64,000 nucleotides of DNA, from the NCBI GenBank assembly GCA_022821495.1, contig JAJEDN010000104.1, positions 14,043 through 78,042 on the forward strand, read 5' to 3'. How positions within the stretch are numbered: position 1 is the stretch's first letter; each line of letters opens with the position of its first letter. This document shows positions 1 through 64,000 of this stretch, piece after piece. The stretch comes from Candidatus Poribacteria bacterium. Lineage in GTDB: Bacteria; Poribacteria; WGA-4E; WGA-3G. Under the pieces are notes generated by a model. It did not search any database. It saw only the letters and a list, made by a program, of their open reading frames with translations, and was not told where the DNA came from. Made by a program: the position numbers and the translations under genes.

Positions 1-2
1 TT

Positions 3-176
3 TCCCTCGGAAAACCGATCACTATCACAGAAACAACGCGCACAGCCGGACCGCCGATTGCTTATGCTGAGAGTGCCGAATTCGCTGCTGATGACGGTGC
101 TCGCAGCTCGACCCCTATCCAAACCGGAGAACTCACCGTTACTATTAACATCACCATCGTCTACGAGATTGAATAG
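3..176 (+). CDS. 3' end of a CDS entering from the left edge (possibly SIMPL/DUF541-like tail)
   Basis: Frame 3 is open from the window edge to TAG at 174-176. Peptide ends TPIQTGELTVTINITIVYEIE. No start codon in window, so it is absent from the ORF track. Confidence 0.3.
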   Translation, partial: SLGKPITITETTRTAGPPIAYAESAEFAADDGARSSTPIQTGELTVTINITIVYEIE

Positions 177-263
177 GACTTACGCAGCCCCCTGCTGGCG
201 GGGTTTCAAACCCCGCCAGCAGGGCATCGGATGTCTGTTATCATCGAAAAATGCGTAAGTCCT
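175..263. repeat. MITE-like element with 12-bp terminal inverted repeats AGGACTTACGCA / TGCGTAAGTCCT and a perfect 14-15 bp internal stem at 190-224
   Basis: TIRs at 175-186 and 252-263. The same TIRs bound the R1 copies at 9860-10024 and 35126-35263. Internal stem is CCCTGCTGGCGGGG-loop-CCCCGCCAGCAGGG. Confidence 0.6.
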
Positions 264-934
264 GTAAAATAGATAAATGGATTATACGCCTGCGTTGCCA
301 ATACAGCAAGCGATAACCCAAACAGTGTTATGCATATCCCTATTTTGAGAGGCGTCAACCGCTGCGTCCAATCCCACGTCTGTGGAAAACACCACACAGC
401 AATACCTGCGACACACATAACCCATAGATAGTAAGGCTGATAGAGGAGACCCGCAATCAAATCGGTGCCGGGTTGAATTTGGGCGGACTGGGCTACCCAG
501 CCCCTACCAAACATGCATCGCAGATAGAGGACTGCATCCGATAGTTCACTGATTCTAAAGAAAACCCACGCTACCAGCACAAGCAGGAATGTCGCTATAA
601 CTCGTAGTGGTTTCGGTATTGATCCGTAAAAACTCGCCTTTCCCCGTTTTCTTTCAAGCGCGAGCATACCACCGTGAATTCCGCCCCAGATAACAAAATT
701 CCAAGACGCACCGTGCCACAAGCCTCCCAGCAGCATCACAAGAGCCAAGTTGATGTATGTGCGGGCAGCACCTCGACGGTTCCCACCAAGCGGAATATAG
801 AGGTAATCGCGCAACCAACTCGAAAGCGAGATATGCCATCGCCGCCAGAACTCTGTAATAGATTCAGCACGGTAGGGTGAATCAAAGTTTTTGGGAAAAG
901 TAAATCCCAGCATTAATCCCAAACCGATCGCCAT
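206..934 (-). pseudogene. MBOAT family O-acyltransferase (AlgI/DltB-like), C-terminal half only
   Basis: Motifs FWRRWHISLSSWLRDYLYIPLGG and LWHGASWNF are present. MBOAT proteins are normally about twice this length. No N-terminal half lies upstream, because the methyltransferase gene ends 42 bp away. The last 19 codons and the stop are encoded by the MITE at 175-263. Confidence 0.6.
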
Positions 935-976
935 ATTAATTCAACGATAGTTTGATCCAGTCTTTCCCGGAGCAGA

Positions 977-2200
977 TTACGTAATTCCACCTTTGTCAGC
1001 ATAAATCATCGGCTCCTGAAACAGATGGAGTTGTTGTCCGGTAACGTTTTCCAATGACGTCACACGGTTCTGTAAAATTTTATCAAGCACCCAACCTACC
1101 AATACAGGTGGAACAGCATTACCGTATAAGGCATATTGATTATAGATAGAAACAGCAGAACAGTGATCATCTGGGAAACCTTGTAATCGCGCATATTCTA
1201 TATTTGTTAAGCGCCGATATCGATCCCCCACTTTGTAACGTTCATAGTGTCGACTGGTAGCAGCTGTGAGGGTCGGTGCAATTCCATCAATACCAAACAC
1301 CGTATATCCCATGCGAGCCCCCCTCTTCTGATTATAGAGAAGTTGAACACCATCCAGAAATCTATTAATCCGCGTGCTTTCCTCTAAACGTTGGAGCGTG
1401 CTCTCGGTAAAATCAAAAGTCGAGTCAACAGCAGATTGCAGAACGCTACGGAGTGTTACAGACGGCTTCGCTTCCGAGAAGCATTCCAAATTAGAAGTAA
1501 AAAAACGTTGATGAAATGCTAAACCCCAATTGCCAAATTTTCGATGATGTTTTTCAATCTCAAGCCAACTCGACATATCTGTGAGCCAACGAAAATTGTT
1601 TTCCAAACCTTCGCAAATATCTGCTGACTCCGCAAGTCTGATCGTAGGATAATTATCTTTTACATCTAAAGAACCTAATATAAGCACGCGTTCACGGTTC
1701 TGTGCCAAACCGAAGTGTCTCGTATTGACTAAACGCCACTCAATATGATAATCGAGTTCTGTTAGGGCAGAGAGCACTGTTGCAAAATGTATCCCTTTTT
1801 CCATTAAAAGCAGCCGTTTCACGTTTTCCAAAATGAAATAACGCGGACGATGCGTCCTTAAAACTTCTACAATAACGGAGAAAAGCAGGCCCCTTGGGTC
1901 ACGAAAACCCCTTTTCTGTCCAGCACTGCTGAAGGGTTGACAAGGAAATCCTGCTGTGAGTAAATCGTGTGAAGGAATTTCATGGGTCAATTCCCGAAGA
2001 TCGCCTTCACTAATCTCAGCATCACCAAATTGACTCCGATACACTTGACAAGCTTTCGGACAAATGTCATTCGCCCACAACGTTTGAAGTCCCTTTTGGG
2101 CAGCAGCTAAACGGAATCCGCCAATACCCGCGAAGAGTTCAACTGTTGTCTTAATTGCTTTAGAAGACATTTGCTGCTTTCCCTTATTAATTTGACTCAA
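977..2200 (-). CDS. DNA (cytosine-5)-methyltransferase
   Basis: Motifs ELFAGIGGF (I), GFPCQPFS (IV), FILENV (VI), QNRERV (VIII) and GNAVPP (X). The start could instead be the ATG at 2170. Confidence 0.9.
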   Translation of the reverse strand: MSQINKGKQQMSSKAIKTTVELFAGIGGFRLAAAQKGLQTLWANDICPKACQVYRSQFGDAEISEGDLRELTHEIPSHDLLTAGFPCQPFSSAGQKRGFRDPRGLLFSVIVEVLRTHRPRYFILENVKRLLLMEKGIHFATVLSALTELDYHIEWRLVNTRHFGLAQNRERVLILGSLDVKDNYPTIRLAESADICEGLENNFRWLTDMSSWLEIEKHHRKFGNWGLAFHQRFFTSNLECFSEAKPSVTLRSVLQSAVDSTFDFTESTLQRLEESTRINRFLDGVQLLYNQKRGARMGYTVFGIDGIAPTLTAATSRHYERYKVGDRYRRLTNIEYARLQGFPDDHCSAVSIYNQYALYGNAVPPVLVGWVLDKILQNRVTSLENVTGQQLHLFQEPMIYADKGGIT

Positions 2201-3110
2201 GGAGCGTCATCTGTTCAGCAGAAATTCCATCGGAGAGTGTAACTTTCTTGGCCAGACCATGTTTTCCCCAAATCGTTTCTAAATCCAGGGTCCAGGCATA
2301 ATCCTTGAAAAAGCGTGAGACATCATCCGATTCTCGTCGTTCGGCAAGCCTGTCTTGAATGAGTTCAACATTCTGAGAATCCAGTTCAATGCCTATTGAC
2401 TTTCGTCCTAATTGCTCTGCTACAACCAACGTTGTGCCTGAACCTGCGAACGGATCCAAGACAACATCACCCAAATTTGTCGAAGAGAGAATAATCCGAA
2501 GGAGGAGTTGGATAGGTGCTTGTTGCTTATGTAGACGATTCCCATCCGTATCCCGCAACGCTTCATCGCCTGCAAAATAGCCAGAGGTTAACTCACGGAT
2601 ATCATCCCACACATCGGTAACGAACATACCGTTCTCGCGCGCGTGTTTGTAGCCTGCTGGCAGCGGTGGGTCAATCCGCAAACGATGGAAAACACGTGGT
2701 GTTTTGCCTTTCGTTGCAAACGCAATCACTTGATAATGCTTACCGAAACGCTTTACGCCTGGCACTGCCGAGGTCTTTTTTTTCCAGATAATCAGATTTT
2801 GGAAAGTCCATCCAGTATCGCGTAAGCACTGCAGAACGAATTCTGTATTCTTCTCGCGTTGCATGAAATAAATCGCGCCACCAGCGGAAGTCAATGCATA
2901 CACCTTGGCACAGATATCGCGCATCCACTCCCAATATCTCTCCGGTGGCATATTATCATCCCAAGCGTTGTAAGCTTTATCTTGATTAAAGGGGGGATCG
3001 AGAAAGGAGAGGTCTATTTTTGAAGCGAAGTCGCTGCTATCCAAGGCAGTCGTGCAATTTTCATGGCGGACGACATAGTTTTCTCTAAGTGGGTTACACA
3101 TAACGTTCAC
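2187..3110 (-). CDS. beta-class N6-adenine or N4-cytosine DNA methyltransferase
   Basis: DPPF catalytic motif (LDPPFNQ) precedes the SAM motif DPFAGSGTT. Overlaps the C5 methyltransferase ORF by 14 nt. Confidence 0.85.
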   Translation of the reverse strand: MNVMCNPLRENYVVRHENCTTALDSSDFASKIDLSFLDPPFNQDKAYNAWDDNMPPERYWEWMRDICAKVYALTSAGGAIYFMQREKNTEFVLQCLRDTGWTFQNLIIWKKKTSAVPGVKRFGKHYQVIAFATKGKTPRVFHRLRIDPPLPAGYKHARENGMFVTDVWDDIRELTSGYFAGDEALRDTDGNRLHKQQAPIQLLLRIILSSTNLGDVVLDPFAGSGTTLVVAEQLGRKSIGIELDSQNVELIQDRLAERRESDDVSRFFKDYAWTLDLETIWGKHGLAKKVTLSDGISAEQMTLLESN

Positions 3111-3227
3111 ACGTGCTCAAATTAACGCCCAAGGACAGGCGTGATTATACCGTGCCAATATACAGATGTGTTGAACCGGTATCCACCTGTGGAGTGGAGA
3201 TAATGCTGGGGACATCGGGACTTGAAA

Positions 3228-3737
3228 TTAGACCGTATATTGCTTTAGCGTATCGTCATCTAAGTTCTCTAAAACATCTTTCGGATCGTGCTGCTCGCCT
3301 TCGCTCAATTCTTGTTCAGAGAACCCATGGTCCGCAATCACGTCTTCGGCAACAAAGATAGGCACTTCACATCGCAGCGCAAGCGCGATCGCATCACTCG
3401 GACGGCAATCCACCTTAATCTCTTCGTCGCCCGCTTGCAAAGTGACATGCGCAAAAAAAGTTCGTTCTTCAACATCGCGCACACATATATCCTTCACCTT
3501 TGCCCCAAGCGTCTCAATCATAATTTTCAGCAAATCGTGTGTCATCGGGCGCGGGAGTTCAACATTTTCTATATGCATTTGAATAGCACCCGCTTCTGAT
3601 TCGCCGATCCAAATCAGGAGTATCCGATTTGAGTCTTCGCCTGTCTCCTTCAGGACAACTATCGGCGCGCCTGTCCTCCGATCGATTGAGAGAAAGTGAA
3701 TTTTAACTTCAGTCTTTGCCTGTTTCTCAATATCCAT
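3228..3737 (-). CDS. bifunctional nuclease (BFN/DUF151) family protein
   Basis: Motifs PIVVLKE, ILLIWIG, EAGAI, RPMTHDL and RPSDAIALA are typical of DUF151. Confidence 0.65.
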   Translation of the reverse strand: MDIEKQAKTEVKIHFLSIDRRTGAPIVVLKETGEDSNRILLIWIGESEAGAIQMHIENVELPRPMTHDLLKIMIETLGAKVKDICVRDVEERTFFAHVTLQAGDEEIKVDCRPSDAIALALRCEVPIFVAEDVIADHGFSEQELSEGEQHDPKDVLENLDDDTLKQYTV

Positions 3738-3768
3738 TTGTGCATCCTTTCATGGGTTTTTATATTCC

Positions 3769-4410
3769 TTAATCAGCATCCATCAATTCTGCTTTTCTCA
3801 CATCAAAGATCCGTTTTGTGTCGTCATAGTTCACGAGGATCACAGTATCTCCCTTGACAGGAGGGGTCTCATCAGATTCGGCGCGGCAACTGACGGTTAA
3901 CTCCGGCCCATCTGGAACTCGCAAACGCGCCGTACCAAAAGTAGTCGTAATCTGTCCGCTGATGACGCGTCCACTCAAACCGAGCAGCTCGTCATCACTG
4001 ACAATTTTCTCACGCTGCGGAAAGAACTTCAAAAACACGATAGAGATACAGCGGGCACTTAGGAAAGAAAAGAAAAGCGCAAGGATACACGTTATCCAGA
4101 GCTGCTGCGGCTTTTCAGAAACATCAAGTACCGAGTTCGCAATGAGCCCAACAATCCCCCACGCCACGAATAGCGATATGAGCACAACTCCCAAGGGCAC
4201 GCTGCCAACATTTAAACGACAGCACTTCGCTTTCAGGAACCCAAGTATACCAATCAAAGAAGAGCGTTGCCCTTTAGCCGCCGCATCTGTCTCACTGAAA
4301 CCCATTGGACCTTTAACAAGTCGAAAGAACAGCCATAAAACCACAATCACCAAGGGGATCGTAAAGCAGATATTATACGAAGCGAGAAAATACATCAGGA
4401 ACGCTTTCAT
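3769..4410 (-). CDS. membrane protein with C-terminal OB-fold (NfeD/YqiJ-like)
   Basis: Several hydrophobic helices followed by GRVISGQITTTFGTARLRVPDGPELTVSCRA...GDTVILV. Confidence 0.35.
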   Translation of the reverse strand: MKAFLMYFLASYNICFTIPLVIVVLWLFFRLVKGPMGFSETDAAAKGQRSSLIGILGFLKAKCCRLNVGSVPLGVVLISLFVAWGIVGLIANSVLDVSEKPQQLWITCILALFFSFLSARCISIVFLKFFPQREKIVSDDELLGLSGRVISGQITTTFGTARLRVPDGPELTVSCRAESDETPPVKGDTVILVNYDDTKRIFDVRKAELMDAD

Positions 4411-4419
4411 GTCTAACTG

Positions 4420-4812
4420 CTACTTTGTGAGCTGCTCAGTGATGCAGACGTAGGCACACCGGGCTGAACGAAAATTGATATTATCGATCCAATGGACATT
4501 ACGTATAACGCTAATTTCAAGTCTTGCTTGGCTGAGAAGCCGATGCCTGAGTTGCCGGACCAATTTCACATCCTGAATCTCCGTGAATAATAAATTACAC
4601 CGGATATTCGCATAAGAAACAGCGAGGCTACCTATATACCGTTCGTCTAAGACCAGCACCCGTCGCGTCGTGATAAAAACGAAATCCGGACGCAGGAAAC
4701 TTGAGCGACCAAGGATACACAAACAGACTTCCTCACCCGCACCTATATGTGCTTGCACTGTCTGCTGAATACGAGGTGGCATGTTGACAAATTCAGCCAT
4801 GTCATTACGCAA
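4420..4812 (-). CDS. hypothetical protein, possibly a bacterial PH-domain protein
   Basis: ORF of 130 aa. The pattern GEEV...FITTRRVLVLD resembles bPH domains. Weak call. Confidence 0.3.
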   Translation of the reverse strand: MRNDMAEFVNMPPRIQQTVQAHIGAGEEVCLCILGRSSFLRPDFVFITTRRVLVLDERYIGSLAVSYANIRCNLLFTEIQDVKLVRQLRHRLLSQARLEISVIRNVHWIDNINFRSARCAYVCITEQLTK

Positions 4813-4853
4813 CCAAATCGACGCTCAATAAGAATAGGATCACTACACGGGAA

Positions 4854-5204
4854 TGGAGGTGGCGGGAATCGAACCCGCGTCCGAAGGCATTTCAATAGAG
4901 GCTACTACATGCTTATCACAGGTTTTGAGGTTCGTCTATAAGACTCCCCTGTGCAGGATTCAGCATAGACTATCTCAAAAGTGGTTCGCGGCACGCTCCT
5001 TGAGAATGAGCGAGCGGCTAGCCCGTATTGCGACGCTTTAACTTCCCTGACGGGCAACAGGTCGGTCAAGCGTAGCCGCGTTTAGGCAGCTAGTGCTAAT
5101 TCTTCATCAGCATTTATAAGTGTTCCGCCTATTTAACGAGGCCTGCGGAGACCTCGGCATGCAACCTATATCTCATCCACCTTCGTCGAAACCTTGACAC
5201 CCCC
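4854..5204 (-). ncRNA. ssrA: tmRNA (SsrA)
   Basis: 5' end GGGGGTGTCAAGGTTTCGACG. 3' end GCGGGTTCGATTCCCGCCACCTCCA. The acceptor stem has a G3:U pair. Internal reading frame ends NADEELALAA-TAA (stop at 5082-5084). Lies directly downstream of smpB. CCA is not encoded. Confidence 0.9.
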
Positions 5205-5241
5205 AAATTGTAAATACACCATCAGAAACCGAACTAACACA

Positions 5242-5700
5242 TTAATTATACGACCGTATTTCATTCGCGGTCGCTTCACGTTCTATCTTATCGCGTTTAT
5301 CATAAAGTTGTTTACCCATCGCAACCGCCAACTCCAACTTCACTTTACCATTGCTGAAATACGCGCGCGTCGGAACGATCGTCATCCCTTTTGAACGGAT
5401 CGAGCGTTCAAGTTTCGTGATCTCCCGACGATGCAAAAGCAATTTGCGTTTCCGCTTCGGTTCGTGGTTGGCGATATTCCCGTGTTCATACGGACCGATG
5501 TGGGCATCCATCAGAAACACTTCGCCATCCGCTACCTGCGCATAACTATCCGTTAAGTTAAGGCGTCCCGCCCGAATCGCTTTCACTTCTGTCCCTTGCA
5601 AGACAACACCCGCTTCATACCGGTCACGTAAGTGATAGTCATACCGCGCTTTGCGATTCACAGTAATCGTTGGGGTTGCAGAATCTTTAGCACCTTTCAT
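5242..5700 (-). CDS. smpB: SsrA-binding protein SmpB
   Basis: Motifs NRKARYDY, GTEVKA, KRKLLLHRREI, GMTIVP and GKVKLELA. Start taken at the internal ATG (MKGAKDS); the ORF track extends to 5739. Confidence 0.9.
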   Translation of the reverse strand: MKGAKDSATPTITVNRKARYDYHLRDRYEAGVVLQGTEVKAIRAGRLNLTDSYAQVADGEVFLMDAHIGPYEHGNIANHEPKRKRKLLLHRREITKLERSIRSKGMTIVPTRAYFSNGKVKLELAVAMGKQLYDKRDKIEREATANEIRSYN

Positions 5701-5894
5701 GATGACCTTAAGTATAACATACACACAACTTGTATGCAAGAAAAAATGGCAGAAAAGTCAGGACGATTTAGTTTTAAGGTTTTTGTCCAATTTATCGGTA
5801 AAGTCGCGATTCGGAGATCGCTCCTACCAAAGTCACACTAATTATGGGATCTACTATAAATTAACGACAATTAACCTGATCAGGTTGACTGAAG

Positions 5895-7355
5895 CAGCGT
5901 GATAGACCCAAGTCTAAAGACTTGGGCTTCCGCAAAAGTTATGCGAAAGCGTTTGTGGAATGCAGAAGCGGACTGGACGCTTCAACGGAGGTGCCTACGA
6001 TCTCGCCAAGCAAGACGATAGGTCTTACAACTCCTAACCCAAAGGAAGCTACCCCTTCCTTAAGGATATTGATAGCAGCGTTATGGTCTCTGTCAAGATG
6101 TGTATGGCAACTTGGACACGTCCATTCTCTATCTGCTAACGTTAACTCATTGTTTTTATCTTCACAAACAGAACAACACTTTGTAGTCGGTATCCACCGT
6201 CCAATCTTCAGAACAGAGCGTATCCGTTTTTTAGATTGGTGTTTGAGTTTTTTCACAAACTCACCAAAGGCAAGGTCAGAGACTTGTTTGCCCCAGAGGC
6301 GTTTCATACCTTCAAGGTTAAGGTTTTCAAAGAACATTATATCGGATTGCCCGCAAAGTTCTATTGCGAGTTTCCAGTGGTGGTCTATGCGTTGATTTTC
6401 AGTTTTCTTATGGATACGAGCAATATTCTTTCGTTCTCGTTCTCTGTTATGAGAACCTTTGACCTTACGTGAATGTGCTTTTTGTGCCTTTGCTAACTTA
6501 TTAGCGTTCTGTTTGTAAAACATAGGAGAAGTATATCGCTTACCATCACTGCCAGTCAGGAAGTCTTTTATACCGAAATCAAACCCTTCCGCATTACCGG
6601 TCTTGGGTTCAGGTATAACTTCCGAGTAATCTTCAGTGACTGTGATATAAATATCTCCGAGTGCGTCTCGTGTAACTTGAACTTGTGTGATTTCACCTTT
6701 TATTTCACGGTGTAAAGCGAAACGATACCAACGTCCGTTGAGACGGATACGATACGTAGGATGCTTTCTTTCGTTTTTCTGTCCGTCTAACAGTTTTTCT
6801 ATTCGGGCTTGCGTGCCGTCAAACGTCATGCCTTTATGTTTTTTACAAGCCTTGAAACGCGGACGCCCCCGACCAAGTGTTTTAATTTCTCTAATGGACT
6901 GCCCTAACCGTTTTAGAACATTCTGTAAACTCCACGCATACGGGATATTCCAATGCTGATATTTCTCAAGTTTCTTGAGTTTCGTCAAATGGGCAGACAT
7001 TTTATTATAGGACAACGACTTGCCGTAACGCCTATGATAGCGGCGAGACAAGCCAACAAAATGATTACGGACTATGCCACAGATATTCAAATCGTTATGA
7101 ATACATTTCAACGACTTATCGTAGAAAAGTTTATACTTCGTGTTTCGCATGGTATCAAGTATCAAGATTTTAACCCCTTTTCAGTGGGTAGGCAGACACG
7201 TAACCTTGCGATTACGCTGAAAAATGTCTGCCAACTTGATACGCTAATTATACAACATTTTTAGCCGAAAGTCAAATCTATTTTCAAACGTTTGGTCTAA
7301 TTAACATAGGCGGTGTCTACATCCCAAACCTGAAGGATTGGGTTTTGACACCGAA
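5895..7355 (-). mobile_element. IS200/IS605-family tnpB-only element (IS1341-like); boundaries approximate
   Basis: Contains the tnpB ORF. An 8-bp stem hairpin CCCAAGTC-TAAA-GACTTGGG at 5907-5926 lies just past the stop, which is a position typical of the right end and omega-RNA scaffold. Nested inverted repeats at 7159-7242 and a hairpin at 7311-7353 lie upstream, in the left-end region. No tnpA is present. Confidence 0.45.
5939..7150 (-). CDS. tnpB: RNA-guided endonuclease TnpB (IS605 OrfB family)
   Basis: RuvC-like motifs GFDFGIK, FFENLNL and DRDHNAAINI. Zinc ribbon CSVC...CPSC. Appears intact. ATG at 7150 preferred over the TTG at 7165. Confidence 0.9.
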   Translation of the reverse strand: MRNTKYKLFYDKSLKCIHNDLNICGIVRNHFVGLSRRYHRRYGKSLSYNKMSAHLTKLKKLEKYQHWNIPYAWSLQNVLKRLGQSIREIKTLGRGRPRFKACKKHKGMTFDGTQARIEKLLDGQKNERKHPTYRIRLNGRWYRFALHREIKGEITQVQVTRDALGDIYITVTEDYSEVIPEPKTGNAEGFDFGIKDFLTGSDGKRYTSPMFYKQNANKLAKAQKAHSRKVKGSHNRERERKNIARIHKKTENQRIDHHWKLAIELCGQSDIMFFENLNLEGMKRLWGKQVSDLAFGEFVKKLKHQSKKRIRSVLKIGRWIPTTKCCSVCEDKNNELTLADREWTCPSCHTHLDRDHNAAINILKEGVASFGLGVVRPIVLLGEIVGTSVEASSPLLHSTNAFA

Positions 7356-7405
7356 ATCTGATAATTACCGAAAATTTGAAGTTTTTTCCTAAAACAGGAT
7401 TTTAG

Positions 7406-7434
7406 TTGAAAACTGAAAGTAAATCTGATAAAAT
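7406..7434 (+). promoter_or_regulatory. sigma70-like promoter TTGAAA-17-TAAAAT upstream of hflX
   Basis: Hexamers at 7406-7411 and 7429-7434 with a 17-bp spacer. Confidence 0.35.
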
Positions 7435-7513
7435 ATTCTCTAAGTTCCACGCTATTGGAGCATCCTAACACGGTGCTTTGATTGCACGCTAAAACTGAGA
7501 AAGGGGTCCCTTA

Positions 7514-8803
7514 ATGCCAGAACTCTACGATACTCGTTCACCAAATCCACCTTCACGTGCGATTTTAGTAGGTGTTAAACTACGAAATAACCAGATGCAC
7601 GAAACAGAGGAATCGCTCCAAGAACTCCGGCAACTCGCAGAAACTGCCGGTATTGAAGTCGTCTGTGAGACAATCCAACCCCGTAACATGCCAAATCCAA
7701 CCTATTTTATTGGTGAAGGGAAGGTTGAAGAACTCAAACCCCTGATCGAAGAACTCGATGCCGACGCAATCATCTTTGACGAAGAACTGTCGCCAGCACA
7801 GAATCGGAACCTTGAAAAGGCTCTCGATGTCGCTACAATTGACCGTACAGGCCTCATCCTTCAAGTTTTCGCACAACGCGCACTCACGAAAGAGGCACGG
7901 TTGCAAGTCGCATTGGCACAACTCGAATACGCGCTACCACGTCTCACGCGGATGTGGACACACCTTTCACGACTTGCCACTGGCGGTGGCGGCGGTAGAC
8001 ACCTCCGGGGCCCCGGTGAAACACAACTCGAAATGGATAGACGTTGGGTCCGTAGGAACATTGCACACGTCAGAAAAGCACTTGAATCCGTCGAAAAGCA
8101 ACGTCATGTGCAGCGAAGAAATCGATCCGAAAAAATTAAGGTCTCTTTCGTTGGATATACCAATGCCGGAAAATCAACACTTTTCAACCGATTGACAGGT
8201 GAGAATGTCCTGGCTGAAGATAAACTGTTCGCAACTTTAGATTCAACCACACGCAAGGTGGAATTGCCACAAAAGCAACAGATTCTCCTAAGCGACACCG
8301 TCGGATTCATCAAGAAACTGCCACACCAATTAGTCGCAGCATTTAAGGCAACCCTCGAAGAGGTCGCCGCAGCAGATTTTCTGCTTCACGTCGTTGATGT
8401 CAGCCACCCAGAGGCAGAAGCACAGATAGCCGCTGTTAATACAGTCCTTAACGAATTGGAGGCGACTGACATCCCGACCTTTATGGTCTTCAATAAAACC
8501 GATAGACTCAAAACAGAGGAGGAGCTGCACATCCTACAATGCCAGTACCCAGATGCGTTCCCAATCTCAGCACAACGCGGTGATGGCGTTGAGGCACTCA
8601 TGGAAGCATTAGCAAACCGTTTTGCCGATCTCGGTACAAACCTCGACCTTAGCATTCCATATACAGAAGGGAAAGCACTCGATTTACTCTACAAACACGG
8701 GACTGTGCTTAACACTGAATACGCAGATGAAGCCATTCACGTCAAGGCACGTTTACCGAACCGCTACCTCAAATCGGTCTCCCAATTTTTGGTGTCTTCC
8801 TGA
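7514..8803 (+). CDS. hflX: GTPase HflX
   Basis: HflX N-domain, then G motifs GYTNAGKST, DTVGF and NKTD. Confidence 0.9.
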   Translation: MPELYDTRSPNPPSRAILVGVKLRNNQMHETEESLQELRQLAETAGIEVVCETIQPRNMPNPTYFIGEGKVEELKPLIEELDADAIIFDEELSPAQNRNLEKALDVATIDRTGLILQVFAQRALTKEARLQVALAQLEYALPRLTRMWTHLSRLATGGGGGRHLRGPGETQLEMDRRWVRRNIAHVRKALESVEKQRHVQRRNRSEKIKVSFVGYTNAGKSTLFNRLTGENVLAEDKLFATLDSTTRKVELPQKQQILLSDTVGFIKKLPHQLVAAFKATLEEVAAADFLLHVVDVSHPEAEAQIAAVNTVLNELEATDIPTFMVFNKTDRLKTEEELHILQCQYPDAFPISAQRGDGVEALMEALANRFADLGTNLDLSIPYTEGKALDLLYKHGTVLNTEYADEAIHVKARLPNRYLKSVSQFLVSS

Positions 8804-8812
8804 GGGGGCATA

Positions 8813-9064
8813 ATGCGATGGCTCGACCAGACTGACATCGGACACGACTTGCAAATCTGTCCAGACTGTGATAGGGAATACGAGGTACTTGACCAGTTTC
8901 TCGGAAGCCCATCCGAGGATCAATCACATAACTGGATTATTGATGCAGTATTCAACGACGCTTACTATGTCGCTATCCGGTGCCCACAATGCCTCGAAAT
9001 CCGTTACCTCTGTATACAATCTCTAACTGCTACACAGTTTCATAACGAAAAGGAAAATCAATGA
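8813..9064 (+). CDS. small hypothetical protein with two CxxC pairs (zinc-ribbon-like)
   Basis: CPDC and CPQC pairs. Tightly spaced between hflX and the next gene. Confidence 0.3.
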   Translation: MRWLDQTDIGHDLQICPDCDREYEVLDQFLGSPSEDQSHNWIIDAVFNDAYYVAIRCPQCLEIRYLCIQSLTATQFHNEKENQ

Positions 9065-9852
9065 AGATAGGTGTTACCCAAATCATACTCGGAAACATGT
9101 CGTTGGACGATACGCTCTCCCTTTGCCAAGAGGCAGGATACGATGCCGTTGAACTCACTTTCGGTGAAGGAAAAGACACCGACATCAATATGAGTGATAC
9201 AGAACTGCAAGGCATCGCAGCGAAATGTGAGGCAGCAGGCATTGAAATTGGCAGTATCACAGCAGGTTATGCCGACCGTGGCAACCTCTTGAGTCTGGAT
9301 GCAACGGATCGAGAAAAAGGCGCGGTCTCGCTCGCGCGTGGCTTAGAAGTCGCCGGAGCACTCGGTGTCGGTGGAATCTTATTGCACCCAGGGCAACTCA
9401 CCGCTGATGGAACATATCAAGAAGTCTGGGATAACCTCGTCGGTATCCTAAAAGACTTAGCACCTTCAGCAGAAGCACATAAGGTTGCAATCGGGCTTGA
9501 AAACGTCTGGAACAAATTTCTGTTAAGCCCAAAAGAGATGCGCGACATCGTGGATGAAATAGACAGCGAGTGGGTCGGTACCTACCTTGACACAGCAAAT
9601 ATGATGGCTTACGGCTACCCCGAACACTGGATTCGTGAACTCGGGCACCGCATCAAACGGGTACACTTCAAAGATTTCGCTCGCGGCGCACACCAGTTCG
9701 TCAACTTATTAGATGGAGACACGGATTGGAAAGTAGTGATGGAAGCATTCCGAGCCATCGGCTACGACGGCTACGTCATTCACGAAGTCGGTGGCGACAA
9801 AGAAGCCCAAATCGACCTTGCAAAACGGATGCGTAAGATCGTTTCAATGTAA
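9061..9852 (+). CDS. sugar phosphate isomerase/epimerase (xylose isomerase-like TIM barrel)
   Basis: Length and the motifs GYDAVEL, ILLHPG, GLENVWN and HFKD are typical of this family. Confidence 0.7.
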   Translation: MKIGVTQIILGNMSLDDTLSLCQEAGYDAVELTFGEGKDTDINMSDTELQGIAAKCEAAGIEIGSITAGYADRGNLLSLDATDREKGAVSLARGLEVAGALGVGGILLHPGQLTADGTYQEVWDNLVGILKDLAPSAEAHKVAIGLENVWNKFLLSPKEMRDIVDEIDSEWVGTYLDTANMMAYGYPEHWIRELGHRIKRVHFKDFARGAHQFVNLLDGDTDWKVVMEAFRAIGYDGYVIHEVGGDKEAQIDLAKRMRKIVSM

Positions 9853-9859
9853 TCACAAT

Positions 9860-10024
9860 AGGACCTACGCATTCCCGCTCAAAGTCCCCCTGATAAGCGG
9901 GATTTAGGGGGTTAAAGATGCTCTCAAAGTCCCCTGATAAGGGGGATTTAGGGGGTTAAAAAATACGGAAATCACCGCTCTTTGCGTCTAAATGTCCGAT
10001 ATTTTCCCGATTTGCGTAAGTCCT
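9860..10024 (+). repeat. R1 MITE with two tandem cores
   Basis: TIRs AGGACCTACGCA (9860-9871) and TGCGTAAGTCCT (10013-10024). Core AAAGTCCCCCTGATAAGGGGGATTTAGGGGGTTAAA occurs twice. Ends 45 bp from the 3' end of tRNA-Leu. Confidence 0.7.
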
Positions 10025-10068
10025 ACGCAAAAGAGAAAGCGATGGCTCTATCAGAAACCATCGCCTAA

Positions 10069-10153
10069 TGCCGGAGGTCGGACTCGAACCGACACGGACC
10101 CAGGGCCCGCGGGATTTTGAATCCCGTGCGTCTACCAGTTTCACCACTCCGGC
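10069..10153 (-). tRNA. tRNA-Leu(CAA)
   Basis: Reverse complement reads GCCGGAGTGGTGAAACTGGTAGACGCACGGGATTCAAAATCCCG...GGTTCGAGTCCGACCTCCGGCA. Long variable arm and anticodon loop TTCAAAA. Confidence 0.9.
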
Positions 10154-10393
10154 TCTGCTCAGCAACATAATATTATAGCATACTTTCAGCGAAAAGTCAA
10201 ATTTCTAATTAGCCATCAACCATCAATGCGTTTCTTCAAAAAATCTTTCAGTTTTCAGGACGGTTTTTCTGCGAAAAACCTTTAAGAGACAGTAGTCAGT
10301 AAATAGTTAAGAGTGCCTCGCAGTGAGAGTTCGATGCATCAAGTCTTTCTTTTAACTGGTAACTCGTAACTGGAAACTGACAACTATAAAACC

Positions 10394-11245
10394 ATGGCAA
10401 ACCAACAACGAAACCCAGCATCTGAAAACATAGTCCAACGCATCTTTATGATCGCGGTAGCATTTCTCAGCCAACTCCGTGAAAAAGAGACGTGGCAAAC
10501 CATGTGGCATTGGGTGCTCTGGCGCACCATTCCCAAACGTCGCCGCATTCTTAGGTTGATACAAGACCTCCAACCGCTCCACGTAGACGCGCCTGCTGAA
10601 ATGCGCGCACTTCGGGACGAAGTTTTCGCAAAAAGCTGCTTAGAACTGAAATACGCAGAACAAGAACAGGTTCTCTTAGATATCCTGATACATGCACATC
10701 AACCTCTCGGATTCGAACAAATCTTTTTCGCTGCCATCTATCCGGTCATACTCAAACGCGACATGGAAGCCATCCAAATCACGACTGAAACACCGCATCG
10801 GCTTGACGTAGAAATCGGTTATCTCGGACACAATGAAGATTACTTCTTCTGGGTCCTTGAGATCGACGGCACAAAACGCCTCACACTCAACACACCGCTC
10901 AATCCAAGAGAGGAGACGCGAGCCGACAAACGCTACGTAATCTACTCCCTGGGAAGCACAGGCCTCGTGGATACAGACTTTACCGAATACGCCGCACAAT
11001 GGCTGCTGGACTCACCCCGATTGACAATCGCACTCCCGCTGCTTGCCGCGACTTACGCTGACCAGTGGATCCTCAACGCACGCCTCTATCTCGCACATAT
11101 CTTCGCAGATCTCAAAAAACGGAATTACCAGGTCACAGCAACGGTAATAACCGATTTTGAACGGGAGCGGTTGTCACTCTTACGCCGTCTCTCCCTGGAC
11201 CGGCTAAGAAAACGTCAACTTCTGTCCGAACGCCGAAATCGCTAA
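10394..11245 (+). CDS. hypothetical protein
   Basis: 283-aa ORF with no recognisable motif and an Arg-rich tail. Its 3' end overlaps the convergent peptidase gene by about 113 nt. Confidence 0.4.
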   Translation: MANQQRNPASENIVQRIFMIAVAFLSQLREKETWQTMWHWVLWRTIPKRRRILRLIQDLQPLHVDAPAEMRALRDEVFAKSCLELKYAEQEQVLLDILIHAHQPLGFEQIFFAAIYPVILKRDMEAIQITTETPHRLDVEIGYLGHNEDYFFWVLEIDGTKRLTLNTPLNPREETRADKRYVIYSLGSTGLVDTDFTEYAAQWLLDSPRLTIALPLLAATYADQWILNARLYLAHIFADLKKRNYQVTATVITDFERERLSLLRRLSLDRLRKRQLLSERRNR

Positions 11246-12314
11246 GGTAGATACCCGGCTCAATTGAAAAACAGACACCAGAAATCAAAACCCGTGCATC
11301 ACGCGTCTCCAAGTTATCTAAATTTACACCGTTCCCATGGATAACAGTACCGATATTGTGTCCCGTGCGGTGAATAAAGTAATCGCCATACCCTTTCTCA
11401 GTGATATATCCCCGGACACAATCATCCACCTCATAACCGTGAATCGGTGCATCGGCAGCCCATTTCTCCTTAATGAAGCGTATTGCCCTGTCCCGCGCCT
11501 CCTTAACTATATCAAAAATCTCAATATACTTCGTGGGAACAACTTCCCCAGCGTAAGCGACCCACGTTGTATCCGCAAAAACGGCATCAGAATCTTTCTG
11601 CTTCGCCCACAAATCAATTAAGATAAAGTCTCCGACTTTAATGGCTTGCGTGTCCACCGCTGACGGCGCATAATGTGGGTCGCTGCTCTTCGCATTCACA
11701 GCGACAATAGGCGGATGATCTGTGACCAAATCCATCGCATCAAATTGCCCGAGAATCTCCTGCTGCACGTCGTATTCCGTAATGCTTTTCCCATCCCGCA
11801 GCTGTGCACCGATCCACGCGAAAGCATAATCCTTCGCTTGCAGCACCAAGCGTGCAGAGGCTTGATGCCCTGTTGCTTGTGCCTCACTGAGCCGTGCCTC
11901 CATACGCTGCGCCAGTTCCGCAGACGTACGCACCTCAATTCCAAACGAACGAATCCACTCCAGCGTGCCAGCATCTACCCGCGAAATATAAGGAATCTCG
12001 GCGTTCGGTGAATACTCCATCGCAACTGTTTTGATACCAGCGAGCAGCGTCTGGATCGCTTCATTAAGTTCTTCCCACCCTGCATAGAGTGCAACCTGTC
12101 CTTGCACATCGGTAAAATTCGATGTCTCAATCCGATGGACAAGCCACCGCGGCGCACCTTGTTTAGGAATAAGACAGAACCACCGGCGCGTGATATGCGC
12201 CCCCGCCAAACCAGCCACGTTCTGTGCAATCGGGTTAATCCCCCGAAAATCGTAAAGAAGCCACGCATCTAATTTCAACGCCGCCAGTTCATTCTGAATC
12301 TCGGTTATCTTCAT
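11133..12314 (-). CDS. M24 family Xaa-Pro aminopeptidase/creatinase-like metallopeptidase
   Basis: Motifs HRTGHNIG and FSIEPGIY with pita-bread fold metal ligands. Confidence 0.8.
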   Translation of the reverse strand: MKITEIQNELAALKLDAWLLYDFRGINPIAQNVAGLAGAHITRRWFCLIPKQGAPRWLVHRIETSNFTDVQGQVALYAGWEELNEAIQTLLAGIKTVAMEYSPNAEIPYISRVDAGTLEWIRSFGIEVRTSAELAQRMEARLSEAQATGHQASARLVLQAKDYAFAWIGAQLRDGKSITEYDVQQEILGQFDAMDLVTDHPPIVAVNAKSSDPHYAPSAVDTQAIKVGDFILIDLWAKQKDSDAVFADTTWVAYAGEVVPTKYIEIFDIVKEARDRAIRFIKEKWAADAPIHGYEVDDCVRGYITEKGYGDYFIHRTGHNIGTVIHGNGVNLDNLETRDARVLISGVCFSIEPGIYLSDFGVRTEVDVFLAGPGRDGVRVTTAPVQNRLLPLL

Positions 12315-12382
12315 ATTGCCAACCTCTTGTCAACGGTAAACCCACCCACGACACGGGTATTTAGTTTTACATATTTACTTTT

Positions 12383-12457
12383 GTAGGAGCGAGCTGTGCT
12401 CGCGATCTTGTTATGCTTACAATTTTACTGTAGGAGCGAGCTGTGCTCGCGATCTTG
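12383..12457 (+). repeat. REP-like doublet (GTAG head plus palindrome), direct orientation
   Basis: GTAGGAGCGAGCTGTGCTCGCGATCTTG occurs twice with a 47-bp period. The palindrome is GCGAGC-TGT-GCTCGC. Confidence 0.7.
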
Positions 12458-12549
12458 CGAAAAAATATTGATACCTATAAACGAAAATCAAAGCCAAAAC
12501 CGAAAACTATGGTAAATTTTAGAATTACTTATACACTCTTCATACAAAG

Positions 12550-12692
12550 TCAACCCCCTAAAGAATCAGAATCAGAATCAACGGTATGAAGCCCGTATGG
12601 GCTTCCCCGGGTATGAATGCCTTATGGGCATTCCCCGGGTATGAATGCCTTATGGGCATTCACCGCCCCTTATCAAGGGGACTTTGAGAAGG
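12550..12692 (-). repeat. R1 core interrupted by an R4 insert (two GAATGCC-N5-GGCATTC hairpins)
   Basis: Near reverse complement of 46794-46903. Confidence 0.7.
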
Positions 12693-12777
12693 ACAGGGTT
12701 ATTGATAAATGTCAACTTATTTCTATAATTCACCATAAATCGTCCTGGGGTACGGCACACGGTGTATGCCTACTACT

Positions 12778-15700
12778 TTACCGAATCTCCAACGCAGGCA
12801 AGTTTTCTATAATATCCACCGTCTCCAAGCTCACCGTAATCACCTTCCCAATCAACCTAACAATATACTGCGGATCGTCCGTACGGTTCGGGTCGTTAAC
12901 AATCCCGCTCCGTTTGTCCGTCTTCACACGATACTGATCCACCACCCATTCCAAAGCCGAACGCGTCCCAAGTCGATAGTCAAAAACCTTTGGAGGAATC
13001 CCCGATAACGTCAGAAAATCGTTGTAGATAAGCGAGGTTTTATCCCTGGAGAGTTTCATCTTCTCGACACGCCAATTGAGCGGCACATCCGGCGTTTGGA
13101 CGAACTTGAGTTTATCGTATTCAGGTTGCGATTCGTAGGTGACGTGGAGGTCTGCCAACCGCGCGCCCGCTTCTGCGAATCCCCAGAAATCCGCTGCAAC
13201 CCCCCTGTCAAGGGGGGCAAGGGGGGTTGGGATATGTGGCAGATCGCGTTTGAGGTTCGCTTCGTATTTTTCACGATAGTCAGGATGATGCAGGAGTCCG
13301 TAATTACAATGGAAGATGTCCCATTTGGTAATGGTGTCGTCGTTGTAATGGGTACGGAATTCTGTCAATGCCCAATCGGTGATGTTTTCGCGTCGGTTGG
13401 TGCCGTCTGCATCGTAGATGTAGAAGGGGAAGCATTGAGAACCACCTTGAGGCAATCGATCAGCAAGTTGATTGACCATTAATCCAAACATCGGCCAGTC
13501 TCTTCCGACCTTAAGCCATATCACCCGATTTTCCATTTCGGTTTCTGGCGTGGGAAAGATGAACCGGAAGAGGGAAACTTCATCGTTCATAATGGAATCA
13601 AAAAACAGATTAGATTTCGTGAAAGGACGATAGAGTGAATTTCTTACCTTATGTTCAGCGTATTCGGCAATTTTGTTTTGTTTCAATTCGCGTTTTAAGT
13701 TCCGACTCCATTTGATTTCTTTATCATCAGGTATCACAAAATCATCAAGGTTAACATTTCGATCTGTTCTTTGGCCCCATCGAGTCACTTCAGTATTATA
13801 AGTTTGGATCATTTTACTTATGTTTTCAGTTAGCACGTTTCGATTAAAATTGTAAATCCATGCATCACGACCAGTGAGGATACCGGTACTGTAAGTTTGA
13901 AAAATCACATTTTTTGCCGCATCCTTTAATGCTTTCGCTTCTTTTGTCCCCATTGGCATAAAGGTCTCAAATTCGGTGTGGAGTCCTTCAGTCAGCCATG
14001 TGTGCCGCGTGTCGGGTTGGATCGGTTGCCATGGGACATTGCCTGTATGTTGGTATTCATCCAGAAAGTCGAATTTCTGTTGCTTGTCCCACAAGTCATG
14101 GGTACGATGGTAGAAAATACGCGGTAATTCCGACCGGTTTTCCTTTTTCTTTACAAATAGGTTGATGCTCACGCCGACGCGAATCCCGAACACATTCGCG
14201 TCAGAGACTTTTAACCCTTTCCGCGCATTTCCACCTAAATCGAGGATATAGATTGCATCGCAATCTTCGGCGAGGTGTTTCCGCATGCCGTCAAACGCCA
14301 CGCCGCTGAGAAAACTGTTGTTTGTGACGAAAGCGACAACACCTTCGTCATCAATCCTGTCCAACCCCCATCGAATTGATTTTATGTATGGATCGTAGAG
14401 CGCAGTTCTAAGCGTTGCTTTGGAGTCTTTTGCATAAGTGTCCGCAACCCGCTGGTCCATCGTCTTATACTTCCGGTTTTTGTTGTTATCGTTCTCGTTA
14501 ACCTGTCCCATATTGTAAGGTGGATTGCCGATGACGACGAACATCTCAGTCTCTTTCTGCTTCTCGACGCGCGCCGTGTTCGCAGGTGTGAGGAGCGACA
14601 TCTGTTGGTCCTCTATCATCTCAAACGTATCCACGAGGCAGATACCTTCGTAAGGCATATATTGGTGCGTTGCCGTGTAGAATTCTTGCTCGATGTTCAT
14701 ACTGGCGATATAGTAGGGCAGGAGCATCACCTCATTGCACTGGAGTTCCGGTGGGTCAGCGGTATACTTGCGCTCCAGTGAAATCGGATCAAGTGCCTGC
14801 ATGATACGGACGATGAAGTTGCCAGTGCCGACAAACGGGTCGATGATATGCACGCCACTATCCGAAAGTGAACGATCAAACTCAGTCTGTAAAAGATGCG
14901 CAACGCTCTTCACCATGAAATCGACGATCGGCTGCGGTGTATAGACGATGCCGTGTGTATCCGCAACCTTGACGGAGAACCCTTGAAAAAACTGCTCATA
15001 GACGGTGTTGAGGAATCCCTGTTTCTGTGAGAAATCGGTAATCGTACCGGCAGTCTGCTCAATCGCAGCGTAGAACGGCTCCAAAGGACGGAGAAACTCG
15101 GAACGATTCAGTGTCCGTTCGGTCAGCACGTCAATGACAGTCTCAATTTCACGGGCGATAATATTTCGACGGGTAAAGTCAGGATTATCAAAGACAGTAC
15201 GGAAGATACGTTCTGTCAACAGATGCTGGATGAGCATCTCCTCTACAGCGGCGACAGAAAGGTTCGGGTTAATCGAGGCTTGACACTGCTGATGAAAACT
15301 GGCGAATGCTTCCTGAAAATGTGGGTTGTTTTGGCGTTCTGTTTCGATTAACGCCGCCAATTTGTCACCGAGTTCCGGTACCGTGTCTTTGAATTCAGCG
15401 ACGGCGGTATGCCATGCTGAGATGTTCTCCGCTTGATAGGTGAAGAAGGTCTGGAGCACTTGGATAAGGTTTCTCGGCTCGGTGATGTCAAGGTCAAGTT
15501 GAAGTCGTCCGTGCTGATAGAGGAGCGCGTGGGTGGGAGATTGGATGACGATATTTTTCAAGGGGTAACCCACCGCAAACTTCTTATCTGCTTCAGTGTG
15601 GAGATCGTCCTGGGTATCTTTCGCTTCCCAGTAGCCGTGTGGCAGACCATAAGTATCGACAACTTCACCATCGGGTTGGATACGCCTGTAACCCCCCTTA

Positions 15701-15900
15701 CCCCCCTTATCAGGGGGGAGAATGTGGCTTTTTTCACAGAGGAGCGTGAGGTTAGATTGGCGGCAGTAGTGCTGGAGAAGGTCTTGAAATGCAGCGCGGA
15801 CAGTGCCCTCATTTTCTATCCCATGCTGCGCATATTTTTCGAGCTCAGCATAGTAGTTTTTGATGGGCTTGTGTGTCGGTTTGATAGTGAAATCTGGCAT
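12778..15900 (-). CDS. single-chain restriction-modification-type enzyme: N-terminal PD-ExK motif, N6-adenine methyltransferase and a type ISP-like C-terminal domain
   Basis: IQPDGE...GYWEAKD (D-x14-E-x-K), DPFVGTGNF (motif I), VIGNPPYN (motif IV), and C-terminal RSALEWVVDQYRVKTDKRSGIVNDPN. No helicase domain. Confidence 0.75.
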   Translation of the reverse strand: MPDFTIKPTHKPIKNYYAELEKYAQHGIENEGTVRAAFQDLLQHYCRQSNLTLLCEKSHILPPDKGGKGGYRRIQPDGEVVDTYGLPHGYWEAKDTQDDLHTEADKKFAVGYPLKNIVIQSPTHALLYQHGRLQLDLDITEPRNLIQVLQTFFTYQAENISAWHTAVAEFKDTVPELGDKLAALIETERQNNPHFQEAFASFHQQCQASINPNLSVAAVEEMLIQHLLTERIFRTVFDNPDFTRRNIIAREIETVIDVLTERTLNRSEFLRPLEPFYAAIEQTAGTITDFSQKQGFLNTVYEQFFQGFSVKVADTHGIVYTPQPIVDFMVKSVAHLLQTEFDRSLSDSGVHIIDPFVGTGNFIVRIMQALDPISLERKYTADPPELQCNEVMLLPYYIASMNIEQEFYTATHQYMPYEGICLVDTFEMIEDQQMSLLTPANTARVEKQKETEMFVVIGNPPYNMGQVNENDNNKNRKYKTMDQRVADTYAKDSKATLRTALYDPYIKSIRWGLDRIDDEGVVAFVTNNSFLSGVAFDGMRKHLAEDCDAIYILDLGGNARKGLKVSDANVFGIRVGVSINLFVKKKENRSELPRIFYHRTHDLWDKQQKFDFLDEYQHTGNVPWQPIQPDTRHTWLTEGLHTEFETFMPMGTKEAKALKDAAKNVIFQTYSTGILTGRDAWIYNFNRNVLTENISKMIQTYNTEVTRWGQRTDRNVNLDDFVIPDDKEIKWSRNLKRELKQNKIAEYAEHKVRNSLYRPFTKSNLFFDSIMNDEVSLFRFIFPTPETEMENRVIWLKVGRDWPMFGLMVNQLADRLPQGGSQCFPFYIYDADGTNRRENITDWALTEFRTHYNDDTITKWDIFHCNYGLLHHPDYREKYEANLKRDLPHIPTPLAPLDRGVAADFWGFAEAGARLADLHVTYESQPEYDKLKFVQTPDVPLNWRVEKMKLSRDKTSLIYNDFLTLSGIPPKVFDYRLGTRSALEWVVDQYRVKTDKRSGIVNDPNRTDDPQYIVRLIGKVITVSLETVDIIENLPALEIR
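13198..13229 (+). repeat. R1 core embedded in-frame in the RM gene (antisense to the CDS)
   Basis: CCCCCCTGTCAAGGGGGGCAAGGGGGGTT compared with the intergenic core TCCCCCTGATAAGGGGGATTTAGGGGGTT. Encodes PTPLAPLDRGV. Confidence 0.6.
15690..15721 (-). repeat. R1 core embedded in-frame in the RM gene (sense to the CDS)
   Basis: The minus strand reads CCCCCCTGATAAGGGGGGTAAGGGGGGTT. Encodes LPPDKGGKGGY, 6 aa before the PD of the nuclease motif. Confidence 0.6.
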
Positions 15901-16024
15901 GTCCTTTCCCTATATGTTGTAGATGGACGAAACAAGGTCAAATTATACATAGATTCGGGCGGAATTTCAAGGAAAATTTTGTTATATAGCCGAACCATTC
16001 AGTTGAAACCCTTCCCAAGACATA

Positions 16025-16053
16025 TTGACAATTAACCGTTCACACCGTATAAT
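16025..16053 (+). promoter_or_regulatory. consensus sigma70 promoter TTGACA-17-TATAAT
   Basis: Hexamers at 16025-16030 and 16048-16053. GGAGGA lies 8 nt before the ATG at 16084. Confidence 0.55.
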
Positions 16054-16083
16054 ACCCGTTAAATCAACACGGAGGATGCGGAA

Positions 16084-16389
16084 ATGGATCTTAATTTCAT
16101 AGACTTGGAATTCACGGCTCTATTTGGTGCTTTAGGCGGTTTTTTGGGAATGAGTGCTGTAATCCTAACAGTTCTGGTACATATCGTCTTTGCCATAGCC
16201 GTCTACCGAGATGCAACTGACTTAGATCGCGTACGAACTTTGATTATAGCAGGTCCTGCGATATGGTGTATAGCAACCCTCATTGGCGGTGTAATCACAG
16301 CGGCTATCTATTGGGCAATGCATCACTCGCGCCTCAACCCAGACATCCCTATCGCCGCCACAGACACAACAGAAACCGAAGAAACGTAA
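16084..16389 (+). CDS. small membrane protein
   Basis: Two to three hydrophobic helices, with a good promoter and SD upstream. Confidence 0.45.
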   Translation: MDLNFIDLEFTALFGALGGFLGMSAVILTVLVHIVFAIAVYRDATDLDRVRTLIIAGPAIWCIATLIGGVITAAIYWAMHHSRLNPDIPIAATDTTETEET

Positions 16390-16451
16390 AAGAATAACAC
16401 GGATACCACTGCTACCCTGCAAAACAAGAAATCAATTGCCAATTACAACCT

Positions 16452-16796
16452 ATGGATCCATCTGAAAAACAGAAATATCCGCAAGAATACTTAGAAAAAT
16501 GTCGGCACCCTGAAATCCAAGCACTCCGTCCCGAAACAGCAGAGCCTGAAGCCGTATGGATACCGACATCCGAACAACTACAACAACTCCTAACACAGAA
16601 ACTCCCCTACCCAGATCGGTCAGTTTTCCAACGCACCGCAGACGGTTGGGAATACCAAACCTATTTTCGGGAGTGGGCTGCCGATTACGGCACTTATATT
16701 GATACACACAGACAGTTCGTTGGAACCAATGCCGAAAGTGTGCTTTTAGAGGCACTAATAGCACTGCTCGGTATCAGCGAACGATGGATGGTTTAA
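16452..16796 (+). CDS. hypothetical protein
   Basis: ORF only. Confidence 0.35.
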   Translation: MDPSEKQKYPQEYLEKCRHPEIQALRPETAEPEAVWIPTSEQLQQLLTQKLPYPDRSVFQRTADGWEYQTYFREWAADYGTYIDTHRQFVGTNAESVLLEALIALLGISERWMV

Positions 16797-16808
16797 TTAG
16801 AGGAAATT

Positions 16809-17519
16809 ATGACATTTGCAACGCTACTAACAACAATTCGAGACTACAAACAGGCAGGCATCTCAAACCTTGAAACCTTAACAACGCTGATCAATGACGC
16901 ATTTGGTGACTGGCTCGCATCACAAGGAGTCAGCTGCCTCACCATGCTGTCACCGGACAAATTGTGTCTGAATGTAACAGGGTCGTTAAAACACACTAAT
17001 TCCGCGGAGGGCATCGGATTCCACTCCCGGTTCCTCGTGATTTTTTTAGACGACGTAGCAGAAGCACCCGAGACAATAGCAGAGGCACTTAAATCCTACA
17101 CTTCAGACGGCGATGGTGCCTATGTCTGGGTGATTCCAGACGGGTACATGGCAGCGTTAACCCCAGCAGAGCAGGAATGGGAACAGCACGGCGGCGGCTA
17201 TTTCTCACATGAATCTATATGTATCTCCAACACCGCCGATATAGATACCCGTTGTGTCTTAGAAGTGCTTTATGAGGATCCCGGGCTGGAGAACGTCTCT
17301 TGTGAATTTGACGTGCCAGCGCATCGATCGGTGCATTACCGACTCGATAAACTCAAAGCCGAAAACGGTGAACCGCTGATTGCCAAAGATGCCCCTGTCA
17401 GTTATAAAATCACGAGCCGCGATGCCCGGATCGTCGTTCAAGGCTCGCGCATCCTGACAAGCGGTGAAAACAGCATATTCGCCAGCTTCGGCACCGTCAT
17501 GGCGTGGTCCCCGCAATAG
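16809..17519 (+). CDS. protein with a C-terminal ASRT-like (sensory rhodopsin transducer fold) domain
   Basis: C-terminal about 120 aa (HESICISNTADIDTRCVLEVLYED...VPAHRSVHYRL...IVVQGSRI) resembles the Anabaena ASRT family as I remember it. The N-terminal about 110 aa is unassigned. Confidence 0.4.
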   Translation: MTFATLLTTIRDYKQAGISNLETLTTLINDAFGDWLASQGVSCLTMLSPDKLCLNVTGSLKHTNSAEGIGFHSRFLVIFLDDVAEAPETIAEALKSYTSDGDGAYVWVIPDGYMAALTPAEQEWEQHGGGYFSHESICISNTADIDTRCVLEVLYEDPGLENVSCEFDVPAHRSVHYRLDKLKAENGEPLIAKDAPVSYKITSRDARIVVQGSRILTSGENSIFASFGTVMAWSPQ

Positions 17520-17570
17520 CACCTTTTCTTTCTAATGCTACCATAACTGAGTCCCTACGGCTGATAGCCA

Positions 17571-20153
17571 TTACACCTTCTGCTTCGGATTCCAGAACGC
17601 ACAAATCACTGCTGTAATCGGAATCGCAAGCACCAAGCCGAGTGTACCAGCCAGTAACCGCACAATCTCTGCGGAAACAACACCGATGCTCAATAACTGC
17701 GCAGGCGGCGATTTGAAGAAATTCAGATCCGGCGCTATAACCGTGACAACAAGCAGCAACTCCACACCGAGATAGGCAAAGACCAGCGTATTCACCATCG
17801 TTCCAAGGATGTCCGTCCCGACGTTGAGACCAGAAGCGATGAGTCGCCATGTCGGCATGTTTGGGTTCGCTCGGCGAATTTCTTCCATACTTGACGCCAC
17901 CTCAATCGCGCCGTCAACAGCGACACCTAACACCCCCATCAACATCCCTGCCAAGAGGATCTGCACGAAATCGAAGGGTGGCGTACGCGTCGCCTCTATA
18001 ATGTCCGCCGAAATCGCATTCTCTAACCCAGAGAAATGGAGATGTTGCTGCGCAAACAGGACAATCAGACCGGCGACCAAGATGCCTCCCATCGTCCCCA
18101 ACACAGCTGAAAACGTCTTCCGACTCGGACCGATAACGAACACCAGCGACACAAACGCGACCACACCTGAAGTCAGCGTCACGATGAACACAGCATTCGC
18201 ACCCCCCGAAATCAACGGCAGCATGAAGAAATAGATAACCGCCGCAGAGATCAGCATCGCACACGCCGTACGGATACCTTCAATCCGACCGACGAGGATA
18301 ATCAGGAGCAGCATCCCGCCGACCATCCAAACCAGGAACCGGTCTCTACCGTAATCTTGGACGATGTTAACAAGACTGACCTGATCAGGATCCCCGGCAA
18401 CACGGCACAAAATAACGTCACCGGGTTCTGCCGGAATACTCAGCAACGGCATATTGTGGTTCACAATATTCCGCAACACCAAGCGTCTGCCTTTATACAT
18501 CCCGCTCAGCATCTCCACCTCAAGGATATGATTCTCGCTCTTCGATTCAAAGACACTCAGGACAGTCTTCTCTCCCTGATCCGTCTCACGAATACTATAG
18601 GTCTGTTCATATTTAATATCCGAAAGGAGCCAGCGACTATCCTTCCACGGTTTGACGGCGACGGTAACTTCGTCAGAGAGCGGAATGTTCTCGGTGCCGA
18701 ACGCCTCACGCAATGCAACAGGAACGACCGCATTGTCCAGATCGTTTATAGCACTGCTATCAATATCAAAAAGGAAATTGCCGTTCGACTCAAGCAGTTG
18801 GGTAACTCTACCCTTCGCGTATTCCGACTGCTCCGAGATTGCAGCCGAGAGTCCGTGTGTACGATGATACACAAAGATGGTGCCGACCAAAACGACAGCC
18901 ATCGCAATAGGCACAGCGATACGCGCCTTGCTACGTGGCGGATCGGCACGGAACAACTCTTCTAACTCTTCCTCTGAAGGCAGGTTCTCGTGAATTTCGG
19001 ATCTGTCTACCTTCGCGTATTGCGTCAGGAACCCCGCAACGGATGCCGCAATCGGAACCGTCAACACCAATCCGATGGTGCCAACCACCGCTTGAATAAT
19101 CGCAACCGCTGTCGCTTCATCGTTGACGAGACGGAGAAATGGATAGAGGTAACCGACTTCAGGGAATTCGATGCGCGGGAGTAGCATCGTCATCATGTGC
19201 GCGCCGAGATAGGCAAAGATAAGCGTATCCGCCATCGTCCCCATAATGTCGCGTCCGACATTCAGACCCGCACGGATCGCCTGTCGCACGGTGATATTCG
19301 GGTTCACCTGCTTGACTTCATGCACACTTGAAGAGATGGACATACTCACATCCATCATCGCACCGACAGCCCCCAAGATAATGCCCGCAGTCAGGATCCC
19401 CGTGAAATCCCAGTGATGTGAGGCCGGTGTCCGCCACAACGCAATTCCGAGCTCAAGGAACCCGAACTCTTGCGCCAATCCTGTCAGTGCCATCGCGTGT
19501 TGACTGATGACCGACAAAACACCAACAGCAGCTAAACCGCCGAGGGTGCCTATCACACCAGAGATGACCTTGAAACTAAACCCCGTAATAAAAAGGAAAG
19601 TCACTAACGTGAGGAGGGCAGCAATTAAAAGTGCAACGCCAATCGGGTTGTAACCACTAATCGTCAGAGGCACCAGCAAATACAGCACAGCAAGGGCAGT
19701 GACAAACAGCGTCAAAATCGCGCGAACACCCTTCATCCCAGCGACAAGGACCATCAACACACCCAACGTACCCGCCAGATATAACAGGAACGGTGTCCGG
19801 AAATACTCTCGCATTGATACCCGTTCAATTCTCGGGTTTTTCGGATCCCGGAGCGGAATATCAAGGAACAGCACATCGCCTTTATGTAACACGCGATCAC
19901 CGAAGGCGCGTCCCGTCCAGACGTTATTGACCTGAACGACCTCGCCACGAAATTGTCCGGAGAGAATACGGAAAGACAATACCTGATCCGCTTCGTCACT
20001 TGTGTCTATTTTAATAACACGTCCCAAGCAGACCAGCACCTGTAACGCCCCATCGTGCGTTACCTTTGCAAACTGATAGAGTTGGACGTGCAACACCGCA
20101 ACACCCAAGAGGATGAGCAAGATAGCGATGATTTTGATATTTCTTTCTCGCAT
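17571..20153 (-). CDS. tandemly duplicated YibE/F-family membrane protein
   Basis: Two halves, each with an N-terminal soluble segment plus a polytopic region. Each half ends in a GA(M)MDVSMSISSS...GRDIMGTM..TL.FAYLG-type motif. Confidence 0.65.
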   Translation of the reverse strand: MRERNIKIIAILLILLGVAVLHVQLYQFAKVTHDGALQVLVCLGRVIKIDTSDEADQVLSFRILSGQFRGEVVQVNNVWTGRAFGDRVLHKGDVLFLDIPLRDPKNPRIERVSMREYFRTPFLLYLAGTLGVLMVLVAGMKGVRAILTLFVTALAVLYLLVPLTISGYNPIGVALLIAALLTLVTFLFITGFSFKVISGVIGTLGGLAAVGVLSVISQHAMALTGLAQEFGFLELGIALWRTPASHHWDFTGILTAGIILGAVGAMMDVSMSISSSVHEVKQVNPNITVRQAIRAGLNVGRDIMGTMADTLIFAYLGAHMMTMLLPRIEFPEVGYLYPFLRLVNDEATAVAIIQAVVGTIGLVLTVPIAASVAGFLTQYAKVDRSEIHENLPSEEELEELFRADPPRSKARIAVPIAMAVVLVGTIFVYHRTHGLSAAISEQSEYAKGRVTQLLESNGNFLFDIDSSAINDLDNAVVPVALREAFGTENIPLSDEVTVAVKPWKDSRWLLSDIKYEQTYSIRETDQGEKTVLSVFESKSENHILEVEMLSGMYKGRRLVLRNIVNHNMPLLSIPAEPGDVILCRVAGDPDQVSLVNIVQDYGRDRFLVWMVGGMLLLIILVGRIEGIRTACAMLISAAVIYFFMLPLISGGANAVFIVTLTSGVVAFVSLVFVIGPSRKTFSAVLGTMGGILVAGLIVLFAQQHLHFSGLENAISADIIEATRTPPFDFVQILLAGMLMGVLGVAVDGAIEVASSMEEIRRANPNMPTWRLIASGLNVGTDILGTMVNTLVFAYLGVELLLVVTVIAPDLNFFKSPPAQLLSIGVVSAEIVRLLAGTLGLVLAIPITAVICAFWNPKQKV

Positions 20154-20404
20154 ATTTTTTTTCGTTATTCGTTATCAGTAAGAAATTTGTGATTTACCCA
20201 AGTTACCTTTCAACCGATGACCGATAATCAATATTTTTCTGCTGCAACCGCTCCGGCACTAAATATCAAGACTGCAAATAATATGCCAATCCAAAAACCC
20301 CACATTTACGCTACAGTCCAACGCTCCCGGCATTAAAATTGCCCGAATCGGTGCAGTACCCGCACGGAGATTGCCCAAATCCGTGCAAGTTTTCGCTAGG
20401 CAAA

Positions 20405-20977
20405 TTACGCCAAAGTAACACGCCTATAAATACGGCGCAAATGAAGTTCACATTTAATTGAAGAAAGGGGAACCACATCCGCGATATCCTGGAATTCAGT
20501 GGATACCCACCGGTTTGCTTGACGAATGTAGTGCTCCACATGCATTCGGCTTTGGGAAATAAGCAGGTATTCTTTCAAAGATGCAATTTGCTGATAACGT
20601 GTAAATTTTTCATGCCGGTCATACGCTGCGGTCGAAGGCGACAGGACTTCTATGACAACAATCGGGTTAAGAAGCGTATCAAAAACGTCATCTTCAAAAC
20701 GTGGTTTCCCACAAACGACAGCGACATCCGGATACAAATAAGAGAGTGGAGCGTTCACTCCAACGCGCATATCACTGGCGTAAACGAGACAATCTCGGTC
20801 AAACAACTGGTTGTAAAGTTGATTAGCCGTATTCATTGTAATGATGTTGTGGGCGTTACTCGCGCCTGACATCGCGACAATTCGACCGCTTAGATACTCG
20901 CTTTTCGTAGAAGATTTACGCTCCAAGCTGATGTATTCCGCTGGAGATAGGTATGTTTGTGCTGCAAGATTTGACAT
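20405..20977 (-). CDS. Uma2 (DUF820) family endonuclease
   Basis: Motifs EY..LE...KSEY..G.I.AM.GAS..H, YPDV.VVC and EVLSPST are typical of Uma2. Confidence 0.8.
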   Translation of the reverse strand: MSNLAAQTYLSPAEYISLERKSSTKSEYLSGRIVAMSGASNAHNIITMNTANQLYNQLFDRDCLVYASDMRVGVNAPLSYLYPDVAVVCGKPRFEDDVFDTLLNPIVVIEVLSPSTAAYDRHEKFTRYQQIASLKEYLLISQSRMHVEHYIRQANRWVSTEFQDIADVVPLSSIKCELHLRRIYRRVTLA

Positions 20978-20989
20978 TTATCCTCCTCT

Positions 20990-22864
20990 TCAGAGATGCT
21001 TCCGTATATTCTCCGCTACGCTCCGTGGAATCCCTTTCACAGAGAGCAATGTATCCAGACTCGCCTCCCGGATCGCCTCAATTGAACCGAAATGCTGGAG
21101 CAGCGCCTGTTTCCGTCTCGGACCGACGTTCGGAATCTCGTCAAGCACAGACGCACTCAGCGACTTTTGTCGGAGCCTGCGATGATACGTAACCGCAAAC
21201 CGATGCGCCTCATCCCGTAATCGCTGGATCATGTGTAGCGTCGGATTATCTTCTCGTAATACAATCGGTCCCAATTTCCCCGGCACGAAAATCTCTTCAA
21301 TCCGCTTCGCAAGCGCGATCATTGGAATATCGGGAAGATGCGATGCCGCGAAAGCCTTCATAGCCGCCTGCGCCGCACTCAGCTGACCTTTCCCACCATC
21401 AATCAACATTAGATCCGGCAATTTATTAAATTTCTCATCGTCTGCCAAGGCACGGCGGAAACGGCGGGTGATCACCTCTCCCATCATCGCGAAATCGTTT
21501 TGCCCTTCAACCGAGCGAATCTTGAATCGGCGATACTCGCTCGAAGCCGGTTTTCCATCTTCCAAGACCACCATCGATCCGACCGCAAACCGATCACCGA
21601 GATTAGAAATATCGTACGCTTCAATCCGTCTGAGTGGGTGTTTTAACGCAAGAAGTTCCTGTAATTCGACGAGCGCAGGCTCCACACCGCTACTATAAAC
21701 CACATTCTGTTCCCGCTGTGTCAGCAAAATCTCAGCGTTTTTTGATGCCAAAGTTTGCAGCTTCCTGAGCCGACCGGCTCTCGGCACATGCAACCCGACA
21801 CGATTCCCACGTTTGTCACTCAGCCAATTCTCAATCACTTCCACCGATTCAATCGGCATCGGCAGGACAACCGTCTTTGGCACAAAAACAGCATTTTGAT
21901 AATACTGCGAAATGAATGCACTTAACGCCGTCGCGAGCGACGCTGGATCCGCATCGTTGAGGTAGTAATGCTCACGCTCAAGCAGTTTGCCGTCCCGAAC
22001 CCGCAGCAGCTGCACACACGCAATCTCTGTCCGTGCGGCGATCCCGATGACATCTTCATCTGCAGCGGAAACGCTATCGATGTTCTGTGTTGTGATCGCC
22101 TGCTGAACGTCTTTAAGTGTATCACGATACTTCGCGGCACTCTCAAAATCGAGTGCCTCCGCTGCGGCTTCCATCTGTTCTGTCAATTCTTTAACGACAG
22201 CATCTGTATTCCCACTCAAGAATTGACATACCTTTTGAACGATCTCCTCGTAATCTGCGACATTCATCTTATCGGCACAAGGTCCCGGACACCGTCCGAT
22301 GTGATAATCAAGGCAGACCCGATACGTGTTACCTGTCTCCCTGAGCGGCAAGGTACAGGTACGGATCGGAAAAAACTTCGTCAACTCCTTAAGCACCTGG
22401 CGTGTTGAACGCACATGAACAAACGGACCGAAATATCGCGTCCCATCATTTTCGGCTTTACGGGTAATATGGATACGTGGAAAAGCCTCATGCGTCGTTA
22501 CACGTAGATACGGGTAGCGTTTATCATCTTTCAACTTAACGTTGTAGCGGGGTTGATGCGCCTTAATGAGATTATTCTCTAAAATCAACGCCTCCACTTC
22601 AGTCTCTGTAACGATGTAATCAATCTCAGTCACATACCGCACCATCTGCGAAATCAACACCGATGTAGATTTATCCCGACTGTTAACAGCAAGTTTTGGC
22701 TTGCCAGCTTCGCCAAAATAGGAGCGCACGCGCGTCCGCAAACGGATCGCTTTCCCGACATAGATGACAGTACCATCGGAGGCTTTCATGAGATAAACGC
22801 CCGGCGCATTCGGCAGCGATTGCCACAATTCAGGGGGCGCAGTGTCCCGTTGTTCTGTCTTCAT
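20990..22864 (-). CDS. uvrC: excinuclease ABC subunit UvrC
   Basis: GIY-YIG N-terminus (GVYLM...VIYVGKA), UVR domain, Endo V-like domain and a C-terminal HhH. Confidence 0.95.
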   Translation of the reverse strand: MKTEQRDTAPPELWQSLPNAPGVYLMKASDGTVIYVGKAIRLRTRVRSYFGEAGKPKLAVNSRDKSTSVLISQMVRYVTEIDYIVTETEVEALILENNLIKAHQPRYNVKLKDDKRYPYLRVTTHEAFPRIHITRKAENDGTRYFGPFVHVRSTRQVLKELTKFFPIRTCTLPLRETGNTYRVCLDYHIGRCPGPCADKMNVADYEEIVQKVCQFLSGNTDAVVKELTEQMEAAAEALDFESAAKYRDTLKDVQQAITTQNIDSVSAADEDVIGIAARTEIACVQLLRVRDGKLLEREHYYLNDADPASLATALSAFISQYYQNAVFVPKTVVLPMPIESVEVIENWLSDKRGNRVGLHVPRAGRLRKLQTLASKNAEILLTQREQNVVYSSGVEPALVELQELLALKHPLRRIEAYDISNLGDRFAVGSMVVLEDGKPASSEYRRFKIRSVEGQNDFAMMGEVITRRFRRALADDEKFNKLPDLMLIDGGKGQLSAAQAAMKAFAASHLPDIPMIALAKRIEEIFVPGKLGPIVLREDNPTLHMIQRLRDEAHRFAVTYHRRLRQKSLSASVLDEIPNVGPRRKQALLQHFGSIEAIREASLDTLLSVKGIPRSVAENIRKHL

Positions 22865-22914
22865 CTTTATGCTCCTGTATCGGTTTGTGGCATGTTCCGA
22901 TGGTCGCGCGATGC

Positions 22915-23496
22915 CTACGAAAACTGAATCTTCGCATAGATCGCCCGCAAAGACAATTCACACCCTATCGAAACAAGGGAAAACACATCATCAAGCGATC
23001 GAAACGCCGTCAAATCCCACGTCTGTCCCTGTCGCAGATAGTGTTCAACGTGGACGCTGTTCTGCGAGATAAGCACATACTCACACAAGGAATCAAGTTT
23101 TTGATAGGACGCGAATTTCTCGCCGCGATCATAAGCTGCCGTTGACGGAGAAAGCACCTCTATCAAAACAGTCGGATTCAAAAGCGTATCAAAGTGTGAA
23201 TCCTCAAAACGCGGTACCTCACAGACAACAACAACATCTGGATAGGTATATCGTCCTGTTGAACTTACCTTCACACGCATATCGCTTGGATAAACTATAC
23301 ATGTCCGGTCCCGCAACTGGATATGAAGTTCAGCAAACGTATTCCCCATGATAACATTATGTTCATGACTGGCACCGGGCATTGCATATATCTGTCCGTT
23401 GCGGTATTCGCTTTTTCTCAATGCTTTTCGCTCCTGAGCCAGATATTCTTCAGGTGTTAGGAAGGTTCGTGTCGCAGTAGTTCCTACAGTTTCCAT
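22915..23496 (-). CDS. Uma2 (DUF820) family endonuclease
   Basis: Paralog of 20405-20977. Start taken at METVGTT to avoid overlap with trmB; the ORF track extends to 23538. Confidence 0.8.
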   Translation of the reverse strand: METVGTTATRTFLTPEEYLAQERKALRKSEYRNGQIYAMPGASHEHNVIMGNTFAELHIQLRDRTCIVYPSDMRVKVSSTGRYTYPDVVVVCEVPRFEDSHFDTLLNPTVLIEVLSPSTAAYDRGEKFASYQKLDSLCEYVLISQNSVHVEHYLRQGQTWDLTAFRSLDDVFSLVSIGCELSLRAIYAKIQFS

Positions 23497-23509
23497 AACT
23501 TTCTCCGTT

Positions 23510-24223
23510 TCACTCGGCTTTAAGACAAACTTTCTCATACACCGCCCGATAGATAGGTCTACCCTCTAAGATATACTTGGTTTCAAAGTTCGTAGCGATA
23601 TCGCGATCGGGTTTGAGATCCGCATCAATAGAATGCAGTACCGACAAATCTGCAAGCCGTTCCCGAATCTCTTGGAAATATGCCGCATAATCCGTCACAA
23701 TATACAACCGACCGCCATCTGAATTGAGTGTGTGTATCAACGCAGACAGGAAGTCTTGATTCCGAAAAATCCGGCGTTTCCGTTGCCGTTTCTTGGGCCA
23801 CGGATCAGGAAAATAGATATGATACGCTTGCACAGATGCTGCAGGCACATATCGAGTCAGAAAGTAGTTCGCATCCGTCCACGCCAACCGAACATTTGAG
23901 AAGGTTCCAGATGCTCTATCAATCCCGAAATGCCGTATGTATTTCTCAAACCGCTCCCGTGTCAATTCAACATACTTCTGTGCACGCTCTACGCCGATAT
24001 AGTTAACCTTCGGATACCGTTTCGACGCTTCAAGCAAAAAGCGACCCTTGCCGAATCCAATCTCTATTTCCACCGGGTGCGTATTCCCAAAGAACGCTTC
24101 CCAATCCATCGGCGCAGCGAACTCGCTAAGTGGGACAGCACGTTCTGTTATAATGTCAATGATCTGAGAGTGGGAAGTTGTATTCTGATAGTAGAGATCG
24201 TTGTAGTCAGGATTTTCACGCAT
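23510..24223 (-). CDS. trmB: tRNA (guanine-N7)-methyltransferase
   Basis: Motifs EIGFGKG and FPDPWPKKRQRKRR. Confidence 0.85.
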   Translation of the reverse strand: MRENPDYNDLYYQNTTSHSQIIDIITERAVPLSEFAAPMDWEAFFGNTHPVEIEIGFGKGRFLLEASKRYPKVNYIGVERAQKYVELTRERFEKYIRHFGIDRASGTFSNVRLAWTDANYFLTRYVPAASVQAYHIYFPDPWPKKRQRKRRIFRNQDFLSALIHTLNSDGGRLYIVTDYAAYFQEIRERLADLSVLHSIDADLKPDRDIATNFETKYILEGRPIYRAVYEKVCLKAE

Positions 24224-24268
24224 TTTTTATTAGTTTCTTCTTAGTACCAAAAACAAAGTTCGTAATGT

Positions 24269-24442
24269 AATGGAGAACGGATATACGCAATAGAACACTA
24301 AAGCATCAACACACCTGAACGATCCGCAAGGAAATATAAAAAAATGGAGAACGGATATACGCAATGAGACTCAAAAGCATCAACACACCTGAACGATCCG
24401 CAAGGAAATACAAAAAACCGAACCGCAAGGTATTATAAAAAA
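24269..24442 (+). repeat. R2 element, about 2.3 tandem units of 74 bp
   Basis: Unit is AATGGAGAACGGATATACGCAA...CCGCAAGGAAATATAAAAA. The final partial unit ends CCGAACCGCAAGGTATTATAAAAAA and overlaps the stop codon of the minus-strand gene at 24433. Confidence 0.7.
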
Positions 24443-25182
24443 TTGTGGAGATGCGTTTTAACCAAATTGTCTTCGGGTTGATACCCTAATACCTCAACAG
24501 CACCGCTGATATCAAGATAACTCTGCTGATAGCCATCAGAATTCGCAGACCGTCCATAAGTAACCAGATATTTAACCGGCCCATCATAATCCACAGCCAG
24601 CCCGAAAAGTTGCACACAATCTCGCGGTGTTAGGAGCGTGCTACAGTGGCGAATCCCACTCGGTTCATAAGTCCCATTGAAACTCCCGATTCGGAAGCTG
24701 ATGAACCGCATATCGTACGCATCAACGAGATACCGTCCCGCAATCTCCGCCATCCCCTTCATCGCGCCGTACCAACCATCAGGACGAAACTGATCCGCGG
24801 TCGAAAACCGAGGTGGCGAGTTCAACCGCTCATTCCAACCCGAAACATGATTCGTACTCGCATACACAATCTTCCGAATACCGCCCACTCGCGCCGCCTC
24901 AAATATATTCATAGATGCCCCGATATCGCTAACTTCATCCGGCACCTTCGGCACTGAATTTTGACGTATATAAGCGAGATGCACCAAAACATCCTGATCA
25001 CGACACAACTCCTGCATCGCCGCGTAGTCCCGAATATCCGCCTGCACGACACGAGAACTCGCACCCACAATCGGGTTAATATCCATTAACGTTAATGTGT
25101 AGGTATCTTGTTCTTCCCACGCCTTCCAAAGCGCGGTCCCGACTGTACCAGCCGCACCCGTGATAAGTACTCGTTGCTTCAT
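24433..25182 (-). CDS. NAD-dependent epimerase/dehydratase family protein
   Basis: Rossmann motif VLITGAAGTVG right after the ATG at 25182. The GTG-initiated extension to 25284 in the ORF track is unlikely. Confidence 0.7.
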   Translation of the reverse strand: MKQRVLITGAAGTVGTALWKAWEEQDTYTLTLMDINPIVGASSRVVQADIRDYAAMQELCRDQDVLVHLAYIRQNSVPKVPDEVSDIGASMNIFEAARVGGIRKIVYASTNHVSGWNERLNSPPRFSTADQFRPDGWYGAMKGMAEIAGRYLVDAYDMRFISFRIGSFNGTYEPSGIRHCSTLLTPRDCVQLFGLAVDYDGPVKYLVTYGRSANSDGYQQSYLDISGAVEVLGYQPEDNLVKTHLHNFL

Positions 25183-25289
25183 CAAGTTCTTCGGGATGGA
25201 AACCTCACCTTTTAAGGCGGGGAGGAAATCCCGCTCCTTTATTGTTAAGATTCCCCTAAAGGGGTCAGTCCGTTTTTTCGCCACGGTTT

Positions 25290-25385
25290 TATTGGCGATT
25301 CTCTCAAGTGGGCTGCTTCGTTCAACAAGACTGTCACGACTTGCCTAATAGACCTGACCCGGTGCTTTTAAGAAAACAGGTAATG
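25290..25385 (-). ncRNA. candidate SRP RNA domain IV-like hairpin with a 31-nt apical insert (boundaries uncertain)
   Basis: The minus strand reads GCACC-GGGUCAGGUC-[31 nt]-GAAGCAGCCC-A-CUUGAGAGAA. The flanks match the E. coli 4.5S core GGUCAGGUC(CGGAAG)GAAGCAGCC, including a 4-nt/1-nt asymmetric loop. The GGAA tetraloop is replaced by the insert. Confidence 0.35.
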
Positions 25386-25661
25386 ACCTTTCGGCGCTCC
25401 GCTTTCGCGGGTGTATGTTTCCGCATCCAGATCGCAAGTATCAGCCTTTATGTCAGACTTGGGGAGCATCCTTAGATATACCTACTACCCGTTCGGCATA
25501 CCGTTTTAAGACAGACCTTGTGGCTGCCACGCCACGATACTGCGATATATTACTGTAGTCAATAAGGGGTTTCCCTCGTGATAGTTACAGGCAGGCTACC
25601 ATCTACCACAAGCCCCCATGCTTTAGCAGGGGGTTATTGACCTCTTCTCCTTCAATTAAAA

Positions 25662-28379
25662 CTATCCCCCATTCTCAGCATCCAATGCCGCCATAATATC
25701 AGCATGCACCGCTTTCGGATCAAGCACCGGTTGCACATAGAACCGATCAATCGCCTGTCCACCTAACCCAGAACATTTACACATCTCGACGTTCAATCCG
25801 AGTTTCGCCAAAATACCACTAAAGTAGTGGAGAAACCCCATCTTTTCCTCACCAACAACGACAATCTCTGAGTAACTCCGTGCTGCCTCAACAGTGACAT
25901 CATCAACCTGCCATGTATCATTCATATTCACATAGCGCCTCTCAAAAATCTCGTCAAGTGTAACCTCCTCTGCAAGGAGACTCCGGATGTCAAAATCGAG
26001 GTCCCGCTTGAGTTCTTCATCAAGCGGCATCGGCTCCCCTTGGTGGTGGAGCGGTTGATGGACGAGTCGATAGATTTCAAGCTCAATATTCGTATCCTGT
26101 TTCGTATAGACGCGTGCGTCGCGAACGTCTATACCGTTCGAGAAAAAGAGACCGCTCACGGTGTGCAACTTCCCGATCCGACTCGGACTACAGAGATGGA
26201 GTTCAGTGAATCCAGGACGATCAACAAACTGGACGATCCCTGTGATGGATGTCGCATCCCTTTCCATAGTAGTGGCTTCAGCCTGTGTTGCCATTTTTAT
26301 ATGCATAGCGATCTCTTCTGGAGAAACACTAATACGGTAGGAAACCGGCATATGATGAAGGAATTGTTGAAATTCTTCAACGGGCGCAAAGGCACCCCAC
26401 TGCGTCTCCTCTTGACCGACAAAACGAGTTCGCGCCACCTCATATAAACTCTTCAAGTTATGTTTAACCACATGACTGAAGTTCTGTGAACCGTTGGCTT
26501 TGGAATCACAGTAAGTAAGCAGATACAGCGCAGTCAGACGCTCCAACGAGTTAACCTTCTTACAGAATTCGGCGATCGTACTTTCATCCCAATGGTGATA
26601 GCGCGCCAAATCTATCATTGCAAGGTGTTCGCGAATGAGGAAGCAAATTTCATCCGTCTGTTGTGAGTTGAACCCAAACTCCGGCGCGATGCGTTCCGCT
26701 TTCTCCGCACCCGTTATCGGATGACTCGGATCCGGCTTATCTATATCGTGAAGGAATAGTGCCATATAAAGCGGACTCGAATCCGAAAGCGAGCGGAATG
26801 CGGTGTTGAGTTCCTCTAACTCGGAAGTCGGGGACGGGGACACCGGTGCCCCGAAACCGCCCGCGCCACCAAAAGGGCTACTCGACTCCGTTTGCCGGAT
26901 TTCATCAAGATACCCAATCGCAACGAGCGTATGTTTTCCAACCGTATACGGATCAAGACTCCGTTCGCTCCGCGTCATCATCGCTTTCTCAAAAAGTTCC
27001 CCGCCTTCCCCTAAATGGGACAAGATATTGAGTCTATGCAAGCGTGTTAAGGTCTTCGCGAGATCCCCCGGCATGTTCATCAACTCCGCCATCCGCTTCC
27101 CGAAAGAACGCCAATCAAACGCGTGAACATAACGGGAGATGAATGTCGAAAGCGATGCATCAATCTCAAAATCGTATTGCTGGAAATAAGTGAATAACGT
27201 AAAGAGTTCGCCCGCATCCAGCTCACCGAAGTTATTGTCAATACAATATAGTAAATCCGTCCGCACCGCCAGCACATCGGAAACAGGAATCCCATTCGCC
27301 AGCATCTTCCGGGTTAACAACTCCGCTTTGAAATGCAGATATTTCGCTTTCGCATAATATTCCGCCATGAACGCGTAACGACCTTCGTCCGTTTCATCAG
27401 TTAATCCAAGCACGCGAGCAATCTGCGCCTGAAGCGTATCCTCTTTTTCAGGGTGGTACGTGAGATCATCATGTGGGGCATCGGCAAGTACATGCAGAAG
27501 GTTCCGCACCTTGAACACAAAATCGAGGGACGGTAGCAACTCATCATCACTGTACTGTTCGTAGAGTTCAGGAATTGATATAAAGTCTGGCAGCCCACAT
27601 ATCCAGAGCGCGTACTGAAGCGTCCGCAGTCCACCCCGCCCCGTCTTTACATTCGGTTGGTTAAGATAGATCGTATCCTCAGAAGCCTTGAAAGCATCTG
27701 CCTTAGACTTCAGCAGATCCAGCACGAGCGAGATATCCGATTTTTCAGAATGCACCGCCTTTCGGAAACGTTCTGTTAACGTCTCATCACCCGTAATAAA
27801 CCGCATATCAATCAGGGCGGTCATATCTTGGTAATTCCACTGCGCTATATCTGCAAGCGGTCGGTAGATAAAACTGAACTCAAATCCCGGAATCACCGAG
27901 TGGAGGCTATCAAAAAAATCGTAGAACCATCGAATCAGTTCAAGCGTGCTTTCATCGTAAATATCCTCTAAATCCACAGAAGACGTATAGACAACATCCA
28001 CATCCGAAAAATAGCAAAGCTCATTTCGACCATAACTGCCAACACCATAGAGTGCGACATCCGGCGACCATCCCTCCAATTCTGCCTTTAAGTCAGCAGT
28101 ATCAACGCCTGGCAGTTCGTTCAGTACGTCAATCTGTTTCTGGTATTCATCCCGAATCTGAAAAGAGGCAACTTCATAAATCTTCTGAATAACCACATCC
28201 CACATCTGGGCATGGATATTACAAGCACCAAATCCGCTTGCGCCCGCCAAGATTTGGGCTTTTAGTTGCTCCCGTTCTGATTGGATAAAAGCTGATAGTT
28301 GTTTTTGCAATTCCTCAAAAGGCACACCCAAGTCCGGCACGTATGTATTGAGTCGTTTTCCGATCTGTATGATTTCCAT
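25662..28379 (-). CDS. glnD: GlnD-like [protein-PII] uridylyltransferase/uridylyl-removing enzyme
   Basis: Nucleotidyltransferase motif GVGSYGRNEL...SDVDVV, HD domain (LFLHDIDKP) and C-terminal ACT-like repeats. Confidence 0.7.
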   Translation of the reverse strand: MEIIQIGKRLNTYVPDLGVPFEELQKQLSAFIQSEREQLKAQILAGASGFGACNIHAQMWDVVIQKIYEVASFQIRDEYQKQIDVLNELPGVDTADLKAELEGWSPDVALYGVGSYGRNELCYFSDVDVVYTSSVDLEDIYDESTLELIRWFYDFFDSLHSVIPGFEFSFIYRPLADIAQWNYQDMTALIDMRFITGDETLTERFRKAVHSEKSDISLVLDLLKSKADAFKASEDTIYLNQPNVKTGRGGLRTLQYALWICGLPDFISIPELYEQYSDDELLPSLDFVFKVRNLLHVLADAPHDDLTYHPEKEDTLQAQIARVLGLTDETDEGRYAFMAEYYAKAKYLHFKAELLTRKMLANGIPVSDVLAVRTDLLYCIDNNFGELDAGELFTLFTYFQQYDFEIDASLSTFISRYVHAFDWRSFGKRMAELMNMPGDLAKTLTRLHRLNILSHLGEGGELFEKAMMTRSERSLDPYTVGKHTLVAIGYLDEIRQTESSSPFGGAGGFGAPVSPSPTSELEELNTAFRSLSDSSPLYMALFLHDIDKPDPSHPITGAEKAERIAPEFGFNSQQTDEICFLIREHLAMIDLARYHHWDESTIAEFCKKVNSLERLTALYLLTYCDSKANGSQNFSHVVKHNLKSLYEVARTRFVGQEETQWGAFAPVEEFQQFLHHMPVSYRISVSPEEIAMHIKMATQAEATTMERDATSITGIVQFVDRPGFTELHLCSPSRIGKLHTVSGLFFSNGIDVRDARVYTKQDTNIELEIYRLVHQPLHHQGEPMPLDEELKRDLDFDIRSLLAEEVTLDEIFERRYVNMNDTWQVDDVTVEAARSYSEIVVVGEEKMGFLHYFSGILAKLGLNVEMCKCSGLGGQAIDRFYVQPVLDPKAVHADIMAALDAENGG

Positions 28380-28599
28380 TTATCTTCACTCCAACGTATC
28401 AAAGCAGCCCGATTCTCACGTAAGTTACCTTCAAATAACGAAATCAGGACGATACAGCGTGTCTTATTAATTCTAAACTTTACTATAAATACCCCTGATA
28501 ACGAAATGACTACCTATTGACTTAAACGCATTATATATCAAATACGGAAAAAAAACAACTCTCATTTCAATAGTGCTTCCTAAGAACGCCACTTTTTCC

Positions 28600-28628
28600 T
28601 TGACACACATTGGTAACCTTGCTAACAT
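28600..28628 (+). promoter_or_regulatory. sigma70-like promoter TTGACA-17-TAACAT
   Basis: Hexamers at 28600-28605 and 28623-28628, 20 bp upstream of the ATG at 28649. Confidence 0.45.
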
Positions 28629-28648
28629 GAAAAATCGGGAGATCCAAA

Positions 28649-29707
28649 ATGAACGACACCAAATATCGCGTAGCCATCATCGGGTGTGGACGGATGGGAC
28701 AGAACTATGCGGAAGCATACACGACCTATCCTGATACAGAAATTGTCGCAATCGTTGATGCGAATACCCAACGACAAAATGTCCTCGGCGCGCGCTTCGG
28801 CGTTGATGCACTCTACTCAGATGTAGACGCACTATTACGCGACATTGTGCCAGATATCGCAGTCGTTGTCACGCCCACGAAGTATATGAAAGATGCCGTA
28901 ATTGCCTGTGCCGAAGCCGGTGTCAAAGGGATTTCAACGGAGAAACCGATCGCCGCACGCCTTGAAGATGCCGACGCAATGGTTGACGCGTGTGCAGAAC
29001 GCGACGTGGTGTTCGCTGGCGGCAACCTACAACGCGCAATGAACGAAGTACAAGAAACTGCATCCCGACTCCACAATGGTGAATTTGGGGATATCCGAGG
29101 GGCAAGCGTTCATGGGTTCGGTGGCGAGATTTCCGGCGGTGGATGCCAACACATCTCAGTCCTACGACTTTTCACAAACACTGAAGTTGAAGAAATCGTC
29201 GCATACGGAAGCCCACCTGAAGCATTAAACGCAGAAACCGACGAAGGCTTAATCATCAATGGATCCTTCCGACTCACAAACGGATTGGTATGTAGCGTCT
29301 TCGGGACACCCACACCGTGCCGCGGCGTAGATGTCTGGACAGACGAATGCCTCGTCCGCTGGGACTGGAACCCGCCAGAGATTTTCAGAGGCTACGACAA
29401 GCAGGGCAATCGTATCCGCCTCGAACCCAATTACAATCCGTACCCCTGGAGCGAATTTAGTTACCTCACCGGCTCAATCCGCTCCTTTTTGGCAGCTGTT
29501 GACAGGAACGGACACCCATGGATTACTGGCGCGGATCTCCGACAAGCATTAGAGGTGGCAATCGCCGCGAAACTCTCCGCAACTCGAAACAGTGTTCCCG
29601 TCAAATTACCTCTGGAGGACAGATCCTTAGCACTCTACCCACGTCCCTACCGATGGCTCGGTGGCGACGCAACCGGCAAACCTCAAAGTATCGAAGAAGC
29701 AAAGTAG
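28649..29707 (+). CDS. Gfo/Idh/MocA family oxidoreductase
   Basis: N-terminal Rossmann motif RVAIIGCGRMG and the EKP motif. Confidence 0.8.
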   Translation: MNDTKYRVAIIGCGRMGQNYAEAYTTYPDTEIVAIVDANTQRQNVLGARFGVDALYSDVDALLRDIVPDIAVVVTPTKYMKDAVIACAEAGVKGISTEKPIAARLEDADAMVDACAERDVVFAGGNLQRAMNEVQETASRLHNGEFGDIRGASVHGFGGEISGGGCQHISVLRLFTNTEVEEIVAYGSPPEALNAETDEGLIINGSFRLTNGLVCSVFGTPTPCRGVDVWTDECLVRWDWNPPEIFRGYDKQGNRIRLEPNYNPYPWSEFSYLTGSIRSFLAAVDRNGHPWITGADLRQALEVAIAAKLSATRNSVPVKLPLEDRSLALYPRPYRWLGGDATGKPQSIEEAK

Positions 29708-29764
29708 TAGGCACGCGCCGTCGTGCCGTCCACAGAGTAGTAGGCACGCGCCGCGTGCCGCAAC
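29703..29764 (+). repeat. REP-like doublet (GTAG head plus GGCACGCG..CGTGCC palindrome)
   Basis: AGTAGTAGGCACGCGCCG(TC)GTGCCG occurs twice in direct orientation. The first copy overlaps the stop codon at 29705-29707. Confidence 0.65.
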
Positions 29765-29777
29765 AGGAGTACCAACG

Positions 29778-30566
29778 ATGAACGAAGATCAGAAATACCT
29801 ATTCGATTTGACCGGATTCCTCATCGTCGAAAACGCGCTGACAGACGAAGAAGTCGCACAATGCAACGCCGCTATTGACCATCACATTGAAGCACTCAGA
29901 GAACGTGATAGCTCACTGGCTGGCGGTTCACCCGCGCTTGTCGGCACAGCACACCGGATGGACATGGGCGGCATGCTCGCATGGGAGAAACCGTGGTGCG
30001 AACCGTTCCGAAATCTCCTCGTGCATCCGAATGTTAAACCCTACCTTGTAGAGGTCTTAGGCAAACAATATCGACTCGACCACGGTCCCGGCTTAATCGC
30101 CATGGAAAACGGAACAGAAGGCGGAACCTTACACGGTGGCGGGATTGAGCGTCCCAATTTCTCCGAAGCCTATTTCTTCAAACACGGAAGAATCTATACA
30201 GGTTTGACTGTCGTCGAATACATGCTCGCCGATGAAGGCCCCGGCGATGGCGGCTTAGCGATCATACCCGGCAGCCACAAGGCAAATCTTCCGTGTCCGA
30301 GCAATATGAAGCGATATGAGCAATATCAAAATCTGGTGCTCGAAGTCAACGCCAAAGCCGGCGATGCGGTGATTTTCACTGAAACCTTGACACACGGCAC
30401 ACTCCCCTGGAAAGGTGACCATCAACGCCGTGCCTTACTCTACAAGTTCAGTCCTGGATTCCAAGCGTACAGCGCAGGCGCGCACCAGATCGCATACCCA
30501 GATTACATTGAGGACATGTCCCCCGAACAACGAGAAGTCATGGAAGCACCCCATATCCGGCACTAA
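29778..30566 (+). CDS. phytanoyl-CoA dioxygenase (PhyH) family protein
   Basis: Motifs YLFDLTGFLIVENAL, IIPGSHK and ETLTHG. The ATG at 29778 follows the repeat; the ORF-track extension from 29661 runs through the repeat. Confidence 0.7.
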   Translation: MNEDQKYLFDLTGFLIVENALTDEEVAQCNAAIDHHIEALRERDSSLAGGSPALVGTAHRMDMGGMLAWEKPWCEPFRNLLVHPNVKPYLVEVLGKQYRLDHGPGLIAMENGTEGGTLHGGGIERPNFSEAYFFKHGRIYTGLTVVEYMLADEGPGDGGLAIIPGSHKANLPCPSNMKRYEQYQNLVLEVNAKAGDAVIFTETLTHGTLPWKGDHQRRALLYKFSPGFQAYSAGAHQIAYPDYIEDMSPEQREVMEAPHIRH

Positions 30567-30574
30567 ACCCGTTC

Positions 30575-30704
30575 AGAACTTACGCAGTACCTCTCAAAGT
30601 CCCCCTGATAAGGGGGATTTAGGGGGTTAGGATTTAGGGCTGTTTCGTAGAAATCTCGGCACCTCTTAAAGTCCCCCTGATAAGGGAGATTTAGGGGCTT
30701 AAAA
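30575..30704 (+). repeat. R1 element with two cores and only the left TIR
   Basis: AGAACTTACGCA is followed by two AAAGTCCCCCTGATAAGGG(G/A)GATTTAGGGG cores. Confidence 0.65.
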
Positions 30705-30717
30705 TAAGGAGAAACCC

Positions 30718-31665
30718 GTGTCAAATCTACGCGTTGCTGTTATCGGCTGCGGCGGCAGAGGTCGCGGCCACATGAAAATCCTCTCACAATTTGACGATAC
30801 TGATCTCGTCGCTGTCTGCGATCCTGTTGAAGCCGCACGAAATGAGGCAGCGGACAGATTCAACGTCTCGAATCGCTACGAAAGCATTGATGCGTTATTG
30901 GACAGTGAAACCTTAGATGCCATTTTCGTTGCGACACCCGCACACCTCAACGGTGAGGCGGCACTCCCGTGCTTTGAACGCGGTGTTCACACGCTCTTAG
31001 AGAAACCACCCGGCATGAGCGTTTCAGAAACAGTCGCCTTGCGTACTGCCGCAGAACGGACAGGCGCGAAAGGGATGGTGGGTTGGAACCGTCGCTTCCA
31101 TCCGATCATCGTTGAAGCGAAACGGCAAGTCACCGCACGCGGTCCCGTCACACAAATCGTTGGCGAATTCCATAAGAGTATTACCCGATTGGCGCAATCC
31201 GGCAAATTTCCTGAACATCTGATGGATAACATGTTTCTGGAAACACCGATTCACGCGCTTGATGCAATCCGTGCCATCGCTGAAGCAGACGTCCAAGAAG
31301 TGCATAGCGTCGTCCAGCGAACAATCTCAGATTACAAAGACGTCCACGCTGCGCTCATTCTGTTTGACAACGGCTGCGTCGCCCAACACATTGCCAACTA
31401 CACAACAAATGCCCGCCTCGAACGCTACGAGATTCACGGGAGAGATATCTCGGCTTACCTCGAAGGTGTCTCCCAAGGCACCGTTTTCTGTGATGGAACA
31501 CAGCACAAACTCACTGAAGCAGGCACCGGCGGCACCGTTGAGCAGAACAGGTACTTCTTAGATTGCGTCAAATCCGACACCCCCGTTTCGTTCCCAGCAG
31601 CGAACCTTGACGAAGCCGTCAAAACCATGCAACTCGCCGAAGATATTCTAAACGGACTGCGTTGA
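30718..31665 (+). CDS. Gfo/Idh/MocA family oxidoreductase
   Basis: RVAVIGCGGRGRGH and the EKP motif. GTG start preceded by AAGGAG. Confidence 0.8.
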   Translation: MSNLRVAVIGCGGRGRGHMKILSQFDDTDLVAVCDPVEAARNEAADRFNVSNRYESIDALLDSETLDAIFVATPAHLNGEAALPCFERGVHTLLEKPPGMSVSETVALRTAAERTGAKGMVGWNRRFHPIIVEAKRQVTARGPVTQIVGEFHKSITRLAQSGKFPEHLMDNMFLETPIHALDAIRAIAEADVQEVHSVVQRTISDYKDVHAALILFDNGCVAQHIANYTTNARLERYEIHGRDISAYLEGVSQGTVFCDGTQHKLTEAGTGGTVEQNRYFLDCVKSDTPVSFPAANLDEAVKTMQLAEDILNGLR

Positions 31666-31718
31666 GAATATCCGCGTCCTGTACAAGATCGGAAAGGATA
31701 GATGGGATAGCAGGAACT

Positions 31719-31815
31719 GATTGGAAGGAGGGAAGGATGGAGGAATGGAAGAAGCGTTGCTACACAATCTTCCAATCTTCCAGTCTTCCAATTCCCTACT
31801 TCCAGTCTTCCAATC
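31719..31815. repeat. heptamer-based imperfect inverted repeat (TCTTCCA-type units)
   Basis: Left arm GATTGGAAGGAGGGAAGGATGGAGGAATGGAAGA. Right arm is tandem TCTTCCA-like heptamers. Confidence 0.55.
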
Positions 31816-31879
31816 CCAGACGCAAACGAATAGATTCTGTGTAAGCCCTAAAATTGAAAATTGCTTGAAAGGAAAACCA

Positions 31880-32704
31880 ATGCCAACATTAGAAGAACGA
31901 TTTGAAGCCTATAAAACCGATGGCTTTGCAATTTTTGAAAAAGTCTTTGACGAACCCCAAATGCAAAGTTGGCGCGAGAAACACGCAGAACTCTCCGCAG
32001 CCAACGATGGACAGACATGGTTCGGCAATACCCTTGAACTGGCACCCGAATTGATGTGGCCCGCTGTCTCACACCCGACACTCCTTGAATTCATAGAAAA
32101 GGTGATGGGTCCCTTCGTGCAATTAGACAACCTCACACTCGCTGCGTTCCCACCCATGGAAAAGGAAAAAGCGGAGGGCAGGGTCTCTGGATGGCACCGC
32201 GACCGATGGGCACACGTTCCGTATACCGACGCGTATCACCGTCCGAACGCCATCAATGCCATCTCCTATCTGCAAGATTTAACACACGAATTCGGACCCC
32301 TGCGCGTCATTGTCGGATCACACCGAAAACCGATTACCATGGAAGATTCACAGCGCGGCGTGCCACATCCCGATGAAACACTCATCCACATGGGCGCCGG
32401 CGATGTCGTCATCACACACAACGGACTTATCCACTCCGGCACACCGAACACCTCTGCGGAATTACGTTATTTTTTCAGTATTTACTATAACCTGACGTGG
32501 CTGAAACACACCGATCACCATACGGGACCGCACACCCAAAAGTTGTTGGAAACCGCAAAAACAGCCAATAACCATCAACACATGCGGCTCCTCGGTGTCG
32601 ATGAGCAACTCCAGCCGCGCTGCAACTCAGGCTTCCTCCAATCGGACGAAGAACGCTGGAAAGAGTGGGCAACCGCTGACCAAGAGGCAATCAAGGAGGC
32701 GTAA
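31880..32704 (+). CDS. phytanoyl-CoA dioxygenase (PhyH) family protein
   Basis: Motifs GFAIFEKVF, GWHRD, GSHR and HSGTPN. The internal ATG at 31880 is preferred over the ORF-track start at 31721. Confidence 0.7.
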   Translation: MPTLEERFEAYKTDGFAIFEKVFDEPQMQSWREKHAELSAANDGQTWFGNTLELAPELMWPAVSHPTLLEFIEKVMGPFVQLDNLTLAAFPPMEKEKAEGRVSGWHRDRWAHVPYTDAYHRPNAINAISYLQDLTHEFGPLRVIVGSHRKPITMEDSQRGVPHPDETLIHMGAGDVVITHNGLIHSGTPNTSAELRYFFSIYYNLTWLKHTDHHTGPHTQKLLETAKTANNHQHMRLLGVDEQLQPRCNSGFLQSDEERWKEWATADQEAIKEA

Positions 32705-32707
32705 CCG

Positions 32708-33451
32708 ATGGCAAACCCTGTAGTACCCGCAACACTCAACGTTGATTTGGATTACGAATTGCAACAAGAGGTCAATTTCTTCCTCAACTGGGGCTATCTT
32801 ATCGTTGATAACGCCGCAACCCCGGAACAGATTGAATCGTTACGCGCGGCACTCGATGAAAGCTACGAACGCAGAGACAAAAGCCAATTCATCGGGGAAC
32901 TCCTTGAGGAAGATGACCGGTTCGCGTTTCTGTTAGATAATCCACCGGTCATGAAACGGATGGAAGCCATATTAGGCACCTGTGTCCAACTCCACAGCAC
33001 AACAGCACGCATCACGGAACCCGGAACACCCGATCAACATTGGCACCGTGACGGCCCCTGGCCCGTCGCACCGAACGGCACACCTTACGGGAGCCTCCCT
33101 GCACAGATTAACTGCGGTTATTACCTCGACGAAGTTACCGACGAGAACGGTCCCACGGTTGTCCAGCCCGGTAGTCATAGAGCACCCTTCCGTCCGCCCC
33201 CCACGCCTGTCGAATTGCCCGATGAAAAACGGGTACTCGTCTCCCCCGGACAAGCGGTTATGTTCGACGGATGGACGTGGCACCGAGGCGCAGCAAATAA
33301 CTCCTCAGAACGCCGGCGCGTCTGTCTGATGTGCTATCAAAACGCCTGGATGAAATCTCGCGAACCCTTTGATGGACCGCGCGTCACAAAACTCCGAGAA
33401 GAAGGCACACCCCAGCAACAACTCTTACTCGGCGCAATCCCAAAATGGTAA
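32708..33451 (+). CDS. phytanoyl-CoA dioxygenase (PhyH) family protein
   Basis: Motifs WGYLIVDNA, HWHRDG, PGSHR and WHRGAAN. Confidence 0.7.
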   Translation: MANPVVPATLNVDLDYELQQEVNFFLNWGYLIVDNAATPEQIESLRAALDESYERRDKSQFIGELLEEDDRFAFLLDNPPVMKRMEAILGTCVQLHSTTARITEPGTPDQHWHRDGPWPVAPNGTPYGSLPAQINCGYYLDEVTDENGPTVVQPGSHRAPFRPPPTPVELPDEKRVLVSPGQAVMFDGWTWHRGAANNSSERRRVCLMCYQNAWMKSREPFDGPRVTKLREEGTPQQQLLLGAIPKW

Positions 33452-33452
33452 C

Positions 33453-33511
33453 GTAGGGGCGAGGTCGCCTCGCCCAACACCAAACACACGTAGCGGCGAG
33501 GTCGCCTCGCC
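33453..33511 (+). repeat. REP-like doublet (GTAG head plus GGCGAGGTCGCCTCGCC palindrome)
   Basis: GTAGGGGCGAGGTCGCCTCGCCC and GTAGCGGCGAGGTCGCCTCGCCC in direct orientation. Confidence 0.7.
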
Positions 33512-33538
33512 CGATTTCAAACTAATGGAGAACGCTAT

Positions 33539-34993
33539 ATGAATCTTGCCTACATCGTCATCGACACACTCCGCTACGACTACATCGGTGCAAACGGGAA
33601 CGATTGGATAGAGACACCGAATATCGATCGGTTCGCTGCCAAGGCTTGGGCTTACGATCACGCCTTCTGTGCCAGCTTCCCAACTATCCCGTACCGAACC
33701 GATGTCATCACCGGACAATACGGCGCGCCCTTCCACGCATGGAAACCGCTCCGTCACGAACGCCAAACCCTACCGTGGACACTCGCACAAAGCGGCTATG
33801 CAACACAACTCATCCACGACACACCGCATCTCGTCAACGGCGGACATAACTTCGACTGGCCCTTCCACGCATGGACATTCGTCCGCGGCGCAGAGGTCGA
33901 TCGAGATTGGATTATGGATACCGACCCCTGGCCCGATAACTGGACCCGCCAATCGCTTTTTGATGCCATCAATGACAAAGCCGCCGAATCCGGGATGCTC
34001 CGCAGCTACGCACGCGCAAACAGAAATCGCAAGAAACCGGAGGACTGGAACTGCGCAAAACTTTTTAATACTGCCGCCCAATTCCTCAAAGATAACGCCA
34101 AACGGGATAACTTCTTCCTCTGGATAGACTGCTTCGATCCACACGAACCTTGGGACTCACCCCCTGAGTTCATGAAAAAATACGACAAGCGACCCGGCTA
34201 TGACGGGCGCGTCGATCCACGGAGCCTCGGCGCACGCGGCAACGCGGAACTCTCAGACGAAGCGAAACAACACATTAAAGACCAATACGCCGCGAAAACG
34301 ACATGGATGGATCACTGCTTCGGACAGTTCCTTGAGGCACTTGAATCCACTGGACTCGACAAAAACACCGCTGTCATCTTCACCGCTGACCACGGCACAA
34401 ACGTCGGTGAAAGAGGTAGATTTGGCAAAGGACAACCCGTCCGTGAACAAGAAGCACACGTCCCGCTTTTCATCCGCCTCCCCGAAGGCGACACCGGACG
34501 GAGCAACGTCATCGTTCAACCCCAGGATTTCTTCCCAACGATTCTCAATATCTTGGGCGAAGCGCGCCCTGACGGACTTGAGGGACACGACATCTTAACG
34601 CCTGCCCGTGCAGGAAACGCCGGTGAAAGAGAACTTGCGCTCTCAGGCGGAAGTATCGAACGCTGGCAGCAAGCATCACAAAACGAAAACGCGATCCTCT
34701 TCACCGCATTCAGCCAAGAATGGAGCTTAGAAGTCGCCGCAAAACCTGAAAATTCAAAACTCGTCCGACTCGGTGATTTAGAATACGCCCAGGACCAGCA
34801 CCCAGACCTCGTCGCGAAACTCCATGCCGCTGCCGTCGATGAAATCGAACGCCGCGGCACTGATCCTGCATTGATGGCGTGGCTCCGAAGCGGCGGCGAA
34901 GACACGTTCCCCGCCGATGCCAATTACTGGGACGGTTTCCCCGGACCCGCAGGCTACCGCCCCTATTTCGGTAAACTCTATACTGGGGAATAA
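33539..34993 (+). CDS. sulfatase-like hydrolase (alkaline phosphatase superfamily) with Thr at the formylglycine position
   Basis: N-terminal IVIDTLRYD. The signature T-I-P-Y-R-T-D-V-I-T-G (33683-33715) matches the spacing of C/S-x-P-x-R-x3-[LMI]-T-G. Also FTADHG. No signal peptide. Confidence 0.65.
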   Translation: MNLAYIVIDTLRYDYIGANGNDWIETPNIDRFAAKAWAYDHAFCASFPTIPYRTDVITGQYGAPFHAWKPLRHERQTLPWTLAQSGYATQLIHDTPHLVNGGHNFDWPFHAWTFVRGAEVDRDWIMDTDPWPDNWTRQSLFDAINDKAAESGMLRSYARANRNRKKPEDWNCAKLFNTAAQFLKDNAKRDNFFLWIDCFDPHEPWDSPPEFMKKYDKRPGYDGRVDPRSLGARGNAELSDEAKQHIKDQYAAKTTWMDHCFGQFLEALESTGLDKNTAVIFTADHGTNVGERGRFGKGQPVREQEAHVPLFIRLPEGDTGRSNVIVQPQDFFPTILNILGEARPDGLEGHDILTPARAGNAGERELALSGGSIERWQQASQNENAILFTAFSQEWSLEVAAKPENSKLVRLGDLEYAQDQHPDLVAKLHAAAVDEIERRGTDPALMAWLRSGGEDTFPADANYWDGFPGPAGYRPYFGKLYTGE

Positions 34994-35030
34994 TTTTTAG
35001 TAATGTCGGACGGGTTCGTAACCCCCAAAA

Positions 35031-35123
35031 ATAAACAGACCTCTTTGTAGCATAACCTGTTAGGTTGTGCCAGTGTGAATGCCTGTCATAGGTATTCACA
35101 CTGTTTGAGAGTACCCAATTAAT
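35031..35123 (+). repeat. R6 element, copy 1
   Basis: About 93 bp: CAGACCTCTTTGTAGCATAACCTGTTAGGTTGTGCCAGTGTGAATGCC...CCCAATTAAT. Near-identical to 36967-37061. Confidence 0.7.
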
Positions 35124-35125
35124 TT

Positions 35126-35263
35126 AGGACTTACGCGCCGCTTCTTAAAGTCCCCCTGATAAGGCGGTGTTTTTGCTGGGGTGTTTCTTAGGGGGTTAAA
35201 AATATGGAAAATATCGTTTTCTGCGTCTAAATGTCCAATATTTCCTCAATTTGCGTAAGTCCT
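35126..35263 (+). repeat. R1 MITE with an R3 insert inside the core hairpin
   Basis: TIRs at 35126-35137 and 35252-35263. The core CCCCCTGATAAGG is interrupted by CGGTGTTTTTGCTGGGGTGTTTCTT (35165-35189) before AGGGGGTTAAAAA. Confidence 0.7.
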
Positions 35264-35308
35264 GAATAATTATAAACATCACCGGGATAGATTGCGAAGT
35301 TGTAAAAA

Positions 35309-36715
35309 TTATTCCATGCTCCAGAGCCGTTCTTGGGCCCACTTGAAGCGGTTAGGAGCGACATCCTCCAGCTTCGCGTAGCCAATCATTTTTCTCGGGT
35401 AAGCAATCCAATAGTAAGCGCACACTTCGGCCGCGTTTTCAAACAACCATTTGTCATACCATTGATCGATATCGTAGGGTGCGACCCTGCCGAATTCGGC
35501 AAGATCTTTTTCCCGAGCCTCTGCGAAGGCCTGGCCTTCAGGAGTGTTTTCCCATTCCACAACACCCAGATCACTACCGTCAACAGAAACCAAGGCATGC
35601 TGACGGGCGTGTGCTATCTCATGGGCGAGTGCTTGCAGTAATTTTCCTGCCGGATCAGCAGATTGACTATGAAGGTCGGTATTGAGTGTAATCATGCCGT
35701 CGTAGTCGGAATACGTCGCACTGGCTTTGCCCTTTAGCCGCAAGGAACCCTCATAGTACAATAAGTCATACACCAGAAGGGTGTTTTCCAATATGGGTCG
35801 TATCTCGTCAGGCCAGCGTTGGCCGATATAGATAAGACCGGGATCCTTTGGACGATCACGGAATTTCGGCGCATCACCGTTTGCGAGGATCGTCTGGCGA
35901 TCTCTGTAGATGATGACCTCCTTGGGTTCAAAGTATTCCTTCTCTATGCGCAGATGAAGTTCATCTGTCGCGATGTTTGAGAAAACATAATGACCGTTGC
36001 GGTCAGTAACCACACGTTCACCGGATCGTGGACCTGTCATAATGGTGACAGTGACACCGGCAACCGGATGTTGGAGCAAAGCACACACCACACCGACAAA
36101 ATCATTCGGATTTTTTCGAACGGGTAAGCTGTATTTGCCCCATGAAACCCATCCTTCAGAGTAAAGGATGACCTCAAGTAAGTTTCCTTCAGACGCGTTA
36201 GTATGAGTGAAGAAATGTTTCGCAAAATCTTCCGTTCCCACAATATACTTGCAAATGAAGGAGTCTTGGTAGGGCATAGCATCCCCGCTCTGCAAATCAG
36301 AGCCATGCGGCTTCATACGGTACCGGCTTGTCATCTCTATTTGGCGAGAATTATCGGTGCTCGGTCTGGTCGTAAAAAAGATACTCGGTCGAGCATCTTC
36401 GCCATCAGAAATAACCACCGGAACCTCTTCCAAAAACATTACCTGTGTATAGAGAGTGGTTCCGATTTCTATTGTCCCTACAACCGGTTCTGTTAGGTCG
36501 ATATCTCGGTAGTACACAATCTCTGCAGGTGGTGTGGGTGCTGTATATTCCGGTTCTGGTACCTCGGGTACCTTTATTTCACCCATAGTTACCGGCGTTT
36601 CTGATCCTTTGTCATCGGGTATAACCGGCTTCACCACAGTCATACCTTCATCACATCCGAGGAATAGGGATGTTAGTCCCAAGAACAAGGCTGCCAACAT
36701 AATTATTTTTTTCAT
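35309..36715 (-). CDS. lipoprotein, putative zinc metallopeptidase with a carboxypeptidase-regulatory-like domain
   Basis: Lipobox LFLGC after a signal peptide. HEIAH (HExxH) lies near the C-terminus. GVTVTI...TDRNGHYVF is a beta-sandwich motif. Confidence 0.5.
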   Translation of the reverse strand: MKKIIMLAALFLGLTSLFLGCDEGMTVVKPVIPDDKGSETPVTMGEIKVPEVPEPEYTAPTPPAEIVYYRDIDLTEPVVGTIEIGTTLYTQVMFLEEVPVVISDGEDARPSIFFTTRPSTDNSRQIEMTSRYRMKPHGSDLQSGDAMPYQDSFICKYIVGTEDFAKHFFTHTNASEGNLLEVILYSEGWVSWGKYSLPVRKNPNDFVGVVCALLQHPVAGVTVTIMTGPRSGERVVTDRNGHYVFSNIATDELHLRIEKEYFEPKEVIIYRDRQTILANGDAPKFRDRPKDPGLIYIGQRWPDEIRPILENTLLVYDLLYYEGSLRLKGKASATYSDYDGMITLNTDLHSQSADPAGKLLQALAHEIAHARQHALVSVDGSDLGVVEWENTPEGQAFAEAREKDLAEFGRVAPYDIDQWYDKWLFENAAEVCAYYWIAYPRKMIGYAKLEDVAPNRFKWAQERLWSME

Positions 36716-36966
36716 TTCGCGTTTCCTTGTTGTATAAATATTTAGGAGATAGCTAGACAGACTCTAGCTGTTTTGTCAATTTTATAGATAACATGAGTTT
36801 GAGAATAAACCGGAGTCAACCGTTAACCAATGGAGCGAATGTTTGCTATCCGCTTCGTACCGCGCCTCGCGACCCATCGCAAGACAATTGACACACTTAT
36901 TCAGTTATAATAGGTCAATTATTGTCTTTATTCAATCAAAAAAACAAAAACTCTATACCTAACCAT

Positions 36967-37061
36967 AAATAAGCAGACCTCTTTGTAGCATAACCTGTTA
37001 GGTTGTGCCAGTCTGAATGCCTGTTATAGGCATTCAGACTGTTTGAGAGTGCCCAATTAAT
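36967..37061 (+). repeat. R6 element, copy 2
   Basis: Direct repeat of 35031-35123, with paired G/C changes that keep the long stem intact. Confidence 0.7.
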
Positions 37062-37209
37062 CATAGATTTTACTATAAATGATCTTGGCTACCAAAAGAA
37101 GGTGTGTAAATATGTTTATCAAGTCTTAGAATTAAAAACGGGGTCTGGCACAAACTCACAGTTTATGCTATAGTGGAAGACCATGTGTTAAAAGGTAAAA
37201 GATACAGAC

Positions 37210-37238
37210 TTGACAAAGACTCCCGATTTTGATAGCAT
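37210..37238 (+). promoter_or_regulatory. sigma70-like promoter TTGACA-17-TAGCAT upstream of the antitoxin
   Basis: Hexamers at 37210-37215 and 37233-37238. Confidence 0.4.
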
Positions 37239-37293
37239 ATTAACATTGAACAAGACATGCAACCCAGAAAAGATAACCCTTTCAAGGAGTTCT

Positions 37294-37527
37294 ATGATGA
37301 AGAATGCAAAATTGCAAAAGCAAGCTATGATGTTAATCGAGCGACTCCCAAACAAAAAACTCAAAGCTGCTATAGATTATATGACTTATCTCTATGACAA
37401 GGAAGCATGGGATGCGACACATGAACTGACCAGTAACGCGGAAATCGTGAAAAGCTTAGAACGTGCAGAAGCCGATGAAAAAGCCGGCAGACTCAAAAGT
37501 TGGGCTGATGTTAAGCGAGACGTTTGA
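37294..37527 (+). CDS. type II antitoxin (partner of the RelE/ParE toxin)
   Basis: 77-aa ORF with AAGGAG 5 nt upstream. Overlaps the toxin start. Confidence 0.55.
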   Translation: MMKNAKLQKQAMMLIERLPNKKLKAAIDYMTYLYDKEAWDATHELTSNAEIVKSLERAEADEKAGRLKSWADVKRDV

Positions 37528-37783
37528 ACTCGAATTCACGGATGAGGCAATTGCTGATTACGGTAGACTTGATGCTAATATGGAGCGGCGAGTCAACACT
37601 GCACTTAACACGTTAGTCAACAATCCGTTATTTGGACGTAATATAACCAAATTGCACGGACAGTACGCCGGATTATACCGTTATCGTGTTGGACGCTATA
37701 GGATTATCTATAGGATAGACAAGCAACACCGTAAATGTATCATCAGAGGGATCCAAGCGCGAGGAAAAGCGTATAACCCATAA
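37508..37783 (+). CDS. RelE/ParE family type II toxin
   Basis: KLHGQYAGLYRYRVGRYRIIYRID...IRGIQARGKAY. Confidence 0.8.
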   Translation: MLSETFELEFTDEAIADYGRLDANMERRVNTALNTLVNNPLFGRNITKLHGQYAGLYRYRVGRYRIIYRIDKQHRKCIIRGIQARGKAYNP

Positions 37784-37841
37784 TTCGGAACTATACGATT
37801 GTTCAAATCCATAAACTTCCGATCTCACATAGGAGAAAACC

Positions 37842-38891
37842 ATGCCACAGACATACAAAGCCTGTCTCGTCGGATGCGGACGGATGGGCGCGACCATTGA
37901 CGATGAAGTCGCAGGTCGACCGGATAGCTTTATCTGGCAACCCTTCTCACACGCTGCAGCCGCAGTCGCCTGTGAGCGAACTGACCTCGTCGCTGTCTCC
38001 GATGTCTTCGAGGAAAAAGCCGAAACCATCAGAAAACGTTACGGAGCCGAGCGCGCCTATACAGATTACCAAGAGATGATCGAAAAAGAGAAACCCGACA
38101 TCATCTGCCTCGCCACGCGTCCGGGTCCACACGCCGATATTACCGTCTTTGCCGCCGAAAACGGCGTTAAGGGCATCTACTGCGAAAAACCGCTCTGCTG
38201 CTCTATGGAAGAAGCAGACATCATGGTAGATGCTGTCGAAAAGCACGGTGTCAAATTCAACTACGGCACACAGCGCCGCTATATGCCGATCTACCGCAAG
38301 GTACGAGAACTCGTTGATGCCGGCGAAATCGGCAATGTCCAGTGTACCATCGCGCAGTACGGTGCCAGCTCCGCGCTCTGGGGACTCACCCACGCCGCCG
38401 ATATGCTCCTCTTCCTCGCAGGCGACCCAGAAGTAGATTTCGTGCAAGGCACGGTTGTTTGTGACGATTCAGATTGGGACGGGAACCGCCTCAACACCGA
38501 TCCCGCCATCACCAGCGGTTATATCCGTTACGCCAACGGTGTACACGGCTATAATACGGCAGGGACTGGACCCGAATATGAGGTTTGCGGCACGGGTGGC
38601 AAAATCCGTGTACAAAACAACAGCAGAGAAATCCAATTCCGAAAAAAGGATGGCACCTTCTTTGAAGAAGTCCCGTTCCCTGAGACCTCCCGTGCGACAG
38701 GCACCGTGATGGGGATCACAGATGTCGCTGAGGCACTCGACGAAGACCGTGAGACAAAGGGACCCATCCATCTCGCACGCCGGAGCCAAGAGACACTCAT
38801 GGGTATCATCGAATCGCACCGACTCGACGGCAAACGCGTCTCACTCCCGATGGAAAATCGAGGTCTCTACGTCGGTGGAAAAAGTTGGTAA
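37842..38891 (+). CDS. Gfo/Idh/MocA family oxidoreductase
   Basis: KACLVGCGRMG and the EKP motif. Confidence 0.8.
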   Translation: MPQTYKACLVGCGRMGATIDDEVAGRPDSFIWQPFSHAAAAVACERTDLVAVSDVFEEKAETIRKRYGAERAYTDYQEMIEKEKPDIICLATRPGPHADITVFAAENGVKGIYCEKPLCCSMEEADIMVDAVEKHGVKFNYGTQRRYMPIYRKVRELVDAGEIGNVQCTIAQYGASSALWGLTHAADMLLFLAGDPEVDFVQGTVVCDDSDWDGNRLNTDPAITSGYIRYANGVHGYNTAGTGPEYEVCGTGGKIRVQNNSREIQFRKKDGTFFEEVPFPETSRATGTVMGITDVAEALDEDRETKGPIHLARRSQETLMGIIESHRLDGKRVSLPMENRGLYVGGKSW

Positions 38892-38916
38892 AATTTCGCA
38901 CATCCGGCACCCAACC

Positions 38917-39028
38917 GCAGGCGAGGTGTTTTTGCTAGGGGTATTTGCTTGGGTATTTCTGCGGATTTCCCCTAGTAACCTCGCCCCAAAGTTTGGTCCC
39001 TACTGCAGGCGAGGTTTGTAACCTCGCC
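38917..39028 (+). repeat. REP-like doublet; the first copy carries a 50-nt R3-type insert in its loop
   Basis: The intact copy at 39005-39028 is GCAGGCGAGG-TTTGT-AACCTCGCC. The copy at 38917-38985 has the same arms separated by TGTTTTTGCTAGGGGTATTTGCTTGGGTATTTCTGCGG.... Confidence 0.7.
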
Positions 39029-39037
39029 CAACAAAAT

Positions 39038-40024
39038 ATGAACTTAGAAACCCAAATCCAGCAATTCCGCGAGACCTTTTACAACGTCAAATCCGAAGTC
39101 CAAAAACGCATCGTCGGTCAAGACGCTATCATTGAAGGTGTGCTTTTCTGTCTACTCGCCAACGGACACGCACTCCTCGAAGGTATCCCCGGCTTAGGCA
39201 AAACCCAACTCATCTACACACTCAGCGAAGCACTTGATCTCGCTTACAAGCGCATCCAGTTCACACCGGATATGATGCCTTCAGATGTCACAGGCACAAC
39301 GCTCCTCGTAGAAGACGAACACGGCGGAAGACAACTCGAATTCCAACAGGGACCCATTTTCGCACAACTCATCCTCGCAGATGAGATTAACCGTGCCACA
39401 CCGCGCACCCAATCCGCGCTCCTTGAAGCGATGCAAGAACGCACCGTCACCATCGGACGTACCAGCCATAAGTTAGAAGAACCGTTTTGCGTCTTAGCAA
39501 CACAAAACCCGCTGGAGATGGAAGGCACGTACCCGCTCCCAGAGGCACAACTCGATCGGTTCCTCTTCAAACTCCTCATCGACTTCCCGAACGAAGACGA
39601 GATCGTCGAAATCCTACGCCGCACCACATCCGGTGCCGACATCACTATCGACAAGGTTACAGATACCGAAACGCTCAACGAGATGCGCCGACTCGTGCCG
39701 CAAGTCCCCATCGCCGAGCATGTTGAACGCCACATCATCCGACTCGTCCGAGCGACGCACCCGGACGCCGAAGACGCCCCCGATATTGTGAAACAATATG
39801 TCCACCTCGGCGCAGGGATCCGAAGCGTCCAAGCCATCGCCCTCACCGCCAAAATCAACGCCGTCCTCAACGAACGCTACAACGTCGCCTTCTCGGACAT
39901 CGATGCTGTGTTGCTCCCCGCACTCCGCCACCGCATCCTCCTCAACTTCGAGGGGCAAGGCGAAGGCATAGAACCCGACACCATCGTCAACGAAGTCCGC
40001 AACACCATAACCCCAACATCATAG
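39038..40024 (+). CDS. MoxR-like AAA+ ATPase
   Basis: Walker A GIPGLGKT, Walker B ILADEINR and the SALLEAMQE motif. The ATG at 39038 is preferred over the ORF-track start at 38945. Confidence 0.85.
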   Translation: MNLETQIQQFRETFYNVKSEVQKRIVGQDAIIEGVLFCLLANGHALLEGIPGLGKTQLIYTLSEALDLAYKRIQFTPDMMPSDVTGTTLLVEDEHGGRQLEFQQGPIFAQLILADEINRATPRTQSALLEAMQERTVTIGRTSHKLEEPFCVLATQNPLEMEGTYPLPEAQLDRFLFKLLIDFPNEDEIVEILRRTTSGADITIDKVTDTETLNEMRRLVPQVPIAEHVERHIIRLVRATHPDAEDAPDIVKQYVHLGAGIRSVQAIALTAKINAVLNERYNVAFSDIDAVLLPALRHRILLNFEGQGEGIEPDTIVNEVRNTITPTS

Positions 40025-40083
40025 CTTCGTCCCATTCGTCATTTGTTTCTCAAAAGCATTTTGGTTCGCAGTTCTCATCTAAT

Positions 40084-40220
40084 GCCCCCCTGATAAGGGG
40101 GGTTAGGGGGGTTAGGGGCGTTATCTTCTTATACTAAAATCGGAAAATATGTTTACACTTCGCCCCCTCGTAGGGAGTTTTGCTGGAGTGTTTCTTCAAG
40201 GGGCACCCAGCCCTACGAGC
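40084..40220 (+). repeat. composite repeat: R1 core, then an R5 segment, then a hairpin with an R3 insert
   Basis: CCCCCCTGATAAGGGGGGTTAGGGGGGTTAGGGG. TTATACTAAAATCGGAAAATATG resembles 42688-42722. CTCGTAGGG-[R3]-CCCTACGAG lies at 40167-40219. Confidence 0.6.
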
Positions 40221-40259
40221 TATGAAACTGAACAGTCCTAAGCAGAATAAATTAACCTC

Positions 40260-40288
40260 TTGACATCCGCTTGAACCTACGTTATAAT
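40260..40288 (+). promoter_or_regulatory. consensus sigma70 promoter TTGACA-17-TATAAT upstream of fic
   Basis: Hexamers at 40260-40265 and 40283-40288. Confidence 0.55.
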
Positions 40289-40363
40289 ATGATAGTATTA
40301 TCAAAAATAGGGAAAAATGACAACACAAATTTGCCATTTTCAAAAAGAGGCGAAAACGGTAAT

Positions 40364-41491
40364 ATGCAAAATTTTACAGCGGGCGTGTACCGACAGCAGC
40401 GAGAATACAAGAGTTTTAGTCCATCTTTCATCAACCATCCTTTTGCTTGGGAGAACCGTCAAATAGATCAGTTGGTTGAACAAGCTGCCAATCTTTTGGG
40501 AGCACTCAAGACTTATGCGGAAATCGTTCCAGATGTCGATTTCTCGATGCCAATGAGTATCGCAAAAGAAGCGATAGACTCTAATCTGATTGAAGGCACA
40601 AAAACTAAGATTGATGAGGTCGTTCTGCCACAAACAGAGATTCCAGCAACCCGACGGGCTGATTGGGAAGAAGTCCAAAATTATATTGAAGCCATGAATT
40701 TCGCGATAGCCGAACTCCCAAGAATCCCACTTTCTATGCGACTTCTCAAAGATGTCCATAAAATATTGATGTCCGGTGTTCGTGGAAGACATAAGGCACC
40801 CGGCGAAATTCGTAGAAGCCAAAACTGGATCGGTGGTGCGTCGCTCGCAGACGCGCTTTTCGTCCCTCCCTCACCGGAAGAACTGCCCGATCTTCTAAGC
40901 GATCTGGAAAAATTTTGGCACAACACATCACTCCAACTACCTTACCTTATCAAAATCGCTATTACACACTATCAGTTTGAAACCATCCATCCGTTTTTGG
41001 ACGGCAATGGAAGGTGCGGAAGACTTTTAATCGTTTTGCAACTCATCGACGCACAATTGCTTAGCAAACCTATCCTTTACGCATCCACCTTTTTTGAGAA
41101 AAACAAGGTCTCATACTACAATTCACTGACCCGTGTTCGCACTGCAAATGACTTGGAACAGTGGATCGTATTTTTCTTAATCGGAATCGTCGAGACTGCC
41201 CAGCACGGACTCAAAACATTCAAAGCGATTATTGCACTCCGCGAAGAATATGATACCAAAATCCTAACACTCGGTCCTCGAGCAAAAAACGCACAAAAAT
41301 TGCTTCACCTTATGTATGCCACACCTATCATTAACGCGAGATCCGTTGAAAAGGAATTAGAAATAAGCTTTTCAAGCGCGAATCGACTCCTAAAATCCTT
41401 AACAGCACTCGGTGTCTTGAAAGAGACCACTGGACACTCCCGTAACCGCCTCTTCGTATTGGAGAAATACCTGAATCTCTTTAGAAGTTAG
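40364..41491 (+). CDS. Fic family protein
   Basis: Fic motif HPFLDGNGRCGRLL and a C-terminal wHTH-like region. The ATG at 40364 is preferred. Confidence 0.85.
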   Translation: MQNFTAGVYRQQREYKSFSPSFINHPFAWENRQIDQLVEQAANLLGALKTYAEIVPDVDFSMPMSIAKEAIDSNLIEGTKTKIDEVVLPQTEIPATRRADWEEVQNYIEAMNFAIAELPRIPLSMRLLKDVHKILMSGVRGRHKAPGEIRRSQNWIGGASLADALFVPPSPEELPDLLSDLEKFWHNTSLQLPYLIKIAITHYQFETIHPFLDGNGRCGRLLIVLQLIDAQLLSKPILYASTFFEKNKVSYYNSLTRVRTANDLEQWIVFFLIGIVETAQHGLKTFKAIIALREEYDTKILTLGPRAKNAQKLLHLMYATPIINARSVEKELEISFSSANRLLKSLTALGVLKETTGHSRNRLFVLEKYLNLFRS

Positions 41492-41518
41492 CGAATCCCA
41501 CACAAAAATGAGGAAATT

Positions 41519-41944
41519 ATGACGATGAGGACATCCCAAACGTATCTCACACCGGAGGAATACATCACTTTAGAACGTAAGGCGATCCCTGACGCTGATA
41601 CAGTTAAAAGTGAATACATGAACGGTGAAATTATCGCAATGTCTGGAGCAAGCTTCGAGCATAATCTGATCACTTACAACATCTCTGGTGAACTCCGAAA
41701 CCGCTTGAAAGGCAGTGGATGCCTCGCATTCGCTAATGAAATGCGTGTCAGTATCCCCGCAGCAAATTCCTATTTTTACCCCGATGTCGGTGTGGTCTGT
41801 GAAGAACCCCGTTTTGAAGACGATGTTCTTGACATACTCCTCAACCCCATAGTCGTCGTAGAAGTGCTTTCTCCGTCAACAGAGGCTTACGACAGAGGCG
41901 ACAAATTCGCACACTACCGCCAACTCCAATCTCGGTACGGCTGA
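41519..41944 (+). pseudogene. Uma2 family endonuclease, 3'-truncated
   Basis: Collinear with the two intact paralogs up to ...KFAHYRQLQS (about 41932). It then diverges and stops after 3 more codons (RYG). About 50 C-terminal residues are missing. Confidence 0.7.
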
Positions 41945-42408
41945 ACGGACGGTGCTGGCGGATTTTGACTTCACCGAGTTTCGGCACTTTCAGCATGTTA
42001 TGCCGTTTACCTGTTTCACGGATCGGATTCTGACGGACACGCTCACCACTCTTGAGTTTGTGTTTACGCAAAGACCAAGACAACGAGCGAACAGAACGCC
42101 TGAACTTAGGATAGCCTTTTTTCCGCCCCCTCTTTACAACGGCGTTGAAAATGCTCATGTGCAGCATTGACGCGTTTGATCGTGGATACTTGCATATCTT
42201 GGGGATGTTCAGAATAGTGATAAGTGGCCGCGCGGAGGTCCTTGAGATGGTTAATCTGGTCATACATCGACACAGAAACACTCCCATACTCCCACATCTG
42301 ATTCCGCATCTGGAGCATATAGTTCTGCAACTGCTTCTGGTGGCGCAACTCCGCATAAAGCCACTGCCCCTCTGTTTTCGTAGGCTTCACACGAAACTTA
42401 AAAGTCAT
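41933..42408 (-). pseudogene. tnpB fragment (first about 160 codons, frameshifted)
   Basis: MTFKFRVKPTKTEGQ... continues in another frame as GYPKFRRS...LKVPKLGEVKIRQHRP. The frame break is at the A-run near 42119-42125. The RuvC and zinc-finger parts are absent. Confidence 0.7.
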
Positions 42409-42489
42409 TGAAAAAGTGTGTAATTAATCCCAAAATTTACCATATAATACCAATTCTAATTGATGATTTCTCATAAAGCGTCTACTGTT

Positions 42490-42930
42490 TTGGGTTATGA
42501 CCGGTTCGGTTAGGAAACCGAACCATAGGTGTCAATTTAGCGATTTTCATGGTATTTCCGGGGACAGTCTCTATAGATGCCGCCCCTACGGGGCTAAAGA
42601 CAAACACATTTCTACACAGATACCGTCGCTACGCGACTGAAGAGGGTTTTGAAGTCTTCAAGGTTTCCGCGTAGAATCCGGTTCGGTTTTATAGTAAAAT
42701 CCGAAAATAAATGAACACTTTTACGAAGATAACCCCCTAGGGGAAACACCCCAGCAAAAACACCCCCTTATCAGGGGGGAATAAGATAGGAATCGATTTG
42801 ATTGGATGTGTCTCAATAATTATGGGCTTTACTATAAACCGAACCTACCGGACCTGGGGGTGAAACGGTTATTTTTTCTTAAATTGACGCTTATGGTTCG
42901 GTTAGGAAACCGAACCTACCGGGCCTGGCG
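42490..42930. repeat. patchwork of small repeats in a 620-bp non-coding gap
   Basis: GGTTCGGTTAGGAAACCGAACC hairpin at about 42503 and about 42895. An R5 segment at 42688-42722. A reverse-oriented R1 core with R3 insert at 42731-42780. Confidence 0.55.
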
Positions 42931-43029
42931 GTCCAAAATTGGACGAAAAAACCGAGAACTAAATAGCCCTGGTAAACGCCCCTATTTTCCTTGCTATCTA
43001 CCCCTAAATTATGCTAAAATACACATAGC

Positions 43030-44412
43030 ATGAACCGACACGACCTAAAACACCCACATAAAGAACTCCACAACCTCCTCGGAACACGATTCAGCACAGA
43101 CGATGCTATCCGAAATGCACACGCACGCGATGCATCATACCACCAAGGCGCGCTCCCAGATGCCGTTGTCTTCCCGAAAACGAATACCGAAGTCGCAGAA
43201 ATCGTCAAAATCTGTGTAAAACATAAGATACCGATCGTCCCTTATGGCACCGGTACCGGTGTTGAAGGCGCAGTCGTCGCAACCGAAGGCGCGCTTTGTA
43301 TCGCACTCAACGAAATGAACCAGATCCTCCGTATCAGTCCAAACGACAGAGACGCTACTGTCGAAGCAGGCGTAACGCGTCTCGAATTGAACACGCATCT
43401 CGCAGAGATCGGCACACAACTCCACTTCTCCGTCGATCCAGGTGCAGATGCCTCGTTAGGCGGGATGGTCGCAACCCGCGCATCCGGCACGAGTGCCGTC
43501 CGGTACGGCACAATGCTTGATAACGTCCTCGGCTTGACTGTCGTCACTGCGGACGGCTCTATCGTTCACACTGGCAGCAGAGCCAGAAAATCCGCCGCAG
43601 GCTATGACCTCACCCGTCTCTTCATCGGCTCAGAAGGCACACTCGGGATTATCACCGAAATCACACTCAAATTGACAAGGTTACCAGAAGCCGTCGCCTC
43701 AGCAGTTTGTGCTTTTTCAACTATAGCCGCAGCCGTAGATACCGTTATCAAACTGATGGATACAGGTGTCAGTATCGCACGCATCGAACTGTTGGATGAA
43801 CTACAGATGGATGCCGTCAACAAATACGCAGGATTAGATTACGAAGTCGCACCGACGCTCTTCTTTGAATTTCACGGGTCTGAATACACGGTTGCCGAGA
43901 GTTCGGAGATCGCCGGTAAAATTGCAGCAACACGCGGCAGTGGCGATTTCCGGTGGGCAACAGACGAAAACGAACGCAAACGGCTCTGGCAAGCCCGATA
44001 CGATAGCTACTACGCCGCACTCAACCGCCGTCCGGGTGCCGTTGGCTATGTAACCGATGTATGTGTCCCAATTTCCGAACTCGCCGAGTGTATCGCGAAG
44101 ACGAAAGCACTGCTCGCTACATCATATCTCGTGCCATCAATTCTCGGACATGTCGGCGACGGAAATTTTCACGTCGTCTTCCCCCTCGAACCCAACAACA
44201 AAGACGAATTAGCAGAAGCGCAGCGACTCAGTGATCAAATCGTAGACATCGCCTTAGAGATGGATGGGACCTGTACGGGTGAACACGGGGTCGGCATCGG
44301 GAAACGGAACGCCTTAGAGAAGGAACACGGAAAAGCAGTAGACCTGATGCGTGCAATCAAACACGCCTTAGATCCACAAAATTTAATGAACCCGGGTAAA
44401 GTTTTTTTGTAA
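43030..44412 (+). CDS. FAD-linked oxidase (GlcD/D-lactate dehydrogenase family)
   Basis: FAD-binding PCMH-type N-terminus (IVPYGTGTG) and C-terminal GEHGVG. Confidence 0.8.
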   Translation: MNRHDLKHPHKELHNLLGTRFSTDDAIRNAHARDASYHQGALPDAVVFPKTNTEVAEIVKICVKHKIPIVPYGTGTGVEGAVVATEGALCIALNEMNQILRISPNDRDATVEAGVTRLELNTHLAEIGTQLHFSVDPGADASLGGMVATRASGTSAVRYGTMLDNVLGLTVVTADGSIVHTGSRARKSAAGYDLTRLFIGSEGTLGIITEITLKLTRLPEAVASAVCAFSTIAAAVDTVIKLMDTGVSIARIELLDELQMDAVNKYAGLDYEVAPTLFFEFHGSEYTVAESSEIAGKIAATRGSGDFRWATDENERKRLWQARYDSYYAALNRRPGAVGYVTDVCVPISELAECIAKTKALLATSYLVPSILGHVGDGNFHVVFPLEPNNKDELAEAQRLSDQIVDIALEMDGTCTGEHGVGIGKRNALEKEHGKAVDLMRAIKHALDPQNLMNPGKVFL

Positions 44413-44436
44413 AGGTAAAGGACATCTATAACCGAC

Positions 44437-45435
44437 ATGGCAAACAACTGGAAAATCCTCATCACCGATTACGCATGGGCCTCTATTGAACCCGAACGAC
44501 AGGTCCTTGCTGAAGTCGGCGCAGAACTCATCGCCGCGGAGACCGGCGACGAACCGGAACTGCAAACGCTCGCACCCACGATGGACGGTATCCTCACCTG
44601 TTGGAACCCAGTCCGAGAACCCGCTATCACCGCCGCGAAGAAGTGTCAGGTCATCGCGCGCTACGGCATCGGACTTGACAACATCGATGTAGAAGCCGCT
44701 ACCGAACAAGGCATCGTTGTCACCAATGTCCCTGCCTACTGTATGGACGAGGTTTCTGACCACGCGATGGGACTTCTATTGGCGTGTGCCAGAAAAATTT
44801 CACGTTTTGATTGGGCTGTTAGAAACGGTATATGGGACCAGAATATCGGACCAGAGATGCACAGAATCCGAGGCAAAACGCTCGGCATCGTCGGGTTCGG
44901 ACGGATCGGACAGGCGATTATCCCAAAAGCGAAGGCGTTCGGACTTACAATCAACGTCTGCTCCCCACGCACGGATCCAAAGCGAATTCAAGAGGCAGGG
45001 GCAGAGAAAGTCACATTTTCAGAACTCCTCACAACGTCCGACTTTATCACAATCCACGCGCCGCTGACACAAGAGACAGAACATCTGTTCAGCGATGCCG
45101 AATTCCGTGCGATGAAACCGACAGCACTTTTAATTAACACGGCGCGCGGCGGCATCGTCGATACGGCTGCACTCACAAGGGCACTTTGTAATCGTGAAAT
45201 CGCTGGAGCAGGGCTGGATGTCTTGGAAACCGAGCCACCCAACCCAAACGAAGAACTGCTAACACTTAATAATGTCGTCTTTACACCGCACGCCGCATTC
45301 GTCTCAGAAGACGCAATCCTTGAACTGGAAGTCACTGCTGCCAGATGTGTCGCACAAGTGCTCACAGGACAACTGCCGGAATCCATTGTGAACCCATCGG
45401 TGCTGGAACAACCGAACCTCCGCGCAAATTTCTGA
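44437..45435 (+). CDS. D-isomer specific 2-hydroxyacid dehydrogenase family protein
   Basis: NAD motif GIVGFGRIG and the catalytic region NTARGG...TPH. Confidence 0.8.
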   Translation: MANNWKILITDYAWASIEPERQVLAEVGAELIAAETGDEPELQTLAPTMDGILTCWNPVREPAITAAKKCQVIARYGIGLDNIDVEAATEQGIVVTNVPAYCMDEVSDHAMGLLLACARKISRFDWAVRNGIWDQNIGPEMHRIRGKTLGIVGFGRIGQAIIPKAKAFGLTINVCSPRTDPKRIQEAGAEKVTFSELLTTSDFITIHAPLTQETEHLFSDAEFRAMKPTALLINTARGGIVDTAALTRALCNREIAGAGLDVLETEPPNPNEELLTLNNVVFTPHAAFVSEDAILELEVTAARCVAQVLTGQLPESIVNPSVLEQPNLRANF

Positions 45436-45504
45436 TGATGGACTCCTGCGTGAATTTGATAATTAAAAAACTGTTGAACCCAAAACAGAGCTTGCAACAA
45501 TGGT

Positions 45505-45597
45505 GCAAGGCTTTTGCTTGGGCGTTTCTTCAGATACACGGAGATGAATATGAAATCCCAGATCCACCCAAACGAACCGCAAGGTATAATTAAAAAA
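45505..45597 (+). repeat. R2 element (with R3 module) ending at the first conserved trpB codon
   Basis: GGCTTTTGCTTGGGCGTTTCTTCAGATACACGG...AACGAACCGCAAGGTATAATTAAAAAA. Confidence 0.65.
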
Positions 45598-46782
45598 CTT
45601 CCTGACGCAACCGGGCATTTCGGACAATTCGGGGGTAGATATGTTCCCGAAACCCTGATGCCCGCGCTCTTAGAACTCGAAGACGCATACAACGCACTCA
45701 AAGATAACGCCGACTTCCAAGAAGAATTCCGGTACTACCTCCGCGAATACGTCGGACGCCCCAACCCACTCTATTACGCCGAACGTCTGACAGAAACCCT
45801 CGGCGGCGCGAAGATATATCTCAAACGGGAAGATCTCAACCATACAGGCGCACATAAAATCAACAGTGCGATCGGACAAATCCTTCTCGCACGCTGGATG
45901 GGCAAAAAACGCATCATCGCCGAAACCGGTGCAGGACAACACGGCGTGGCAACAGCCACCGTCGCAGCAAAATTCGACATGGAGTGCGAAGTCTATATGG
46001 GTGAAGAAGACATAGAACGGCAAGCACTTAATGTTTTCCGTATGCAGTTGATGGGAACGAAAGTCGTGCCGGTGAACTCCGGTTCGCGGACCCTCAAAGA
46101 CGCGATCAACGCCTGTTTCCGAGACTGGGTCACGAATGTCCGTACCACCTACCTACTGCTCGGTTCGGTTGTCGGCGCGCACCCTTATCCGATGATCGTC
46201 CGAGACTTCCAAGCCGTCATCGGTGAAGAAGCGAGAGCACAGATTTTAGAACAAGAAGGCGCGTTGCCGGATTGTGTCGTCGCTTGTGTCGGCGGTGGCA
46301 GCAATTCGCTCGGTATGTTCTATCCGTTCTATGCCGATGAATCCGTGCGAATGATCGGCGTAGAAGCCGCCGGTGAGAGCATCCGTAGCGGACGACACGC
46401 CGCACCGCTTACTGCAGGCAGCGTCGGTGTCTTTCACGGTGCTAAGTGCTATCTATTGCAAGAAGACGATGGGCAGATAACGCCAGCGCACTCCATCTCT
46501 GCCGGGTTAGATTATCCGGGTGTCGGCCCCGAACACAGTTATTACCGTGAAACCGGTAGAGCCGAATATGTCCCTGTTACCGATGCAGAAGCGGTGGAAG
46601 GGTTCCAGTTGTTATCAGAAACAGAGGGTATCATCCCCGCATTAGAATCCGCACACGCCATCGCTTACCTGCGTGAACTTGCACCGAAACTCGGTAAAGA
46701 TAAAGTCGTCGTTGTCTGTCTCTCAGGCAGAGGCGACAAAGATGTCTATACCATCGCAAAAGAATTAGGCATCAGCCTCTAA
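45550..46782 (+). CDS. trpB: tryptophan synthase beta chain
   Basis: Motifs [23 protein letters not shown] and GGGSN. ATG at 45550 with GGAG 6 nt upstream. The first 16 codons lie inside the R2 repeat. Confidence 0.9.
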
Positions 46783-46793
46783 CGCACTTCTGT

Positions 46794-46903
46794 CTTAAAG
46801 TCCCCCTGATAAGGGGCGGTGAATGCCTATAAGGCATTCATACCCGGTGAATGCCCATAAGGCATTCATACCGTTGATTCTGATTCTTTAGGGGGTTAAA
46901 AAT
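46794..46903 (+). repeat. R1 core interrupted by an R4 insert
   Basis: CTTAAAGTCCCCCTGATAAGGGG-[two GAATGCC-N5-GGCATTC hairpins]-TTAGGGGGTTAAAAA. Confidence 0.7.
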
Positions 46904-46944
46904 TTCGCGCTATAAGTGTCAACTTAAGATAAAGTAAAAACAAT

Positions 46945-46973
46945 TTGGAATCCTATCCGATATATGTTATAAT
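46945..46973 (+). promoter_or_regulatory. sigma70-like promoter TTGGAA-17-TATAAT
   Basis: Hexamers at 46945-46950 and 46968-46973. Confidence 0.4.
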
Positions 46974-47013
46974 GTTTGTCGCTTAGTCTAAAAAAAGCGA
47001 ACGAGGTGGCACG

Positions 47014-47628
47014 ATGACCCGCGAAACTGTAGATGCTGGTTCAAGTCTGTCGCTACAACAAAAAGCCCGCAAGTTCATCAAGTGGCTCTCACACCGAGAC
47101 GGTCCGGTTCGGAATTGGCGATATATCCCGACACACGTGTTGCTACGAAAACTGCGTTCAGAGTCCGCAGAAATGCGTGCCTACGCCGCCGAAGGGTTAG
47201 GGGGTGTCGGTGATGTCCACGCCGTCGCACCGCTCATTGATGCTTTAACCGACAACAACTCAACCGTCCGCCGATTCGCTATCTCCTCACTCGGACGGAT
47301 TCGCGATGCCCGCGCCATTGATGTCCTCATCCCATTCCTACAAGACGAGGAACCCGATATGCGCTGCGCCGCCGCCACTGCTCTCGGAGAACTCGGGCTC
47401 ACTGAGGATCGGTTTTCAACGCCACCAATACAAGTAATAGAGGCACTGATAAACACGATAACAGATAGTGATAGAGGTGTCTGCGCTGCCGCCGTTGTCG
47501 CTTTAGGCAGAATCGGTAATCCACAAGCCGTCTCTGCGCTCAACGCCCTCACGGAAAGCACCGACAGCGAATGGATCCGCCGCTATATCAGTGAAGCTTT
47601 GCATCAAATTGAGGAACAGAACGCCTAA
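47014..47628 (+). CDS. HEAT-repeat protein (PBS-lyase HEAT-like repeats)
   Basis: Repeated units of the type R..AA.ALG..GD..AV..L...L.D. Confidence 0.7.
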   Translation: MTRETVDAGSSLSLQQKARKFIKWLSHRDGPVRNWRYIPTHVLLRKLRSESAEMRAYAAEGLGGVGDVHAVAPLIDALTDNNSTVRRFAISSLGRIRDARAIDVLIPFLQDEEPDMRCAAATALGELGLTEDRFSTPPIQVIEALINTITDSDRGVCAAAVVALGRIGNPQAVSALNALTESTDSEWIRRYISEALHQIEEQNA

Positions 47629-47715
47629 CAATCCGAAACAATCAATAAATTCCAATTTAGCAACCTGCAAGCGATGTGCTATGAAACGAAAAATTAATAT
47701 AGAGGAAAATATGCT

Positions 47716-47931
47716 ATGAAGAAAGAACAAATTGTCTCCCAAAATCCACGGATTATGAATGGCAGGTTGGTTTTTGCTGGCACTCGTGTTCCGGTTGAAA
47801 GCCTAATTCAGCACCTTGCTGCAGGAGATTCACTCAATAAATTTCTCGACCACTTTCCGACAGTATCGCACGAGCAAGCAGTTGCTTACTTGAAAATGAC
47901 TTTGGAGTTCGTGGATGCGCGTGTTGCTTGA
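47716..47931 (+). CDS. DUF433 domain protein (antitoxin-like)
   Basis: PRIMNGRLVFAGTRVPVESLIQHLAAG. Confidence 0.7.
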   Translation: MKKEQIVSQNPRIMNGRLVFAGTRVPVESLIQHLAAGDSLNKFLDHFPTVSHEQAVAYLKMTLEFVDARVA

Positions 47932-48238
47932 TGAAAACCTACCCCATACATTACGACAACTTTTTGAAAACCGAATTGAAGTTATCACAGTTAGTTATCG
48001 GGGTTGGACAGGAAAGGAAAATGGGGAACTCCTACGCTTGGCAGCGGATGAATTCGATGCCTTTATTACAATGGATGGAAGTATTCCGTACCAACAAAAC
48101 TTGGAGTCAATTCAGATAGGTATTATCTTGTTGAAAGCCGATAGTAACCGTGATGAAGACCTTGCACCACTGATTCCTCAAGTTAATTCAATACTGAAAA
48201 CTCTCAAGAAGGGTGAAGTTGTGAACGTGAGTACCTAA
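47915..48238 (+). CDS. DUF5615 family PIN-like protein (toxin-like partner of DUF433)
   Basis: MRVLLDENLP.... Overlaps DUF433 by 17 nt. Confidence 0.65.
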   Translation: MRVLLDENLPHTLRQLFENRIEVITVSYRGWTGKENGELLRLAADEFDAFITMDGSIPYQQNLESIQIGIILLKADSNRDEDLAPLIPQVNSILKTLKKGEVVNVST

Positions 48239-48457
48239 AACTGTTTCTATTTCTCGTGAATGCTATATCCTCAACGGCACCAAAAGACATCATTAGAACC
48301 AAATGGAATCCAGAGACCTTACTTTGAAATAGCAAACGAAACGATTCCGAATTCTTTCAAGGAATTCCTTTGCTTTTTATAAGCAAATTTGATATAATAG
48401 ATATTGGTTTATTTTTTTAATTTAATGCATCACAAAGTAACATCATCTTTGAGAATT

Positions 48458-49375
48458 ATGGACGAAATCCAAAACTTCAAATCTGGTTACGTTAGTATTA
48501 TCGGTGCCCCTAACGTCGGCAAATCGACGCTGCTTAATGCTTTTTTGGGGCAGAAATTAGCGATCGTCACCCCGAAACCACAGACAACGCGTAACCAGAT
48601 TCGTGGCATCCTCACCACGGACACCCATCAAATTATCTTTGTCGATACCCCCGGGCTGATGACCCCTAAATATCGCCTACAGAGCGAAATGGTCAAAACA
48701 GCGTATGGCGCCTTAGGGGATGCCGATGTCGTTCTTTTCGTGATTGATGCCAAACGCCAAAACCCAGATATCGAAGATACAATCCTAAAACGCCTTAAAC
48801 GGATTAAATCGACAACAATCCTCGTCCTCAATAAAGTAGACCTCGTCGAAAAACAGAGCCTACTCCCGCTCCTTGAGCACTACAGCCAAAAATTTGAATT
48901 TGCGCATATAATCCCGATCTCTGCCTTAACGACCGACGGTGTGCCGGTGCTTCTTGAGCAAATCGAAAACTATCTGCCCATCGGCCCTCACTACTTTCCA
49001 GAGGATCAACTCAGCGATCTCCCGGAACGGTTTTTCATTGCCGAAACTGTCCGAGAAAAAATTATGCTCCTGACCCAACGTGAGATACCCTACGCCTCTG
49101 CTGTTGTCGTTGAAGAGTTTGAAAAACGCCAGACAAACAAATCAAGCGAGATTCTTTATATCCGTGCCATCGTCTATGCAGAACGACAGACACAAAAGCA
49201 GATTATCATCGGCAAAGGCGGCAAATTAATTAAACGGGTCGGTGAACTCGCACGCATGGATATCGAAAACTTCTTAGATGAACGCGTCTTCTTAGAACTC
49301 TACGTAACAGTCAAAGCCGATTGGCGCAGAGACGCACGCAAACTCAAAGAATTAGGCGGCTTTTTAGATATTTAA
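48458..49375 (+). CDS. era: GTPase Era
   Basis: G motifs GAPNVGKST, DTPG and NKVD, with a C-terminal KH domain. The ATG at 48458 is preferred. Confidence 0.92.
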   Translation: MDEIQNFKSGYVSIIGAPNVGKSTLLNAFLGQKLAIVTPKPQTTRNQIRGILTTDTHQIIFVDTPGLMTPKYRLQSEMVKTAYGALGDADVVLFVIDAKRQNPDIEDTILKRLKRIKSTTILVLNKVDLVEKQSLLPLLEHYSQKFEFAHIIPISALTTDGVPVLLEQIENYLPIGPHYFPEDQLSDLPERFFIAETVREKIMLLTQREIPYASAVVVEEFEKRQTNKSSEILYIRAIVYAERQTQKQIIIGKGGKLIKRVGELARMDIENFLDERVFLELYVTVKADWRRDARKLKELGGFLDI

Positions 49376-49497
49376 CAGCGTTCCTCTGAATCAAAAACTT
49401 AATCACCTCTAACATAGTCAAGAATTAATCAAAAACCTGCCTGAAACGAAATCGAAGGGTTTTTGCAAACGCTAAAATCCGTCCAGCAGGACAAAAA

Positions 49498-49519
49498 ATG
49501 AAAATGCAAGCATTTTCAT
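49498..49519. promoter_or_regulatory. perfect 10-2-10 palindrome ATGAAAATGC-AA-GCATTTTCAT, 58 bp upstream of uvrA
   Basis: Seen directly in the sequence. Possible operator with an unknown regulator. Confidence 0.3.
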
Positions 49520-49577
49520 ACTTTTGCTTCCGCAGCGAAGAAAGTGTTTCTTTACATCAGGAGCCAAATAGAAAAAA

Positions 49578-52500
49578 ATGACAGAAGCGTCAATTCACGT
49601 ACAAGGTGCGCGAGAACACAACCTACGCAATATTGACATCCAACTGCCAAAAGATAAACTCATCGTCTTCACCGGCGTTAGCGGTTCCGGTAAATCCTCA
49701 CTCGCAATTGACACCGTTTACGCCGAAGGGCAACGACGATACATCGAGTCTTTATCCGCTTACGCACGGCAATTTCTCGGACAACTCGGAAAGCCAGATG
49801 TAGATGAAATCGTTGGGCTCTCCCCGTCTATCGCTATCAGTCAAGGATCAACCGGACATAACCCGCGCTCCACGGTCGCCACTGTAACCGAAATCTACGA
49901 TTACCTCCGTGTGCTCTATGCCCGTGTCGGGCAATTCCACTGCCCCGAATGCGGTCGTGAAGTCGGCTCACAAACGCCCGCGGACATCGTCAATACTTTA
50001 CTCGACTATCCCGAACGCACAAGGCTCATCATTTTAGCACCTATTGCCAGAGGTTCCCGCGGCGCACATGAAAAAGAAATCGAGGACCTACGAAACGCCG
50101 GTTTCGTCCGATTACGCGTGGATGGCGAAATACACGAAATCCGCCCAGGCTTCGCGCTCAGTCGCAACCAACGCCACGACATTGATCTCGTCATCGACCG
50201 GATCATCATCAAAGACGGCATCGAACCACGGATCACGCAGGCAGTAGACACAGCACTCTTGCGCGGAGAGGGTAGCATGCTTGTCCAAGTTGTTCCGATT
50301 GAAGGCGAGGCATCCCCATTTGTGTCAGAAGAAGACGACCTGCTCTTTAGTAGAGATTACACCTGTTCGCACTGTCGGATAAGTTTCGTGAAACCGGAAC
50401 CCCGCCATTTTTCTTTCAACAACCCCGACGGAATGTGTGAAAACTGCAGGGGTTTGGGTGTACAAATGGGGATCCTACCGCAGTTGATTATCCTTGATGA
50501 TACGCTCTCTATCATGAAAGGCGCTATCAGTCTGTGGGGCTCCCTTAACACGCAAAAACGGGCCACAGAAAAAGCCATCGCCGAAGCACTCGCAAGACAC
50601 CTCGGATTTGATGTCAAGACACCTTGGAAGGAACTCACACCGGAACAACAAAACGCTGTCCTCTACGGCACCGGCGACGACGTCCTCACGATTATCACCC
50701 AGGCAAAAAGCACACACAAAAAACGAAAACAACGCCGACGACACCGCGTCCACTTTCACGGTATCATCCCCGCTGAAGAACAGAAGTACTACTTTGATGA
50801 TGATGAAACCGATGAAGACGACTTTCCTGATTACTTCGTCAAAATGCCCTGTCGGGAATGTGAAGGGACCCGACTTAACTCGTGGACAAAAGCGATAACG
50901 ATAAACGAGACACCTATCACCGATATCCTTGAAAAATCTATTCAGGACGCGACCCATTTCTTCAATGAAGTCGAACTTCCTGAACGCGAGGCGTTCATCG
51001 CCAAGGAACTCCTGAAGGAAATTCGAGGACGGCTCGGATTCCTTATAGATGTCGGACTCGGATACTTGACGCTCTCACGTCCCGCACCGACACTTTCCGG
51101 CGGCGAAGCGCAACGCATCCGTCTCGCCAGTCAGGTAGGCGCAGGGCTGCGTGATGTTACCTACGTGCTTGATGAACCGAGCATCGGATTACACCCACGC
51201 GACCACGCCGGGCTACTCACGACACTCCTAAACCTACGGAATCAAGGCAATACCGTTATTGTTGTTGAACACGATGAGGCAACGATGTTGGTAGCTGACT
51301 GGATCATCGACTTCGGTCCTGGTGCAGGCATTAAAGGTGGAAAGATAACGGACATCGGGACACCCGCACAATTCATTAAGGAGAGTCGCACCCTTACCGC
51401 CCAATACCTTCGTGGCGATAAGGTAATCATCCAGCCAGAATCCCGCCGCCCAACAGGAGACAAATGGATACAGATACAGAATGCACGTCAAAATAACCTG
51501 AAAGCGATCAGCCCTAAAATACCGATCGGCACCCTCTGCTGTGTAACAGGCGTCAGCGGTTCAGGAAAGAGCTCCTTAATCCACGATATCCTCTACAACG
51601 CACTCGCTCGCGACCTCATGAAGGCAAAAACCGTGCCAGGTGACTACGACGATATCCGAGGGATCATCAAAGAAAAAGACGTACCTATCTCCAATGTTAT
51701 TGACAAGATTATCAACATTAACATGGCACCCATCGGACGAACACCACGCTCCAATGCTGCAACCTATACAAAGGTGTTTGATGCGATTCGCGCGCTCTAC
51801 GCCAGTTTGCCCGATGCGAAATTACGAGGCTATAAACCCGGACGGTTCAGTTTCAATGTTGCCGCCGGTAGATGTGAAGCATGTAGCGGCAACGGCGCAA
51901 AAAAGGTCGATATGGGGCTCCTCTCTGATGTCTGGGTGGAGTGTGAAGTGTGCAATGGGAAACGGTTTAACACCGAAACGCTCGCGATTAAATATAAAGG
52001 CAAAGACATCGCTGAAGTCCTCGAAATGGATATTGATACCGCACTCGTCCACTTCGCCGATATTCCAAGAATCGCAAGAGGGTTAAAACTACTCCACGAT
52101 GTCGGCCTCGATTACATTAAACTCGGACAACCCGCACCGACACTTTCCGGCGGCGAGGCGCAACGCATCAAACTTTCAAAGGAACTCTCCAAACGAGGCA
52201 CCGGCAAAACCCTCTATATACTTGATGAACCCACAACGGGGTTGCATTTTGACGATGTAAATAAACTACTAACGATCCTTCATCGACTCGTAGACGACGG
52301 TAACACCGTTGTCGTCGTAGAGCATAACCTTGAGGTCATCAATTCCGCAGACTACCTCATCGATTTAGGACCGGAGGGCGGCGTTGGCGGCGGCACCATC
52401 GTTGCCGAAGGCACACCTGAACAAATCGCTGAGATGCCTGAATCCTACACCGGACAAGCACTTCGCGGGGACTTCGATATCTCCTCTGCTTCCGACCCGA

Positions 52501-55439
52501 ATGAACCACAAGGTATAATTGCAGATTCCGACGAAATCGTAGCCCGTAACGAAGAGGAGGGCGGATATACGGAACGGAACGTGAAACGACCCATTCGCTT
52601 GAACGAACCGCAAGAGAAAACTAAAAACATCACAGTGCAAGGTGCTACCGAAAATAACCTCAAAAACGTGGACATCGATATCCCGCACCGAAAAATGACG
52701 GCGTTGACAGGGGTCAGCGGCTCTGGAAAGACATCTCTCGCACTTGATACTATCTACGCCGAAGGACAACGTCGTTATATAGAGACCCTTAGCACCTATG
52801 CCCGTCAGTTTATAGGACAGATGGAGAAACCGAAAGTCTCAAAAATTGAGGGACTTTCACCCGCTATCGCAATTTCAAATGCAAATGCAGGTCAAAACCC
52901 ACGCTCAACGGTCGCGACAATCACCGAAATCCACGATGGACTCCGCACGCTTTACGCCAGATGGGGGAACCCCCACTGTCCTGATTGTCTTGAAGAGGTC
53001 CAACCCCAAAGTGCCGAACAAATCACACAACAGGTTTTTGAAATCCTCCCGCAAGAGCGGGTGGATGTGCTTGCCCCGCTTACGAACTTTTTACTTATTT
53101 CAGATGCCGAAGAAAGCGTGTCAAGAGGTAAAATCATTGACATCAACGCCAATGAATCCGCTTATGGACTCAAGGGAAACGAGGATTACGCCGATGTATT
53201 CAGCCGATTGCAACGCGCAGGTTTCGCACGCGTCCAAATTGATGGCGAAATTCACAGACTTGATGAAGCTCCTAAACTTAGCAAAGGCATTCGCCATGAA
53301 ATTTTTATCGTCATAGATCGCGTCGAACTCGTTGACGCAGAAAAGGCGCGGTTTACGGAAGCCGTCGAATTAGCACTCCTTCAAAGCGGAGGGTTCGTAC
53401 TCATTCAGAAGACACGTTCCACCACTCGGGCATCCACGAGTAGCAACCGATCAAAACAAAAAACCACGGAAAAACCAGAGGCGGAGCCAACTGATAAAAA
53501 ATTCTTCAGCGAACACGCCATGTGTGCTTCCTGTGGTAGTAACTTCGCACAGCTGACACCACGCCACTTCTCCTTTAACAACAAAGTCGGCGCGTGCGAC
53601 TTCTGCGACGGACGCGGCAGGAATTTACACCCACCACACGACGCATGCAACCAATGTCAAGGCACTCGTCTGAAACCCTTTCCGAGCTGTGTCATGTTTG
53701 AAGATACAACCATCGCCGAACTGATGGAAATGTCAATTACCGAAACCATTGCTTTCTTCAACGTCCGGTTGAAAGAAATTGAAACGCAAGTCGGCAATGA
53801 AACACAAAACAGTAAAGCGGATCCTTCTGTAGCGAAAGGGGTGTCAACCTCCAGAGCGACACATCCTGCACTCCATGTACACACTTCGCCTGAATTTGAA
53901 GCCGAAGTCCTCCAGCAAATTCAGATACGCCTTCAGTTCTTAGAAGATATCGGTCTCGGTTACCTCGCATTAGACCGTGGGGCACCGACGCTTTCGGGCG
54001 GCGAAATGCGTAGAATCCAACTCGCAAGTCAACTCGGCAGCGGGCTCACCGGCGTAACCTATATCCTCGACGAACCGAGCATCGGGCTACACCCGCGCGA
54101 CCAAGAACGTCTCATCAACGCGCTCAAGGAACTCCGCGATATCGGCAACAGCGTCCTCGTCGTTGAACACGATCGCGATACAATATTAGCCGCCGACCAT
54201 GTGATTGACTTCGGACCTCAGGCAGGCAAAAACGGTGGTGAGATTGTCGCTACCGGTACACCGGACACCTTCACTATAGAAGGTAAAGAGGTTTCCGAGA
54301 GCCATAAATCATTGACGCAAGCCTATCTTTCCAATGAAGTCGAAATCCGTGTTCCAAAAACGCGACGTAAAGGGACAGGCAAACAGTTGGCAATCTCCGG
54401 GGCGAAAACGAATAACCTCAAAAACATTGATGTCAAGATTCCGCTCGGAACACTCACCTGTGTAACCGGTGTTTCCGGGTGCGGAAAAAGCTCACTCGTT
54501 GAAGGCACACTCAAACCAGCACTTGAAAGTCGCAGCTCTATCAAAACCGGCGATGCCGAAGATCGCCGTTATACCCACCATATCAGCGACAACCAGCGGG
54601 AACCCATATATAACGACTACGGGGTACCGGAGTATGAAAGCATCCGCGGTGTTAGCTATATCAAGCGGCTCATCAACGTAGACCAGAAGGCGATCGGTGA
54701 AACACCGCGTTCCAATCCTGCCACTTATACCGATTTGTTCACGAAAATCCGTGAACTCTTCGCCGAGCAACAAGATGCCCAGATGCGCGGCTTCGGTATC
54801 AGTATGTTCAGCTTCAACCTTGCTGCTGGACAGTGCCACGTATGCGAGGGACACCGCTTCAATCGTATCGAGATGCATTTTCTGCCGGATGTCTGGATAC
54901 CGTGTGAAGCGTGTAATAGCACGGGTTACAATATGGATACGCTTGAGATTCGTTATAATGGGAAAAATATCGCTGAAGTCTTAGATATGACGGTAGATGA
55001 GGCACTCACATTCTTCAGTGACAGTTCACGTATCTGCCGGACACTCCAGATGTTAGCAGATGTCGGATTGGGCTACATCCAGTTAGGTCAACCCGCGACG
55101 ACACTCTCCGGCGGTGAGGCACAGCGCGTCAAACTCGCGAAAGAGTTAGCACGCCGCCAAACCGGTTCAACGCTCTATATCATGGATGAACCGACCACAG
55201 GACTCCACTTTGATGACATCCAAAAACTCCTCAAAGTTCTGAACAGGCTCGTCGATGCGGGGAACACAATCATCGCTGTGGAACACAACATCGATGTCAT
55301 CAAATCCGCAGACTGGATTATCGACTTGGGACCGGAGGGCAGTAAAGGCGGCGGAAACGTCGTTGCAATGGGCACACCAGAACAGGTCGCATCGGTCCAA
55401 GAATCCCATACGGCTCGCTTCTTACGTGAAGTCTTGTAA
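49578..55439 (+). CDS. uvrA: tandem UvrA-UvrA fusion (excinuclease ABC subunit A x2)
   Basis: Four Walker A motifs (GVSGSGKS, GVSGSGKS, GVSGSGKT, GVSGCGKS), four LSGGE signatures and zinc CxxC modules in both halves. Canonical UvrA C-terminus ...HTARFLREVL at the end. Confidence 0.88.
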   Translation: MTEASIHVQGAREHNLRNIDIQLPKDKLIVFTGVSGSGKSSLAIDTVYAEGQRRYIESLSAYARQFLGQLGKPDVDEIVGLSPSIAISQGSTGHNPRSTVATVTEIYDYLRVLYARVGQFHCPECGREVGSQTPADIVNTLLDYPERTRLIILAPIARGSRGAHEKEIEDLRNAGFVRLRVDGEIHEIRPGFALSRNQRHDIDLVIDRIIIKDGIEPRITQAVDTALLRGEGSMLVQVVPIEGEASPFVSEEDDLLFSRDYTCSHCRISFVKPEPRHFSFNNPDGMCENCRGLGVQMGILPQLIILDDTLSIMKGAISLWGSLNTQKRATEKAIAEALARHLGFDVKTPWKELTPEQQNAVLYGTGDDVLTIITQAKSTHKKRKQRRRHRVHFHGIIPAEEQKYYFDDDETDEDDFPDYFVKMPCRECEGTRLNSWTKAITINETPITDILEKSIQDATHFFNEVELPEREAFIAKELLKEIRGRLGFLIDVGLGYLTLSRPAPTLSGGEAQRIRLASQVGAGLRDVTYVLDEPSIGLHPRDHAGLLTTLLNLRNQGNTVIVVEHDEATMLVADWIIDFGPGAGIKGGKITDIGTPAQFIKESRTLTAQYLRGDKVIIQPESRRPTGDKWIQIQNARQNNLKAISPKIPIGTLCCVTGVSGSGKSSLIHDILYNALARDLMKAKTVPGDYDDIRGIIKEKDVPISNVIDKIININMAPIGRTPRSNAATYTKVFDAIRALYASLPDAKLRGYKPGRFSFNVAAGRCEACSGNGAKKVDMGLLSDVWVECEVCNGKRFNTETLAIKYKGKDIAEVLEMDIDTALVHFADIPRIARGLKLLHDVGLDYIKLGQPAPTLSGGEAQRIKLSKELSKRGTGKTLYILDEPTTGLHFDDVNKLLTILHRLVDDGNTVVVVEHNLEVINSADYLIDLGPEGGVGGGTIVAEGTPEQIAEMPESYTGQALRGDFDISSASDPNEPQGIIADSDEIVARNEEEGGYTERNVKRPIRLNEPQEKTKNITVQGATENNLKNVDIDIPHRKMTALTGVSGSGKTSLALDTIYAEGQRRYIETLSTYARQFIGQMEKPKVSKIEGLSPAIAISNANAGQNPRSTVATITEIHDGLRTLYARWGNPHCPDCLEEVQPQSAEQITQQVFEILPQERVDVLAPLTNFLLISDAEESVSRGKIIDINANESAYGLKGNEDYADVFSRLQRAGFARVQIDGEIHRLDEAPKLSKGIRHEIFIVIDRVELVDAEKARFTEAVELALLQSGGFVLIQKTRSTTRASTSSNRSKQKTTEKPEAEPTDKKFFSEHAMCASCGSNFAQLTPRHFSFNNKVGACDFCDGRGRNLHPPHDACNQCQGTRLKPFPSCVMFEDTTIAELMEMSITETIAFFNVRLKEIETQVGNETQNSKADPSVAKGVSTSRATHPALHVHTSPEFEAEVLQQIQIRLQFLEDIGLGYLALDRGAPTLSGGEMRRIQLASQLGSGLTGVTYILDEPSIGLHPRDQERLINALKELRDIGNSVLVVEHDRDTILAADHVIDFGPQAGKNGGEIVATGTPDTFTIEGKEVSESHKSLTQAYLSNEVEIRVPKTRRKGTGKQLAISGAKTNNLKNIDVKIPLGTLTCVTGVSGCGKSSLVEGTLKPALESRSSIKTGDAEDRRYTHHISDNQREPIYNDYGVPEYESIRGVSYIKRLINVDQKAIGETPRSNPATYTDLFTKIRELFAEQQDAQMRGFGISMFSFNLAAGQCHVCEGHRFNRIEMHFLPDVWIPCEACNSTGYNMDTLEIRYNGKNIAEVLDMTVDEALTFFSDSSRICRTLQMLADVGLGYIQLGQPATTLSGGEAQRVKLAKELARRQTGSTLYIMDEPTTGLHFDDIQKLLKVLNRLVDAGNTIIAVEHNIDVIKSADWIIDLGPEGSKGGGNVVAMGTPEQVASVQESHTARFLREVL
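52494..52628 (+). repeat. R2 element sequence forming the in-frame linker between the two UvrA units
   Basis: AATGAACCACAAGGTATAATT..GTAGCCCGTAACGAAGAGGAGGGCGGATATACGG..AACGTGAAACGACCC..GAACGAACCGCAAGAGAAAACTAAAAAC is collinear with 58444-58583 and 57585-57673. Confidence 0.7.
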
Positions 55440-55589
55440 CATAATTACGCATTAAGCAATCCCTTCAGAGTCTTTATCAAGCACCTGCTACGCTCCAAAT
55501 TTCCGAACTACACCCCCGAATTTCTACTTGACAAATTCTGGAATCTGTGGAATTATATTACTGTATCTATCACAAATTTCGTATCTATA

Positions 55590-56453
55590 ATGCAAATTCC
55601 AGATTACTATCAAATCTTAGAAATCGAGCGGAGTGCCACCGATCGTGAAATAAAGGGAGCCTATCGGAAACTCGCAAAACGCTACCATCCCGACAAAAAT
55701 CCGGAGCGGACCGCTTTTGCTGAGAAAATGTTCCGCGAAATCTGTAGTGCCTATAACACACTCCAAGACAAAAAACGGAAATCTGATTACGATCGGACAT
55801 TACAGACAATTGAACGGCAGCAGAAATCACAAGAAGCGTATTTCGACAAGCTGAATAGACTTGAGCATAACTACGCTAAATTAGAATTGCTGTTGCACGC
55901 ACTACTCCATCATAATTACGAAACCGGCATTTCTATGTATGAACAGTTGTGCCACCACTCCCAAGAAACTGGTAAGGAATGGTGTATTGATGATTTCCTG
56001 AGCTACGAAGAGAGTCGAGACTGCGAATTCCTCATCGCTGAAGCGTACCAAAAACTCGGATTTTCTAACGGAGCGGCATCTTCTCCACTTGAGCGACACC
56101 GAAAAATCGAACAGGCGATGCTGCTTTACGAATCCCTGCTCTCCGCTGAATCAAAACGTCCCTGCTTCAAACACTTTATTGAAGAAGTTAAAGAACGTCT
56201 CAAATTTATCTATCTCTACCACTTTAGCGTCGAAGGTTACGACGAAAGGTGTCATATCCCGTTGACGAAGATCCGCGCCTTAAAACTCCCGAAACGCGAG
56301 ACCGCATGGATGTACAAAAAAATCGCTGAATTTTATGTCGAGATCAATCAACTTCCAGAAGCACGCATCGTTCTGAAAATGGCGTTTGAACTGCAACCGC
56401 GCCTCACCGGTGCCAAAAAGATTTGCCAACGATTGAACATGGTTATTAGTTAA
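55590..56453 (+). CDS. J-domain (DnaJ-like) protein with a helical-repeat C-terminus
   Basis: DYYQILEI...AYRKLAKRYHPDKN. Confidence 0.7.
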   Translation: MQIPDYYQILEIERSATDREIKGAYRKLAKRYHPDKNPERTAFAEKMFREICSAYNTLQDKKRKSDYDRTLQTIERQQKSQEAYFDKLNRLEHNYAKLELLLHALLHHNYETGISMYEQLCHHSQETGKEWCIDDFLSYEESRDCEFLIAEAYQKLGFSNGAASSPLERHRKIEQAMLLYESLLSAESKRPCFKHFIEEVKERLKFIYLYHFSVEGYDERCHIPLTKIRALKLPKRETAWMYKKIAEFYVEINQLPEARIVLKMAFELQPRLTGAKKICQRLNMVIS

Positions 56454-56524
56454 TGGTTAATAGTTATTGGTTAATGGTAAGAGGTTTCTTGACCAACCAC
56501 CATTAACCATTAACCAACCACCAC
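56441..56524. repeat. heptamer-based imperfect inverted repeat (TTAATGG-type units)
   Basis: Left arm GGTTATTAGTTAATGGTTAATAGTTATTGGTTAATGGT. Right arm ACCAACCACCATTAACCATTAACCAACCACCAC. Overlaps the stop codon at 56451-56453. Confidence 0.55.
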
Positions 56525-56607
56525 TAAACTTTGGCCAAACAACTCGACTCCGTTATAAATGTTAAGGCACGAGTTGTTTGGTCAAAACCATCGAAAAGGA
56601 AATCCCA

Positions 56608-57495
56608 ATGCGAAAAGAGGTACGCTGGGAACGGATGTTCCCTGACGAATTGGAAGCAGCACTTAGCGAATGTCCCGCCGTCTATTTTACTTATGGGCTT
56701 TGCGAACCCCACGGTCCCCAAAACACGGTAGGACTTGATGCCCTCAAAGCACACGGCATCGCTTGTCGTGCCGCACATACGCACGGCGGCATCGTCGCGC
56801 CACCCGATTATTGGCATATCCACGAGCACGGCATGTATGCGAATTGGGCATACCGGAATGTCGGCGAAGTGCGCAGCTGGCTGACAGCAATGCCAGCCTG
56901 GCAACATTTCAAAAACGTCTGCTATCACGTCCGTGCTGCGGATGCGCTCGGATTCCACGCCGCTATCTTTCTCACCGGACACTATGGACCCAATTGGCAA
57001 GACCTCAAGACCCTTCTATCCCTAATCCAGCCGCACTTCGCTATGCAGCTTTACGGACTTCCCGACTTTGAAGCAAATACACCGGGCTTCGACCATCAAG
57101 GCAACGGTGGCGATCACGCTGGCAGAGTCGAGACCTCACTCCTGTGGGCATTGGAACCTGACTGTGTTGACATGTCACGGATGCCTGCAGCGGATGCAGA
57201 AGGACCGCATTTCGCGATGGGAGGAAACGCACCCGACTCCGACCGGCGCATCGGTGAACGTATGGTAGAAGATGAAGTCGCATGGCTCGGAAAAAAGATG
57301 CAGGAATTATTGGAGGCTTACGCACAGCAAAACATTGCTGAACGCCAACCTGTAACTTTCGAGGAAGTCGAACAGATATGGACAGAAACCGTATCCCCTG
57401 CCTTGAAAACCTTTGAGACGATGAAAAATCCAGACGAATCGCCACCGGAAGATTCACAGTGGTTCCGCCAGTGTAAACTGCCAGAACTTTCCTAA
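56608..57495 (+). CDS. creatininase-family amidohydrolase
   Basis: CEPHGPQNTVGLD and LTGHYGPN resemble the E-x-HG...D and GHGGN motifs. Moderate call. Confidence 0.5.
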   Translation: MRKEVRWERMFPDELEAALSECPAVYFTYGLCEPHGPQNTVGLDALKAHGIACRAAHTHGGIVAPPDYWHIHEHGMYANWAYRNVGEVRSWLTAMPAWQHFKNVCYHVRAADALGFHAAIFLTGHYGPNWQDLKTLLSLIQPHFAMQLYGLPDFEANTPGFDHQGNGGDHAGRVETSLLWALEPDCVDMSRMPAADAEGPHFAMGGNAPDSDRRIGERMVEDEVAWLGKKMQELLEAYAQQNIAERQPVTFEEVEQIWTETVSPALKTFETMKNPDESPPEDSQWFRQCKLPELS

Positions 57496-57584
57496 GAGAG
57501 ATTTTTAATTTTTAGGCACCTGAACTGTGCTCCATTCCACTACGCGCAGGTTTTTGGTTAAGAATGAAACATTAAATGGAAATT

Positions 57585-57673
57585 GTAGCCTGCAACAACG
57601 GCGCAGGCGGATATACGCAAAGGCACGTGAATGTCCTAACCACCCTGACCGAACCGCAAGGAATAATTAAAAA
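57585..57673 (+). repeat. R2 element ending exactly at the ATG at 57674
   Basis: GTAGCCTGCAACAACGGCGCAGGCGGATATACGCAAAGGCACGTGAATG...CCGAACCGCAAGGAATAATTAAAAA. Confidence 0.65.
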
Positions 57674-58447
57674 ATGGAAACGACAAATGGACAACTCCTT
57701 GAAAATTACCGAAAAGACGGATTCCTGACCGGCATCCACGTCGCTGAAAACGCTGAAGCTTTACATTTTCGTAAAGAATATGATGCGTTAGAAGCCGAAG
57801 TCGGTGCAGAGAAATGTGAAATCGGTCTCATTGATTGGCACTTTGATTATAAATTCATTTGGGACCTGGCAACCCATCCCAAAATCGTTGATGTCATTGA
57901 GACGCTTATCGGACCAGATGTGATGCTGTTAGCCACACACTTCTTTTGTAAGTATGGACCTCGCGAAAAATTCGTCGCATGGCACCAAGACGTGACCTAC
58001 TGGGGACTTGAGCCACCAGATGCAGTTACCGCTTGGTACGCCATAGATGATAGTGACACAGGCAACGGCTGCATGCAGGTAATCCCCGGAAGCCATCAGC
58101 GCGGCATACAAGAGCACGGAACATCAGAACAGGAAGGCAATCTGTTAAGCATCAATCAGGAAGTTCCGGTCACCGAAGCGGAAGCAGAGACTGCCGTCGA
58201 TCTTATCCTAAAGGCGGGTGAGATGTCTATCCATCACGGGCAGATAATCCATGGGAGTCTACCGAACCATTCCACGAGGCGGCGATGTGGTTTAACAGTC
58301 CGCTATATCCCACCGACAGTAAGACAAGCAGAAGATAATTCGCTGAAACGTCCATGGAAACCGATCCTACTGCGTGGCGAAGACCGACACCAAAATTTTA
58401 CCACCGTGCCGAATCCATTCCCACACCACGAAGGTTCTAAACGATGA
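57674..58447 (+). CDS. phytanoyl-CoA dioxygenase (PhyH) family protein
   Basis: Motifs WHQDVTYW, PGSHQ and HGSLPN. Confidence 0.75.
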   Translation: METTNGQLLENYRKDGFLTGIHVAENAEALHFRKEYDALEAEVGAEKCEIGLIDWHFDYKFIWDLATHPKIVDVIETLIGPDVMLLATHFFCKYGPREKFVAWHQDVTYWGLEPPDAVTAWYAIDDSDTGNGCMQVIPGSHQRGIQEHGTSEQEGNLLSINQEVPVTEAEAETAVDLILKAGEMSIHHGQIIHGSLPNHSTRRRCGLTVRYIPPTVRQAEDNSLKRPWKPILLRGEDRHQNFTTVPNPFPHHEGSKR

Positions 58448-58583
58448 AGTAGCCCGTAACGTAGTGGAGGGGTTTTTGCTTGGGCGTTTCTTCAGATATA
58501 CGGGAAGACACGTGAATGCCCAAATTTACATTACCGAACCGCAAGGAACAATTAAAAACCGAACCGCAAGGAAAATTAAAAAG
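58444..58583 (+). repeat. R2 element (with R3 module and a duplicated tail) ending exactly at the ATG at 58584
   Basis: GTAGCCCGTAACGTAGTGGAGG-[GGTTTTTGCTTGGGCGTTTCTTC]-AGATATACGGG..CACGTGAATG..CCGAACCGCAAGGAACAATTAAAAACCGAACCGCAAGGAAAATTAAAAAG. Confidence 0.7.
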
Positions 58584-59744
58584 ATGTACGATGCAATTGT
58601 GATTGGTGCTGGTGGGATGGGTAGCGCGACCGCATACCACCTCGCTAAATCTGGCGCAGATGTGCTCGTCTTAGAACAGTTCCAACGCGGGCATACCCTT
58701 GGTAGTTCACACGGAGAAACCCGTATCATCCGTTTCTTCTATGATAAGCCTTTCTACACCGAACTGATGAAAACCGCCTATGCTGAGTGGCGCGACCTTG
58801 AATCGGTATCTAAGAAATCGTTGTTGTTCATCACAGGAAGTGTCGGTATCGGTGCGAAGGGAAACCCGTATGGACGCGCTGCACGGCGCAGCTTAGATGC
58901 CGCAGGCGTTGAATCCGAGTGGTGGGATGCCACACAACTCACAGAACGTTTTCCACAATTCCGGGTGTCAAATGAGATGGACATTCTCTATCAGAAAGAC
59001 ACCGGTTTTCTCCGCGCGGCCGAGTGCGTCTCCACCCACTTGCAATTAGCAGAACAACACGGCGCGACAATTCGAGAGGAAACGCCTGTAACCAATATAG
59101 ATTGGCAAACAGATGTCCCAACTGTTCGGACCGAAAATGACTCGTTTCAGGGAAGAAAAGTTATCCTGACAGCGGGCGCGTGGGCTGGTACGCTACTCGC
59201 AGAATTGAATCTTCCACTCACGGTTACAAAACAACAGGTATGCTACTATCAACCTGCAGACAGCAAACGTTTTCAGCCAGATCGGTTTCCAGTCTTCACG
59301 GAATCAACGCCTGATGGAGAATTCATCTATGGCATTCCTGCTTTTGGTTCTTTTAATGCGGGGGGCGGACTAAAAATTGCCCGCCACGGCAGAGGACAGA
59401 TCATCTCGCCCGATACGCTTAAACGCACACCGGATGCCGATTACATCGCCCATATAGATGCTTATGTGCAAGAACGCCTCCCAGAACTCGGGAAAACTAC
59501 GCACGCCGAAGTCTGTCTCTATACCGAAACCCCAGACGAAGACTTTATCATCGACGCACACCCACACTGCTCGGATGTTTTGATTGCGGCAGGTTTTTCA
59601 GGACACGGTTTTAAATTTTGTGCACTCGTCGGACGTATTATGAGCGAACTCACACAAAACGGTGAAACCGATTTTGACATCTACCCATTTCGTATTGACC
59701 GAAAACACGAAATCTCAAGCGGTATCCCAAGACTACAATCCTAA
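58584..59744 (+). CDS. FAD-dependent oxidoreductase, monomeric sarcosine oxidase/N-methyltryptophan oxidase-like
   Basis: YDAIVIGAGGMGSATAYHLAK dinucleotide motif and C-terminal GFSGHGFK. The ORF-track extension from 58374 runs through the repeat. Confidence 0.7.
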   Translation: MYDAIVIGAGGMGSATAYHLAKSGADVLVLEQFQRGHTLGSSHGETRIIRFFYDKPFYTELMKTAYAEWRDLESVSKKSLLFITGSVGIGAKGNPYGRAARRSLDAAGVESEWWDATQLTERFPQFRVSNEMDILYQKDTGFLRAAECVSTHLQLAEQHGATIREETPVTNIDWQTDVPTVRTENDSFQGRKVILTAGAWAGTLLAELNLPLTVTKQQVCYYQPADSKRFQPDRFPVFTESTPDGEFIYGIPAFGSFNAGGGLKIARHGRGQIISPDTLKRTPDADYIAHIDAYVQERLPELGKTTHAEVCLYTETPDEDFIIDAHPHCSDVLIAAGFSGHGFKFCALVGRIMSELTQNGETDFDIYPFRIDRKHEISSGIPRLQS

Positions 59745-59789
59745 CAAAACAGACGAAAATAATTGTTGGCGCGGTTTCCGCACTTTTTC

Positions 59790-59818
59790 TTGACATTCAG
59801 GAAAATTTCGGGCATACT
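59790..59818 (+). promoter_or_regulatory. sigma70-like promoter TTGACA-17-CATACT
   Basis: Hexamers at 59790-59795 and 59813-59818, upstream of the DUF433 gene. Confidence 0.35.
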
Positions 59819-59887
59819 TTAAAAAAACAACGCGTGGTGTTATTCACAATTTTGTCGCGATTTTCTTGAGATTTAGGAGGCAAGGAA

Positions 59888-60181
59888 ATGAATCACTATA
59901 GAGAGATTATTACCATTGAACCGGATAAACGCAGCGGACAACCTTGTATTCGAGGAATGCGGATCACTGTTTACGATATTTTTGAATATCTCGCATCCGG
60001 CATGACGGTAGCAGAAATTCTTGATGATTTCCCCGAATTAACTGAGACAGACATTCGTGCCTGTTTCGCGTATGCTGCGGACAAGGAAAAATCGCAGATG
60101 GTTGTTTACACCAATGAAACTTCTATTCGACCAGAACCTATCGGACCAACTGGTAACGCTGCTGGCGGATCTGTTCCCTAA
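59888..60181 (+). CDS. DUF433 domain protein (antitoxin-like) with an extended tail
   Basis: DKRSGQPCIRGMRITVYDIFEYLASGMTVAEILDDFPELTETDIRACFAYA. The ORF runs 68 nt into the partner gene. Confidence 0.7.
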   Translation: MNHYREIITIEPDKRSGQPCIRGMRITVYDIFEYLASGMTVAEILDDFPELTETDIRACFAYAADKEKSQMVVYTNETSIRPEPIGPTGNAAGGSVP

Positions 60182-60455
60182 TTCTATACATGTCAAAACT
60201 ATTGGGTTAAATACAGCAACTGATACCGAATTATGGGATTATGCCCGCGATCATGACTACCTTATCGTGTCAAAAGACACAGATTTCAGTAGAAGAAGTG
60301 CCGTTCATGGACATCCACCAAAAGTGATTTGGATCAGGTTGGGGAACTGTGCCACACACATCGTCGAAAACATATTAAGAAATCACTATCTAAATCTCAC
60401 AACTTTTGCAAAAGATTCAAATCAAGGTCTATTCGTCCTCCTGCCGTCCGATTAA
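60114..60455 (+). CDS. DUF5615 family PIN-like protein
   Basis: MKLLFDQNLS...IVSKDTDF. The ATG at 60114 is preferred. Confidence 0.65.
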   Translation: MKLLFDQNLSDQLVTLLADLFPNSIHVKTIGLNTATDTELWDYARDHDYLIVSKDTDFSRRSAVHGHPPKVIWIRLGNCATHIVENILRNHYLNLTTFAKDSNQGLFVLLPSD

Positions 60456-60558
60456 GCCTGACAGTTATACACATAGATTTTTCACAGTTCCATCCATTAA
60501 CTCGCTTAAGAAGTGAGTTCGTTTATTTCGATTGAATTTGCTACAAGGAGACGGGACA

Positions 60559-61908
60559 ATGCAAACAACACTTAAAGCAGGCAGCGCAACCTCAAACATA
60601 ACACCACCCCTCGGCACAAGAATACCGGGCGGCTTCCGACCCAGATATGCTGAAAATGTTGACGATGAACTTTTTGCTAAAGCCGTTGTCATCGATAACG
60701 GCACGACACGCATCGCTATCGTCACGTGCGACCTCATCGCTATACCCGAGAAGGTAGCAGACGCAGCCAAAGCACGCATCGCTGAACGGTGCGATATCCC
60801 GCCGGCACACGTTATGATAAACGCGACACATACACATACCGCCGTTGCGATCGCCGATCTGCTCGGTGTTGACGAAGATACCGGGTATACCGAATGGGCA
60901 CCACTGAAAATTGCCGATGCCGTTGAACTCGCTGTGTGGCGACTCCAGCCAGCACGCGTAGGATTCGCCAGCGTTAACGAAGAACGTATCACTTTCAATC
61001 GGCGGTGGCACATGAAAGACGGGACCGTCCGTTTTAATCCCGGGGTCAATAATCCAGATCTTGTGAAACCGACTGGCACGATTGATCCAGAGTTGGCGAT
61101 GATGTTCGTTGAAGCAGAGGATGGCGCGCCAATCGCTGCTGTCGCTAACTTCTCGCTCCACTACATCGGCACAGACAACGGCAACGCACTCTCCGCAGAC
61201 TATTTTGGACACTTCGATAAACTTATGCGACACTATCTCGGAGATACGTGTATCTCGCTCCTCTGGAACGCCGCATCAGGACAGATAAACAATACCGATT
61301 TCAGTGGACAGACGAAATGGACGGCGAGCGGACACCAACAGGCAGTGAAAATGGCGAACGTTCTCGCGGGGCATTTTATTACTGAAATGCAGTTTATGGA
61401 GATGCAGAACACGCTCGACCTCAGTGGGAATCTCGCTACGCTAACATTTCAACCCAAACAAATTACCGCCGAAGACCTCGAAGTCGCGGAACAGGTGCTG
61501 TCCGTACCACAAGGAACTTACGATGCTTACGAAACCGGTCCGTTTAGTTGGGTCGTTGGGCAGCCGATACCGAATGCCCTGGTTGATGTCTACGCGCATG
61601 AATGTCAACGCTTGGCAAAACTCCCAGCGCAGATGACAGCACCTATTCAGGTAATACGTCTCGGTGAGGCAGCTATCGTGGCACTCCCTGGGGAGGTTTT
61701 TGTTGAAACGGGGATGAATATCAAAGCCGCATCCGACGCGAGCCAGACGTTTATCGTCAGCTTAGCGAATGCGTATATCGGTTATATTTGCACAGATAAA
61801 GCGTTGACCGAGGAGGGTGGATACGAGACATGGGCGGCGATGTCCTCTCTACCGGCTGTCGGAACAGTGCCAACTATGGAAACACTCGTCGCTTCGTTAT
61901 TGACGTAA
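60559..61908 (+). CDS. neutral ceramidase-like hydrolase family protein (tentative)
   Basis: N-terminal ITPPLGTRIPGG, IAIVTCDLI and NATHTHTA resemble the ceramidase N-terminal domain family. AAGGAG lies upstream of the ATG at 60559. Confidence 0.4.
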   Translation: MQTTLKAGSATSNITPPLGTRIPGGFRPRYAENVDDELFAKAVVIDNGTTRIAIVTCDLIAIPEKVADAAKARIAERCDIPPAHVMINATHTHTAVAIADLLGVDEDTGYTEWAPLKIADAVELAVWRLQPARVGFASVNEERITFNRRWHMKDGTVRFNPGVNNPDLVKPTGTIDPELAMMFVEAEDGAPIAAVANFSLHYIGTDNGNALSADYFGHFDKLMRHYLGDTCISLLWNAASGQINNTDFSGQTKWTASGHQQAVKMANVLAGHFITEMQFMEMQNTLDLSGNLATLTFQPKQITAEDLEVAEQVLSVPQGTYDAYETGPFSWVVGQPIPNALVDVYAHECQRLAKLPAQMTAPIQVIRLGEAAIVALPGEVFVETGMNIKAASDASQTFIVSLANAYIGYICTDKALTEEGGYETWAAMSSLPAVGTVPTMETLVASLLT

Positions 61909-61943
61909 TGCAAATCCCTATAAAGCAAGAACATTGCCCTGTT

Positions 61944-61979
61944 AAAAAATAAAGAGGCAGGCACAAAAACCCGCCTCTC
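61944..61979 (-). terminator. rho-independent terminator downstream of glnB
   Basis: The minus strand reads AGAGGCGGG-TTTTTGTG-CCTGCCTCT followed by TTATTTTTT. Confidence 0.55.
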
Positions 61980-62000
61980 CGAGAAAATAGAATAGAAAAA

Positions 62001-62480
<480 letters not shown>

Positions 62481-62533
62481 TCTCAATCAGGGCTTACAAT
62501 CTTTGCCCTCAAGATTTACAAATATGAGTAAGC

Positions 62534-62557
62534 GGGCGGCTGCGAGGAACCGCCCGA
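62534..62557 (-). terminator. possible terminator hairpin downstream of glnA
   Basis: CGGGCGG-N10-CCGCCCG with only a weak U-tract. Confidence 0.3.
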
Positions 62558-62588
62558 TACAACGATTTCAGAACCTCGTTCACGCGAT

Positions 62589-64000
62589 CTAAATATCGTG
62601 ATAGAGGTAGAATTCATACGGATGGGGCCGCATGTTTACCGCATCGACCTCATTTTCACGTTTATAGTCAATCCAGACATCTAAAACATCTTGGGTGAAG
62701 ACATCACCTTTAAGGAGATACTCGTGGTCTTCCTCTAAAGCATCAAGAGAATCACCAAGAGATACTGGCGTGGATTCGATGTCGGCGAGTTCTTCCGGCT
62801 CAAGATCATAAAGGTCTTTGTCGAGCGGATCACCCGGATGGATGCGATTCTGTATGCCATCAAGTCCTGCCATAAGCAGGGCGCTGAAGGCGAGGTACGG
62901 ATTACAGGACGGATCCGGTGTCCGGAATTCAACCCGTTTTGCCTTCTCACTCTTTGAGTAGACAGGAATACGGACACACGCACTACGGTTCCGTTGCGAA
63001 TAGGCGATGTTCACAGGGGCTTCATATCCTGGGACCAACCGTTTGTAAGAATTAGTTGTCGGAGCGATGATTGCACAGAGCGAGCGAGCATGCGTCAGCA
63101 AGCCGCCGATGTAGTAGAGCGCGTCTTCACTGAGAAGCGAATATCCCTGTGGATCGTAGAAGATGTTCTTACCGTCTTTCCAGAGACTCTGGTGGACGTG
63201 CATCCCAGAACCGTTGTCTTGGAAGAGTGGTTTCGGCATAAATGTAGCAACAAGGTTGTTCTCTCGCGCCATATTTTTGATGATGTACTTATACAACGCA
63301 ATCTTATCACCAGTCGTGGTCAACTCACCAAAGCGGATGTCAATCTCACCTTGCCCAGCAGTTCCGACTTCGTGGTGGTGAACTTCCACATCAACACCAG
63401 CTTCCATGAGCTTAAGGCAGATCTCGGAACGCAGATCTTGAAGTGTATCGGAAGGCGGAACGGGGAAGTAACCTTCTTTGTAACGCGGTTTGTAACCGAG
63501 GTTCGGATTTTCTTCACGCCCTGAATTCCAACTGCCCTCAACCGAATCAACAGCATAGAAACCAGAATGTTGGTTCTGACCGTAGCGAATATCATTGAGG
63601 AGATAGAATTCTGCTTCAGGTCCCCAGTAACTCGTATCTGCGATGCCTGTGGACTGTAAATACGCTTCCGCTTTCTGTGCGATATGCCGGACATCGCGCG
63701 TGTAATTCTCCAATGTGATCGGATCTTTGATGTTACACGTGATGCTCAGCGTCGGCACCTTGCAGACAGGATCAATCAGCGCCGTCGTCGGATCCGGAAA
63801 GAGCAACATATCGCTCTCATTAATCGCCTGGAAACCACGGATACTTGAGCCATCAAAACCGCACCCCTCCTCAAAGAGGTCTTCGCTCAACTCTTCTGCC
63901 ATAAGGGAAAAGTGTTGCCACATACCCGGCAGATCCATGAATTTGAGGTCAATGATTTTTACATCATTCTCTTTTGCAAGTGCAACCACCTCACTTGGTG
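62589..64000 (-). CDS. glnA: glutamine synthetase type I (5' end beyond the window)
   Basis: Motifs [33 protein letters not shown] and NRSACVRIP. The frame stays open to the window edge upstream of the GTG at 63989. Confidence 0.92.

Follow-up and report, generated by a model that had tools for sequence, protein, structure and literature searches.

REP elements are recognised as short imperfect palindromes with a conserved GTAG before them. They are mobilised by RAYT (Y1) transposases, and Correia-type MITEs adjoin gene starts (PMC3184786, PMC10969869). MIRUs, in the account given in PMC3184786 (citing Supply et al. 1997), are mycobacterial intercistronic units of ~40-100 bp, and RPEs, in the account given in PMC10969869 (citing Ogata et al. 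2000, 2002), are small repeats of Rickettsia that are inserted in frame into protein-coding genes. A literature search for intergenic repeats of Poribacteria returned no paper. Duplicated UvrA of a 'class III' type was reportedly described in Xanthomonas by Goosen and Moolenaar in 2008, and a literature search for tandem UvrA returned nothing. Here we describe a fused UvrA-UvrA gene of Candidatus Poribacteria whose linker is read from a dispersed repeat, R2.

The fused UvrA-UvrA gene and its linker

The window, a 64,000-nucleotide stretch of Candidatus Poribacteria DNA, contains a single uninterrupted ORF encoding two complete UvrA units, the product of which was found in a protein search as the identical database protein P0121. 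Pfam domains UvrA_inter and ABC_tran are present in both halves and UvrA_DNA-bind in unit 1 only; the two units would presumably fold as an intramolecular version of the normal UvrA dimer. The features of the gene, all on the plus strand, are:

49578..55439, +, tandem UvrA-UvrA ORF, 1953 aa
49578-52481, +, UvrA unit 1 (ORF translation)
52482..52628, +, linker, 49 aa, ~1.35 tandem R2 units in frame (alignment and nhmmer)
52493..52520, +, module E', the partial 3' end of an upstream R2 unit, CGACCCGAATGAACCACAAGGTATAATT, encoding DPNEPQGII (nhmmer, profile positions 64-91, E=0.088)
52533..52628, +, full R2 unit within the linker (nhmmer E=1.4e-17 and placement in the 79-copy alignment A3)
52539-52562, +, hairpin module A of the linker R2, GTAGCCCGTAACGAAGAGGAGGGC
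52563-52571, +, GGATATACG box of the linker R2, with the 33-nt D region next
52605-52628, +, module E of the linker R2, GAACCGCAAGAGAAAACTAAAAAC
52629-55436, +, UvrA unit 2 (ORF translation)

The first-pass annotation of this DNA had proposed that the linker is an intergenic repeat read in frame as peptide, and this proposal was upheld. The linker sequence was as claimed, with an extent of 49 aa between ...RGDFDI on the left and ITVQGATENNL on the right. An nhmmer profile built from the five other R2 copies of the window, with the linker left out, matched its full unit at 58.8 bits over profile positions 2-97 of 100 without indels, while the best match in the window outside the R2 family reached E=0.055, which rules out a chance similarity. 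Alignment also confirmed the reported collinearity with the copies at 57579-57676 and 58443-58587, the blocks in common being GTAGCCCGTAAC, GGAGGG, CGGATATACG, ACGTGAA and CGAACCGCAAG..AA.TAAAAA, and the linker fits an alignment of 79 R2 copies (A3).

Since a partial extra 3' module, reading GAACCACAAGGTATAATT, precedes the full unit, the linker corresponds to ~1.35 tandem R2 units; in the relative L001 this module is intact as GAACCGCAAGGTATAATT. The hairpin of module A is still able to pair, with its outer stem (GCCC/GGGC) and the loop-closing C-G pair intact and one inner pair broken (A/A, alignment columns 24/31). Module E is degraded in the window linker (AAGAGAAAACT), and no start codon follows its A-run, the next codon being ATC (Ile), the first conserved codon of unit 2.

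In an AF2 model of the junction fragment, which was weak overall (mean pLDDT 57), the linker had a pLDDT of ~30 and no secondary structure; this lends soft support to a disordered linker. The peptide most likely acts as no more than a flexible, disordered tether. No other large protein carrying the R2 peptide was found when the 49 aa, a short query, were compared with 1.84 billion representative proteins, which may themselves lack the insert; the search gave only one TPR false positive besides four short ORFs, all of them predicted on arrays of tandem R2.

The R2 repeat family

R2 is a dispersed repeat of ~95 nt that comes almost exclusively from Candidatus Poribacteria: at least 118 stretches match it, nearly all in MAGs of this group, and its profile has 198 matches in the ~1 Mb of Poribacteria DNA examined. 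Its layout comprises a 5' hairpin, the conserved GGATATACG box, a variable D region of 33 nt and a 3' CGAACCGCAAGGAAnAATTAAAAA module. The modules follow the collinear order hairpin A, GGATATACG, D region and CGAACCGCAAGG..AATTAAAAA, to which the linker conforms, and the distance from GATATACG to GAACCGCAAG is exactly 33 nt in every copy, linker included. TATAAT, a possible lead to a promoter, is present within some E modules (GGTATAATTAAAAAATG).

Across many Poribacteria, the 79-copy alignment shows two hairpin subfamilies and a hypervariable D region, and in it the AG directly before the stem reaches at least 90% conservation, the preceding GT less. The hairpin is backed by covariation: 83% of cells are paired (30-53% in slid controls), and compensatory cells number 85, where shuffles gave 20+-11 and none of 500 shuffles came up to the observed count. 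The other repeat copies of the window are:

24252..24445, +, tandem R2 array of a full unit, a 5'-truncated unit and an extra module E, between two minus-strand genes (nhmmer)
31705..31825, no strand given, copy of a second, palindromic repeat family with GGAAGG / CTTCC arms (nhmmer with K and S linker DNA, described below, both strands)
45481..45600, +, R2 copy with module B, in place of the native trpB start (nhmmer; absent in L122)
57579..57676, +, R2 copy whose A-run adjoins the ATG (57674) of a PhyH-family gene (nhmmer; the corresponding site of L122, the closest relative, lacks it)
58443..58587, +, R2 copy with a 21-nt module B and a duplicated module E, adjoining the ATG (58585) of a DAO gene (absent in L122)

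The copy of the second family folds as a hairpin (-25.4 kcal/mol, z=-4.7). The two R2 copies cited in the first-pass annotation do end at an ATG (57674 and 58585), as it had stated. Its description of the R2 copies as non-coding has to be qualified, as they are not purely so: the N-terminus of TrpB (27 aa) is read from the copy at 45481-45600, in the same frame as the linker. The copy at 58443-58587 shares bases with the stop codon of the PhyH-family gene upstream, takes the place of 4 native N-terminal codons of the DAO gene (FAD-oxidase family), and is open in frame into the DAO gene.

Three other R2 copies, which lie within 15 kb, are absent from the sister locus L122, and R2 appears to have been recently mobile in the window's genome. 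No target-site duplication was found at four filled/empty pairs compared between the window and L122, where native sequence was replaced instead, and no terminal inverted repeats were found, the 5' (..CGTAGCC..) and 3' (..AATTAAAAAA) ends of the consensus not being complementary. The R2 arrays observed are direct tandem repeats.

The family is tied to gene starts. The 3' end lies near a same-strand start codon that opens at least 100 codons in 112 of 181 cases, 68 of them at exactly offset -1, against 5 of 122 for R2 5' ends used as a control. Of 73 non-coding copies, 47 are free of stops in the frame used in the linker, as against 3 and 10 in the remaining two frames, and 29 other copies have no start codon at the 3' junction and are read through in frame. 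At the DAO gene of L021 the junction is R2|ATC TAC GAT. One consistent frame is used at the linker, the TrpB and DAO N-termini and an internal site of unit 2, where a second in-frame R2 lies between the two ATPase halves in L123, L124 and L125.

Two further identities for R2 were considered and rejected. As a known RNA family, it was not recovered by Rfam 15 at gathering thresholds, which gave only tmRNA and tRNA in the window, and a search of Rfam 15 across two R2 copies (57450-58650) gave no match at E<=1. As a carrier of an internal sigma-70 promoter, it had promoter-scan sites no more frequent than in shuffled sequence.

Age of the fusion

All full-length Poribacteria orthologues recovered (120/120, 69-100% identity) are fused, in a list obtained with a full-length query and seemingly filtered by length, so that split genes of ~950 aa would not appear in it. 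An unfused state was sought at the orthologous loci of relatives and none was found: the syntenic position, which has an Era GTPase upstream and DnaJ downstream, is held by the fused gene in all six related loci retrieved with sequence beyond it. The junction of a UvrA C-terminus with a UvrA N-terminus was also present in proteins of Planctomycetota, Verrucomicrobia and Armatimonadota, detected with a 383-aa query and in matches of up to 671 aa. The C-terminal parts of unit 1 in these phyla are 56-65% identical to unit 1 of the window and 48-55% to unit 2; the N-terminal comparison was ambiguous. The fusion is thus old, being common to other lineages.

In a tree computed without the linker, a simple neighbour-joining tree that carries no support values and has a few odd placements (P0234-P0236), the window protein falls deep in a clade whose members all have another linker, the 27-aa non-R2 type W, and its sister is 93% identical. 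This W-type sister reads GCA-ATC-GCT-GTG-CAA-GGT at the start of unit 2, and the ATC encodes the Ile that all homologues conserve in the I.V.GA..NNLK strand. The ATC after R2, which had been interpreted as a mutated ATG, is not a decayed start codon, because it is an ancestral Ile codon present in the W sister and in all homologues. At the level of sequence, these comparisons demonstrate that the fusion predates the R2 linker, and that R2 took the place of an earlier linker when the gene was already a fusion.

Linker alleles and their exchange

The linker cassette varies from about 22 to 84 aa among alleles. Besides W, there are R2 alleles with a single unit, two tandem units (as in P0148) or extra modules, and classes K and S. 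Among 99 ingroup proteins at least 79% identical to that of the window, 57 carry W, 18 an R2-type linker, 14 K and 6 S, and the classes are interleaved in the tree. K and S derive from relatives of the second, palindromic repeat family, an assignment that is well supported for S and modestly for K (best match in the window 31714-31810, E=1e-4). The W linker AAGGAACCTGAA faintly resembles R2 AATGAACCACAA, and the R2 profile does not match it.

The window and its W sister L122 are 93-97% identical right up to the linker, where the 81 nt of W are wholly replaced by ~150 nt. L124, which carries a distant R2 allele, and the window are 93-95% identical in the linker and ~80-83% in the flanks. A linker more alike than its flanks across distant lineages points to allele import. 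The tract involved is short; in the 60-120 nt upstream, the window is not clearly closer to the sampled R2 donor. L124 and the W-type L125 have identical bases at 59-60 of 60 flanking positions and entirely different linkers.

All R2 alleles of uvrA are alike in architecture, left junction and D region, the last being hypervariable among intergenic copies. A non-R2 junction segment, GCAGATTCCGACGAAATC, is common to the window linker and the R2 alleles of other lineages, and no other match to it was found in the ~1 Mb of Poribacteria DNA. Only part of a single uvrA subclade has R2 linkers, and these are nested among W alleles. Judged from these alignments, the uvrA linker is a hypervariable cassette exchanged by recombination.

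Origin of the R2 linker

We consider it probable that an R2 cassette, arising once in the linker of an anciently fused uvrA, spread by recombination and acts as a disordered tether. The cassette would have arisen inside the linker of the already fused gene (we infer both direction and mechanism, and 'insertion' is a descriptive term only), would then have diversified in place, and would have passed from one Poribacteria lineage to another through short recombination tracts, by homology in the highly conserved flanks. The window's lineage would recently have exchanged its ancestral 27-aa W linker for this cassette, which is read in the one R2 frame that is open in most copies. The first-pass annotation had envisaged two adjacent uvrA genes, separated by an intergenic R2 and fused when the upstream gene lost its stop codon and the downstream gene its ATG (now ATC). 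R2 does normally lie between co-oriented genes and end at the downstream start codon, and the right junction in uvrA (R2|ATC) resembles real gene starts such as that of DAO in L021; however, with the fusion present in all 120 orthologues recovered, in the six extended loci and in other phyla, the window protein nested among W-linker proteins, an ancestral Ile codon at the junction, and R2 alleles as a minority, derived state, this origin is very improbable. That an intergenic R2 of the same genome was inserted independently into a W linker, with no import of an allele, would agree with the apparent recent mobility of the family and the three copies missing from L122. It is nonetheless unlikely, given that the 1.35-unit architecture, the junction segment with no other match in the ~1 Mb and the D variant are common to alleles of other lineages, and that the linker is 93-95% identical to other R2 alleles over flanks of ~80%. 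The predominantly open frame of R2 could also suggest the reverse direction, with the family derived from uvrA coding sequence; this is barely credible, as the linker alleles show far less diversity than the family as a whole, R2 linkers occupy part of one subclade nested among W, and the linker holds a tandem junction typical of R2 arrays.

Two other readings concern what the repeat does at this site. Module E of the linker could drive internal initiation at AUC or AUU, so that unit 2 is also made separately: module E adjoins true start codons genome-wide, it is intact in most R2 linker alleles (e.g. GAACCGCAAGGAAAAATTAAAAAC|ATT in L124), and the junction coincides exactly with the codon that opens the conserved part of unit 2. 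AUC and AUU are, however, poor start codons, module E is degraded in the window, and separate expression of unit 2 is not required, because the W, K and S alleles lack this module; we regard such initiation as quite unlikely. Rather doubtful is the reading of R2 as a so far undescribed kind of mobile 5'-leader cassette that installs itself exactly at start codons, in which case R2 would target the uvrA junction by taking the start of unit 2 for that of a gene. Such a cassette, with neither terminal inverted repeats nor target-site duplication, may displace a gene's own ribosome-binding region and at times its first codons, and may supply a hairpin, an initiation region and, if read through, an N-terminal or linker peptide; in uvrA it may still drive internal initiation, unit 2 being also made alone.

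Discussion

The recombining R2 cassette in an anciently fused gene, which remains our preferred account, offers a clean and datable case of a dispersed bacterial repeat turned into protein sequence, a route documented until now mainly in Rickettsia, and it corrects an attractive but wrong model for the origin of the uvrA fusion. An inter-domain linker can be a safe harbour for alleles from at least two repeat families, which coexist there and replace one another through recombination, even among strains that are nearly identical. In this uncultured phylum of sponge symbionts R2 is abundant and tied to gene starts; it bears on how expression signals spread through Poribacteria genomes, and also on gene calling, because start codons and N-termini lie inside the repeats.

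Other bacteria with tandem UvrA likewise have two UvrA units in one polypeptide. Their linkers in other phyla are short, K/R-rich, mutually unalignable and, as far as seen, not repeat-derived, whereas repeat-derived linker alleles are specific to Poribacteria. R2 has a short hairpin, as REP elements do, and the bases before its stem may correspond to their GTAG, but its units are direct tandem repeats rather than inverted pairs. The strong association with gene 5' ends recalls Correia elements, although R2 lacks the terminal inverted repeats and target-site duplications of MITEs.

MIRUs, as far as the cited account describes them, resemble R2 in being intercistronic in operons, co-oriented with transcription, often tandem and open in frame, with ends that overlap the stop or start codons of flanking genes and with filled and empty sites that differ between relatives. 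There is no sequence similarity between them. MIRU filled sites are described in that account with short direct repeats, whereas R2 replaces native sequence with no detectable duplication, and the hairpin of R2 is backed by covariation.

The likeness to RPEs, taken from the published description cited above, is one of kind: both are dispersed repeats of ~100-150 nt with intergenic copies as well as copies within ORFs, a single consistent frame giving a conserved peptide of 30-50 aa at positions that tolerate insertion. R2 is so placed in the linker between domains, at N-termini and, within unit 2, between the two ATPase halves. In this comparison by description, R2 differs in belonging to another phylum, in having only a local hairpin rather than a global palindrome, in its usual home directly upstream of start codons, and in that the uvrA site is a multi-allelic cassette, swapped by recombination and used by a second repeat family as well. 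Sequence homology between the two is not expected, because R2 matches come almost only from Poribacteria. By analogy, the R2-derived linker adds a new case to the in-frame co-option of repeats described for the RPE elements of Rickettsia.

R2 repeat read in frame between two UvrA units

A 49-aa linker joins the two UvrA units of a fused protein encoded in the window, and its DNA is a copy of R2, a dispersed repeat of ~95 nt composed of a 5' hairpin module (A), a 33-nt D region and a 3' module (E), with an optional 21-nt module B.

The uvrA-uvrA gene and its linker
49578-55439, plus strand: single, uninterrupted UvrA-UvrA ORF of 1953 aa, both halves UvrA
52482-52628, plus strand: 49-aa linker, R2 read in frame, between ...SYTGQALRGDFDI and ITVQGATENNLKN
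52493-52520, plus strand: partial extra R2 3' module encoding DPNEPQGII, 5' of the full linker unit
52533-52628, plus strand: full R2 unit (nhmmer E=1.4e-17, profile positions 2-97, ungapped)
52629-55436, plus strand: UvrA unit 2, without a Pfam UvrA_DNA-bind match

The linker peptide reported by the first-pass annotation was recovered with the same sequence at 52482-52628. Its collinearity with the R2 copies at ~57579-57676 and 58443-58587 was confirmed by alignment to both, and by the E=1.4e-17 match to a profile of five other window copies, for which the best non-family match in the window reached only E=0.055. Since a partial 3' module precedes the full unit, the linker comprises about 1.35 tandem R2 units. 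The spacing from GATATACG to GAACCGCAAG is exactly 33 nt in every window copy.

Units 1 and 2 are not equivalent. They share about 49% identity; UvrA_inter and ABC_tran were found in either half, and UvrA_DNA-bind in unit 1 only. Unit 2 also carries lineage-specific insertions, such as NFLLISDAEESVSRGKIIDINANESAYGLKGNEDY, and a low-complexity stretch, TRSTTRASTSSNRSKQKTTEKPEAEPTDKK. In other lineages, a lone module E (..AACCGCAAGGAATAATTAAAAAATG) lies immediately 5' of the uvrA-uvrA start codon (L123 2953-3003, L002 137-175); the window has a different leader, CATCAGGAGCCAAATAGAAAAAAATG.

R2 is a repeat family of Poribacteria

An exact-pattern scan covering one genome per species detected at least 118 R2 stretches, some of them tandem arrays with a period of 137-142 nt. 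All were in Candidatus Poribacteria MAGs, with two exceptions: a MAG labelled 'uncultured bacterium' and one from Octadecabacter, the latter possibly a chance match. This places the window in Poribacteria. A profile search of about 1 Mb of Poribacteria DNA yielded 198 copies (134 full-length), and the consensus of a 79-copy alignment was ..CGTAGCCTGTAACGAAGTGGAGGGCGGATATACGGAAAGG.ACGT.AA....CAAACCCACCT.ACCGAACCGCAAGGAAAAATTAAAAAA.

The 5' module forms a hairpin whose stem covaries strongly, its variants including GCCC/GGGC, GCTT/AAGC, GTCC/GGAC, GCAC/GTGC and GCCTGC/GCAGGC. Stem cells were paired in 83% of cases, versus 30-53% in slid controls, and 85 compensatory cells were counted versus 20±11 after shuffling, a value reached by none of 500 shuffles. 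R2 had no match in Rfam, and a sigma-70 promoter scan of the repeat gave nothing convincing. Across the window, Rfam at gathering thresholds detected nothing besides a tmRNA gene (4851-5204, minus strand, 183 bits) and a tRNA gene (10069-10153, minus strand).

R2 copies often abut start codons, and some are read into genes

A start codon located -8 to +30 nt from the R2 end, on the same strand and opening at least 100 codons, was found at 112 of 181 R2 3' ends, compared with 5/122 of the 5' ends used as control; in 68 of those 112 the final A of the R2 A-run is the A of the ATG. The linker frame (GAA CCG CAA GGn, giving E P Q G) contains no stop in 47/73 non-coding copies, and the remaining two frames in 3/73 and 10/73.

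R2 copies in the window outside the linker
24252-24445, plus strand: tandem array of a full unit, a 5'-truncated unit and an extra module E, between two minus-strand genes
45481-45600, plus strand: copy at trpB, replacing the native RBS and ATG
45514-46782, plus strand: trpB ORF, its start now within R2, read in the linker frame
57579-57676, plus strand: copy at a PhyH-family gene, replacing the native spacer
58443-58587, plus strand: copy at the DAO gene that includes module B and has module E in duplicate; DAO start at 58585

In the 24252-24445 array the linker frame is interrupted by a stop codon; the position of the array between minus-strand genes indicates that R2 need not lie 5' of a co-oriented gene. 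The copy upstream of the PhyH-family gene came with an 85-nt additional segment (57500-57584), whose core, CTCCATTCCACTACGCGCAGGTTTTT, was also found in L113, L107, L065, L069 and L026; R2 may belong to a larger composite element.

L122, the closest relative's locus, is fully syntenic, and its UvrA-UvrA protein (P0122) is 93% identical to that of the window. All four window copies of the trpB-to-DAO stretch, the linker included, are missing from L122, and R2 has been recently gained or lost around this uvrA-uvrA gene. No target-site duplication was found at the four filled (window) and empty (L122) sites, where native sequence was replaced. The window TrpB N-terminus is encoded by R2, and TrpB in L122 starts without it. 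In agreement with the first-pass annotation, two copies end at an ATG: at the PhyH-family gene R2 ends at the native ATG, and at DAO, where R2 replaced four N-terminal codons, the native ATC (Ile) became the ATG.

In other genomes, 29 R2 copies lack a start codon at their junction, and the linker frame continues through them into the downstream gene, examples being trpB in L007 and DAO in L021 and L050; these two DAO junctions retain ATC or ATA, and the start must be inside R2. Gene callers will put start codons within repeats in Poribacteria. A second in-frame R2, encoding IARNEVEGDSKERHVKTQTPERYPQGKIKK, was found within unit 2 of lower-clade uvrA genes, between GTPDTF and SLTQAYLS, where the window has only TIEGKEVSESHK.

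Unit-2 internal R2 copies, each with a (GGTCAGC)n fragment of the other repeat family (palindromic, see below) on its 5' side
L124 8690-8780
L125 8627-8717
L123 7690-7780

The UvrA-UvrA fusion predates the R2 linker

The first-pass annotation had proposed that two uvrA genes separated by an R2 element were fused through loss of the upstream stop and decay of the downstream ATG to ATC. The distribution of the fusion speaks against this origin: in a full-length protein search all 120 Poribacteria orthologues were fused (1593-1999 aa), and a search with the junction as query recovered proteins that extend across this junction from Planctomycetota, Verrucomicrobia and Armatimonadota. The linkers in these phyla are short, basic and mutually unalignable, and their unit-1 C-terminal parts are 56-65% identical to window unit 1 versus 48-55% to unit 2. 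Nor is the ATC after R2 a decayed ATG, since it encodes the conserved Ile of the UvrA first strand and is also present in the sister with a W-class (non-R2) linker (GCA ATC GCT GTG CAA GGT). The fusion therefore predates the R2 linker; R2 was, as proposed, co-opted to serve as a linker, but it did not create the fusion.

Linker alleles and their probable exchange

Four linker classes were distinguished among the 99 proteins at least 79% identical to that of the window.

Linker classes in the ingroup
W: 57/99, about 27 aa, WRDAKQRLIEPELADAFEQAQEKRTA
R2-type: 18/99, variants with one unit, 8 additional aa, module B, or two units in tandem
K: 14/99, from a palindromic repeat family
S: 6/99, from the palindromic repeat family
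Other or unclassified: 4/99

Module B of R2-type linkers is the same 21-nt module found in intergenic copies. S linker DNA gave near-full-length matches on both strands at 12 or more loci (E down to 5e-9), and K linker DNA matched window positions 31714-31810 on both strands (E=1e-4).

31705-31825: palindromic repeat in an intergenic gap, its arms purine-rich (GGAAGG) and pyrimidine-rich (CTTCC)

This element folds as a long hairpin (-25.4 kcal/mol, z=-4.7) and belongs to the family forming the K and S linkers of other Poribacteria, indicating that dispersed repeats have repeatedly landed in the inter-unit linker.

A protein tree computed with the linker removed showed two ingroup clades. The window protein lies deep in the upper clade, whose remaining members in this tree all have W linkers; P0031 (locus L001), a second R2-linker protein of the upper clade, is not the closest relative of the window protein. 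Close relatives within the lower clade differ in linker class, with W, R2, K and S interleaved. Common to all R2-type alleles are the 1.35-unit architecture, a junction segment unrelated to R2 and one D region, which is hypervariable among intergenic copies, and this sharing points to a single origin of the R2 linker. In sliding comparisons, the window and its W sister L122 are 93-97% identical in both flanks as far as the linker, and the window and L124, an R2 allele of the other clade, are about 80-83% identical in the flanks and 93-95% in the linker. L124 (R2) and L125 (W) are identical at 59-60 of 60 positions over >500 nt on either side, with unrelated linkers. These alignments are most simply read as short-tract homologous recombination of a linker cassette across conserved flanks, by which alleles would pass between lineages.

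Function and comparison with known systems

Because linker length varies (about 22-84 aa), sequence is unrelated among close relatives, and a weak AF2 model gives the linker a pLDDT of about 30 without secondary structure, it is most likely a passive, flexible tether joining the two UvrA units. The UvrA2 dimer is known, and by analogy the units would presumably pair as an intramolecular dimer.

The literature search turned up no paper on repeats in Poribacteria. Lacking terminal inverted repeats and target-site duplication, R2 does not qualify as a canonical MITE, and its GTAG-then-hairpin-like signature, reminiscent of REP/RAYT systems, is a lead only. The closest analogues of R2 are of two kinds. 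One comprises the Rickettsia RPEs and further repeats that have entered genes in frame (PMC10969869). The other is the mycobacterial MIRUs, which are intercistronic, co-oriented with transcription, ORF-bearing and overlap flanking start or stop codons (PMC3184786). In-frame co-option of dispersed repeats is already known, and R2 adds another case; less ordinary are the linker cassette, with its multiple, recombining alleles, and how tightly R2 is associated with start codons.
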